Shown here piece after piece: positions 1 to 64,000 of a DNA stretch of 64,000 bases. Within the stretch, counting starts at the first letter, position 1, and the number at the start of each line of letters is the position of its first letter. Position numbers and translations under genes: made by a program. The notes beneath the pieces were generated by a model, which did not search any database, was not told the DNA's origin, and saw only the letters and a program-made list of their open reading frames with translations. Source of the DNA: Callorhinchus milii (lineage: Eukaryota); the NCBI RefSeq assembly GCF_018977255.1, contig NW_024704742.1, positions 31,126,001 through 31,190,000 on the forward strand, read 5' to 3'.

Positions 1-688
1 CAGGGGTACAAATGTCTCAAAGCTTGCCCACTGATGCTAAGTACAGCAGGTAAGGAATATGAAGCAGACTACCGTTTGCTAAGCACAGGGAGCAGGCAAG
101 GCTATGGAGGTATTTGAAAGCGGGACCAAGAATCTTGAACTTGATCCACAGAGGAGTCAGCATTACGGTGGAGAATACTTACAGAACGACAATTTGTGCA
201 TGTAAACCTAAATTTAGAAATCAAAGATAGCATAAAATAATGTAAGATGACATCTTAATGAAGTAGGAATATAAATTCCCAACTAAATTATAACACACTG
301 CTTTCCTTGAAGGAAAAACAAATCTACAGTTCTGTTATTCTTAATTACTTATTTTAACTACAGAATATAACCCTTAATATATACTCCATTAAAGCTCACT
401 AAATCCCTTAAAATTGCAGTAAGAAACTTTGGCAACAAAAAGTATCCCAGAAGATATTGTTGTAATTTTCTACTTTCAAATTGTACCAAAATGTGAATAT
501 TACATCCTATTAGTCAGTCACTTGCCATGTGACTGACTAAATAGGTTGTAATATTCATAGATCATATAGTTGTGACTAAGTATTTACGATTTCTTTTTAA
601 TATGCAGTACCATAATAATTCATCAATGCTATTTAAGTGCAGCAAGCAAAAACAAATTAAGTTGTAGGTTTCACTCTGCTTTCCTTAC

Positions 689-867
689 CTTTTCTTGGAC
701 AATAGCCACATACGGTAAAACAAACAGTACATCTCTCTTCCTGCACAGTAGCTCCTGCATGATCAAAATCTCAGCAACCAGTGTCTTCCCACCGCTCGTC
801 GGCAGTGAATAAATTAGATTCTTTCTTTGCTGCAAGGATTCCAAAGTCAAACAAGTGTGTTGCCATT
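689..867 (-). CDS. HELQ: HELQ (helicase POLQ-like) coding exon 3; gene continues beyond the left edge
   Basis: Encodes (E)[59 protein letters not shown], with SF2 Walker A PTSGGKT. Acceptor ccacag, donor GTAAGG; phase 1 joins exon 2. Confidence 0.95.
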
Positions 868-1218
868 CTGTGGAGTTTATCAAAAGAGCATTAGATTTTT
901 GATTAGAAAATGTTAAATATTTCAGGAAATAAAAAATGTTTCATGTAAAAATAACAATGAATAGCAGTTTTTTTTGGACTAATTATAACGATTTGCAGGT
1001 CTCGTTGCAACCTGCATAATTTGTCAATATTCTCCTTTTTCTCCTCTCCTTAAAGCACTTCTACTCCAGCAGGCAGGCTGGCCCACCTGATTATCCTCTT
1101 TATGTGTCAAGATGGAGATTCGAGCATCAGCAGTCGAAGCCATCACATGAAGACCATCCGTTCTCAACCTGACACATGCTGATTTTTCAGCTCCCCAAAT
1201 AGCTTTAAAAATCTTTTA

Positions 1219-1535
1219 TAATAATAATCCTTGCATTTGATATAGCGCTTTTCACGTCTTCTAGATGTCTCAAAGCGCTTCACAGAATATACTGTAAAGT
1301 GAATTGACCGCATACTTTGTGGGCGAAACACAGCAGCCATTTGCGCACAGCAGTGTCCCACAAACAGTCATGGATTGAAGTGACCAATCTATTATTTATT
1401 TATTTATTTTTCCTAGAGGGATTATCATCAGGTGTGTGGAGTAAGGAAACTTGCCAAGGTTTCACCTTGCCAGGAATCGAACCCAGGTCTCTCGCTTGCA
1501 AAGTGAGTGCTCTAACCACTGAGCTACAGGACTCC
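1219..1535 (-). mobile_element. tRNA-derived SINE (Deu-like core, L2-like tail), full length
   Basis: Head GGAGTCCTGTAGCTCAGTGGTTAGAGC..TTGCAAG..GGTTCGATTCC; tail GCGCTATATCAAATGCAAGGATTATTA; many similar copies in the window. Confidence 0.88.
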
Positions 1536-1954
1536 ACTGTAATACCCATTGTGGTCCCCTACTGTGACGCTGGTTGAGATAACTTCATTCAGACTGAGAG
1601 TGAATCTGCTACTTTCTGGTCTGTACGGCCTTAGTACTACATGAGATGCCTTTAACCAACAACAACAACTTGAATTTATATAACGCCCTTCACGCGGGGT
1701 AGCATCCCGTTGCGCTTGTGTATTATAACCAATCACAATACACACACACACCATTGGCCATTGTAATGGTTGCAAAGTTTTGGAACAGTTGTTACAAAAG
1801 ATCTGGAAAAGGTACATTACATGCGTCCAACATCCTAGTTAAAAACAGATATAATATATCCTCAAATAATGGAGACAAATGACAATGATAGTCCTGAGAG
1901 CACAGAGGCATATTCTTAGTAATCAGCTTTTTACCACTAGCTGTCTTTAAGAAT

Positions 1955-3730
1955 TGCAATCATTTGTATAGCGCCTTTCACGTCGGAGGACGTCCCAAGG
2001 CTCTGGACAATCAGTGTTTCGGACCCGAGCTGGGGGTCAGGATTGGGGAGGATGAAGGGCATGGTTGGGAAAGGAGGGTGATCGGTCGAAGAGAAAGGTC
2101 TTGAGATGGGTCTTGAAGGAGGCAAGGGAGGGGGCTAGGTGGAAGGACTGCGGGATGAAGTTATAGAGGTTGAGGGCAGAGTGGCTGAATGGTGGTGTGG
2201 ACGAGGCGGGGGACTTGAAGCAGGATGGAGCCCGCTGAGCAGAGGAAGCGGGCAATTTGGTAGGGGTAGCAAAGCCATGGAAGACTTTGAAGGTGAGGAC
2301 CAGGATCTTGAACTGTATCCTCTGCGTAATGGGAAGCCAGCAGAGTCAGACGAGGATGGGTGATAAGGTCAGAGCTTGGTGGTGAGAGGACACAGGCTGC
2401 AGAGTTCTAGATGATCTGCAGCCTATGGAGAGAGGAGTTGGGGAGGCCGACAAGCAGGAATTTTGTATAGTCAAGCCAGGATGTTATGATTGTGTGTATG
2501 AGGGTTTCGGCGGGATCCCATCAGGAGAGCCTTGGTCTTGTTGATGTTCAAGTAGAAAGTTAGCTCTCATGCAAGGCTTGATTTCTGACAGACATTCTGT
2601 CAGGACAGTAGTGATCCCAGAGTCAAGGGTGGAGGAAGAGATAGACTTGCATGTTATCCGCATACGTGTGGAAGCTGATCCCATGTCTGTGGAGGGAGTA
2701 TATAGATATTGAAGAGGAAGGGACCAAGGAGAGAGCCCTGTGGAATGCCGCACGAGACGGTGCAAGGGTTAGAGGAGAAACTGTTCGCGGAGGTGAAGTA
2801 GAGGCGGTGTGAGAGGTACGATCTGAACCATTCAAGAACAGAACCATGAAAGTTGAGGTGAGAGGAGAGCCGGTGGATGAGGATACAGTGGTCAATGGTG
2901 TCAAAGGCAGCAGAGAGGTCAAGGAGGCTGAGGAGGCAGAGGGAGCCCTGGTCGCAGATGGACAGAATATAATTTGTCACTTTGACCAGAGTTGCTTCTG
3001 TGCTGTGGGCAGCACGGCAACCCAACGGAAGGGTTCATGAAGGGAGTGGCAGGAGAGGAAGGAGCAAAGCTGGGAAGCAACAACTCGTTCTAGGACCTTG
3101 GAAAGGAAAGGGAGGTTGGAGATGGGGTGGTAGTTTGAGAGCAGGGATGGGTCCAGGGAGAGTTTTTTAAGGATAGGAGTAATGATGGACGTTTTTAAAG
3201 CGTTGGGAACTTTCCCAGTGGACATGGAAAGGTTTATGATGTCTGTGAGTAGGAAAGCAAAGAAATGGAGCTGGGAGGTAAGGAGAGGGGTAGGGATGGG
3301 GTAGAGGGAGCAGGTAGTTGGTTTCATGCGGGTTAGAGTGGTAGTGAGAGAGGAGTGTGACAGGTTTGAAGGTGTGGAGGGAGGGATGGGTAAGGGCCAG
3401 GGTGTAAGGGGGAGATGGGGAGAGGGTAGAAGACAGAAAGGCAGAGGCAGCTGAGCAGATCCACTCGACTTTGGTTTCAAAGAAATCCAGCATCGCCTCG
3501 CAGTTGGCTTTGGAGGAAAGGATGGACAAGGCGTGAGGGTGAGCGGAGGAGCCGGTTGGTGATGGAGGAGCCTGGGATTGTCCTTGGCATCCATGATTGT
3601 CTTGAGGTAGAACGACAATTTAGCGGAGGCGAGGGTGGAGTGGTAAGATTTGATAAGATCCAGCCAGACCTGCTGATAGTGTTTTCTTCCAGTTTGTTTA
3701 TATAATCCTTGTTTTTTGATACATTCCTCA
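1955..3730 (-). mobile_element. Degenerate L2-type LINE, 3' part with reverse transcriptase
   Basis: ORF fragments NYHPISNLPFLSKVLER, LLDLSAAFDTIDH, GIPQGSLLGP and FHTYADN; tail shared with the SINE. Confidence 0.88.
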
Positions 3731-4273
3731 CTACCTAGATTGGCCTCCAAACCTTTTAGAAGCTGTCCTCCTCATGGGACACACCTGAATTCAAGAACAA
3801 CAACTTGCATTTATATAGTGCCCTTCACGTGGGACAGTTTCGGAGCGCTTAACAGTGGCAGAGCACAACCCTGAGTCGCGGAGAGGGAGGAGGTGACCGC
3901 AAGCACAGTCGAAGAGGACGATCTTCTTTTATGATCTAAAAGAAGGGAAGAAAGAGGAAAGGCGAAGGGATTGGGGAAAGAGTTCCAAAGCTTCGGGGGG
4001 TTGTGGTTGAAAGGCGGAGGAGGGTATGAGGGACAATCAGCAGGCCAGAGCCTGCCAAGCAGAAGCAGCAGATAGTGTTGTAGGGAGATAGGTCAGAAAG
4101 GTAGAGAGATGCCAGGGCATGAAGGGATTTGTAGACGAGAGGATCTTGAAATCAATATCCTGAGGAACTATTTTCCTTCAAGTGTGCTGTACATCAATAA
4201 GATTGCAGAATAGTTTCAATATACAATATTAAATTAATACAATATTAAATATTCTTTCCCCCATTCTATTTAC

Positions 4274-5078
4274 CATAAAGATCTTTGATGCCTTTGAACT
4301 GGAAAATCAAATCCCGAATTTTGCTTGGAAGTCCATAGAAAGGGCCCATGTCAACATCGGAAGTAGCTTCAATCGTTCTCATAGCAACATTTATCTCTTC
4401 AGTAACTGCAGCATCTTTCAGTTGTTTACTTTTTGACATCTGTGGTACTGGAGCAGAAGCATTTCCAGCCATTGCGCTTTTCATCTGATCTGTCAGACTT
4501 CTCCGGGCACTGGTCCCAGAATTTGTAGTTCCTGATTGCTTAGTTATTTTGCCAGTATTTGCCATTTTAGCCTCCGAAACTGAAGGCATTTCAAAATTAT
4601 TATCATGACAATAGTTCAAACAGCTATTGTCTTCTGCTACTAAATCTACATTTTCATGCTCGATCAGGAATGAGTTCACCCCATCCTTTACTTCAAGTTG
4701 TGAGCTAGGTAATTCATCAAGTACATTTGTATTTTCAACTTGTGGCACATGCCAACCTTCTGCCATGGTTATGTTTCTCTTCTTTACAACACAGTCTTTA
4801 TCTGCTTTGACATCAGTAAGGTTTGTACATTTAGAAGGATACTGCTCATCTGATTCATTTTTGTCATTTTGTGAACAATTAAGTAACTCAGGATTGTTAA
4901 ATGTTGGCTGATATTCGTGGTTATGGAGTTTCTTGTCATCTTCCACAGGGCTAGAAGTCAGAACTTTGGTACAGTTAGAAATTCCTCTCTCTGCTTCATC
5001 AAGCTGCACCAAAAAGCCACTGTCATTTGCAAAGCTGTCGTAGTCTCCAAAGAGGTCCTCATCACTGTTGCAATTCAT
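4274..5078 (-). CDS. HELQ: HELQ coding exon 2 (805 nt)
   Basis: ORF MNCNSDEDLFGDYDSF...GPFYGLPSKIRDLIFQFKGIKDLY resembles the HELQ N-terminal region. Acceptor tttttcag, donor GTAAAT. Confidence 0.92.
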
Positions 5079-5254
5079 CTGAAAAAAGTACAGTATAATA
5101 TATATTTTTTAAAATGTTGCTCATCATTCTTGAAGGAGTGACTAATTTGGGTGTGGAGGGTTACTCTCACTTTATATTCCTCATGTGTTAACCTGCAATA
5201 CAAAATTATATTTGTAAAGCGCTTTTCACAGGTTTTCTGTCCATTCAATGATCA

Positions 5255-6020
5255 ACAACAGCAAGATTACATTTATATAGCGCGTTTCACGTCGGGAGGA
5301 GTCCCAAGGCGCTGGACAGAGTACAGCATTTCATACCCGAGCTGGGGTTGGGGGGGGAGGGGGGAGGGGAAGGGGGGTGGCCGATGGCATGGTCGAATAG
5401 GATGGTCTTGAGGCGGGACTTGAAGGAGGCTGAGGGGACGAGGCGGAGTGATTAGGGGATGGAATTCCAGAGGTTGGGGGCAGAGTGGCTGAAGGTTCTC
5501 TCGCCAATGGTGGGTCGGGTGGGTCGGGGCATGTGGAGCAGGCCGGAGCCGGCTGAGCGGAGGGAACGGGCGGGTTGGTGGGGGCTTAGGAGGTCACAGA
5601 GGTAGGGAAGGTGAGACCAGGGAAGGCTTTGTAGGTGAGGACCAGGATCTTGAACTGGATCCTCTGAAGGATAGGGAGCCAATGGAGTCGGGGGAGAGTG
5701 GGGCAGATGGGGTCACAGAGTTTGGTGCGGGAGAGGACACGGGCTGCAGAGTTCTGGATTATCTGCAGCCTGTGGAGGGAGGAGTTGGGAAGGCCAACAA
5801 GCAGGGGGTTTGCATAGTTGAGCCTGGAGGTGATGAAGGCATGAACAAGAGTTTCAGTGGCCTGAGGGGTAGAGATAGTGGCGGAGTCGGGTGATGTTAC
5901 AGAGGTGAGGGAAGGCAGAGCGGATCATGGCTTGGATGTGGGGAAGAAAAGACAGTTGAGGGTCGAACAAGACACCGAGGTTCCTGACTGGCTGGTGAGT
6001 TGAAGTGTGCAACCATGGAG
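5255..6020 (-). mobile_element. L2-type LINE 3' fragment
   Basis: RSLRSAGSGLL...FSHSAPNLWNSIP and an L2 tail with (TTG)n. Confidence 0.8.
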
Positions 6021-6289
6021 GTTGATCAGTGTGATGTATACAATCTGAAGGTGGTCAGGTAGTGTGCATATTTACAGGGCTGTGTTACGAGTATTTTTTA
6101 ATCAGCATTGTGTATATTTATTTTATTATTATATATACTTACAAGGCAGTGTTGTGTATATTTATTAACCGTTATTTTGTATATTTACAGGGCTATGTTG
6201 GGCATATTAAATTATCAGGTTGTTTTTACATTTATTGTCCTGTTTTGTGTGCACTTATCGGTTGGTGACCGTTCATTGATCATTGTTGT

Positions 6290-7995
6290 GACGATTCACT
6301 GATCAGTATTCTGTTCACTAACTGCTCAATGTTGTGTCCATTCATTGATCAGTGTGGCATACATTCAATGATCAGTGTTGTGTGCAGCCATTGATCAGCG
6401 TGGTGACCATTCAAAGATTAGTGTTATGTGCAGTCATTGATCAATGTGGTGACCAGTCATTGATCAATGTGGTGACCAGTCATTGATCAGTGTGGTGGCC
6501 AGTCATTGATCAGTGTGGTGACCAGTCACTGATCAGCGTTGTGCATATTGACTGATCAGTGTGGTGGACAGTCACTGATCAGTGTGGTGACCAGTCATTG
6601 ATCAGTGTTGTGTATATTGACTGATCAGTGTGGTGACCAGTCATTGATCAGTGTTGTGTATATTGACTGATCAGTGTGGTGACCAGTTATTGATCAGTGT
6701 TGTGTATATTGACTGATCAGTGTGGTGGCCAGTCATTGATCAGTGTTGTGTATATTGACTGATCAGTGTGGTGACCAGTTATTGATCAGTGTTGTGTATA
6801 TTGACTGATCGGTGTGGTGACCAGTCATTGATCAGTGTGGTGACCAGTCATTGATCAGCGTTGTGCATATTGACTGATCAGTGTGGTGGACAGTCACTGA
6901 TCAGTGTGGTGACCAGTCATTAATCAGTGTTGTGTATATTGACTGATTGGTGTGGTGACCAGTCATTGGTCAGTGTTGTGTATATTGACTGATCAGTGTG
7001 GTGGTCAGTCACTGATCAGTGTGGTGACCAGTCATTGATCAGTGTGGTGTATATTGACTGATCAGTGTGGTGGCCAGACATTGATCAGTGTGGTGACCAG
7101 TCATTGATCAGTGTTGTGTATATTGACTGATCAGTGTGGTGGTCAGTCACTGATCAGTGTGGTGACCAGCCATTGATCAGTGTTGTGTATATTGACTGAT
7201 CAGTGTTGTGTATTTTGACTGATCAGTGTGGTGACCAGTCATTGATCAGTGTTGTGTATATTGACTGATCAGTGTGGTGACCAGTCATTGATCAGTGTTG
7301 TGTATATTGACTGATCAGTGTGGTGACCAGTCATTGATCAGTATTGTGTATATTGAGTGATCAGTGTGGTGACCAGTCATTGATCAGTGTTGTGTATATT
7401 GACTGATCAGTGTGGTGACCAGTTATTGATCAGTGTTGTGTATATTGACTGATCGGTGTGGTGACCAGTCATTGATCAGTGTTGTGTATATTGACTGATC
7501 GGTGTGGTGACCAGTCATTGATCAGTGTTGGGTATTTTGACTGATCAGTCTGGTGACCAGTCATTGATCGGTGTTGTGTATATTGACTGATCAGTGTGGT
7601 GACCAGTCACTGATCAGTGTGGTGACCAGTCATTGATCAGTGTTGTGTATATTGACTGATCAGTGTGGTGACCAGTCATTGATCAGTGTTGTGTATATTG
7701 ACTGATCAGTGTGGTGGCCAGTCATTGATCAGTGTGGTGACAAGTCATTGATCGGTGTGGTGACCAGTCATTGATCGGTGTGGTGACCAGTCATTGATCG
7801 GTGTGGTGACAAGTCACTGATCGGTGTGGTGACCAGTCACTGATCGGTGTGGTGACCAGTCACTGATCGGTGTGATGACCAGTCACTGATCGGTGTGGTG
7901 ACCAGTCACTGATCGGTGTGGTGCATATTGACTGATCGGTGTGGTGACCAGTCACTGATCGGTGTGGTGCATATTGACTGATCGGTGTGGTGTAA
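6290..7995. repeat. 23-bp minisatellite with two alternating variants in HELQ intron 1
   Basis: Units TGATCAGTGTGGTGACCAGTCAT and TGATCAGTGTTGTGTATATTGAC in tandem over ~1.7 kb. Confidence 0.95.
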
Positions 7996-8086
7996 TTTAT
8001 ACGCCTGTCTGCAACTGGTGTAGCGCCAGTCACCCCCGAGTGTGTGTGTGTGTCAGTTACTGCCCCACAACTCTGCCCTTGTGTAC

Positions 8087-8281
8087 CTCCTCCACCGCCG
8101 CCGCCGCCGTGGTCGGGGGCTGCCAGGCCGGGGGGCTCGGCTGTTCCCGGGGCGGCGGCCTCTGCCGGTGGCTGCGTCTCTTGACGGGCGCGGGCCCAGT
8201 GCTGGAGGCGGCTCCTCTCTCACGGCCCCTCTTGCGGCCTTTGACCCGCCGGTTGATCTCGGAGGCCGGGCTCCCGTCCAT
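8087..8281 (-). CDS. HELQ: HELQ coding exon 1 (65 codons)
   Basis: MDGSPASEINRRVKGRKRGR... resembles the basic vertebrate HELQ N-terminus and lies in a CpG island. GAG|GTACAC donor is phase 0, matching exon 2, but the donor is weak so the boundary is less certain. Confidence 0.75.
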
Positions 8282-8853
8282 GGAATGGCCTCAACGGTGC
8301 GCACGGCTCAGCGCCGCCGCCGCCGCCGCTCCCTCCCCCGGCGGCCTCATCCGGTGCTGTATTCCCACCGGCGGGGAGTGCAAAGAGGCTGCGGCCGGTG
8401 CCGGGCTCTAGGCCCGGGCTGAAGGCCCGCGGGCCGCACTCGCACGCGGCGTCGCCATGACGCCGGCCCCGCCCCTGGTGACGCTAATTTATGGTAATGA
8501 GGTCACTCGGGGACGGACTGACGGACCGCCGCCGGTCACGTGATTGTGATGCGGGATGAGCTGCGATGACGCCCCGTTCCCGCTGTGTCGGTTCATTTAT
8601 GATCGACATTTATTATCGACCGTTATTATGGTGTGGAATCGGCTTTACTGTCCGGGGTTTAACATCGATGGGCTTCACCGTTCAGGCCCCGCCCCCTCCC
8701 CTAGTACGGCCCCGCCCCCTGACCCGGCCCCGCCCCCTGGCCCAGCCCCGCCTTGGCCCCTGGCCCCGCCCCTGCCCCCTCCCGCGGGCTTGACAAGGGC
8801 GGAAGTGACGCAAGAGTGCTGACTTCCGGCCTAGTCTTAACTGCTTCGGGGTA
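8282..8853. promoter_or_regulatory. CpG-island bidirectional promoter and 5' leaders of HELQ and MRPS18C
   Basis: Divergent ATGs at 8281(-) and 8854(+); CpG rich. Several GGCCCCGCCCC GC boxes at ~8685-8775, E-box GTCACGTGA near 8536, ETS motifs GCGGAAGTG (8799) and ACTTCCGG (8822). Confidence 0.85.
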
Positions 8854-8899
8854 ATGTGGCGAGCGACGGCAGCGCTGAGAGCAGCTCAACACCAGCCAG
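8854..8899 (+). CDS. MRPS18C: MRPS18C exon 1 (MWRATAALRAAQHQP, presequence-like)
   Basis: ATG just downstream of the ETS motifs; Arg/Ala-rich peptide; CAG|GTAACC phase-1 donor fits exon 2. Confidence 0.8.
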
Positions 8900-10407
8900 G
8901 TAACCCCCCCCCCCCCCAGCCAGGTAACCCCCCCCCACACCAGCCAGGTAACCCCCCCCCCCCCCACACCAGCCAGGTAACCCCCCCCCCAACACCAGCC
9001 AGGTAACCCCCCCCCCACACCAGCCAGGTAACGCCCCCCCCCACACCAGCCAGGTAACCCCCCCAACACCAGCCAGGTAACCCCCCCCCCCAACACCAGC
9101 CAGGTAACCCCCCCCCCCCACACCAGCCAGGTAACCCCCCCCCCCCCCCACACACCAGCCAGGTAACCCCCCCCCCAACACCAGCCAGGTAACCCCCCCA
9201 ACACCAGCCAGGTAACCCCCCCCCCCCACACCAGCCAGGTAACCCCCCCCCCCCCCACACCAGCCAGGTAACCCCCCCCCCCCACCACCAGCCCCCCCCC
9301 CCCACACCAGCCAGGTAACCCCCCCCCACACCAGCCAGGTAACCCCCCCCAACACCAGCCAGGTAACCCCCCCCCAACACCAGCCAGGTAACCCCCCCCC
9401 CCAACACCAGCCAGGTAACCCCCCCCCCACACCCACCAGGTAACCCCCCCCCCCCACACCAGCCAGGTAACCCCCCCCCCCCACACCAGCCAGGTAACCC
9501 CCCCCCCCCCAACACCAGCCAGGTAACCCCCCCCACACCAGCCAGGTAACCCCCCCCCCCACACCAGCCAGGTAACCCCCCCCCCCCACCCCCCCCCAAC
9601 ACCAGCCAGGTAACCCCCCCCCCCCCCCCCCCCCACACCAGCCAGGTAACCCCCCCCCCCCCCCACACCAGCCAGGTACCCCCCCCCCCCCCCACACCAG
9701 CCAGGTAACCCCCCCCCACCCCCAACACCAGCCAGGTAACCCCCCCCCCCCAACACCAGCCAGGTACCCCCCCCAACACCAGCCAGGTAACCCCCCCCCA
9801 ACACCAGCCAGGTAACCCCCCCCCAACACCAGCCAGGTAACCCCCCCCCCCCAACACCAGCCAGGTAACCCCCCCCAACACCAGCCAGGTAACCCCCCCC
9901 ACACCAGCCAGGTAACCCCCCCCCCAACACCAGCCAGGTAACCCCCCCCCACCCAACACCAGCCAGGTAACCCCCCCCAACACCAGCCAGGTAACCCCCC
10001 CCCAACACCAGCCAGGTAACCCCCCCCCCCAACACCAGCCAGGTAACCCCCCCCCCCCCAACAACAGCCAGGTAAACCCCCCCCCAACAACAGCCAGGTA
10101 ACCCCCCCCCAACACCAGTCAGGTAACCCCCCCCCCCCAACACCAGCCAGGTGACCCCCCCCCCAACACCAGCCAGGTAACCCCCCCCACCCCCCAACAC
10201 CAGCCAGGTAACCCCCCCCAACACCAGCCAGGTAACCCCCCCCACCCCCCAACACCAGCCAGGTAACCCCCACCCCCCAACACCAGCCAGGTAACCCCCC
10301 CCCAACACCAGTCAGGTAACCCCCCCCCCCCTAACACCGGCCAGGTAACCCCCCCCCCCAACACCAGCCAGGTAACCCCCCCCCCCCCCAACACCGGCCA
10401 GGTAACC
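8888..10407 (+). repeat. C-rich minisatellite, unit (A)ACACCAGCCAGGTAAC + poly-C, ~56 copies
   Basis: Direct tandem repetition, copies counted by eye; poly-C spacer length varies. Confidence 0.95.
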
Positions 10408-10409
10408 TA

Positions 10410-11800
10410 ATAAACTCAGTGCGAAAGGGCTTACCCTGAATTGTAAGACTGTGACCCCTGGTTATAGTTTCTCCAACCAGGGGAAAAAGTCTCCCACTAT
10501 CTATTCTGTTGTGCCCCTTAATAATCTTATAGGTTTCTATAAGATCACCTCTCATTCTTCTATATTCAAGAGAATATAGGCCTAAATTGCTCAACCTATC
10601 CTTGTAACTCATCCTTGGTACCAACCTAGTGAATCTATGCTGTACTCTCGCCAAAGGCAAGTATGTCCTTTCTTAAATAAGGAGACCAAAACTGCACACA
10701 ATATTCCAGGTATGGTCTCACCAGGGCCCTATACAGTTGCAGCAAGACTTCCCTATTCTTATATTTTAACCCTTTTGTAACAAATGCCAACATGCCGTTA
10801 GCCTTCCTAGTTGCTTGCTGTACCTGCAAACTAACTTTTTGTGACTGGTGTACAAGGACACCCAAATCCCTCTGAACGCTAACACTATCTAGTTTCTCCC
10901 CTTCTAACAAATAATCTGCTGTACTGTTTTTGCCACTGAGGTGGATGACCTCACACTTCCCTACATTATACTTCATCTGCCACCTATTGGCCCACTCACC
11001 TAACCTATCTATACATTTTTTTTAATGTCATCCTCGGTGTTTATTCTCTCTCCTAGTTTAGTGTCATCTGTGAATTTGGATATATTAAGTTTGATGCCCT
11101 CATCTAGATCGTTGATGTAGATTGTAAATAGTTGAGGCCCAAGCACTGACCCTTGTGGCACTCCACTTGTCACATTCCGCCAATCTGAGAAGGACCCGTT
11201 TATCCCTACTCTTTGTTTTCTTCCCGTTAGCCATTCTTCAATCCATGATAATATATTCCCCTTAATTCCATGGGTCCTAATCTTGTGGATCAACCTTTTA
11301 TGTGGCACCTTATCGAATGCCTTTTGGAAATCTAAATACACTAACTACATCCACTGATTCCCTCCTATCTAATCTACTTGATATGTCCTCAAAAAAATCT
11401 AAAAAATTTGTTAAGCATGACTTCCCTTTTGTAAAGCCATGTTCACTCTGTCTCATCATATTGTGATACTCTAAGTATCCCACGATGACATCCTTAATTA
11501 AGTATTCTAGAATTTTTCCTACCACCGATGTCAGACTAACTGGTCTATAGTTCTCCATCTTTTCTCTCCCACCCTTCTTAAATAGTGGTGTGACGTTTGC
11601 GATCTTCCAATCAATGGGAACTGTTCCAGAATCCAAAGAATTTTGGAAGATCAGACACAAGGCCTCCACTATCTCATGAGCTACCTCTTTTAAAACCCTA
11701 GGATGCAGACCATCAGGTCCAGGGAACTTGTCACTTTTTAATGCCAACAATTTCCCTAGCCCTAATTCTTTGCTAATGTAAATTTCCCTAAGTTGCTCCC
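10410..11800 (-). mobile_element. CR1-type LINE ORF2 (reverse transcriptase) fragment, frameshifted and truncated at both ends
   Basis: ORFs contain [53 protein letters not shown] and RPYLEYCVQFWSP, all typical of CR1. Confidence 0.92.
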
Positions 11801-12184
11801 TATCAGGTAACACTCGTGCACACACACCAGCCAGGTAACACTTGCACACACACCAGCCAGGTAACACGCACAAACAGACAGGTGATACTCACACATGCAG
11901 ATAGCACTAGACAGGTAACGAACAGAGAGACTGCATCAGGCAGGCCTAACCATTCAACATGATGCACAAAGAGATAGCACCAGACAGGTAACGGGAGAGA
12001 GGCAGAGTGTGAGCAATGCTGAGAGCAGGACAGCACCCGCAGCAAAGCAACAGGCGAGAGTGTGGGAGAATAGTACTGAGACCAGGACAAAACCTGCAGC
12101 CAGGTAACCGGGTAGAGAGAGTAAATGAAATAAAAAGTGAGTGAGAGAAAGTCTGGGTGAGGGATTAAGTGATGAGAGAAAATA

Positions 12185-12505
12185 CAGTGCTAGGGGTGTG
12201 CTGCACTGTTGGAGGTGCTGTCCTTCAGGTGAGGTCCCGTCTGCCTGTGCAAGGTAAGGTTAGTGATCCGATGGCATTATTTTAAAGGGGAAGGGAGTTT
12301 CTCTCGGTGTCATGGCCAACAATCCCTCAAATAAAATTGTTCATTTAGTTCATGACTGTTTGTGGGACATTGCTGTGTGCAGATTGACTGCTCTGTTAGC
12401 CTATACAATATACAGTCAATACATTTAACATTAACAGTAATTACTGTAATCTGCTTGGAGGTGTTTTGATGTTGTAGGTGCTATGTCAAATGCAAGGGTT
12501 ATTGT
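12185..12505 (+). mobile_element. Older Deu-domain SINE (SacSINE1-like), partial
   Basis: GCTGCACTGTTGGAGGTGCTGTCCTTC...GTTTGTGGGACATTGCTGTG; related copies near 36640-37005, 37130-37320, 47990-48275, 50280-50645 and 52340-52750. Confidence 0.65.
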
Positions 12506-12629
12506 TAGCCTGTTGATGCCTGGTTTAGATTTTATTAATTTCACAATGAATTAATCAAACTTCTGACTGTTTGGTCTAAATGCATCCAATGGCAGTGCAA
12601 CAAAGTGCATTTTAAAAAAATCTGCAAAG

Positions 12630-12958
12630 AGTACTCGCCTCACAGAGAGACCCAGGTTTGATTCCTGGCAGGGCGAAACGTTGGGCACGTTTCCTTACTC
12701 TACAGCCTCTGTTTACCTAGCTAGTAAGTAGGAACCTGGTTGTTATTCAATTGGCGGATCACTTTTCCGGAGGTAATAATTCCTTAAAAAAAATTGTTCA
12801 CTCAATCTACGACTGTTTGTGGGATATCCACAATTGGCTATCATATTTCACTCACAAAATATTACAGTCAATTTACTCTACCGTATATTCTGTGAAGCGT
12901 TTTGAGACATCTCAAAGGTATGATAATTAAATGTATTAAATGGAAGGATTATTATTAT
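12630..12958 (+). mobile_element. tRNA-derived SINE, long variant with extra TCTGTTTACCTAG..AGTAGGAACC segment
   Basis: Same head and tail as the main SINE plus an internal segment also seen near 20400-20450, 24885-24920 and 29410-29460. Confidence 0.75.
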
Positions 12959-13176
12959 CTGTACATTTCTGGTACAATTGACCATTGTCAAGGTACAGTT
13001 GACCACTGCAAATGAATATAAATGTTATTTTGGGAGAGTAGGGGGGGGACTCTTAAATTTACTGCGATACTATAATCCAAGTCAAAATTATTTTGGACAT
13101 TTTTAGTTTTGCTATATGTAAAAGTTAGTACACAGCAGAAAAACAGTTTACAATTGGCAATGCTTTTCTTTTTCAG

Positions 13177-13238
13177 GCATATGGCAACGGAGCCTAAACA
13201 TTCAACATAATGCACCCACGAGTGGCATATCTGATATG
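13177..13238 (+). CDS. MRPS18C: MRPS18C exon 2
   Basis: tttttcag acceptor, GTAAGA donor; encodes (G)IWQRSLNIQHNAPTSGISDM; phases 1/0 fit the neighbours. Confidence 0.8.
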
Positions 13239-13349
13239 GTAAGAAAGTATTATCTGGCTTGCACACTGTGCATCTTTACATCCCAAATGACTAGTTTAGA
13301 GTGGATTCTCATAGTGATATCTGGTTTGTTAGGTAAATTGGATGTGTAA

Positions 13350-13645
13350 ACTGAACAAACACCCGGAAAGCTTTCCAGGCAGCGTTATCAATGGTGGTTT
13401 TAGTTGGTTGAACTCCAGTAGTACACCAATGCACATTCTGGGGTCCCCCAAGCCTTGACCTTTGCTAACCTGCTCCAAGTACTTTCCAAAATTAGGCAAG
13501 CAGGGAAAGAGTGCACATTCCATTCCAATAAACATCTCTGGATTTTCCACATGTAGGTGGGATGCATAGAACTCTGTTTGGTTTGGATACTCTTCCCTAA
13601 CCAAGCATGATGATGGGTGTCTGGATGTGTCACATCCAGCTGACA
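13350..13645 (+). repeat. Unclassified interspersed repeat family, copy 1
   Basis: Blocks GGGTCCC..AAGCCTTG, TTAGG(C/T)AAGCAGG and GTTTGGTTTGGATACTC recur near 17520-17915, 35590-35730, 41850-42030, 54440-54660 and 58200-58480. Confidence 0.7.
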
Positions 13646-14297
13646 AAAAAAAGTTCTATGAATTCTTCAAAGCCACAGTATTTTTATCCCTTGACAGTGT
13701 AACCAACACATGGGTATCTGACATTAGATGGGCGTTTCAGAATCTTTTATCCACGCCAACAACTTAATCTGCAGGCATTTTTGGGCTCATCAATATTTTT
13801 TGTTTTCACAAATTATTTTTTCATATCTTAGTTCCTAACACACCCTAAGAGATTTGGTTTCCTTCCTCTCGACAACTTAATTTCATACAATGCCAATGTT
13901 TGTCCACTATCTGAATACTACTCTCATACCTTGAGATGGTTCCAACAGGACTTTTGGACACTTGTAAAGTATTAGAAAAATGCTTATTTCCCTCTTTTCA
14001 TCTCTTTGACCATGCTTATAGTCACCTCCTCCCTCAACCCTGACTGAGCATCAGGCTCTGCCATTGTAAAGCACTCTAAGATGCTATCTCGCATGAAGGG
14101 CACAATATAAATCAAAGTTGTTGTTGTATCTGGATATGGAAAACATTGAGCGATTCCTTTTTTAATGTATATTTTGCCAAGGCAGATTATATAATTATTT
14201 TTATATTTTATTTGTGATTGCAGATCATTTTTTAAAATAAAATTCCTTGGTAAATTGTTGCAGGAATAGCACTCAAATAGTTTCCTCTTTATTTCAG

Positions 14298-14381
14298 CCA
14301 ACCAAGTTAGAAAATCCCTATAAAGAATCTCCCAAGAGGTGCACTTTGTGCGGTATAGAAGTGAACTACAAGAATGTGCAG
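14298..14381 (+). CDS. MRPS18C: MRPS18C exon 3
   Basis: PTKLENPYKESPKRCTLCGIEVNYKNVQ, with the CxxC and YKNV features of bS18m; canonical splice sites. Confidence 0.95.
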
Positions 14382-14559
14382 GTTTGTTCTTGATATTGTG
14401 TTGGGGAAAGGAAACGTGCTATAAGTGAGGTTAGATGAGCAATTATGAGTAATATGTGTTCTGCCAACGAAACTATAACAATCAATTTGGCATGTATAAT
14501 ATGAGTATTTGGAGAGGGATGTAAATCTGTTCTAAAATATGCCATTTTCTCTCCCCTGA

Positions 14560-15115
14560 ATATCTTCTACCTCTTCGGCTTGCTTTCCCCTGGGCTGCCA
14601 AAAGCCTCATTCACACTGACATCATGTTCAGGCTTGATCATTCCAACTGTTGCTCGCCGGTCTCTCTAGCTCTTCGCTACGCAAGCTGCAGACCATCCAG
14701 AACTCTGCAGCGCAAATCCACTCCCACACCAGGCTCTGTGACCTTATCACTCCCATCTTTGCTTGACGCCACTGTCTCCCTATCCCCCAGAGGATCAATT
14801 TCAAGATCCACATCCTCACATTCAAATCCCTCCATGGTCTCGCCACATCCTACCTCTGCCTTCCTCCTGCCATTGTCTCCGCTTCTCTAAAAATGATCTG
14901 CTTCATGTCCCCCACCCTCTCTGCCCCAATATTGGTGGGAGAGCTTTCAGTCATACTACACCTGATCTCTCCTGGAGTCTCACCTCCTCCTTCACTTTTA
15001 AAGCCTGCTTTAAGATCTGTCTCTTCCACTACCCTGAAGCTCTGGTTAGTTGTGTCTGAATTTTGAGATGTCCTCCTGACATGGCAGGTGCTGTATAAAT
15101 GTAAACTGTTGTTGC
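14560..15115 (+). mobile_element. Degenerate L2-type LINE 3' fragment
   Basis: RLDHSNC.., IGGRAFSHTTP; L2 tail ..CTGTATAAATGTAAACTGTTGTTG. Confidence 0.75.
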
Positions 15116-15166
15116 ATTCCAATACTGTGCTGACATCTATTTCTGTTTCTCTTTATTCTGAAAAAG

Positions 15167-15224
15167 CTCTTGTCCCAGTTTGTATCTCCATATACAGGCC
15201 ACATCTTTGGGAGACATATAACAG
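15167..15224 (+). CDS. MRPS18C: MRPS18C exon 4
   Basis: LLSQFVSPYTGHIFGRHIT(G), the S18 family core; GTAAGA donor. Confidence 0.95.
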
Positions 15225-15623
15225 GTAAGACAAAATACATGTTTGAAATGTGTTTTATTCCTTAAAAGTTGTAGTAAAAGAAATTCTTAGGTATAATTAC
15301 TTATACTTTAGGGTGGCAAAAGTGTGTTTTTTGAGGCAGGGACTGTGAAAGATACTGTACTGTGTTTCAAGATAAAAATAATTTCTGTTACTGTATTACA
15401 GAATGATTTATCTCCCTCTATATTTGTCTGTGTTTTTCCTGCAGTTATTTTTGTATCAAGAAAATAAAGATGTTTTGTGTGTTAAGGCGCCTGTATTGGA
15501 TTGATAGTAAATTTGCCATCAATTGAAACAGTCTTTAAGACTTGATTCAATTAATTCAGCAGTGGGAAAACTGAAGTTTGTGTAATTTACTTTAAATATT
15601 TACCTTATTTTTCTCCTGTTTAG

Positions 15624-15683
15624 GCCTGTGTGGAAATAAGCAAAAACAAGTTGCTAAGGCCATCAAAAGAGCCCAGCATATGG
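15624..15683 (+). CDS. MRPS18C: MRPS18C exon 5
   Basis: (G)LCGNKQKQVAKAIKRAQHM(G), the S18 signature; canonical splice sites. Confidence 0.95.
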
Positions 15684-15869
15684 GTATGTAGTGATTTTAA
15701 AGGTTTCATTCTACAGCTGATATTATCATGTAACTCATCGTGGTCCATTCTTGTGTACCTTTGAATAAATGCAAGAGACGTTGCCCTTAGCTATGTTGAA
15801 GCTCTTCCACTAGGCTTTCCACCTCGGACACTGACAGCATTAATTGACGCTAATACAGACTCCACCTAA

Positions 15870-16688
15870 CTGAACCAGTGCAAAACCTCAATGTCTTGTT
15901 CGACTCTCAACTGTCCTTTAAAGACGACGGCCATGTCTTGACCCGTTCACCTCCACAACATTGCCCGCCTTTGCCACTACCTCTTCCCTGGGCTGCCAGG
16001 ACCCTTATCCATGCTTTTACCAAGTCCAGGCTAGACTACGCCAACTCTTCCCTCCACAAGTCACGCACCATTCACAACTTGCTTGGTTCCATTGGCTCCC
16101 CATTCCCCAGAGGATCAAGATCCTCATCCTCACTTTTAAATCCCTCTGTGGTCTTTCTCCACCCTATCTCTATGGTCTTCCAAAACCTGCCCACTCCTTC
16201 TGCTTCGCTGACACTCGCCTGCTTCACGTTCCCTGCCCTACCCACCTAGCCATCGGTGGTTGGGCCTTCAGTCTTTCTGCCCCCACTCTCTGGAATTCTT
16301 TCCGGGAGTCCCTTCACTCATCGTTTCCCTTGCCTTCTCCCATCTGAGATTAATTGGAATTCAATTTTTAAAAAAACAAAGTAGAGAGTATCTCAAGATC
16401 TTTCACCATGCCTTTGGTCTCGCCCAATCCTCCCCACCTCTTTGCCCCCCACTACTCCTGAATCTCTCCCCATTGGCTCCCACCCCTCCCAAACCCCCAC
16501 CTCAGGTACAAACCCTTGACTCCCAGCACCTTGTGTTCTCCTAATGTGAAAAATATTATATAAATGTGATTTGTTGTGAGTACAGGATGTTTTGCCAGCT
16601 TTTTTCATCCTGTACTCTTCATACATCAGCCTAGGCTCTGAGTCACTGCCCTCACGGGGGGAGCTATATAAATGCAAGTTGCTGTTGT
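15870..16688 (+). mobile_element. Degenerate L2-type LINE 3' fragment
   Basis: [30 protein letters not shown] and AFSLSAPTLWNS. Confidence 0.78.
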
Positions 16689-17309
16689 AGAATCAGGAGG
16701 GCATCATATGTAAAACCAATCCTGTTTTCGCACTGCATCAACATACCAGCAGAAGTCATGAGATAGTGATTGAGAATTGAAACCTTGGCTTATTTTTTTA
16801 AATATTCCACTTCTAGCCCATTGGCCTAAAGCAATTACAGCTCAAAGTTGACATGGCTGAGATCACTATAGACAACAACAACAGCAGGGTAGCGTCTCAG
16901 GGCGCTTAACAGTGGCGGAGCCTGACTCAAGAACTGGTGGTGGGAGAGGTGGCCGTAAGCACGGTCAAAGAGGAAGACTGGAAAGTGAACCTAGAAGCTT
17001 CTAGTGTCTTTATCCACTAGACGTGGGAGGTGTCACTAGAGTGTAAGTCCACAGTGAAGGATGGAATTTGCAACAGTTGGAATTAAACCTCGGCATCAGA
17101 CGAGAATTAATAATAAACAAAGTCACAATTGATTGAATGGCTTTTTGAGCAGAATTTCAGAAAATTTCTACTTCTGTCTCTCCTTTCTCCCTCGAACAAT
17201 TATTCAGCTATCTTGTTTTAGTACATTTACTACTATATACAATATGTAGGTAGAATCTGATGAAAATGTTAAATGTTTGGTAAGTACTTACATTTTGTTT
17301 TATCTGCAG

Positions 17310-17386
17310 GATTTATGCCAGTGACCCAGAAGGACCCAACTTTCATAAAGGATCCAAACATTTGTGATATTAAACTTCTAGAATAA
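17310..17386 (+). CDS. MRPS18C: MRPS18C exon 6 (terminal coding exon)
   Basis: (G)FMPVTQKDPTFIKDPNICDIKLLE*. Total CDS is 387 nt, or 128 aa plus stop. Confidence 0.95.
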
Positions 17387-17457
17387 CTAGATACTCAGAC
17401 TCCCTATTATCTGCAACAATATTGTGAAGCTTTCCCATAAATTATATTCTACAGAAT

Positions 17458-17463
17458 AATAAA
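17458..17463 (+). terminator. Candidate polyadenylation signal of MRPS18C
   Basis: AATAAA ~70 nt after the stop codon, followed by T/GT-rich sequence. Confidence 0.6.
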
Positions 17464-17519
17464 TTATTTAGTTATTCATGTGCATCCGTGTACCATTTCT
17501 TTTGTGTATTTCTGTCCCA

Positions 17520-17915
17520 TTGCAGGACCTGGAAGGGCAGACCAGACACAGGGGCTGGGAGTCATCCCACTCAGCTCATTAATCCTGCAAGTCAAAGGTC
17601 TAACAGGTCCGTGCTGGACAAGCTTGCCAGACAGCAATATCAATGGCAAGCTAAGTGGTTTTAGCTGGTTAGACTCTAGCAGTATCCCAGCACACACTCT
17701 GGGGTCCCGAAGCCTTGGATCTTGCCAACCTGCACCTAATACTTTCTGGAATTAGGTAAGCAGGATGCATCCCTTCAGGGAAAGAGTGTACATTCAATTC
17801 CAACAATCTATGTGGGATTTTCATGTGTTGGTGGGATGCTTGGAAATCTCAGTTTGGTTTGGATACTCTTTGGTGATGGGTTTCCGCATGTGTCAGACAC
17901 CTGGCTGACCCCCCA
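17520..17915 (+). repeat. Unclassified interspersed repeat family, copy 2
   Basis: Colinear similarity with 13350-13645 and 54440-54660. Confidence 0.7.
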
Positions 17916-20197
17916 AAAATATAGCACTTCGAAGTGGAGTGCCATTTCTAGTTTGAGAAAGAAAAACTCAATTCATTACAGTGCAGCATTTAACCTTTAC
18001 TGCTTCATTGTGAGAGTGGAATCAGAAATGGTCATGGCATCTGCAAAGTGTGGATGAATGGTATTTTGTGTTGAAAGAAATATTTGAAAACAATGCAGCT
18101 ACAAATAAGGTCTGTCAATGCTGCAGATAAATGTTCCCATATTGTTCTGGGAGAAAAAGTCAAGATTTCTGCAGGAATATTGTGCTGACCAAAGTTAATC
18201 ACCCACTTTGTAGTCAGATGTTTTTTCTTCAAAACTACATACCTGCTTCGTACTATACAATTATCCCCTTGACTGTTAGCAGATCACCAGAAACCAGTCT
18301 CAAGGTTGAATTTTTTTGTTTTATGCACTGATAAAAAAAAGTGATGTTACAGCAATAGAACTACTCGTATCTCAAACATGTTGCTTTAAATATTTACCCT
18401 ATCCCATTAAAAACAAAATAATTTTAAAAACATTGTGCACCTTCAGACTTTGTAGAGAAACCTATTTCAATAGGAAAGTAAGTTTCATTATTTATTGGAA
18501 AAGGGATTTTGCTCAAAATATCCTAAACATTTTAGAATGGAAGCTCAACTGAAAAATACTTTGCTTAATCAAGCTGAATATATATATATATATTTTAAAA
18601 ACTGAGCCCTCTAATGTAATTAGTCTTGAAGATGCTATTTAAGTTTAAACTTTACGGGTTCATGTAGTTTCACATCTAATGAAGCTTCAAGATCCACATC
18701 AAGATTCGAGATCCTGACATGAACATTACTACTTTCTAACAACATCACAATGACAGAAAGTAGACACTGTATGAGAAAGTGGGAAGAACCATTGTTTGCT
18801 CATAACATTATACAAACCTTTAATGGCAAGATTTTAAAAAAAGCAATGTTCCAATCCTTGGACTGTACATTATTTTAGAAAAACTTCTCAAACTATGCGA
18901 GTTGCTGTTGTACTGACTTCTGGTAAGTTTAAGCCTTTATGCAGTTTGCAATGGCCAAGATCTCAGCATTTTTAGTTTGGAGAAGCACTGGATAAAATAT
19001 ATCATTTTGGAATTATTACAATCTTAAAACCCTAATATGTTTCAGACTGTCCACATCATTTGGAAAAACATTTGGTTTTGTGTTTTTCTGAGGGGAACAG
19101 TGAATAAATCAGTTTGATTCTCACCTTAAATATTATAACAGAACAGGTAGATTGTTTCCATATTTAAAGTTAATAGATAAAGGCATCACTGTAAATTGTT
19201 TATCAGAGTTATTTCCTAACAAAGCTGAATTGTACAAAGTTTTAAAAAAATGAATTGTCCCTTCATTCACACATTACATATAAGCATTGGGAAGGTAGAC
19301 AATCTAATAAGAGTGGAGAGAAACAGAAACCTGACCATAATTTGCAACTGAATTTCATGCATCAGAACCAATTTCTTTTTCAGAATCACATATAAGATAC
19401 TCAAGTCAACTTGTGCTCTTTCTTATTTTCAATTCCCTCTGATCACAATTGTGGCTTCTAACTGCACCAGGAAACACTGTTTGCCTGGCCTCCCTGCCCT
19501 CTGGAAGCAATTCTCTCCAATTTGTCTGGTCTCTGGGCAGATGGGATTTCCTTATAAGATCATGTGACTACTGCAATAGGTAAAAAACATTCCTGACCTA
19601 CATATCATTTCAAAAGATAATCAGCATGATAAAAGTGATGTTTGATGATTGCATAGTTTCTTTGTTGAAAGTTTATGTACTCTCAATCCAGTTTCTGGTG
19701 GGTGTAGATGTCAAAGAACTTCCTACAATATCTGAGATATCTAGTGTAGGGAACAAGAAAAATGATGGAAAGAGGCTTATAAATTTTGGTCCATTAAGGC
19801 AGAGATGCACAAGGTTGACTGGAGGTGGTGTGTTTGATAGCATTTGATGTTAAAATAAGTTGCAGGGGTGGGAAGATTTGATAGCCCTCTGGCATGTTTC
19901 ACTTTCAGTAGACGAAAGGAGAAAGGATTTCATAGCAATAGACTGATCTAGATTGGAGCCCCGGCCCCACAGGTGAAATTATTCTAACTCACCACTCAGC
20001 TTCTGCCCTACTATACTATATTAGTCCTGCAATAATGAAAAATATTTATGCTTCCACTAATTAGATAAAGCAGGATTGTTGTCTGAAATCTCTTAAAGGA
20101 TAAGTTTTTTTTAAATCAAAGCAGGTTTCCTTTTGCTGCTAGCTTTAGCTATGCCATTCTTTAAATGAGATGTCACAAAATATAGAATATGACAAAT

Positions 20198-20520
20198 AAT
20201 AATCCTTGTATTTGATATAGTGCCTTATCACATTGTTGAGACGTCTCAAATCGCTTCACAGAATATAATGTAAAGTGAATTGACTGTATATTTTGTAGGT
20301 GAAAGCAGCAGCCAATTGCACCCAGCAGTGTCCCACACACTTGTGGATTGATTGACCAAATTATTATTTTTAAAAATGTTTTTTTTGAGGGATTATTATC
20401 CCTCAAATTGACTAACAACTGGGTTCCTACTTACTACTAGGTAAACAGAGGTATGTGGATCAAGGAAATATGCCTAAGGTTTCAGCCAGCCCAGAAATCA
20501 AACCCGGGTCATCTTGCTGG
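20198..20520 (-). mobile_element. tRNA-derived SINE (long variant) just downstream of the ABRAXAS1 stop codon
   Basis: SINE tail, Deu core and the extra segment on the minus strand. Confidence 0.75.
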
Positions 20521-20647
20521 CTAGATGACACATTTCTCATTTAAAAAATAGAATAGCTAAAAGCTAGCATACTGACTTTTTCAAAAGATTTAGCACTTTG
20601 CATGTCTCCAGTTTGGATTGTATTTCAGTTCTGAGCGTTTGGAATGG

Positions 20648-21081
20648 TCAGAAAGTTGGTGATGCTGAAGAGTGTGGATCCTTGGTGTATTGGCCTAACG
20701 CATCTCCTTCACTCTCTGAGCCAGTCAGTCTTATCAATGATTCAGTTTCACTGCCATCGTTTTCTATGTTTGTGGCTGCTTTTCTGGTCTTTGGTCGAAG
20801 TGGTTTTTGTTTTTTCTGTAAGCGACCATGGCAGTTTTTGGCCTTCCGCTTGCATGAAATCTTGGTGCTCTCTGATGCTGAAATATGGAAGCTCTTGGCT
20901 GATACCTGAGTCAACGCGTCCTTTTCGTGAATCCCATTGTCTTCACTGCAGCACTGAACTGGCACGATTTCACTTTCTCTAGTCACGGACACAGACTGTA
21001 AAAGTTTTGAGTTTGGGAAAGCCTTTTGCAAAGCCTGGCACAAGTCAAAATTTGTTTCCATGAGGTTGGATTTTTTCTCGT
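20648..21081 (-). CDS. ABRAXAS1: ABRAXAS1 (FAM175A) terminal coding exon 9
   Basis: (D)EKKSNLMETNFDLCQALQKAFPNSKLLQS...SSASPTF*; ends in the SPTF BRCT-binding motif; tgcag acceptor. Confidence 0.92.
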
Positions 21082-21259
21082 CTGCATTTAAAAAAAGACT
21101 GAAAGTTAAACATGTGAAAAAGTTTGACATTTATACTAGTGAGAGACTGGGGAGAAATATTTTAATAAGTTCCATAGTGTGAGATTTATGAATACAAAAT
21201 GTGTGAAAATGAAAAATGTTGAAAATATGCCTCCGTCCTCATACAAACTGCAACGTGGG

Positions 21260-21552
21260 AATGGGCGGATGATGTCACCAAGAGGGAGCATGTTCAAGTT
21301 GAAGAGGAGAGGACTAAGGACAGAGCCCTGAGGAAAGCCGCACGAGACTGTGCGGGAACTGGAGGAGAAGCTGTTTGTGGAGATAAGCTGGAAATGGTGT
21401 AAGAGGTAGGATCTGAACCACTCAAAGACAGAACCATGAAGGTGAGAGGAGAGGAGGCAGTGGAGGATAAAGTGGTCAATGGTATCAAAGGCAGCAGGAA
21501 GGTCGAGGAGTACGAGAAGACAGAGGGAGCCCTGGTCACAGATGGACAGAAT
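21260..21552 (-). mobile_element. L2-type reverse transcriptase internal fragment
   Basis: LLDLPAAFDTIDH...[24 protein letters not shown]. Confidence 0.85.
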
Positions 21553-22409
21553 TCCAGAACTGCAACAAGGCAACTGCACAGAAGTCACAGAACCAGTTAT
21601 CCCTTCACTGATTTGGACTGGTTAACAAGATAGAAACAGCGTGCATTGAGAAATGTATGAATAATATGAAGCAATCTACTCTATAGTTATTTTTCATTAA
21701 ATAGAATAAAATTTATGTTCAATTCAAAATTAGTTGACTTAATTTTTCCAATTCAGCAAATTGCCAGTTTTTTAGTGAACACCCCGATATAACAATATTT
21801 TCTGCCAGTCCCGAGGGAATTTGTTATAGTGAAGTTCGACTGTATTAGAATCCAAAATGAGCAAAAAACATTTTCAACCATTAAAAAAAGCAGCAGCTCA
21901 TAAAGACAATGTTTCCATGAGATGCTTCCCACTTTTTCTACCACGCATTTGTTTTCTTCTCAGCACCTCCCAAAGGGACTAAATCATAGCATGTTTACTG
22001 TTACTCAGGTGGCAGCCTTCTCTGAGTGGCCAGTCTTCATACACAAGTATCAGCAATTTATTTGAACATGGGAGTGCCAGAACAACCGATTCTCATTTGA
22101 TTTTGCCCAGAGTGCACACACAAGCACATCCAGGAGTTTATGGATGATAGAGATTCCAGTCTGATTTTTTTCCCTCTAATCTGTATGCTGAAGCCAATTG
22201 TAGAAATCCCATTGCTATTCTAGCTAGCCCCCAAAACATAGCATATGAAATATTAATCCTCTACTCTTCATTTCCTTGAAATTTGCCATTCACAAATGTA
22301 TATTCTTTTTTAAACCATATCAACAAAGATAGCCATCGCAAATGAACATTTCTGCTTTTAAAGGGGATATAATATACTGGAATAAATGGATTTTATTATA
22401 GTCTCTTAC

Positions 22410-22524
22410 CTGGTATCTGTGTGAGCTCTTTTTTCTTCTCAGATAGTGTCTTCCTGAGTTTTTGTACATCAGCTAGTAAATATTGCACGGATCGTTCACT
22501 CTCTTCTACCTTTAAGCAAGTTGT
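22410..22524 (-). CDS. ABRAXAS1: ABRAXAS1 exon 8 (coiled coil)
   Basis: TTCLKVEESERSVQYLLADVQKLRKTLSEKKKELTQIP; canonical splice sites, phases 0/1. Confidence 0.9.
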
Positions 22525-23059
22525 CTGTGTTGAAGGAAACAAACATTTACATAGCACCTTTCACGTCGTGGGGGCAGCCTAACATTAAATTACTTGTTAA
22601 AGTACTTGTTACTTGTTGCAGCCTAACATTAAATTCAATCTTTATCTTTCACCATGTTTCGTTTCTAAGACTATAATAGTATAATTTGCAGTAATTGATT
22701 TAAATTAATTTCATTATTTAAATTACACTACTTTCAATTAATTAGCTTTAGGTTAGGGTGAAGTTCTTGAACTGGATCCACTAGGGGATGGGGAGCCAAT
22801 GGAGCTGGGCAAGGATGGCCGTGATAGGCTCACACAACTGGTGTGGGAGAGGACATGAGCTACTGATTCAAGAAAAGCGAAATTGAAATGTATGGGGTGT
22901 ATCTATTTGGAACCCTGGCAACTCATAAGGGCTGTATCATTTTATAATTTAAGAGTTTACGAAAGCCTCCTTCAATTCTAAAGGTATATAATGCGAAAAA
23001 CAATAACTTGAATCAGTTGCAAGTGCTACAGCTCTGAGTCAGTATCTGAGAACTGTTAC

Positions 23060-23144
23060 CTTCAGTTCCTCCTGCAGTGAGGCATAGATTCCTTTAATTC
23101 GCTGAACTTCTTTTAAGGACCCATCTTGATCAAAAAACTCAAGG
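23060..23144 (-). CDS. ABRAXAS1: ABRAXAS1 exon 7
   Basis: LEFFDQDGSLKEVQRIKGIYASLQEELK, with the conserved DGSLKEV...YASLQEELK. Confidence 0.93.
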
Positions 23145-24757
23145 CTGAGGAAAGGACACAAGAGAAATGGTGAGCCAGGACTTTTTTTTCTATTATCTAC
23201 ATTTAATCATGTATTTAGCACGCAAAGTCCATGTCTGGATATACTGTTGACATTGCTATCCCACAAAATTGGTACCTTATTAATATATCAAATAAATAAA
23301 CAGCAAAACTTCTTTTTGCTTTTAAAGAAGTCAGTAGGCTATTTGGTTACCCCTACCCTCCAAGACATGAGTTTGAAGCCAAGCCAGAAGTCAGAATATA
23401 TGTTCAAGAGCAAAATCAAATCAGCATCAAATCAAAAGTTAATATCATTGCTTAGTACTGCTAGAATACACTTTTCCCACCACACACGCTGTTGCTAAAC
23501 AAAGGCAGTATTTGGGATTTATTTGACCCAAGAAGCCTCCAATTTCTCGTACCTCACTTGAAACCTCTTTAGCTGTGGTACTCCCTCAACCACACATCAA
23601 CACAAGCTGAATGACAATAACATAGACCTTTTCTCTCCTCACATTGGAAAGGTTCCAGGGAACACTATTGAGGGAACGGCTTAGTGCAGCCTGCTTTGGG
23701 TTTCTGAAACCAGGATTATCTACAGTTATAAAAGAATGGTTTCAGACTGCAAGGCAGGTTTTGATAGTTCAGTCTCTCAATAACTTATCTTTCCCCAAAT
23801 GTCTCCGCAGAGCAGCGATATTTTAATGACAAGAGCAGACACAATCTATCCGATTTCAATGACTTCATGTGCCCTACCTAAGCATCACAGTTAAACAGAT
23901 TCCCTCATGATATACTTGTGAAACAAGCAGCAGTGTTCTACAGTTAATCATCACATTAATCAATGGAACTATGAATTTAATGATCAATTGCAGTCACTAC
24001 AGTTTTCTACCAAATTTAATCTCAATCCTACAAAACGCAGTGGACGTCTGGATATCCAAAATACCCAGGACCAGTGGTACTTTGAATATGCGGGGAATTG
24101 TTTTTATGTATAGGAGTTTGTAAAATGTATATCTAACTGACCACCAGTCGAATACTGAAATTTCTTTCCAACCTGTTTATTTACTAATTTGAGCAACTCT
24201 TGTTGGTGACGAGATCCACAAGACGGTGGCATAAAAGATGGAAAGTTGTTCCCGTGGAGATAAGACGGAGGCGTGTTGACTCCTGCTCTGCTGAGCCACA
24301 AGTAAGGGTTGGTAGGTGTGGGATAATCCCCTAATAAATGGCTGGCTGGCCTTTGGGAAGTGTGACGGTTCTGTTGATGGTACAGATCACCAAAGAGGTG
24401 CCAGGGAGAAACAGATTAAACTAATTGTTTAAACATATGTGTGTGAAGAGTAGGTGAGTGGGACACCACAGTGAGGGCACACGGTGGATGCTGAGAGGAT
24501 CTTTGAGATTGGCACTGCAGCTTTCCTCACACTGCTTGCGAGTTAGTGAGAGGCTGCAGCAGGAGGTATGGAAGGAAGCCTTTAAAGCAAATTCATGAAA
24601 ATGAACAATGTGCAAAGACGGTTTGAACCATGAAAGCAAATTGGTGGATAACAAGAGTGCAGGGTCCAGCAGAGAGTGAAAGCAGTGGCTTGCTTGGGTA
24701 AGTGTTTCAGTTATGTTCAGTTCGGCGCTGTTTCAGGTAATGCAGAGTTTTTCAGAA

Positions 24758-25300
24758 ATAATAATTCTTGCATTTGATATAGCCCCTTATCACGTTGTTG
24801 AGACATCTCAAAACTCTTGACTGAATATATTGTAAAGTGGATTGACTGTGTATTTTGTGGGCAAAATGCAGCAGCCAATTGCGCAACCAGGTTTCTACTT
24901 ACTGCCAGGTAAACAGAGGCGTGTGGAGTAAGGAAACTTAATAATAATAATCCTTACATTTGGTATAGCACTTTTCACATCTTCTAGACGTCTCAAAGCA
25001 CTTCACAGAATATGCTGTAAAGTGAATTGACTGTATATTTGTGGGGGAAATGTGGAAGTCAATTGCGCACAGCAGTGTCCCACAAATAGTTGTGGATTGA
25101 AAATGACCAATTTATTATTGTTTTGGAGGGATTATTATTAGGCATGTGGAAGGGAACTTGCACAAGGTGTCGCCCTGCCTGGAATTGAACTCAGGTGTCT
25201 TACTTGCAAGGCAAGTGCTGTAACCACTGAGCTACAGAACTCCAAACTTGCTTAAGGTTTCGCCCCTGCCGGGATTCGATCCCGGATCCTCTTGCTTGCG
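24758..25300 (-). mobile_element. Nested SINEs: short variant (24940-25243) inside a long variant
   Basis: The outer element resumes after the insert; AAACTT is duplicated at 24934-24939 and 25244-25249. Confidence 0.82.
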
Positions 25301-25342
25301 ATATGCAGAAATCTACTGTATCGAGAATTAAATTCTTAATTT

Positions 25343-25660
25343 AGTCCTGTAGCTCAGTGGTTAGAGCACTCGCTTTGCAAACGAGAGACCTGAGTTCAAT
25401 TCCAGGCAGAGGGCGAAACCTTGGGCAAGTTTCCTTACTCCACACGCCTAATAATAATCCCTCCAAAAAAACAAAACAATAATAAAATTGGTCATTTTCA
25501 ATCTACAACTGTTTGTGGGACACTGCTGTGCGCAATTGGCTGCCGCGTTCGCCCACAAACATACAGTCAATTCACTTTACAGTATATTCTGTGAAGTGCT
25601 TTAGGACGTCTAGAAGACGCGAAAAGCGCTATGTCAAATGCAAGGATTATTATTATTATT
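25343..25660 (+). mobile_element. tRNA-derived SINE, full length
   Basis: AGTCCTGTAGCTCAGTGGTTAGAGC...AAATGCAAGGATTATTATTA. Confidence 0.9.
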
Positions 25661-26636
25661 AAATGCAACCAGCAGATTAAAATAGTTATAAGTGGGTAAA
25701 ATAATTGGGAGATAAAGGTTTGATTGAAAGGCCACAATTTAAACTTGGGGTTCCCACAAATTCCACAGAACAACATGCGAGGTATTATTTCGGGGTCATG
25801 AAGCTTGTTTACAACCACCCTGACATAGGTATATAAAAGACATAATTTCAGACTACAGTAGTGTTGGATATCTTACAACCCTCTCTCCAGGAACACCCAT
25901 ATCTGGAAGAAAGAGCAATATCGCTAATGGTACTCACTGGGCGTATTTTCATAATTCATGTGGATATACAGTAGTTTGAAATACCACAAGCTTTGCCTGT
26001 ATAATTTCTAAACTCCCAGTGACAATAAGTTTGGCATCACCCACATTTTTTGAAAAAAATACCATTTGATGTTATCAATTTACAGTTTTACAACAGTTGA
26101 ATAGAGTTACCCATGTAGGTCATCCTAAAGTGCAGACATACACAATCATTTTTTACACTGTAATAGTCATACATGCAGTCCATTACATTATAGCACAAGC
26201 CTATTTATAGAGAACCACAGATAGACTGCGGATCTGCACTCTACCACAAGTGTGGTACATGACCTCTGGTGCTGTCTGGCTATCTTCCTGCCACTCAGTG
26301 ATGGAAGGCACTGTCAGAGAAGTGGCACAATGGGCCACGTGTTTTGCAGATTCTTTGTAACATAATTTTATGGACACAAAACGCCATGTTATAACAGTGT
26401 TGGACTGTATATTTACATATACAGTGTGAAACAAATAGATTGAGAACTAGGTTTTAATCGTGTTCATTTAATTACATTTGTAAACCATATGAGAAAGTCT
26501 GCCATTCCCAAATGCTTGCAGGGTGATCCAGTTTATTTTTCAGCCTGATCCAGTTCATATGATCTGGCATAGCAAAGATCTCCAATCAATTTATTCTTCT
26601 GAGAATTTGAGCTGTGCTTAATTATCTTCAAATATC

Positions 26637-27667
26637 TCCTCCCGCTCTCACCCGGTCACCTGCGGGGTACCCAAGGATTCATCCTTGGCCCCCTCCTCTT
26701 TCTGATCTACATGCTCCCTCTTGGGGATGTCATCCGCAGACATGGGGTACACTTCCACATGTATGCAGATGACACTCAACTCTATTTTTCCACCTCTCTT
26801 TGCGACCCCCAGTTCCCTGAGGTTCTGTCAGCCTGGCTGTCAGATCTCAGGGGCTGGATGAGCACAAATTTCCTTCAGCTGAACGTTGACAAGACGGAAG
26901 CCATACTCTTTAGCTCTCGTCAACGTCTCTCACCTCCTCCAACTACCCGACCTCCCCCTAAAACTCTCCGAACCCGTACGCAACCTAGGCGTCAGGTTCA
27001 ACCCCCAATTATCCTTCCTCCCCCACATCCGGTCCCTCACCAGCACCGCTTTCTTCCACCTCCGACGCATCGCACGTCTCCGCCAATACCTCACTCAAAA
27101 AGCCGCTGAAACCCTGGTCCGTGCCTTTGTCACCTCTCGGCTGGACTATTCTAACGCCCTCCTCGCCGGTCTCCCATCCACTACCATCCATAAAATCCAG
27201 ATCATTCAAAACTCTGCCGCCCACATTCTCACCCGCACCAAACTCCGCTCCCCGATCACCCCAGTCCTTGCCAGACTGCACTGGCTGCCTGTCCCAGAGA
27301 GGGTCGACTTCAAAATCCTCACCCTTGTCTTCAAACCCCTCCTCTCCTCTGCACCCCCCTACCTCTCTGACCTCATCTCTCCTCAAAACAGTACCTATTG
27401 CCTTTGTTTCTCCGAGTCTGGCCTCCTCCTCGTCCCCCGAGACCTCCGCTCCACCCTCGGCGGCCGTGCCTCCAGCCACTATGCCCAGAGGCTCTGAAAC
27501 TCCCTTCCTCACTCTCTTCGCCTCGCTCCCTCCCTTCCTACTTTCAGGTCTCTGCTGAAGACCTTTCTTTTCAACTGCGCCTTTGGTCACCTCTCCTTGG
27601 CTCGGTGCCGGGATCCGTTACTGTAAAGCGCTCTGAGATGCCGTCCGGCGTGGACCAAGTTGTTGTT
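26637..27667 (+). mobile_element. L2-type LINE 3' portion, 5'-truncated
   Basis: [43 protein letters not shown] and LHWLPVPERVDFKIL; (GTT)n tail. Confidence 0.92.
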
Positions 27668-29709
27668 CAAAATATTCCTTTCAAATTACACATTCAAGGA
27701 ATTGCACACCACAGGAAGCAGATATTCGACCCACCTGGTCTGTGCCAGCTTTCCAAAAGAGTCACACTCCCCCGTTCTTTCCCCATATCCTTTTAGATTT
27801 TTCTTTTCAAATATTTATCCAATTAAGTTTTAAAAGCTCTTATAGATTTTCCTTTACCCACTGATTTGATACTTCATTGTGATTTATTGGACACATTCTG
27901 ATTCAGGGTCATCACTACCAGAGAACAGGTTTGCTTGCTTCAGTATACCCAACTCCATACAAACGATCTTGGGTTTATTGAAGTTTCACAGCAAACAACA
28001 AACTAACAAGAAATCAATGAGGCACGAGGAACATTTGGTGAATGTGCAACAGTATGGTAGAAAGCTCTTCCACTTCAAATCAATAGAAAAGTTCTTAGAG
28101 GACCAGTTAGATGAAAAGAGAGCAGTTCCTATGTTTCACCAATTATTTAATCTCATTTCTCAGGACTTGACCAAGTTTTCCATCATCCTACAATCAATAT
28201 TCCTTTTAACTCAAGTTTACCACCGACTAACAAGGGTCCCAATTTTGTCTTCTTTCCAGTGTGGTGGTGCTTCTACTGTCCTTCAACCTTCACCTTGGTT
28301 TCTCAATTTAGGAAAAATATATAAACCGCTTAAAAAAGTAAAGATGGCAAAGTTCCCATATCAGTTATTAACCAAAGTTCTCATGATAGCTAGACAATGG
28401 ACAACTATATAGGTGCCATTAGTATCACGTTACACTTATTTTGTCGGTCCTTCTCAGTGCTTCTTTGCAATCTCCGTGGCACTTTACCCAGTGACCTGGA
28501 TTTGAACCGATTCATCTTACGTAACAAAAGCAATCAGGTGAGAAGTGAAAGCCTATTATTTCTGAGCAATTCACAATTAAATTTTATTTTGTACCGCTCT
28601 AGTCAACGCCAAAGTTCCATGTTTTGTTTATCAAAATATTTTCTGTCAGGCATTTAATTTTATTTGAAGCTGTAGTTTTCACAATGTTTTCAACTTGATG
28701 AAAGCATTTAGCTATGAGTGCATTTTTTTGGTGCAGAGTGCATTGGGATATTTGCGTGGCTATTCATACATCTGAAGCAATGAGAATTGAAGTGTCGAAG
28801 CATTTTATTTACTCTTGGTGTCTGAGGTTCGGTTGAATCGAGGGGTTAGCCTTTTTGCATTTATCAGAATACTATTATTAATAATTTGTAAATCACAAAT
28901 CTTTGCAATTTGCACTGTTGTCATATGTTAAAACAAATCTATTTTAAAATGCAGTGGATGGAAAAATTAAGCACAAACACGTCAAAACTGTTCTAAGAAC
29001 CACAATAAAAAAAAATTCCAACAAGTCAACTTCTGTTCAACAGTGACAAGTCACTCTGGATGCTGCAATATCTACTCAGAATTGAATGTCCGGAATCAAA
29101 AATGCAACTTGACAAATGTATGCTACCCTATAGGTTGTAGTCATCAGCAGAGCCAAATAAATCAAATTAGATTGTGCATTATAAAGGTCCACAAGAAAAG
29201 GCTACCATTCCAACTTACAATAATAATCTTTGTATTTGGTAGACCACCACATCACGTTGCTGAGACATCTCTAAGTGATTTAAAGAATATATTGTAAAGT
29301 GGATTGATTGTGCATTTTATGGGCGAAATGCGGCAGCCAATTGCACACAGCTGTGTCCCACAAACAATCGTGGATTGTATAACCAAAATTTTTTTGAGGG
29401 ATTATTACCCTAGAAAGCGATCCACCAATTGACTAACAACCGGGTTCCTCAAACAGAGGCGTGTGGAGTAAGGAAACATGCCTAAGGTTTCACCCCACCT
29501 GGAACTCGAATGCAGATAACATCCCCAGTACCGATTGTATCGACTGAGTGGAGACAAAACTTCAGCCCAGTACCAACCAGAACAGCTATTAAAAATGTGA
29601 ATACCTTTCTTTTCTCCTCCGTTTGAAGACACTGGACACCTGCAGTGTACACACCCCACAACAGTTATAAAGTTCCTGTGGTGTAACATAATAAAAATGT
29701 GCTTCTTAC

Positions 29710-29829
29710 CTATGTTTCTGCACTGTTCGACTGTAGCCTGTTGAAGTACAGGACCCTGAAAATGTTATGTAGTCCTGTTGTTCGGACATTCCCAGATTGG
29801 TCACAGATACAGGAATTTGCTGAACAAAA
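29710..29829 (-). CDS. ABRAXAS1: ABRAXAS1 exon 6
   Basis: FVQQIPVSVTNLGMSEQQDYITFSGSCTSTGYSRTVQKH, with the conserved NLGMSEQ. Confidence 0.93.
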   Translation of the reverse strand, partial: FCSANSCICDQSGNVRTTGLHNIFRVLYFNRLQSNSAET

Positions 29830-30151
29830 CTAGATTTTTTTTGAAAGAAGCACACAAAAATAAATATTACCTCTATATTATTGAAAGTGGACTTGAGAAA
29901 TTTTCAAATAGGTCTGTGTGCACAGTGCCACATTATTGTAAGCAGAGCAATTCAAGGCAAGGTAACCCACACAGTTCTTTGAGCAACCCAATTGGCAACT
30001 GGCACAAACAAAGCTGGAACAAGTTGGAATCGGTTCTGATGTTTCCCTTTGTGCATATGGAAAGGATCGTTTACATTTCCCAAATCTGCATACTTTTGAG
30101 GTGGTTTTCTTTTTTTTTAAATACATAGAAAAATCACTCGACAGTGCTCAC

Positions 30152-30345
30152 CTTTCCTGAGGTTTACTGAGAGTGTATTCCAGGCTGTGTGTGGAACCAT
30201 TCTCTCTGCACAATTTGGTAGTAAAGAGAAAGAACACCAGCTGCTGGTTTTTTAGTTGAATCTGAAGGTTCTTGTGAAGAAGGCGCTCTCGGAATGTCAT
30301 CGCCTGACTCGTGTTGCGTCTGAACTTATACCAACCAATAACATT
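30152..30345 (-). CDS. ABRAXAS1: ABRAXAS1 exon 5 (MPN- domain)
   Basis: [28 protein letters not shown]...[14 protein letters not shown]; canonical splice sites. Confidence 0.95.
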
Positions 30346-31315
30346 CTGGAGAGAAGAGTATACAGTATAATCAGATCTAGTCTAGACCAAAAACACTGAA
30401 AATGAACTACTTTTCCAATTACTAATACTCCTCAACTCTAGATATTTAACAGCACATAAACAACAACTTGTATTCATGCAGCGCCCTTCATGTGGAGTCG
30501 CATTTTGGGAGTGCGTAGTCTAATGCTGAGCCAGGGAGGACGGACAGGTGACCTTTTGTGATCACACGTGATCTGAAAACGGGCAAAGAGGTGGGATAGA
30601 GGCAGGGAGTTCAGGAGGTTCAGGGTGCAGTGGCTGAAAGCACAGCTACCACAGTAGAGCAGGTGGGTTGAGGAACATGCAGAAGGTTCAAGCCTCAGGA
30701 TCGAAGGGGGTAGATAGAGGAGTGAGGTGCGAGCAGGTTGGAAGGTAAGGAGGTGCTGGGGCGTGAAGTCATTTGTAGGTGAGTGTAAGCGTCTTGAAAT
30801 CGATCCGTTCTGCAACAGGGAGGAACATCCTATTTACTGGGCTGGATTCAAACTCACAAAAGATCAATGTTTCAACCCAATGGGCACCCCAACCATTTAA
30901 AACTAGTTTTCGTTTCTGTGTAATTTTCTTTCCCTTTTATTCAGAGTTTCCAGTCCAACAATTTCAGCAGCACAGTCAATGTAAGAGTCATAAGCGCTCC
31001 GAGACACTAACCGCATGAAGGGGTATCAATGCAAGTTGTTGTTGTTTTCAGCCATTCTCTTGCAACTACTAAACCCAAATTACATGCAAGGATTATTATC
31101 AGTATTTGGCTGCACATTATTACTTGAGATAAGGAATGCTATGACCATTTTTTTTTGAAAGCAAAGGGAAAGCATTTTTTTTTAAATTGTTCCTTGCTGA
31201 CAGTTAAATTATTTATCTGACAAAATTACAGTTTTAAAATTGATGCAATCAATCATGCAATTCAGGATACTTATATTTTCAAATGCTTTGACCAGGTGTT
31301 GTCTTAGCAATGTAC

Positions 31316-31382
31316 CTTTTTGTGATCTTGCAATATTTTCTTCAGTGCTTTTTCATCCACTTCACCAGCAAAATTATAAAAA
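31316..31382 (-). CDS. ABRAXAS1: ABRAXAS1 exon 4
   Basis: FYNFAGEVDEKALKKILQDHKK; phases 2/0 fit. Confidence 0.92.
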
Positions 31383-32570
31383 CTGTAAGACAGACAGATA
31401 TTGGAAATAATTTTATTTCAACAAGGTTAGCACACAGACTTCCTGAGCTAGTCACTAAGGTTATTCATGACAAGCAATCATTCATTGACTACTGAGGTAC
31501 AGTGCACATATTACCTTTCACCCACAAAATATACAGTCAATTCACTTTACAATATATTCTGTAAAGTGCTTTGAGACATCACGATATAATAAAGCGCTAT
31601 AAAAATTCAATTATTATTATTATATACATTGCAATAATGCATATGGCAGAATAAAGTGCATAATTTCTGCTGAAATGCAGTAGTCATTAAGATCGGAACA
31701 GAAATTGTTAACTGGATGTTGGTTAAATGACTAAATACCCTGTGTATACAAATTGAATAAGGACTAATAGAATTCATGAGCTGTGTTTCCCTTAGACACA
31801 TGCAGACCCTTCAGAACATTTTCAGTTATAAAAATATACATTTTTTAATAATTCATTCTCTCTTTGCTTGGAGAGGGGAGTGTCTAATTCCACATCACGC
31901 TGTCTCTAGTCATTAGAAAGTGGACATTATTTATTCTCTAATATTCACTCCTATTGAAGAAATCTCTGGCTGCTGCTTGGTATATAAATTTGGCAGCAGA
32001 ACAGAGTCTGGACTTACAATGTGGAGAAAGCAGAGGTGCAAATTCTAAACCTGGTACGTGTAAATTCTGGTATTTTCATATCAAGTTGCTACATCATCAT
32101 TTGAACAAGGAAACATATTCCCATTTTATATTCAATCTCCGTGGGTTTACACTTGCTTTGGCAATACCAGAGACCCAGTCCTGTGTTCCTTTCTATCTAT
32201 TAATAATATACAATCCGCCAGCAGGCAATGCCAGTGTACAAACCACGCACAGTATCTGCGCAAGTTGTGCTCAGGATGTGCTCAGTTACAGGGAACCATA
32301 GGGATCACACTGAAGTGAAATATTAAAGAGGCATTTATTTTCACTGAAGTGCAGCACCACTTGTCGATTCAATGTAATTAGTTTATGTGCATTCCAAAGA
32401 AATAGTCCGCACTTTAGAGCAAATTCAAACATGGGATCTTCTGGGAATATTGTTCCCTTTAACCTTTTCCTCATGAATCAGGTTGCAAGCGATGGAACAA
32501 GTCCCACTGGAAATAACAAAAGTCCTGAAATTCTTAGACTTGAAAATGGTTATCAATTGAGCTCACGTAC

Positions 32571-32607
32571 CTGAACAGCCAGTAACATGGAATATGTTTT
32601 TGTATAT
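32571..32607 (-). CDS. ABRAXAS1: ABRAXAS1 exon 3 (37 nt)
   Basis: (D)IQKHIPCYWLF(S); ccactag acceptor, GTACGT donor. Confidence 0.9.
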
Positions 32608-34282
32608 CTAGTGGGGGGAAAACAACACACGTCAGAGTGAACAACATTTCAAGATCAAGATTGGTGGGGAAACAACAATTTTTCATATAGAAAGCTAGTT
32701 TCTCTGATGGATAATAAACATTAAACACAAAGGGGAATAGCTTTTAATACAAAATAATAAGTGTTATATATATGTATATATATAAAAAAGACTGTTCAGT
32801 TACCTTGTGTGGGAGTTCAATTAATATCAGAAGATGCATCTTTCAACTCAAGGTTCTTTATATCATGTGAATTAAAAGTCCTCCAAGTGAGTTCACCTGG
32901 TGAGGACTTCAGCAAATTGCTACATAAACATGTCCAAACCAACAAAATGTATGGTGAAGTTCTAGGTAACTTCTGTATGTGCTTTATGAAAAAAAATACA
33001 CACAGCGAAATTCACTCTTTGGCCTTTACACACTGGTGCAAGCCAAAGCAACCGGAACTATTACTCGAGGATCACAAGGGAGAAAAAAAATTAGAAGTTC
33101 CACAAACGGGAAATTAATCTACATGAACCCGATCACTGAATCTGATTGTATACTGGATTCCTAAAAGGGATTATGAAATGCATTTATGCCACCTGTGAGA
33201 TGCACCCGATATGTTTTCTCATCAATCTACTCTGTTGATGCTGCATTTTTGTGTTGTTACAATTCAAATTTAGAAAAAAATGTGCAATTAAAGTAACTGG
33301 ACTTACATGCCCTGTGCGTACACTCACCTGGTTCTTGACCACGAGTTTCAGTGCGAAACACAATTTGTTATAATATAAATCTAAACTAGAAAGACCATCA
33401 AAGCTATAGCAGAGCACATACAAGGAAGCCGCCCGGAAATTAGAAATGAAGAGTTATGATGAAAGGTTACAATAGAGAACGTTAAGAGTTTTTCAAAATT
33501 CTAAAAGGTTTTGGAAGGACAAATAGTGAAAGGTTATTCCTGGTGGTTAGTATATCAATAACCAGAGGTAACAAGAGCTCAAGACCACAAATATACGGCC
33601 AATTCACTTTGCAAGATATTCTGTGAAGCGCTTTGAGACATCTAGAAGATGTGAAAATGCTATATCAAATGCAAAGATTATTATTAGTTATTATAAGACT
33701 GGCCCTGATAGCAGTAATGGCAAGGTTAGAATAATCTTTTCTCACTCAATGGATTGTTATAGCATCAAATTCTTTGCTAAAGTTTTCCGCTGGACCAGAT
33801 CTATTTGTTTATTTTGTTCTCCGATCACCACTTGGTGATCAATGTTACAGATAGAGCAAAGGAAATTATATTAAAAGGGATGAACAGAAATATAGATCTC
33901 TGCCAGACTAGATTCTTTTGTTTGAACCAAGATATCCATTCCTAATTGATTAAAAGCTATTATATTAACTACTGGTACTGCCACATAAGGTCATCTTAAG
34001 AATTTTACCCTCTCCGCACCCTCCTCATCGATGTGTAACCTGGCTTCTATTAAACAGCTATCTAGTGCAGCATAACTGATTGACTGCCAGTTTCGATGAC
34101 TTCTAAAAACTTTTTTGCTAAATTTCTTAAGGATTGAGGTTAATTCACATGAATAATTCAAGAAGCAATTTGTTGTTATTAAGCTATAAAAGGTTTACAT
34201 AGTATATTCCCGGTCTGCAAGACTGATGTTGACTTTCACCACAGTGATGAGAAAATGCACTTAATAGTTACAATAAACTCAC

Positions 34283-34373
34283 CTATTGTATAAACCACCT
34301 CAATGTCATCCAGCTGAGAGTCAGTAATGCTATTTTTTGCTTCTGCTTTAATTTCCCCAAGTAGAAATCCTTC
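34283..34373 (-). CDS. ABRAXAS1: ABRAXAS1 exon 2 (exon 1 not found in the window)
   Basis: [30 protein letters not shown]; ttttcag acceptor, GTGAGT donor. Confidence 0.95.
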
Positions 34374-35546
34374 CTGAAAAGTGAAATAAATGAGGTTATT
34401 TGTCTTTTACTGAGTTAGGTCAGGATTCTACTCAAAACATGTTGTTAAGAATATGACCAGAAAATAGACTGTCAAGGGAATAATATATGTAATGAAACTG
34501 AGGATTATGCACATGGACTGTAAATTTACAGCACATTTTACAAATCTTTTCACAAGCCCGTTATCTCTCACTGGTGGTCTATAACCTGGCAATCCTAACA
34601 TGCAGTAACCAGCCGCCCATGACTCACTTCACAGAACAAATATTATGCATAAAGATACATCCATCTCTTGTCACAATCTCTGCATAGCAAAGAATGGAGC
34701 AGAGCTCCCCTACATAAACAATCTCACTGAGAGCAGATTTATAATCAAATATTTTCAAGTCCATTGAATAGACGTTCTTCCAAAACTGTCAAGTGCTTTC
34801 CCACTTACCAGTCAGACACCACTAACAGAATGTAAAGTATCCAACACTAAATGCATCAGTCACACTTCTGTAAGTTCTTTGAGTAAGTTGCTGGGAGCCA
34901 TTATTTTAGAGACAGTTAGTGTGAGAGCATTTACTGTAAGAATCAAATAGTTTTTGTGTAGAACAGGGGAAGCGGCAGCAGGGAGGGAAGGAGAGTTTCA
35001 GCCGAGACTGACCAGATGCTGAGCATCCTGGAGGCGGCTTCACAGCGGGCACGTCTATTTGCCAAGATCCCTCGTATGAGGACCCGGATCAAGCAGCTGG
35101 TGCTGAGTGAGCCAAGTGAGTGATATCTGTCTTGGATCTCAAGAACATCAAGGTAGTTGGCACATCACAAGCTGTCCTGTAAAGGTCCTCCCACCACAGT
35201 GAAGGCAGACGTCCGTCAGATAGCTGATGAAGAAACGCTTGAGAATTGGGACCCCAGTTGAACACACTCATATACCCAACGCTTGGAATCACCTCGATTG
35301 GTTTGCAGAGAGGTAAGCACCAGTTGTTCAAGCTCCGTATCTCCAACTGCCGGACCCCCCAATCAAAGCGTAAGAATATGTTTCCGAGCTGTGGGCAGGA
35401 GGATGGTGGCAATGCACTCAGGCTTTTCATCCTGAGGTGTGCTGCTCACCAGAGAGCTTGCATGAAGTTCCTGGTCACTGCCACCCACTTAGTGAGGGCT
35501 CAGACTGCGCTCGTCAATGTTAAATGACTGACTAGTGACTATCCTC

Positions 35547-35574
35547 GGGGGGGGGGGGGGGGGGGGGGGGGGGG
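35547..35574. repeat. Poly-G homopolymer (~28 nt)
   Basis: Directly visible. Confidence 0.9.
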
Positions 35575-36639
35575 TGGAGAGGAAATTAGGTAAAAGTTAA
35601 ACTGTTGCAAACCTGCACCTAATACTCTCTGGAATTACATAAGAAAGGTACGTCCCTCCAGGGAGAGAATGCACATTCCTTTACAGACATGGAAATCTTC
35701 ATGTGTAAGTGGTATACATAAGTAGAAGCAAATACTATTTCATGATGACACGATAAACTACAAAGCACCAGCTGGTATGGCTGTCCACCATTTGTTTTTA
35801 GCATCTAAATCAGCTTTCTTTGAGGTCTTCAAAGCAATACAAAGCACCAATGTCTGACACTGATCAAGCCAACTGGAAAGGACGGTCTTGAGCAGGAAGC
35901 TTCTGCTTCCAGGTCAGCCTGGTTTTTCATTTACTAATCAAATCACACAGGCTAATCTGGATTGAAATAGATCAATTTGAGTGCTGCACTGCAAAGCACC
36001 ATATTAAACCTAAGTAGCTAAACACCGGCACCAGCTCACAATTCTAAGTCAATGAAAAAGCGCCTTCAGCAAAACAAAGACCAAAAAAAAGTTCCTGTCA
36101 CATTATAAAAAGACCAGCTAGTCATCAGCTCAGCCAACATGCAGAGTCTGTCATCAATCAGCAAAGAGAATAAGGCCACTCTGGATGATACCCAACAACA
36201 ACAATTTGCATTTATATAGCGTCCTTCATGCGGGGCAGCAGCTCGGAGTGCTTAACAGTGGCGGAGCCTGATGCCAAGCCGCGGAGAGGGAGTGCTTATT
36301 GTACCAGTTTGTGGGGCATGGAGCTGGGGAGACCGGTGAGGAGGGTATTGGAACAGTCGAGGGGGAGGTGACGATTTTGGCTGCGTTGGCTGTGAGGTCA
36401 CCGGGTTGCAGATGAAGACGAGAAACTTTGAGGCAAAGTCTATTTCACACAGAGATACTTGCATAAGCACTGTGAGAAATCAGCATTGATCAATGCTGTG
36501 ATTAACTCCGAGGAAATGGGTGAAGATGGCTGAACAGTTGGAATTCATTCCAGCTAACCAAGGCCGATGTGACCACTCTTGGCAACGTCAATGTCCCAAT
36601 TCAAATGAATTGGCTTCACTTCTCGTTGTTCTTTGTAGG

Positions 36640-37005
36640 ATGTTGCAAATTAGCTGCTGCTTTTGCCCACATAATCCTCACAGGCAGTTTGCACACAGCA
36701 ATGTCCCACAAACAGCCATGGAGTAAATGAACGATTGTATTTGGGGGATTTGTTGGCTCAGACTCTGGTAGAGAGAAACTCCCTTCTCATTTTGAATAAT
36801 GATATGTTTAATGTCCGCCTGAACTGGTAGACAGAACCTCAGTTTAATGTCTCGAGCGAAGGACGGCACCTCCAAAAATGCAACACTCCCCCAGTACTCT
36901 ATTGGAGTGTCAGCTTAGACCGTGTGATTTCATGTCCTGACGTGGGGCTTGAACCCACAACTTTTTGACTCAGATGTAAGAGTGCTACCAAATGAGCCAT
37001 GTTCA
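36640..37005 (-). mobile_element. Deu-domain SINE (SacSINE1-like)
   Basis: tRNA-like head (GGTAGCACTCTTACATCTGAGTC...GGGTTCAAGCCCCAC) and Deu core on the minus strand; an inverted partial partner lies at 37130-37320. Confidence 0.7.
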
Positions 37006-37865
37006 CACTATTGAATGGTATATGATAATCTGTATATGACAGAATGATTCACATATGGACTACCCTGGGAGGGTGCTTAATGCATCACAAAAAAAGAGGT
37101 TTTGGGGAGATTCACTGGAATCTATGATTCACTGGTAGTACGCTCTCCTCTGAGTCAGAAGGTTTGGGTTCAAGCCCCACGTCGGTACTTTGAACTTACA
37201 GTCTATCCTGATGTTCCAGTGCATTGCTGGGAACGTTGCATTGTTGGAAGTGCCATCCTTCGGATGAAACATTAAACTGAGGTACCGTCTCCTGTTCAGG
37301 TGGATATTAAAGATCTCTACAGTTTTCTGTAGTTCTTTTAAAGTTAGTCAAAATTATTCAAATTAAGACCAATTTAAATATTGCCCTAAATTAGCACATT
37401 CTTAAATGCTAAGAAAGAATTCTTAAGTCTAGACTCAGGTGGAATTACTTTCCCCTGAATCATTAGATTTATAAGTGGAGTCACAGATGACATCAAGTTT
37501 GGAACCACAAATATTTTCAAGCCGAGCACCAAATTAAGGAGGAAACAAAAATTAAAATGCATTACAGAAGTTTTTTGCTGTGACACATTGCCTGCTCGCT
37601 AACTTTTCACCATCTCCCAGATCGGCAGCGGTTTAGCAGCTGGCTGGTCCAGGAATTTACTGACAAAATAAGCTCCAATGCACTCCTCAATTAGCTGCGG
37701 AGCTCTTTCAGAGAAATTTATTGTGCCTCAGTCATCACCAAACATTTATTTTTTTTAAAAAATCGTTTACTGAAATCAGATTGCAAGAAAGAACGTTAAT
37801 CAATATAAGAAAGATAGGAATCTGACTATAATTGGACTATATTCAATGAGAAGATTTAACTCATT

Positions 37866-38174
37866 AATAATAATAATAATCCTTGCATTTGATATAGTGC
37901 TTTTCACGTCTTTGAGACGTCTCAAAGTGCTTCACAGAATATACTGTAAAGTGAATTGACTGTAGATTTTGTGGGTGAAACAGCCAATTGCGCACGGCAG
38001 TGTCTCACAAATAGTCGTGGATTGAGTGACCGAATTATTAGTGTTTTTTTTTCTTGAGGGAATATTATCAGGCATGTGGCGTAAGGAAACTGCCCAAGGT
38101 TTCGTCCTGTTGGGAATCAAACCCAGATCTCTCGCTTGTAAAGCGAGTGCTCTAGTCACTGAGCTACAGATTCC
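37866..38174 (-). mobile_element. tRNA-derived SINE, full length
   Basis: Colinear with 1219-1535. Confidence 0.88.
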
Positions 38175-39878
38175 ACAAATCTTGTCCCTCCAGAGCAACC
38201 CTGTTACAGCAAGATGCTTCGTGACGGGGTTCCTGCTTCTTAATGCTGTACGATGGCATTGATTGTTACTTCGATAGTAAACATTTTATATTAACCCACT
38301 GGTTTGATTAAAGGAGGGTAATCTGTCAGACAATTGTATCAATGTGAAACATGAAAGTCTCTGAAAACGGTCTCTGAAAACCCTAACTGAAAACAATCTA
38401 ATTTGATGTGTTTAACAGGATATAAGTAATAAAGAATCCTGTTAGATTTCCCATTGTCTGATATAAATTGCGGTAAAACTATACTTTTCACCAAAACTTT
38501 CCTAGATCTTCCAGGAAACAAAATAGTTTCCATAGTTTCCCAACATGTTGTCAAAAGAAGAGACTTACGTTATTTTACATTCCAGTACCTTATCATGTTG
38601 CAATGCCCCAAAGTGCTTTACAGGTAATTAGTGTCATATTTTGTGACTTTTTATGCACAAAAGGTTGAGCAAAAAAAAAACATTACTTTTGCTGTTACCG
38701 AATGCTAAGTATTCCATATGAATTTTGTTTACATTGCCAAAAATTAAAACCGCATTGAAATGTAGAGTGGATGGAGTACAAAAGGCCTGAAAATGAATGA
38801 AATTGTTTAAATTTTGAAGTCAGTCAAATACATTAGAAATAAAACGTCGTTTCCCATCCTGCTTGAATGTTAGTTTACCATCCAATACGGGAATCCCTGT
38901 CAACAGAGTGATCTTTCAGAAAGTAGTCAAACCAAATGCTATGATTTTGCTCGTGGCTATCCGGGAAAGTAAAGCTCTTGTGAGTATGCTGGATGTGTTT
39001 TGAATGTTAACTTGGGATTTGAAATGGCAGTTCTTCGAGTTAAAAGTCTGCCGTATAATACTATTAGTGAACCGACTGCATACCTCACCTGAGCACGTAG
39101 GCTTGAGTGCCGATGTTCTTTTTCAGCAGTAGGATTTATCTTAAGAACGGTATTTATTTCAATAGTGTCGCTTCAACAAACTCAGCAGTAAAGCGGATTA
39201 AACAAAGGAGGAAGTAACAAAAATATGTTAACCGTTTTACTTTTAAAAGATTACAGTACATATAATGCTAACATGATAAGACTCCCGAGATTTTCGATCA
39301 CGTAGTCTTAGACGAAATTCTCAAATTCTTTACACACATTGTGTCTGGATGCAGTGTTATTTTTAGAGCAGGAGAAAAGCTTTGGTTGACATTCTTCCAC
39401 GTTTTATCTACATAGTATCTCCTTAGCATTGGCCAATGTAACTAGTTGCAATGCCTGTTATAAGGATAAAACAGACTGGGGATTATGGGGGGAAGTTTCC
39501 TGGGTTTTTTTGTATGGCTCTCTCTGTCGGTGCAAAATGATACAAACCGAGAGCAGAACCAGCACATCATTGTGAGTTTACGGTTGGTTCTGTCTCACCA
39601 AAAATCTGTGAAACCAGGTCGGGGAAGTTGATACATTTTCTTTGATGCTATGCGGAGAAGGGCTTTGAGGTAGTGAGTTGGCCTGTTTCCTGAAGTTCCC
39701 AGTTCTGGGTGCCTTTAAGCGACCAAGTCTGAAAACAAGAGCTGCATTTTTTTTTCCTGCAAATTGCTATGGTAATCCTTCACTGGAGATTATGGATCAA
39801 CTCACATTTATTTATATACTGTAGTTCAGTTCACATGAAAGAGAATGTTTCAAAAGAGGGATTGCTTGGAAATTAAGT

Positions 39879-39903
39879 NNNNNNNNNNNNNNNNNNNNNN
39901 NNN
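39879..39903. other. Assembly gap (25 N)
   Basis: Run of N characters. Confidence 1.
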
Positions 39904-41526
39904 TACAAACACACAGTAAATCCTGTGAAGCGCTTTGAGACGTCTTCCCAATGTGAAAGCCACTGTATCAAATTAATGTGGGTCACATCCAAGTTTCAGC
40001 ACCAGAGCAACAGCTGATGATGTGCGTCCCACAGATACCACTGAATGCAAGGATGCTTCAGTAAAAGTAATCAATATTTTTGAATCTCCCTAATTGATTG
40101 AGAGTATTTTGCAACTACTCTGGTGTCCATTTCGGTATACATACATTAACTTGATCAGGAAACACACATGTTACATGGAAACGTATGTGGCCACTCAAAT
40201 ATCTCAGTTCCAATGTGTGCCGGACTAATAAATAATACTGTACCTCAATATTTGTTCTGCCTCTCCAACTGCTGCTATATAATGTACCACTTTTAGCACT
40301 TATGTACTATGCCAAAGGCATTGGCTGTACTCTGCTTAAAGGTGATAAACTGGACATACATAGGCTGTTTCCACTTGTTAGCAAGTTCATCACGGAGGAG
40401 TGTGGGGAGGCACCAGAAAATCTAAAAGAAAGTTTAGGAGACACTTCTCTATATAGACGGCGGTGAGAATGACAAACTCATTGCCAGAAGCCGTAGTTGA
40501 ACAATAACTTAATAATAATTCTTCCATTTGGTACAGCGCCTTATCAAGTTGGAAGGATGTTACAAAGTGCTTCACAGGGTTTACTGTGAAATGGAGTGAT
40601 TGTAGGCAAACACAGCAGCACAATTGCACACAGCAATGTTCCACAAATAGCCATGAAACGAATGATCAATTTTATTTGTGCATTTAAGAGGAAACGAGAT
40701 ACATGTATGAGGAAGAAGAGAATAGAGGGATATAGGAGGGGACTAGGGTTTGGAAAACACTGACTAGTATGGCTGAGTGGCCTGTTTCAGGCTGAAATCG
40801 GTAGTCAATTTGCATGGAGCAGTATTCCACAAACAGCCAAGAAGTGAATGATCAATTTTATCTCGGGGAATTGCTGGGTATGGATTCCATTCAATCCATT
40901 ATTCAACTGTGCTCCTGTGAGGTGGTGCCGTAATGAGGAAGTGCAGTTGTTAATGTGTAGGGTAGCAATCAGCACCGGCTGCTTTTCCACTGAATGAATA
41001 GCTTTTAATTCTGAAATCTAAATGACTATTATCAATTTACACATTTACACACAGGCTTTAAAAGTAGCAAGTAAAATGAATTAGACAAAAGTAGACAAAA
41101 ACGTTTTAGTGATGATTTTGTTTTTCTTCACGGTACAGAAATAAACAAAACGTTAAGATGATCAGGCAGGTCTGCTCTATTATAATATTCCTTGCATTTG
41201 ATATAGCACCTTATCACATTGTTGAGGCATCTCAAAGAGCTTCACATACTGTAAATTGAATTTGTTGTTGTTGAATTGACTATATATTTTGTGGGAGAAA
41301 CGCTTTCTCTCTCTCTCTCTCTCTATTGGCCTGATTTTGCTCTCTTTGTGGGTGTGGAGGGGGAGAGAAGAAATAATCACTTATTAAAAAAAATCCAACT
41401 GGTATGCTTCCCATGCGTTGTATTGCAGTCAGGATATGAAAATGCTGCGACAGCTTTGCAATGGGAATTTGTATTTCAGCACTTATTAATTCTTTCAAGT
41501 TTATAATAGGATCTGCTTTCTTATAG

Positions 41527-41593
41527 TGGGCGACTCAAAAGATTAAAAACAGAGTCCAGGAACAGGAAAAGGTTACTTACTCGACCTTTAATG
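41527..41593 (+). CDS. GPAT3: GPAT3 (AGPAT9) exon 2 (exon 1 not found)
   Basis: ttatag|WATQKIKNRVQEQEKVTYSTFN..|GTAGGT; 67-nt exon starting WAT as in vertebrate GPAT3/4. Confidence 0.82.
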
Positions 41594-43018
41594 GTAGGTG
41601 TATTTTGTATCACAAACCTATGTTTCTTATTTTGTGCCTCAAAGGAACCAGATTATTCAAAGTGTGACATATTCCAGGCCATCTGATCTCTTCTTCCTGG
41701 AATGTTAGATTACTGCGATCACACAAGTCTCTCAGATTCCTTAATCACTCACAAAACACACAGTCACACCATTTGACCTGTGAAGTGCTTTGAGACGTCT
41801 CGATGACGTGATAAGGCGCTAAATCAAATGCAAAGTATATTATTTATTACCTACCCCTACAGTAATGTAAGCAGAAAGTGTCCCTCCGGGGAGAGAGCGC
41901 GCATTCCATTCCAACAATTTCTCTCTGGGATTTCCATGTGTAGTTGGGATGCATAGAATTCTAAGCTTGTTTTGGATACTCTTAAGCATGGTTCTGCATG
42001 TGCCAGACATCTGGCTGACCCCAAAAATGTAAACGGGACAATTCCTGTCGCTGCAACATCTCAGGTCTGTTTTGGAGAAAGATTGGAGATCACAAGATTG
42101 GTTTGGATGAAGGAGGCCCTTTGGCCCATCCAATCTCATCCTTCCAGAACATCCACCCTACTATTCTCCCCCATCAAATCAAACATTTTTTTTATAAATG
42201 TGACCAGTGTCCTGTTCTCAACCACCCTTCCTGACAAACCTGTTCTCGTCTTTAAATATGCTCTGGGTAAAGAAAAAATTCTCACCGTCTATGCTGAAAT
42301 TGCCCTTTGCAACTTTGAACCCATGATCTCTTGCTCTGTTGTCTTGGTGAATCCTAATGTAGCTAATTTGCCTCAGGCTAAAATGAAAAGTCATTCTGAG
42401 TGTCTTTAACACATCTTGTTTCATCGTGCAAGCAGTGTGATGGTGTTGGATGGGTTGCACATATTTAAAAATGTTAGCAGATTATTTTCCCCATCGCCAT
42501 TACCAAACAACAATAGCGGAATCAGGTAAAACGGATGGAACCAAAGTTGCCTTACATTCAGGCATAGCTCCCAAACCCTCCTTTGCCTCTTGTTTGGTAG
42601 CAGTAATCACGAAAATAAATATCTAAGTGCTCTTGCAATGCATCTGATGTCATCGCACCACTTACTTACTTGCTTCCCCACTGGATGTGAGGCCAAGTCT
42701 ACAAGTGTAAAAGGGTGGGTGCAGAAAAAAATGTTCCCTGTACTTTGGTGTGCTAACCCTTGCCTACCAGTCTTTGCCTGCCAGCAGACAATTGTAGAGG
42801 TTGTTTCAGGTCTAACTCCTGTATCTGCTGATGTAGTAAAATACAAGAGGGCTAAGCCAAGTTTCTGTTTACATATGTCATACACAAGAGATTGCATATG
42901 GGGGAAAAAAAGAGGTTTGCAAAATGAATAACGCAATAGGATGCAACAGAACTGTAGCAAGGACTTGCATCACAAAGGTGATTGGGGTCAGACAGTTGTG
43001 GAGGTTAGTGCTAGGCTA

Positions 43019-43316
43019 TAATAATAATAATCCTTGCATTTGATATGGTGCTTTTACACCTTCTAGATGTCTCAAAGCACTTCACAGAATATACTGTAAA
43101 GTGAATTGACTGTATTTGTGGGTGAAATGTGGTAGCCAATTGCGCACAGCAGTGTCCCACAAACAGTCGTGGATTGAAATGACCAATTTATTATTGTTTT
43201 TTTTTCTTGAGGGATTATTATTAGGTGTGTGGAGTAAGGAAACTTGCCCAAGATTTTGCCCTCCCGGGAATCAAACCCAGGTCTCTCGCTTGCGAGGCGA
43301 GTGCACTAACCACTGA
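43019..43316 (-). mobile_element. tRNA-derived SINE
   Basis: Colinear with 1219-1535. Confidence 0.88.
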
Positions 43317-45989
43317 GAAGCGCTTTGAGATGTCTCGAGAAGTGATTAGGCACCATATCAAATGCAAGTTTAGTATTATATGTTGAGGTCAAAGAGTTCC
43401 AGGTGATGGAGGGGGATGAGAGCAAGAGAATGGTATTGGGCAAACAAAATTTTTGAAAGATGAATGAATATCAAAATCCTTAAAGTTCTTTAATTTTTAA
43501 ACTACAGAGAATTTTTCATGCAATCCACCACAAGGAAATTATCATAGACCCTATTGCAATATTTCACTCGCCTTGCAAGTCCCTCATCATGAAATTGGCA
43601 ATGCTCTTGCATGCAATATTTTCTGGCATTATTTTGACCTTCAAATACCTCAGAAAACCACTGCCTCTTTCGCTCTTTTAGTCCCACCTGAAAACCTACC
43701 TTTTTGACTACGCCTATGATCACCACCTCTCCCCTTCTCAGCGTCCAAACCCTCTACTGTACAGCATTCCAAGACATTATCCTATATGAAGTGCATTACT
43801 ACATAAATGTTTTTGTTTTTCAAATATCCTTGTGAAGCGTCCTGTCTTTTATATTTGCTGACTGGAATCTTGTTTTTCTTATCCAGTGGAGGAGTTGTCA
43901 ACATATTTTTAGCAGGCATGTTGCTTCATGCATGCTGCTCTTCATGAGTGTTCTTCAATGACAGATGGGGTGTAAAACGTAGAAAACTCAGCAGGATTTC
44001 AGTTAATTTATTAATTTGAGTTGATTTGGGATGATGCAGAATTTGTAACTATTGAATCCTACAAGCAACTGACCATTTTAGATCACAGCATGTTATAAAG
44101 TCAACCTATGAGGGAGTAGTGCACAAGACACCTTAAGTATTTACTGAAAAGGCCCTTCTCTCAACCCATTTAGTGTCAGCATGAAACACCTATTGGTAGT
44201 TTGCCAGCAAAACTGATTTACACACTTCCCAGGAAGAGACATAATGCAACATAAAGCAACTTAGGACAAAAAAATTGACCCGTGTCTTGACCTGCATGAG
44301 GACATCTCTTCAATAATTCCTAATTGTTCTTTTGGTGTTTGAAGCTGTGTAGTAAAGCCTGCAGTATCTATTATTACAAAAAAACTCTGCTCTTTCAGCT
44401 CGTTATCATTGTCATTACCTCAAAGTGCTTCACAAGCACAGGAGAGCCCCTTTAATGTGGGAGCTGAGGCCCATAAAATTGATTGGCCGACTTCCTGCTG
44501 AAGAGGTCACACCTGACATCAACTTCTGTGTGGGAGTGCCATTGGTATAACCTAATGACCTGAAAGTTTGCTTTTTTTTTTAAACGAGTAGCAAGCTGGA
44601 TGTGGGAATATTTAAGTGTTTGCTATTGATAGCACTGTCTAGCAAGCCTCTGTGCTTGGCCAGCTGGGAGCATTGTACCTTGTTAGGGCTTTGGCTTGCA
44701 TGGTCAACAGGCGCCAAGTGGGAAGAATCCCAGTGTCCCAAGTGACTGTTTTGCCCTTTGTAAGTCGTGCCAATGAGCCAGACTGGCTGGTCTGTCATCA
44801 GTAGTGCCCAGGAGTATTGCGGACCCACCCTGGCTCAGGAATTGGCCACAGAGGATTGACTCAATTCTGACATTGGTTGCCAAGCTCGACACCTTGGGAA
44901 CAATGCAGCTGTGAGGAAACGCTTCATCCTGTCCCACACCTCACCACCATTACCCACTCCAGAAGTAGATGGCTTTGGAGAAGGAATTACCAAGGTTTGC
45001 CTGAATATACTAACGATTAGAGAAAGGAGTCCCCATTTGCGAGATTCAGATTCCTTATTATGAAAATGAAAGACCGTTGATTATTGTAAAGCAGACCCAC
45101 TGTGCTGTTCCTGAAACCTGTATTAGAAATCGACTTATGGTTGGTGTAGCTGCTGATTAGTGCTTAACTTTTCTCTCAGTGACTCTTTTTAAAGCAGGTT
45201 TAGGCTCAATATCCTCTTTTCCCCCTATCTTTTTCTTTTTATAGGCCCTTTAGGAATTGACTTGAGTTATGGAGTCCGGTGATATAAGGAAAGCAAACTA
45301 ACACCAGCGAGTAAAATCATTAACTCTGTGAGTGAGACATTTGAACTGTAGATGGTTAAAAAAAACTCAGCGACTATTCTCAGTGTAGAATTAATGACCA
45401 AACTAGTATCGGGAGGGCAGGATTGTGAAGTTTATTGCTTAATTGCACAGAACATTAGCCATTGTGCCAGAAAGTCTTGTGCAACCCTTTGTTTCTTTAA
45501 ATGCCATTTTGTAAGATTGGAATATATGGATTCTTAAGAATCCTACAGCTTAGAAAATCTGACAAATTCTCCCCATTCGCTATATTTAGAATCACTTGAA
45601 AACAGGTTTAAGCTATGGATAGCTCAATAGTTTCTAATGCTTGCATTAGGCTGGGTCTTTCTTTGTGTTCTTATGCACAGCCAGCAACTATCAGGAAGGC
45701 AGTGCTAAACTATACATTTTATTGGTGTTGAATGCCTTTTCTCAGTATACATTCCTAACATGCATTGCATCCAAAATCTGCTTTAGTCCTTAATGCTTTG
45801 ATATTAGCTTCCAAACCATTGTCTAAAAGTTTAAGATCATGCATAATTTTCAAAGTGTGTGTTTGAGCCAGTGTGTGTGAGTAATTGTGTGCATGTGTGT
45901 GAGTGAGTGTGTGATTGCATATGTTTGCTTGTGCCAATGCCAAGCCACTACTTTACTGAAATGTAATGGTAATTGCTATTGTCTTAAAG

Positions 45990-46293
45990 AAATTATCGAG
46001 AAGAGTGATAAAGTTACTCTGGAAGAAGAAATCAAGGATTTGAGGCGGCATTCCAACAGGAACAAATCTCTCCAGGATGGAGACTTTGAACTCTCCGATG
46101 CATTCTACTTCTCCAAGAAAGGATTTGAAGCTATCGTCGAGGATGATGTGACCATTAGATTTAGTTCAGAAGAGATGGTCAAGTGGAACCTGCTAACGAG
46201 GACAAACAGAAACTTCCAACACATCAGCGTCCGTCTGACCATTCTATGGGGGGTGGGCCTCTGTATTCGATATGTTTTCCTCCTTCCTTTACG
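45990..46293 (+). CDS. GPAT3: GPAT3 exon 3
   Basis: IIEKSDK...DFELSDAFYFSKKGFEAIVEDDVTIRFSSEEMVKWNLLTRTN...RYVFLLPLR; donor GTAAAT. Confidence 0.93.
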
Positions 46294-46525
46294 GTAAATA
46301 TGAAAAATGAGCAGTCAAAACACAAAGTGCTGCAGTTATTGTCCATCAAATTTAGTTTTACAATTTAGTTTCCCCCCCCCCCCGCCGTGCAGTTCAACAG
46401 AATGTTGTCATATGTGGAGGCTTGTTGGTTAACAGCCATTTGGCGGCTTGCGAGTGCCTGTAAAAAGCACATCCGGCAATACGCTCATGAGTTGAAAATA
46501 TCATGAGGAGTGGGGGGAGAAAAAT

Positions 46526-46846
46526 AACAATAATAATAATAACCCTTGCATTTGATATAGCGCTTTTCACGTCGGGAGGACATCCCAAAACGCTTCACAG
46601 AACACACTGTAAAGTGAATTGACTGTATATTTGTGGGCGAACGCGGCAGCCAATTGCGCACGGCAATGTCCCACAAACAGTCGTAGATTGAAAATGACCA
46701 ATTTATTATTGTTTTTGGTTTTGGAGGGGTTATTATTAGGCGTGTGGAGTAAGGAAACTTGCCCAAGGTTTCGCCCTCTGCCTGGAATTGAACTCAGGTC
46801 TCTCACTTGCAAAGCGAGTGCTCTAACCACTGAGCTACAGGACTCC
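46526..46846 (-). mobile_element. tRNA-derived SINE, full length
   Basis: Nearly identical to 50793-51102. Confidence 0.9.
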
Positions 46847-47084
46847 ACAAATGGTTAAATGGTACTTCAATTTAACAGCTCCTCCATAGGACGTCACCTT
46901 CGACAATGCAATGCTCCGCCAGCACTGAACTGGAGTATCAGTCTACATTATAAGCTCAAAGTCCTGATATGGTGCTTGAACGCACAACCTTTTGACTAGG
47001 AGACAAGAGTGCTACCAGCTGAGCCAGATTGATGCATTTGTTAATGTACTGTGTTCATTTACCTTCATGCAACTTCATCTGCAG

Positions 47085-47159
47085 GCTCACTTTGGCGGTG
47101 ATCGGCCTCAGCTGGCTTGTGACTGGGACATCCCTAGTAGGACAGTTACCAAACAGCGG
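47085..47159 (+). CDS. GPAT3: GPAT3 exon 4 (75 nt, hydrophobic segment)
   Basis: LTLAVIGLSWLVTGTSLVGQLPNS; ctgcag acceptor, GTAAGA donor. Confidence 0.93.
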
Positions 47160-47348
47160 GTAAGAAATGGGAATATTTGAAAGTGGGAGAGGGAGGGGGG
47201 AGCACATTGTGTCCTGGGGATGGACACCTTGTGTCCTGAGGACAAGAAGGTTTTGCTGCATCTACAGTCCCAGGTGAGAGTCTGGCACGTTGGGTAATAT
47301 CTGGTGAGCAGAAAAAATGAATCTGCAGATACCCAGCTCAGATACCCA

Positions 47349-47655
47349 GGAGTCCTGTAGCTCAAGGCGCACTCGCCTTGCAAGCGAGAGACCTGGGTTT
47401 GATTCCCGGCAGGGTGAAACTTTGGGCAAATTTCTTTACTCCACATGCCTGATAATAAACCCTCAGGAAAAAGAAAATAATAAAAAAAAGGTCACTTCAA
47501 TCCATTTCAATGTTTGTGGGACACTGCTGTGGGTAATTGGCTGCCACTTTTTGCCCTCAAAATATACAGTCAATTCACTTACAGTCTATTCTATAAAGCG
47601 CTTTGAGGTGTCTAGAAGACTTGAAAAAGCGCTATATCAAATGCAAGGATTATTA
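47349..47655 (+). mobile_element. tRNA-derived SINE, full length
   Basis: GGAGTCCTGTAGCTC...GCTATATCAAATGCAAGGATTATT. Confidence 0.88.
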
Positions 47656-48590
47656 TATATATTATATTATTTTGCTCAGAACAGTACACATTATAACAAT
47701 GTGCTCACCTCTGATACTCCATGACTTATGCAAGTGTAACTTCAAATTTGTGTTCCCTGTGTGCTTTTAGTGTATTGGGATGTCTCAGCTCCTGGCCACC
47801 TTAGGATTTAGAACATTTTCAGCTCTTGCTGTTTGGAACATAACTACTGTGTGCCTGTCCTTTGCTATTTTGTACCTAAACAAAGCAATCTAACAGATTT
47901 CTCAGAGGATCGTGCCTATCTATAGGGTGAATCCTGATTATCACTACCAGGGAGATTAAAGTGGTGGAAGCAGTATTGATATTTAGTATTAGATGAGACA
48001 TTAAGCCACAGTCCCATGCCTGTTCAGGGGATCTTAAAGATACCATGGCCCTATTCGAAAAGAGAAAGGAGTTTCTTCTGGTGTCATGTTCAACAATCCC
48101 TCCCCAAATAAAATTGATCATTTGTTTCATATCTGTTTATGGGACATTGCTGTGGGGAATTGTGCTGCTGCATTTGCCTACAAATAGTCACTTTATTTCA
48201 CAGTAAATCTTGTAAAACGCTTTGAGACGTCCTCCCAACGTGGTAAGGCGCTATACCAAATGCAAGGATTATTATATCATTATTGGGATATTCCCTGCTT
48301 CTAGAGGTGGTTTTACCTGGGGATGGTCATAGGAGGAAGAGGGTGTGGGGTGGAGTTGCATGAGGAGATTGTTTTGTGTTGACATTTAGCTTGTCTTTAT
48401 CTGGCTTTATGTTATGTGCAATTAGCTGTCATGTTTCGCCCACAAAATATACAGTCAATTTACTTTACAGTTTATCCCGTGAAGCGCTTTAAGACGTCTC
48501 TACGAGGTGATCGGCGCTATATCAAATGCAAGGATTATTATTTATTGGAAATTGCAGAGAAAGAGAGTTAAAGTGTTTGTCTCCCCACAG

Positions 48591-48680
48591 CTTGAAGACG
48601 TGGCTAAGTGAACTTGTCCACCTGATGTGCTACAGAATATGTGCCAGAGGACTGTCAGCAACTATTCACTACCACAACAA
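48591..48680 (+). CDS. GPAT3: GPAT3 exon 5
   Basis: LKTWLSELVHLMCYRICARGLSATIHYHN; ccacag acceptor, GTGAGT donor. Confidence 0.95.
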
Positions 48681-50279
48681 GTGAGTCAATGCACAAAGCT
48701 GTGCTTTTTGCAAACCATTAATTTTTTTAAAAAATGTTTCTGACAGGTAAGCATAATCGATGTAAAACCACAAGACAGTGGGACTGGAAGCATTCCTCTC
48801 CAATAAGAAAACCACAGCACAAATGGCAAAAAGTGATGGAAAAATAGGCCTCTGATGTAGAGTGTGTTCTTGTGCAGGTACACTCTGTGTACGTCACACT
48901 TACGTACACACAGGGTCCCTGCTCTGAAGGAGGGCTCTGCTCCAAGGTGATCTTGTGTCAAACCCGAGTTCTTGCAAGTCAGGGTGGCATACCTCACCTC
49001 ACCCAGAGCTTGTGAGGGTTTCTGCTGCGCTAATGTCATGCTAATGCAGTGGGGAGTGGAGGACTACATTTTCAAGATTGGGATTAAAACATGTTGCAGA
49101 GACTGACTGTAAGGAGTTTGGCTTAGGCCTTGAACCATTCCATGCTCTCCTTCACTATTCACCCTAAACGTTGATTTCCCCAGAGTTGAATTTGATCCCA
49201 AAATTGCTATCAAGGCACCTGATGCACCAGGCTTATGTGGTTGTGTTATTTTCCCCTCCTTTAGCCAGTGGAGGATTGTGATAAATGTGAAAACAACATG
49301 GTCAACAAACAGTACTGCATTAGCAAAGTCTTCTTCAGGATTAAACGCTCGGAGACACTGCCCTGAGTGAAGGACACTATTATAAATGGAAGTTGTTGTT
49401 ATATTGAGGCATATTTGGGAGGGATCTTGCTGTGTAACACTTAAGTGAAGGCTGTGTCGTGGCCACTCATACGTGTATCTCTTTATCTGAATGAATGAAA
49501 TTGTGCCATTGAATACGTTTATTTTACGTTATTATCTTTTAGAAAGTCTGTACATCTGGGCACTTGGTGTACTAACCAGTTCATATTGTGTGAGCGATTT
49601 GACTTTAGGGGTGCAGTGATTAGGAGCTCTGCTAACCAGTGCCAAACCCTAGTTACTTTTTAAAAAGAAAGTTATTGTTACAGAGCCGATCAAGTGACCA
49701 GATCTTTAAAACATTAAAAAAGGCACTTTTAAAGTACTTAATGAATTGCTTTTGAGAAGAGATTTGAAATGGATTTACACTGCTGATGCTAAGATTGAAG
49801 CAATGAGAATTGCATGGGAAGGGAATTGACCAGTCCATGCTGGAAGCTGGAAGTGTACCACACTTCAGTAACCGAGGGTTCACAGGACACCCACATTATA
49901 AGCGGTGTTGCGTTCCAGAGTTATCCTTTATGACTGGGTCACCTTGTGTGTATTTATATAAGTTTTAAATGTATCAAACATCATTAGTTTTTTTAAATAG
50001 AAAAAGCTAGTCAGCATCTGGTTGTACAAGGTTTCAGATGACTCAAGTGTCTGACAGTTAATTGCTCCTCCTCAATTTAATGAAACTGTGTCAAATGGTC
50101 ATATGATGACCAACAAATGACAATGTAATAGGAAAGTGTTTTCCTTGGTACCTCCCTATTGTAATATTGCAACCGTGTTTTTTTTAAACCACGGAAATAT
50201 TTGTACAGAGGAAACGCCATGATTAAGACAACGACTAACTTATATATGTTGTAATATATTAGTCAACTTTAGGTGTCAA

Positions 50280-50645
50280 CATAGTTCAGCTGGTAGCACT
50301 CACGCTCTGAGTCAGCGGATGTGGGTTTGAGCCACACGTGAGCAATGGAATTCATAGAGTCTACACTGATATTCCAATGCAGAGCTGGGAATGCACTGCA
50401 TTATTGGAGGTCCTGTTCTTTGGATGAGATGTTAAACCAAGGCCCCGTCTGCCTGTAGAGGAGGATGTTAACAATCCCATGGTACTAATTGAAAAGAGAA
50501 TGGAGTTTCTCCTGGTGTCCTGGCCAGCAGTCTTCCCAAATAAATTGGTCACTCACTTCGTGGCTGTTTGTGGGACATTGCTTTGTACAAATTGGCTGCT
50601 GTGTTAACCCACAAAACCCTCAGTCACTCCACTTTACAGTAATTA
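50280..50645 (+). mobile_element. Deu-domain SINE (SacSINE1-like)
   Basis: GGTAGCACTCACGCTCTGAGTCAG..GGATGAGATGTTAAACC..GTTTGTGGGACATTGCT. Confidence 0.7.
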
Positions 50646-50792
50646 GTGTAACATGTTCTGGTTCCGGCTGAAGATCTCCTCTGAGCCGAGGTTCTTGTAG
50701 TTGGTGTGATCTTTAGGGGTTGTCTCTCAGAGGATACAGTTCATGATGCAAATCGGATTTGCTATCAATGAGGTAACATTACTACTACTACT

Positions 50793-51102
50793 AATAATAA
50801 TCCTTGCATTTGATATAGCACTTTTCACGTCTTCTAGATGTCCCAAAGCGCTTCACAGAATATACTGTAAAGTGAATTGACTGTATATTTGTGGACGAAC
50901 GCGGCAGCCAATTGCGCACAGCAATGTCCCACAAACAGTCGTGGATTGAAAATGACCAATTTATTATTGTTTTGTTTTTTGGAGGGATTATTATTAGGCG
51001 TGTGGAGTAAGGAAACTTGCCCAAGGTTTCGTCCTGCCTGGAATTGAACTCAGGTCTCTCACTTGCAAAGCGAGTGCTCTAACCACTGAGCTACAGGACT
51101 CC
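50793..51102 (-). mobile_element. tRNA-derived SINE, full length
   Basis: Colinear with the other copies. Confidence 0.9.
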
Positions 51103-52339
51103 ACGTTTCACTGTCCCAGTGTAATGGTTTAAACACCGAAGGGCTAGATGGTATCTTACTGCAGGCCGTGTCCCATTGTACCTTTCACAGCACTATTTAA
51201 ATAATTCTATTTATTTTGTTAATTTTCCATCATTTCATATTGAACAAGGGCTAAGAAGACTTTGATATCAAACTATGAATGCCTCACCCTTTTCTTCACA
51301 GGTGTTTTGTCACCACTTATCAATTGGCCTGGAGGGAGGAGGGGTTGGATGAATGAGGGAGCAGGGAGGAAAGGAAAGGAAGTTTAGTGAAATGTTATTG
51401 GGAAGAGATGCAGCACAAGATGTTCCTGACAGGTTATGTAGATAGTTTACATTTCTAACCTGTGTTACTCTTCTAATGTTATAAGAGCCCCACAATTATA
51501 CCATTTTGCTCCTGTTCTGTTACCTGTATAAACAGCTGAGTGAAGCTTTGCTGTTCACGCCACAGAGTGTGTTCTTGCTGATTCACATCAGAGGTAGAAA
51601 CAGCATTCCTGCAGGGCTGGATTAAGGGATCTGACGGCTATAAACCAAATCACTTTTGGGAGCCCTTCATGAAAAAAGCATGTGACGATTCATGAGGGAT
51701 GCCAGCGCCGAAAAACATAAAACAACCCACAGTCCCATTATTGGTATCATTTCCCAATTTCCTGAGTAGCCTGTCCACCCTGCTGGTTTCATATCTGGGG
51801 CCCCTCAATCCTCGGGGACATAAATCATGGTTTATAGGCTAATCCGGCTTTGCGATGCTGGTGAAGTCAGTTGTTGTGTGCAGTCAGGACAGTGAAACCA
51901 TCAATGCACATATAACATACACAACACTCACACACAGAAATATCAAAAAGTATCCCAGGGTTATTGCCCTTTATAAATTTTGAATGTAATTTTCCTTAAA
52001 CCTAAAATAAATATTTTTTTGAAAAATGTCTTTTTTTAACATACAGAATTTGTGAAAGATCTAATGACCTGCACTAATTCACTACTGAAATTAAATTTTC
52101 CTTCCAAATAGCAGTGAGTCTTGTTTCCCCATAGTGTTGCACTTTTGATTAGGGAACTTAGTAGATATAGCTGGCTGCCGTCATAATGTGGTGCTTTGGA
52201 TCCATAAGCCCAGATCCCAAATTGTAACAGGGCCCATTATAAAATAGCCATCATTCTGGACACTGTTATCTGTTATTCTGGTTGCAGATGCAATATATAA
52301 TTTGCTAATTGTCACCGGTGATACTTCGCACACAATCTA

Positions 52340-52750
52340 AGAATCCTTACATTTGATATAGCACTTTTACGTTGGGATGATACCTCAAAGCACTTGACAG
52401 GATATATTGTAAAGTGTAGTGACTGTGTATTTTGTGGGCGAATGTGGCAGCTGAATTGCACACAACAATGTCCCAGAAACAGCCATGAGATGAATGAACA
52501 ATTTTGTTTGGTGGATTATTGGGTAGGACACCGGGAGAAATGTCCTTCTCTTTTTGACTAGAGTCATGGGATCTATAACGTCTACAGACTCGGTTTCATG
52601 TCTAATGTGAAGGACGTCACCTTCAGCATTGCAGCGCACCCCCAGCACTGCATCAGGATGTCAGACAGTTATGAGTTCCAAGTTTCAACGTGGAACTTGA
52701 ACCCACGTCTGACTCTGGAGTGAGAGTGTTACCAACTAAGCTGGGCTGAA
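52340..52750 (-). mobile_element. Deu-domain SINE (SacSINE1-like)
   Basis: Reverse-complement similarity to 50280-50645. Confidence 0.65.
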
Positions 52751-54066
52751 CCACGATATTTATAATAATAATAATAGCAATGCTTGAGTTTGATATAGCG
52801 CTTTTCACATCTTCTCGATGTCTCAAAGCGCTTCACAGAACAGACAGTAAAGTGAATTGACCGTATTTTGCTGTAATTTAGTTAAATGTAGGTTTAAAGC
52901 GAAGGGAGTCGCAAACAGATTTCAATTTGACTTTCTAATTGTGATGGGTCTGAAGGAACTCTGACCTGTTTGGGTTTGCTAATCATAGGGGTGTGTTTGT
53001 TTCCAATGGCGGAATTCCAGGGCTCCTTATCTTCACTGGCTGAACCTAGGATGCGGATAGCTTTTGAAATAATCTGCACCCTTTGCCTTCGCAAACTTTG
53101 CCCCAATCCTAACAGCTTTAATTCTTTAGTTAATTACATGAAACACGAACTGCTTTGTCCAGAATTAATTCCAACAATATTTTAATCCATTGCAGAGCAA
53201 ACGTCAGGCAAGATAAAATGTGTGAGGCCAAATCTGTAACTTAATCTGTCCGGCATTTCCCTGTTCAGTTACAAAATGCTCCAGTATTCCCCTGAGGTCA
53301 GGTTGTCCCATGGATTCCTTGGAGCAATCTTGGCCGTGCATCTGATCAAGATATTGATCGCTAAGCACTTATGGCTATGTCAGCTCGGTTTGCCTGTGTG
53401 ATCACGTCTCCATCATAAAAGGTCTGTTCAGTGACTGGCACAGTTTTATGTTATTTAGGACATGCTGCTTCCTTGTTATTCCAAGGAGGATGTTTTTCAC
53501 CCAAATTCCAATGTTTGAGTGAAAAATGTATTGTGTAATTTGAGCACTTGAAAGCTATCATGTCAAAAACTGCAGTCCAATTAAATCACTATTTAATTGT
53601 CATTTAGTTTTGGGTATGAACACCCTCTCTCTCAATTTTGCCACAATCTTTTAGCCTGAAGTCACCAGTTGTTACCATTGTTTATTGCTGCTTGCAGAGA
53701 TTTCAGTGCTGGAGCAGCCAACATCATCCACATGGTTTGGACTGCATGTTTCACCCAACTGATAGAGATAGGATGAAAGTCAATTAACTGTCTTTGACAA
53801 AAGAATATTAAGATTGTGGTGCACCAGTGGGTACCGTGATAATTCTGTCGTGATAATCTCAACAGAAAAGTGAGACCACGTTAAATGGGTTTGTGTTTGT
53901 GCAATATCTATGTGTAACTGCATACATACGCAAAACATGGTGTAAAGAATAGCAGAGATATTTGCCGATATGTACTTGTGTAGATTGATCCCTGTGTTAC
54001 CAGGATTTGTTAACTACTGTACTGTTAGTGTTACAGTAATCCTAACAAAATACTTTCTGATTTCAG

Positions 54067-54160
54067 GGAAAACAGACCCAAAAAGGGAGGCATATGTGTG
54101 GCAAACCACACCTCACCAATAGACATCGTTATACTAGCCAATGATGGATGTTATGCAATG
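54067..54160 (+). CDS. GPAT3: GPAT3 exon 6 (acyltransferase motif I, NHTSPID)
   Basis: ENRPKKGGICVANHTSPIDIVILANDGCYAM carries the HxxxxD catalytic motif; GTAAGG donor. Confidence 0.96.
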
Positions 54161-54660
54161 GTAAGGAAAGTAACTTTTGAATCCCAATGTGCCTTACAAG
54201 GTGTATTTTGTTTTTGTTTGCAAGATTTGTGGAACAAAATGTCTTACACTATGTTCCTGCTGCACATTTGTGCAGTAATGTTGCCTGTAATTTGATGGGA
54301 AGTAACCAAGGACTACAACTGGGGGTGAAGACACTGTGATTGAAGCCCCCTTATATCACCACCTGGAGGAGATGGTTTTAGGAGCAATCCAATTTGGATA
54401 TCATGGAATACTAATGCAGTGCTACTGGGCGTAGGGATTCTCAGCTCCTATTAACCCTGCAAGCCCAAACCCTAACTGTTATGGTGGTCCTAGCTGAACA
54501 AGCAGCGGGAAAGCTTGCCAGACATTATCAGTGCCAAGCTATGTGGTTTTAGCTGGTTATACTCCAACAGTACCTCAGCCCACACTCCGGGGTACCCAAA
54601 CCTTGGCACTTTCCAACCTATACCTATTACTTTCTGGAATTAGGTAAGCAGGGTGCATTC

Positions 54661-57600
54661 AACAACAACAAAATTACATTTGTATAGGGCCTTTTGTTCC
54701 AAGGGGCTGGACAATCAATGTTTTGGACCTGAGCTGTGGGTCGGGATTGGGAGGATGGAGGGCAGTGGGGGAAGGAAGGTGACCGAAGGCAAGGTCAAAG
54801 AGGAGGGTCTTGAGACTGGTCTTGAAGGCGACATGGGAGAGGCGAGGCGGGGATCTGTGGGATGAAGTTCCAGAGGGTGGGGGCAGAAGGCCCACCAACC
54901 AATGGTGGGGTGGGCGAGGCGGGGGATGTGAAGCAGGCCGGAGCCTGCTGAACGGAGGGAGCGGGCAGGTTGGTAGGGGGTTAGAAGGTCGCAGAGATAG
55001 GGGGGAGCATGGAGGGCTTTGAAGGTGAGGACCAGGATCTTGAACTGTATCCTCTGTGTGATGGGAAGCCAGTGAAGTCAGGCGAGTATGGGGGTGATAG
55101 GGTCGCAGAGCCTGGAGCAGTAGAGGACACAGGCTGCAGAGATCTGGATGATTTGCAGCCTATGGAGGGAGGAATTGGGGAGCCCAATAAAAAGGAAGTT
55201 TGCGCAGTCGAGCCTAGATGTTATTAATGTGTATATGAGGGTCTCGGCAGTCTGTAATGTGAGGTAGTGGCAGACTCGAGCGATGTTCCCGAGGTGGGGG
55301 AGGCAACAACAACAACAAGATTCCATTTATAGAGCACCTTTCACGTCAGGAGGACGTCCCAAGGCGCTGTACAGTTGGGTCAGGACCCGAGCAGAGGGGA
55401 AATGGTCAGGGTGAGGGAAGGGAAGGGAGGGAGCGAGGAGGGGGTAGAGAGTCGAGAGGGGAGCCGAGGGCTCGGTCAAAGAGAAAGGTCTTGAGACCAG
55501 CCTTGAAGGAGGAAAGGGAGGAGGCGGCGAAGGCACTGGGGGATAGAGTTCCAGAGCCTAGGGGCTGAGAGGCTGAAGGCCCGGCCACCGATGGTAGGGC
55601 GGTTGGGGCGGGGGATGTGGAGCAGACCAGAGCCAGAGGAACGGAGGGTACGGGCAGGTAGGTAGGGAGATAGTAGGTCAGAGAGGTAGGGGGGACCAAG
55701 GCCGTGAATGGCCTTGTAGGTGAGGATGAGGATCTTGAATTTGATCCTCTGGGGGATGGGGAGCCAGTGGAGGCGAGCGAGGGTGGGAGTGATGTGGTCG
55801 CGAAGCCTGGTGCGGGACAGTACACGAGCTGCAGAGTTCTGAATGACCTGCAGCTTGTGGAGGGAGGAGCCGGGAGGGCCGGCGAGTAGAGAGTTCCCAT
55901 AGTCCAGCCTTGAGGCGATAAAGGCGTGGACCAGGGTTTCAGCAGCGTGAGGGGTGAGGTAGTGCCGTAGTCTGGCGATATTCTGGAGGTGATGGAAGGC
56001 AGTGCCAGTTGTGGCGCGGATATGAGGGAGAAAGGACAGCTCAGGGTCGAACAGAACACCGAGATTCCTGACCGGCTTTGAGAGGTGGAGAGTACAGCCT
56101 TGGATGCCGATGCTGTCAGAGCCTGAGGTGCGGAGGCGCTGACGCGAGCCAATCAGGAGGGCCTCAGTTTTACGCACGTTGAGCTGAAGAAAGTTGTCTC
56201 TCGTCCAGGACTCGATGTCGGACAGGCAGGCTGTCAGGACATCGGTGGTCGTGGAGTTGAGGGTAGAGGAAGAAAGGTAGAGTTGGGTTTCATCTGCATA
56301 CATGTGGAAGTTAACCCCATGTCTGCAGATGATGTCACCAAGGGGGAGCATATAGAGGGTGAAAAGGAGGGGACCGAGGACAGAGCCTCAGAGCAGAGTG
56401 GAACATGGCATGGATGTGATGTAGGAAGGATAGTTGAGGGTCAAACAAGACATCAAGGTTTCGGTCTGATCAGTGCGGTGATACTGTCAGTACCTGAGGT
56501 GTGAAGGCGCTGACAAGAGCCAAGCAGGAGGATCTCAGTCTTGTTGACGCTCAACTGCAGAAAGTTAGCTCTCATCAGGACTTGATGTCTGACAGACATT
56601 CTGTCAGGACAGCAGTGGTCCTGAAGTCAAGGGTGGAGGCAGAGAGATGAGAGTTGGGTGTCATCTGCATCCGCAGGTGGAAATTGACCCCATGTCTGCA
56701 GATGATGTGACCAAGAGGGAGCATATAGGTATTGAAAAGAAGGGAACCAAGGACAGAGCCCTGAGGAAGTCTGCACAAGATGGTTTGCGGGCTAGAGGAG
56801 AAGCCATTTGTGGAGATGAAGTGGAGACGGTGTGAGAAGTAGGATCTGAACCATTTAAGGCAGAACCTTGAAGGTTGAGGTGAGAGGAGAGGTGGTGGAG
56901 GAGGATAGAATGGTCAATGGTATTGAGGCAGCAGAGAAGTCAAAGAGGATGAGGAGGCAGGGGGAGCCCTGTTTGCAGATGGACAAAATGTCATTTGTCA
57001 CTGCGACCAAAACTGTTTCTGTGCTGTGGGCAGCACTGAAACTCGATTGGAGGGGTTGTTGAAGGGAGTGGTGGGAGAGGAAGGAGCAAAGCTGGGACGC
57101 AACGATTCATTCCAGGAATTTGGAAAGGGAGGTTGGAGGTGGGCTGGTAGTTTGAGAGCAGGGACAGGACCAGGGAGGGTTTTTTTAAGGATAGGAATGA
57201 TGATGGACGTTTTTAGAGTGGTGGGAACTGTGCCAGTGGACAGGGATTGTCTGAGTAGGGGAGAAAGGAGATGCTGCAGGGAGGTAAGAAGAGGTGTAGG
57301 AATGGGGTAGAGGAAGCAGGTGGTCGGTTTCATATTGGTTATGGTGGTGATGAGAGAGAAGTCGAAGACAGGTTCGAAGATGTGGAGGGAGGGATGGGTT
57401 GGAGCTGCGATGTGAGGGGGAGATGGGGAGGGGGTAGTAGACGGAAGGGCAGCTGAGTGGATCCTCTTGACTTTGGTATAGAGGAAGTCCAGCATCTCCT
57501 CGCAGTTGGTGTTGGAGGAAAGGATGGGTGACGTGTGAGAGGGTTGGTGGCGGAGCCGGTTGGTGATGGAGAAGAGAAGCCTGAGCTTGTCCTTGGCCTC

Positions 57601-58194
57601 CAAGATTGTCTTGGGCGTAGAAGGATTATTTAGTGAAAGTGAGTAGGCACGGTAAGATTTAATAAGGTCCAGCCATTTCTGTCGATTCACTGTTAAGTTG
57701 CATTTGAGCTAGGTGCGTTCAGCGGCACGCAACTGAGCCTTAAGGAAGTGGAGGTGGCTGGTATATCTGGATGACTTCCGTGAGTAGGAGACAGTTCGGG
57801 AAATGAAGGGGGCAAGGGCATCAAGAGTGGTGGAGAGGGAGTTGTGGATGAGAGTGACCTAGGAGAATAGGTCATTGCAGGAAGAAGCCCAGAGGGGGAG
57901 GAGTTCAGCTGATTCCAAGGTAGTGGAGTGAGAGAGGGTGGGTCATTTTTTTTTCAGGGGGTGGTAGGAGATGGGTTGGGTGGCTGTAGGGAGAGGAATT
58001 GAGAAGTTAAGGGAGATGATGTAATGGTCCGAGATGGCTTTGTTGGTGATGGTGAGGTCTGAGATGTTGAGACCCAGGGTAACCACCAGGTCAAGCGGGT
58101 GGATGTGGTGGGTGGAAGTGGAGGGAGAGGTTATGAGAAGAGAGAGGAGAAGTCAGCAGAGAGGCTTCTCCTCCAGCGGAAAGAGAAGAAGTCA
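54661..58194 (-). mobile_element. Older degenerate L2-type LINE (end of endonuclease, RT and 3' tail), interrupted by a younger L2
   Basis: APE C-terminal ISDHY motif near 58020-58040 and RT motifs at 56575-57150; GCATTC duplicated at 54655-54660 and 58195-58200. Confidence 0.85.
55305..56388 (-). mobile_element. Younger 5'-truncated L2-type LINE nested in the older L2
   Basis: Largely uninterrupted 291-aa ORF ([25 protein letters not shown]...[15 protein letters not shown]...APRLWNSIP) with its own (TTG)n tail at 55305-55318. Confidence 0.9.
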
Positions 58195-60732
58195 GCATTC
58201 CTACCAGAAGAGCGCACACGTTCCAGACACCAAGAAATTTCCATTTGTAAGTGGCACATATATGTGGAACTCTCAGTAAAAGCACACTCTGGGGATACCA
58301 AACCTTGGCTCTTATCAACTTATGCTTAGAATTAGGTAAGCAGAGTGCTCCCCTTCAGACACAGGGAAATTACCATACGCAGATAATATACATATGTGGA
58401 ATTATCAGTTTGGTTTGGATACTATTAAGCATGGTGATAGGTTTCCCTACATGTCAGACATGTGGTTGAACCAAAAACAATTGAATGCGGTGGGTGTAAG
58501 CTGAACAACCCTTTGAAATCTTTTCAGACCAAAATTAGAGTTTATTTTGACAGTCTATTCCAAGTGATGGCGAGCCAGAAAAAAAAAAGTAGGGTTTCCC
58601 AGTGCCTGCTTCCAGCAGTATTAACCTTTCTGAATAAGAGTCCACTTTTCACCTATGTTTCACGTGAATGTTTCAGTGAGAAGTAAAATTGCTGTTTTGG
58701 CCACCTTTGTTTTGTCTCGTTTACAATAAAGTTATGCACCAAAGTAATGCACATTTTTACAGAGTATTATTATCCCCTCTTCCTCTCTTTACCTTGTTTT
58801 AAATGTGGTTGATCCAAGGCCTTTGCTGCTTTGAGCTGGTCACTGCATGGTGTGCAGGACCAGAATGGTTGGCTCTTCCTTGCCCTCCTTCCTGTCCCCG
58901 TCCTGTGGAATCCACATTACCTCGCCTGGTGGGGTGGATATCTGAGCGGGACTGATTGAGAGCCCTGTGCTGATACCACAAGTTTGGCTCTCGTTTCCTA
59001 GCACCATGGAAATGCTAACTATGAAATGCAACTTGTGCGTGTCGAAAGGAATGGCTGGATTGGTCTCTAGGAGATTCTGCTGAATGCCTTCAACATTAGG
59101 ATGGGGGAGGAATTTGCAAGAGCTTTGTCTTGGTTTCACCTGAGGTTGGTGACGTCCCTCAGTAGTGCGAGTGCATTTGACAGATGCCGTAGTGAAGCCT
59201 TTAACAGCATATACGTAGCCTTTGGAGCGAATGAACTTGAAGGGTCACGTATTCTTTTCCCATTACAGACAGTCTTCATATTCAGCCTCCTTCACGCCAC
59301 CCCCACTCCCCCAGGTTTTCAGCCTTTCTGCCACCACTCTCTGGAACTCCATCCCTTCAACTCCCTCTCTCCCCTTGTTCAAGGTCTGTCTCAAAATTTA
59401 CTTCTTTGATTGGGTTTTTGGTCTTCTCCCTACTCACTCCCCTCAGCTCCTAACCCCAGCTTGTGTGTCATGCCATTAGACGCTGTATAAATTCACATGT
59501 ACACAGCGCCTTTCACATCAGAAGCAGAGAGAGAGCATCCCAAAACACTTAACAGTAATTGTATTTTCTGACCTGTCTGAGTTGCTATGGCGTGCCCCCA
59601 ATTGATTTAATCTGAAATAAACGAATAATCACTGGTGAAACTTCTTTAAAAAAAACATCAGAATATGTCAGGCGAGTAAACATTCCTCTCTTAAAATTAT
59701 TCCATCACTGGATAATTGGATTCAAACTCTAGGCTGCGTTGGACATTCCAACCCACATTATTCGAGCTGGACTAGTTGCACAACACAGGTGAATCTTCAA
59801 TCCTCACAGGATTGGAGCCATCGCAGTGTGTCTAAATTTATTTTTCCCTTCAATCTTGTTGATCAGCTTTTTTTTTAAAAAAGGAAGCAGTTCCACAAGC
59901 CCTTTAGTTTTGTGTGAGTGTGTAGTTTGTTTAATTTTTATGCCTACGGCCTCTATTTACGTTCTGGATTAAATAATTCCAGGTGAAACAATTTGGTTAC
60001 ATTTATACGTCCTGCCCCTCTTGGAGTTTTAAGAACATTTTAACAATCCTTGTATTTGGTGTAGCAGCAATAACCCTCAAAATGGCTGGAATCCCTTCAA
60101 AGGGAATTGCTGTCAAGTGCAGTAACTGTATAATTTGTAATCAACATGATCTTTCCCGCCTCAATCTTTCCACTGGTGAGAAACAATTAATTTTGAATTG
60201 AATTGTTTTAAGTTGTAGGATCATGCTCACCTCCTCTGACTCCAGTGTGAAGTCATACTCTACATATCTGACCTATACTTACTTGCATTGTGGATTCCTA
60301 AGACAAATTTGCTCCAATTCATCTTCAGTCTTCATTTATGCATTGCACAATTTAATAGATCTCCCATTTCCTTATTCTCTCACACATTTCTGCCACGTCA
60401 AGACTTAAAGGACCTATCTAGCTTTCAGTAGTCTGTCTGCTTATTACACACCTGAATATTTCTGTGGAGTTTGACTCCTTTGACCAAACTACAATCATTT
60501 TTTTCTATTGCCTTCATTTCCCTTTTAGAAAGATTACAAAGAATGTACAGTACAGAAACAAGCCACTTGGTCAAACCAGTCCATGCCAGTGTTTTCACTC
60601 CACACAAGTTTATACTCCATCCTTACTCCTGTCATACTCTTCTATTCCCCTCTCCCTCATGTAAAGGTCCAGCTTCCTGCTGAATGCACCTACACTGTCT
60701 GATTCAAAACGTTGCTTCAGGCAGAAAATCTG

Positions 60733-60804
60733 TGGAGATGCCGGGGATTGAACCCGGGACCTCATACATGCAAAGCATGCGCTCTACCACTGAGCTACAT
60801 CCCC
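60733..60804 (-). tRNA. tRNA-Ala (anticodon TGC)
   Basis: GGGGATGTAGCTCAGTGGTAGAGCGCATGCTTTGCATGTATGAGGTCCCGGGTTCAATCCCCGGCATCTCCA: 72 nt, full cloverleaf, G3:U70 alanine identity pair, A and B boxes, TTTT a few bases downstream. Confidence 0.92.
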
Positions 60805-61214
60805 ATTTAGTTCTCTGTAGGACTGAAGTTCTGAGCTTTAAGGACTATTTTGCCTTAAAATTAAGTTGTGCGGAACGGCAGAAAATGTTTTAATCCAGTC
60901 TTAATTCAGAAAAGTTTTTTTTAAGAACTGCAGAAAAACAGCTTTCAAACTTTAAAAATGTAGTGTAGTGACTACATTTTTGTAGGTGAAGTTTGTGTGC
61001 AGCAGTGTCCCACAAACAGCCAAAATGTGAATGACCGATTTTATCTGGGGGATTGTTGGCCAGGAAACAGGGAGAAATTTCCTTCTCTTTTCAAATGGTG
61101 ACACGGGATCTATAATGTTCACCTGAACTGAGCGAGAGAATATTATGTAAAACTGGATTAGAATCTGTTAAGGAATAGGACTGAGAGCTTGTAAACATAA
61201 TAATAGATGATTGA

Positions 61215-61568
61215 ATGCTTACTTTGCAAGTGAGAGACCTGGGTTCGATTCCCAGCAGGGTGAAACCTTGGGCAAGTTTATTTACTCCACACGCCTGATG
61301 ATAATCCCTCAAATAAAAAACAATAATAAATTGGTCATTTCAATCCACGACTGTTTGTGGGACACTGCTGTGCGCAATTGGCTGCCGTGTTCGCCCACAA
61401 ATATACAGTCAATTCACTTTACAGTGTTTTCTGTGAAGCGCTTTGGGACGTCCTCCCGACGTGAAAAGCGCTATATCAAATGCAAGGATTATTATTATTC
61501 TGTGAAGTGCTTTGAGACGTCGAGAAGATGTGAAAAGCACTATATCAAATGCAAGGATTATTATTATT
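61215..61568 (+). mobile_element. tRNA-derived SINE with tandemly duplicated 3' tail
   Basis: The tail TCTGTGAAG.GCTTTG.GACGTC...AAATGCAAGGATTATTATT occurs twice. Confidence 0.85.
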
Positions 61569-62869
61569 ACTCCAAGTATAGCATACCATTGATGGATCGT
61601 ATCAGTTAAGTTTATGCAGGATTTCCTAAAGGAAACAGACTTAATGAGAGACATTTTGATGCCTTACTAATGTTCTGATGAAGTATTTTCATAGCACATG
61701 TTAACTTTGCTAAAGAGTTGTATGTATGGATTGCTTTTGCCCTTAGCATGTATTACTATATCGAATGCGTCTATGCAGTGTTCACTGGAATCATAAGGGA
61801 TAATATTCCCTCACCATTTAGTTGAACGATTTTAAGGATGTGCTCATAATGGGAAAATTGCACATTGTGAAAATCACTGAACTTGGTGTCAGTGCTGAAT
61901 ATCTTGTCCTGCATGTTCATTCTGAGATTAATAATCTTTTCTGGTGGCCAGGAAAATACTAAATACAATCCAGCATCTGCTCCTGTGCTCTGCTTCACAC
62001 AGTGTGCTGCGAAGTACAGAATTAGTGGTGCTTTCACTTCTCCCTTTGCCTTGCACTTCATTATTGGTGTATTACAATTCCTGAGATTGCTAAAATCCCT
62101 AGGGATTATAACATGATGATTACCTGCCACTCCTTCCTTGCCTAAACAGCTTCCCAAACAGCTCCTGCCTCTTTTTCTCTCAATCTAGTCTTAATTTGGA
62201 AATGGTTCTTTTTTTAAGAACTGCAGAAAAACAGCTTTAAATTTTAAAAATGTAGTGTAGTGACTACATTTTTGTAGGCACTACATTACAAATGTAGTGG
62301 ATGGATATCTCTTTCTAGTCCTTCAATTGACCGTGACCATATAAACTGGCTGTACAGAGCAGATAACAGTTACCATTTTGCACATGCTATATTTCTAGTT
62401 TCTCGCCAGCATACTGCCATATTCCTTATTTTGTAGGTTGCATAAACATTTAATCCTCTAAAATTAAATTCTCATTCTTTTTCTCCTTTCTCCCCAAAAG
62501 GGAAAAACACCTCCGTTCACTCATGTCAATCTTGTACTCACACTCGGAAATAGAATCATAATATTGAGCCCGGTGTTTTTTTTGTGTGTTGTTTCTTTAT
62601 TCAGAGCCATTATAGTGAGATATGTTGCTGGTGTTTGATAAATTACAGTAATAAATGTGACTATATTGTGTAAATGTTTGCACGGATTGCCTGAACTGGT
62701 GGGACGAGTTGCTTGGGTGGGAGGATGCTTTGCGGGCTGAATGCAACCTGTTGTTTGCAAGTTGAAACATGTTTTAAGAGACATTCCCTGATTTTTAATG
62801 TATATTAATATTGATAAAGTTGTTTTGGTCATGGAGAATTATGACCTGTTGGTGTCCTTGCTTGAACAG

Positions 62870-62985
62870 GTTGGACAGGTGCATGGCGGATTGATGGGAA
62901 TTATTCAGAGGTCTATGGTGAAAGCCTGCCCACATGTCTGGTTTGAACGAAATGAGATGAAAGACCGCCATCTGGTAATGAAAAG
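62870..62985 (+). CDS. GPAT3: GPAT3 exon 7; gene continues beyond the right edge
   Basis: VGQVHGGLMGIIQRSMVKACPHVWFERNEMKDRHLVMK; aacag acceptor, GTTAGC donor. Confidence 0.95.
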
Positions 62986-63754
62986 GTTAGCCGCGGCATT
63001 GCTGCTTGTCAAAGCTCCTGAAACACTCCAGTCTTTTCGCATTCCCGCATCCCACTTCCAGAAGAAATGTTGAATTCAAGTCCGAGAACATTGTCGCAGT
63101 GTGATGAGTTTCATTGATGTATTTGATGGGTTTTGGTATGAGTTAGCATTTCAAGAATACAGCTTCAACCCATTATAACACACCTCAGTACACTGAGGAT
63201 CTGCTTATAGCACGGACGGATCTACAGTACTCTGGAAGTGAGGTATGCTTCCAGTATTGACTGGTTGGCTATTAGCATTGACTGGAGGCTTCCTGTTCAT
63301 AAAGGCAGACTCAGAAGGCCAGTGTCCTAGCAACCATTTGTGTGACGTCAGCCTGATAACCTGGAAATATCATTTGTATAGTGCAAGGTGTGGTTTTATA
63401 GATCCATTCATGGGTTGGACCCATTAATCTTGTTTCATTTTAGGACATTTGCAAATAGGGTTTCTTGTGTTAATCACAACTTCCGGTTTGTCAACCTTGA
63501 GTCAGTAAAGTCAAAAAAAAAAGGTTGGGCACAACTCAAAACTACCCTTGATTATTTATCCCAAACAAAGGTGTTCAATTTGCGTGTGAAGCTTAACTGT
63601 ATAAACTGGTAACTGTTGCGTTACAACCATCCTTCCTTCATTGTGGCTGTTATCATACTCTGGTATCTCCTCTGCTTCACCATTGGTAGCCGCACTTTAA
63701 GTCACTGCACCTGAGACTCTGGAGCTCTGCCTCAATCCCTCTTCCTTGCCTCGT

Positions 63755-64000
63755 GGATGAAGATCATCCAGAACTCTGCAGCCTGTGTCCTCTCCCGCAT
63801 GAGGCTCCGCAACCCTATCACCCTCATCCTTGTGAAACTCCACTGGCTTCCCATCACACAAAGGCTACAGTGCAAGATCCTAGTTCTCACCTTCAAAGCC
63901 CTCCATGGTCTTGCTCCCCCGTACCTCTGCGACCTCCTAATCCCCTACCATCCTGCTCACTCCCTCCACTCAATGGCCTCTGGCCTCCTCACCTCAGGCG
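63755..64000 (+). mobile_element. L2-type LINE 3' fragment running off the window
   Basis: KIIQNSAACVLSRMRLRNPITLILVKLHWLPITQRLQCKILVLTFKALHGLAPPYL. Confidence 0.8.

Follow-up and report, generated by a model that had tools for sequence, protein, structure and literature searches.

Minisatellites whose first monomer spans an exon-intron boundary have been described in the human genes F7, IFI6, CBS, LMNB2 and PDGF (PMC1557585), and a minisatellite of the same kind is present in ABCA7 (PMC5954066). According to the cited sections of the former paper, only the first donor is used in F7, LMNB2 and PDGF, and the first donor together with two pseudo-sites in IFI6 and CBS. In the 37-bp VNTR of F7 intron 7, identical pseudo-donors come after the authentic donor, only the most upstream site is used, and a 5'-to-3' order of choice ('oriented scanning') was shown (PMC1557585, Borensztajn et al. 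2006). In IFI6 (6-16) intron 2, the authentic donor precedes 25 pseudo-sites, the two nearest of which are constitutive, and the units add in-frame residues; CBS intron 13, LMNB2 and PDGF intron 4 share the architecture of a boundary-spanning first monomer, with other unit sizes of up to 81-100 bp (PMC1557585). The array in ABCA7 intron 18 consists of many copies of a ~25-bp C-rich unit that flanks the exon and includes the donor; a minor isoform retains one unit, and expression, skipping of exon 19 and disease risk are all correlated with array length (De Roeck et al. 2018, PMC5954066). It should be noted that this 25-bp C-rich array, which is very similar to the one described below, is a counterpoint to any assumption of neutrality.

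Here, we found that the first intron of MRPS18C in Callorhinchus milii carries a further case of this already described architecture. The analysis was based on a stretch of 64,000 nt (the window, to which all positions refer). The earlier note on this DNA had assigned the gene to MRPS18C, and this assignment holds: Pfam Ribosomal_S18 (PF01084) matched with 28.6 bits at window positions 15623-15688, the best matches in PDB were S18c/bS18m (7 of 8 for exon 3 and 7 of 7 for exon 6), and the translation of a six-exon model that uses the first donor was exactly the public 128-aa C. milii S18c protein. The features of the gene are as follows.

8854 to 8899, plus strand: coding part of MRPS18C exon 1, MWRATAALRAAQHQP followed by base 1 of a Gly codon (ATG at 8854; RNA-like contigs).
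8897 to 8905, plus strand: working 5' splice site CAG/GTAACC, cut at 8899/8900 (RNA-like contigs).
13177 to 13238, plus strand: MRPS18C exon 2, with the acceptor ...TTTTTCAG/GCA (contigs and gene model).
14298 to 14381, plus strand: MRPS18C exon 3 (gene model and PDB matches).
15167 to 15224, plus strand: MRPS18C exon 4 (gene model).
15624 to 15683, plus strand: MRPS18C exon 5 (gene model and Pfam).
17310 to 17386, plus strand: MRPS18C exon 6, including the stop (gene model and PDB matches).

Translation puts the end of exon 1 at 8899, in phase 1, with a cut that is ambiguous by one G; a GT-AG intron of 4277 nt follows. The last 12-13 nt of the exon (CAACACCAGCCAG) are homologous to the unit of the following repeat.

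8888 to 10407, plus strand: minisatellite of ~56-57 units with the core ACACCAGCCAG/GTAAC and a poly-C run (TRF and script).
Within 8888 to 10407, plus strand: 55 CAGGT pseudo-donors after the working donor (script).

TRF placed the tandem array at 8889-10407, with a period of 25/27, ~57 copies and 83% matches, and a script count gave 56 CAGGT sites from 8899 to 10401; copy number and exact poly-C lengths are taken from the assembly alone. The claim of the earlier note that the MRPS18C donor is reiterated in about 56 copies up to 10407 was thus confirmed: 51 of the 56 sites are the identical 9-mer CAGGTAACC, and the others are CAGGTACCC (twice), CAGGTAACG, CAGGTAAAC and CAGGTGACC (once each). 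Spacing between sites is 23-47 nt, mostly 23-31 nt, and the poly-C runs are mostly 7-15 long, with a single run of 21. Units of 23-38 bp lie head-to-tail (TRF and unit list); C makes up 60% of the array, which contains three CpG. Internal variants include CAGTCAGG, CCGGCCAGG, GTGACC, GTACCC and split C runs, and mixed CACACC/AACACC units give way along the array to nearly pure AACACC units. A scan of the 991.5-Mb assembly for the unit plus poly-C pattern with at most one mismatch returned 53 matches, all 53 inside the array, and none with the reversed pattern as a control. The repeat unit is specific to the MRPS18C intron 1 locus, which speaks against a dispersed satellite or transposon tail.

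Donor choice was examined in contigs of two runs from two studies, X5 and X7, which are not recorded as RNA and are counted as RNA-derived solely because their contigs are spliced. One contig from each run joins 8899/8900 to 13177/13178; exon 1 is covered from 8834 to 8900 in X5 and from 8848 to 8900 in X7, the letters past 8900 are those of window positions 13178-13207, and both contigs are unbranched across the junction. The first array unit is therefore the real exon 1 junction, as had been claimed, and the proposed check of junctions at acceptor 13177 showed donor 1 only in both runs, with units 1-3 covered. The run contigs were compared over 7970-8960, which includes array units 1-3, an interval in which a junction could show only for donors up to 8947. 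Within this interval, no depth was present in bins 8922-8955 and no later-donor contig was seen in X5 and X7, contigs being prone to drop rare variants. In addition, the public protein cluster of C. milii S18c has one member, and no isoform longer by 8 or 16 aa was present among the best 120 of 504 homologues.

These results point, with a good degree of probability, to a locus-specific intronic minisatellite that grew from the exon 1/intron 1 junction, in which only the first donor works and the array is neutral. A junction piece made up of the last ~12 bases of exon 1, the GTAAC donor and a spacer rich in C would have been duplicated in tandem to give the array. Its cap-proximal first copy would be the sole working 5' splice site, and splicing of the 4.3-kb first intron would discard the other ~55 copies, which are pseudo-sites. 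That the first donor prevails is most likely due to its being the earliest to be transcribed and recognised; by analogy with F7, a 5'-to-3' order of oriented scanning may pick it, probably aided by the nearby cap. The array itself would be unstable DNA that turns over via slippage or unequal exchange, and we assume it to be neutral. As the products of donor 4 and beyond carry a premature stop, they may be degraded before detection.

F7 carries its 37-bp unit 5-9 times, within an internal intron, and has a weaker donor (UGG/gugggu), and its donor choice was probed by deleting or adding units (PMC1557585). In MRPS18C, the ~56 units measure 23-31 bp, contain poly-C spacers and lie in a first intron, ~50-65 nt from the first bases under RNA contigs, and donor choice was read from contigs. 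In contrast with IFI6, donors 2 and 3 of MRPS18C are unseen in contigs, and no later copy other than these two is in phase. The copy number is among the largest that we found described for the boundary-spanning architecture, and the locus provides a basal jawed vertebrate with a clean natural case in which numerous identical 5' splice sites face one acceptor. Both the architecture and the first-site rule have already been published, and the array opens no new question. Nevertheless, with many identical donors in a first intron next to the cap, it could serve to test the 'first site wins' rule on cap-proximal exons of non-mammalian species.

The region downstream of the array bears on its history.

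10413 to 11805, minus strand: internal fragment of a reverse transcriptase (LINE-type), truncated at both ends (Pfam RVT_1, 65.6 bits).
11804 to 12110, plus strand: degenerate older units (seven CAGGT[AG]A sites; TRF and script).

The LINE-type fragment separates the homogeneous array from the degenerate units, for which seven CAGGT[AG]A sites were found (11806, 11834, 11860, 11881, 11914, 11987 and 12103) where about six copies had been noted; 22 such sites lie outside the array within the 64,000-nt window. The exact array 16-mer ACACCAGCCAGGTAAC is kept in two degenerate units. Since this 16-mer core recurs on the far side of the LINE fragment, the array predates the LINE insertion, and its proximal part has been homogenised since. 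The LINE family is abundant, with copies 88-93% identical to the fragment that extend ~243 bp beyond it on the 3' side and >1.5 kb on the 5' side. Pfam returned no match for the minus-strand ORFs at 4269-5108, 10638-11021 and 10334-10672. We also considered a transposon-tail origin of the array, against which stand the degenerate stretch (11806-12180), single-copy in the genome up to ~12180, and the adjoining retroelement piece, which is without its own 3' end. In a protein alignment, the Pro/Gly codon split where exons 1 and 2 meet is common to Heterodontus, Hypanus, Polyodon and Amia, which suggests that the junction is older than the array and makes it unlikely that the end of exon 1 was borrowed from a pre-existing repeat.

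It is possible, though rather unlikely, that later donors are used at a low level, as noise or minor isoforms, which would be compatible with the preferred explanation of a single main donor. Donors 2 (8923) and 3 (8947) are identical 9-mers located 24 and 48 nt downstream, and as assembled they are in phase, as had been stated; they would lengthen the presequence by GNPPPPQP and GNPPPHQP, giving 8 or 16 extra residues rich in Gly, Asn and Pro, and transcripts from donor 4 onwards would be NMD substrates. A script also reproduced the predicted TAA at 9004-9006, at which the read-through frame of exon 1 ends. Precedents include the two pseudo-sites employed besides the authentic donor in IFI6 and CBS (PMC1557585) and the single 25-bp unit retained in ABCA7 (PMC5954066), and Narcine bancroftii has two annotated isoforms that are three residues apart at the same exon 1/2 junction. 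However, the X5 and X7 contigs run unbranched from 8899 to 13177, the longer isoform is absent from the records of the best 120 homologues, and whether donors 2 and 3 are in phase hinges on poly-C runs that are 14 and 9 long in the assembly.

A regulatory role of the array would have to be viewed together with the promoter, which is shared with a divergent gene.

8468 to 8834, no strand: shared CpG-island promoter interval (motif search).
8087 to 8471, minus strand: non-coding first exon, at least to this extent, of a POLQ-like/Hel308-type helicase gene (HELQ-like; X5 contig).
674 to 940, minus strand: DEAD-helicase exon of the divergent gene (best PDB matches, POLQ helicase domain and Hel308).

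The bidirectional promoter presumed in the earlier note is supported, since the first exon of a spliced minus-strand gene lies in the same CpG island. An X5 minus-strand contig, whose end is located at 5049-5078, connects the donor at 8087/8086 to an exon 2 starting at the ATG at 5078, with GT and AG present. By its sequence similarity, this gene may be HELQ-like; in human, MRPS18C lies head-to-head with HELQ. The promoter contains five GC boxes (8468, 8688, 8711, 8729 and 8765) and two inverted CGGAAGT/ACTTCCG sites (8800 and 8822), which we take to be Sp1-like and ETS/GABP-like, respectively. A minisatellite (46 bp x 37) without donor motifs is present in the first intron of the divergent gene.

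We consider it highly improbable that selection has made the array into a regulatory device, namely a set of decoy or competing donors or a local U1 snRNP landing pad that tunes MRPS18C output, blocks premature polyadenylation or biases the bidirectional promoter. CAG/GUAA pairs with U1 snRNA, and the 56 sites with seven contiguous U1-complementary bases begin ~50-65 nt from the first bases under RNA contigs; an AATAAA at 10409 lies directly behind the array. The correlation of ABCA7 array length with expression and splicing also speaks for such a role (PMC5954066). On the other hand, a donor-free minisatellite beside the same CpG island means that arrays there need no splice-site explanation, and a global U1 sink is implausible with a snRNP as abundant as U1. 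In F7, deletion or addition of units left donor choice unchanged, and in the precedents the later copies are either all silent or used no further than the second (PMC1557585). Thus, the earlier proposal of competing or decoy donors, isoform or NMD tuning and a U1 sink was not borne out, with donor 1 alone in X5 and X7, a single-member protein cluster and no longer isoform among the best 120 of 504 homologues.

Just as improbable is an active array, either through recursive splicing that leaves no trace in mature RNA or as a promoter-proximal U1 platform whose length sets output. Every unit has a UAAC that resembles a branch point, then a C tract and an AG, and it regenerates a GUAAC donor, so that exon 1 could move through the array in successive splicing steps. 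The corresponding pattern (TAAC, at least six more C, up to 12 nt, CAGGT) occurs at 43 places in the array, and its use would leave no mRNA trace; poly-C is a poor U2AF tract. As a U1 platform, the ~56 sites, which lie within 1.6 kb of the start, would make the expression of MRPS18C, and perhaps that of the divergent helicase gene, depend on array length. Donors 2 and 3 would come into or fall out of frame as the poly-C runs change in length.

That long-read homopolymer errors or mis-assembly have created the array, or a large part of its length and of its poly-C runs, is very doubtful: homopolymers of 7-21 are error-prone, independent read support ends at 8901, where the DNA-like X1 contig stops, and the short C-rich contigs that X1 and X12 have at 8904-8940 are without GGT (deletions at 8919 and 8922-8925), but a short-read contig break at the first poly-C is expected of a real array, and the distinct unit variants plus the ordered change from CACACC/AACACC to AACACC make it look real rather than a collapsed or stuttered read. 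The run of a relative, X12, gave only patchy promoter matches and short unspecific C-rich contigs, and the short C-rich contigs of X1 and X12 were dropped as support for the array because of their missing GGT letters.

Finally, the array is predicted to be G-quadruplex-prone by its G-run density, with the G runs on the MRPS18C template strand. A G4Hunter-type score (own script) was -1.8 over the array, compared with -0.26 and 0.12 in the flanking intron.

When the open reading frame surrounding exon 3 was used as query, a single protein was returned, P0001 (128 aa), whose source name is 28S ribosomal protein S18c, mitochondrial, Callorhinchus milii. A six-exon model, in which every intron is GT-AG, is translated into exactly this protein; the MRPS18C gene model and the donor-array observation of the earlier note are right:

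8854-8899, plus strand, MRPS18C exon 1
13177-13238, plus strand, MRPS18C exon 2
14298-14381, plus strand, MRPS18C exon 3
15167-15224, plus strand, MRPS18C exon 4
15624-15683, plus strand, MRPS18C exon 5
17310-17386, plus strand, MRPS18C exon 6

It follows from this model that intron 1 has 4277 nt and that the end of exon 1 (8899) falls within the first unit of a tandem array. The identity of the gene was also indicated by a Ribosomal_S18 (Pfam) match on the plus strand (15623-15688; 28.6 bits, above the curated cut-off) and by comparison with PDB, where mitochondrial S18c/bS18m accounted for 7 of 8 matches of the exon 3 peptide and all 7 of the exon 6 peptide.

The array occupies 8888-10407 of the window (Tandem Repeats Finder: period 25/27, ∼57 copies, 83% matches). 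When the sequence was cut at CCAG|GT, units were 23-38 nt long, with three longer units in each of which one site was mutated. Each unit reads GTAAC, then a C run and then (A)ACACCAGCCAG; C runs in the assembled sequence are mostly 7-15 long, with a single run of 21, and the array is 60% C with only three CpG. A script counted 56 CAGGT sites from 8899 to 10401, 51 of which share the identical 9-mer CAGGTAACC, the others being CAGGTACCC (twice), CAGGTAACG, CAGGTAAAC and CAGGTGACC (once each). Beyond the array, the stretch 11806-12103 holds seven further CAGGT[AG]A sites, and two of them retain the exact 16-mer array core. As assembled, donors 2 and 3 (8923 and 8947) are in phase and would add GNPPPPQP and GNPPPHQP. 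A script run on the sequence reproduced all array coordinates, counts and phases previously reported, as well as the TAA at 9004-9006. An AATAAA hexamer is located at 10409-10414, two bases past the last unit, and other hexamers in intron 1 are found at 12129, 12330, 12926 and 12935.

Contigs of four sequencing runs were compared with 7970-8960, a stretch covering the promoter, exon 1 and the first three units only. Two runs from different studies, X5 and X7, whose RNA status was guessed, each covered exon 1 with one contig (8834-8900 and 8848-8900, respectively). Past 8900, both contigs carry 30 letters which, by eye, are identical to 13178-13207; since one G is common to both sides of the splice, the junction is 8899|13177. 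Contig depth of X5 and X7 was zero in bins 8922-8955. Since contigs can show presence but not absence, use of the authentic donor (8899|8900) is what was observed, and rarer forms may exist besides it. No longer C. milii isoform was found among the best 120 of 504 homologue hits, and the cluster of P0001 has one member. The single DNA-like contig, from run X1, stops at 8901. Short C-rich contigs at 8904-8940 were rejected as support for the array, being without the GGT letters and unassignable to it. In another cartilaginous fish, Narcine bancroftii, the orthologue has two annotated isoforms (P0012 and P0014) that are distinguished by three residues, GRG, placed exactly where exons 1 and 2 join, and thus alternative donor choice may occur there.

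Such an architecture, together with the first-site rule, is already in print. In one report (PMC1557585), minisatellites whose first monomer lies across an exon-intron boundary are described for IFI6, CBS, LMNB2, PDGF and F7. The first two of 25 pseudo-sites are used besides the authentic site in IFI6 (6-16) and two pseudo-sites in CBS, whereas LMNB2 and PDGF are described as using the authentic site alone. In F7, with five to nine units, the most upstream site is given as the sole one used; experiments showed that the pseudo-sites are functional, yet outcompeted by it, and that removal or addition of units did not affect donor choice (PMC1557585). For ABCA7, a 25-bp C-rich array in intron 18 that incorporates the exon 18 donor is described, along with an isoform retaining one unit and a correlation of expression and exon skipping with array length (PMC5954066). 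The MRPS18C array is a further case of a boundary-spanning minisatellite.

Most likely, the minisatellite arose from the MRPS18C exon-intron junction, and the first copy met by the spliceosome would be the donor used, the other copies being removed with the intron; the cap would probably favour this first site. The proposal in the earlier note that ∼56 reiterated donors act as competing or decoy donors or as a U1 sink is unsupported, and the published precedents make it less likely. A recursive-splice-site layout (TAAC, at least six more C, up to 12 nt, CAGGT) occurs at 43 places in the array, and any such role for these places is speculative. The minus strand of the array is strongly G-run-rich (G4Hunter-type score -1.8 vs -0.26 and 0.12 in the flanks).

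With regard to the history of the array, the unit plus poly-C pattern had 53 matches in the 991.5-Mb assembly, all of them inside the array, and a reversed-pattern control had none. Among 19 aligned orthologues, those of Heterodontus, Hypanus, Polyodon and Amia have the same Pro|Gly split where exons 1 and 2 meet, which suggests, at the protein level only, that this junction probably predates the array. The homogeneous array is separated from the degenerate units by a 1.39-kb reverse-transcriptase retroelement piece (10413-11805, minus strand; Pfam RVT_1) of an abundant family whose scored copies are 88-93% identical. Family copies extend ∼243 bp past its 3' end and >1.5 kb past its 5' end, which makes it an internal fragment rather than a standard insertion. 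Array-type sequence is present on both sides, with five extra letters at one junction; this is unlike a normal target-primed insertion. Conceivably, the fragment was captured when a break in the array was repaired. On the simplest reading, the fragment would have split an older array, of which the part on the promoter side was later homogenised into the poly-C form. The segment 11806-12180 is single-copy in the genome, and from near 12180 a SINE-like repeat (12180-12400) has thousands of candidate genome copies. In one genomic copy of the retroelement family (L016:3272-3693), a ∼40-bp tandem repeat begins ∼120 bp after the shared homology ends.

On the minus strand, an X5 contig spans 8087-8471 and then runs on into letters located at 5049-5078. 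The exon 1 donor of this gene (8087|8086) is GT, and exon 2 begins exactly at ATG 5078, after CAG (…TTTTTTCAG|ATG), so the entire 5' UTR is in exon 1. A minus-strand frame at 674-940 contains a DEAD-helicase motif, with the POLQ helicase domain and Hel308 as best PDB relatives. These features are consistent with HELQ, a candidate name for the gene; HELQ and MRPS18C are arranged head to head in human. Both genes diverge from one CpG island (∼360 bp between the covered exons), with the following features:

8468-8834, promoter interval with a divergent first exon on either side
8468, 8688, 8711, 8729, 8765, five GC boxes in the promoter interval
8800, 8822, two inverted CGGAAGT/ACTTCCG sites in the promoter interval

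Coverage by RNA contigs begins just downstream of the GC boxes and CGGAAGT/ACTTCCG sites, at 8834 and 8848. The helicase gene has a minisatellite of its own in intron 1 (6252-7969, also 6108-6208; 46 bp x 37, 85% matches), ∼117 bp from the exon 1 donor of that gene and with no donor-like motif at 6252-7969. Thus, with minisatellites at 6252-7969 and 8888-10407, a long tandem array stands at the start of each of the two first introns beside the shared CpG island. Elsewhere in the window, there are a run of 28 G (35547-35574) and a 25-N assembly gap (39879-39903).
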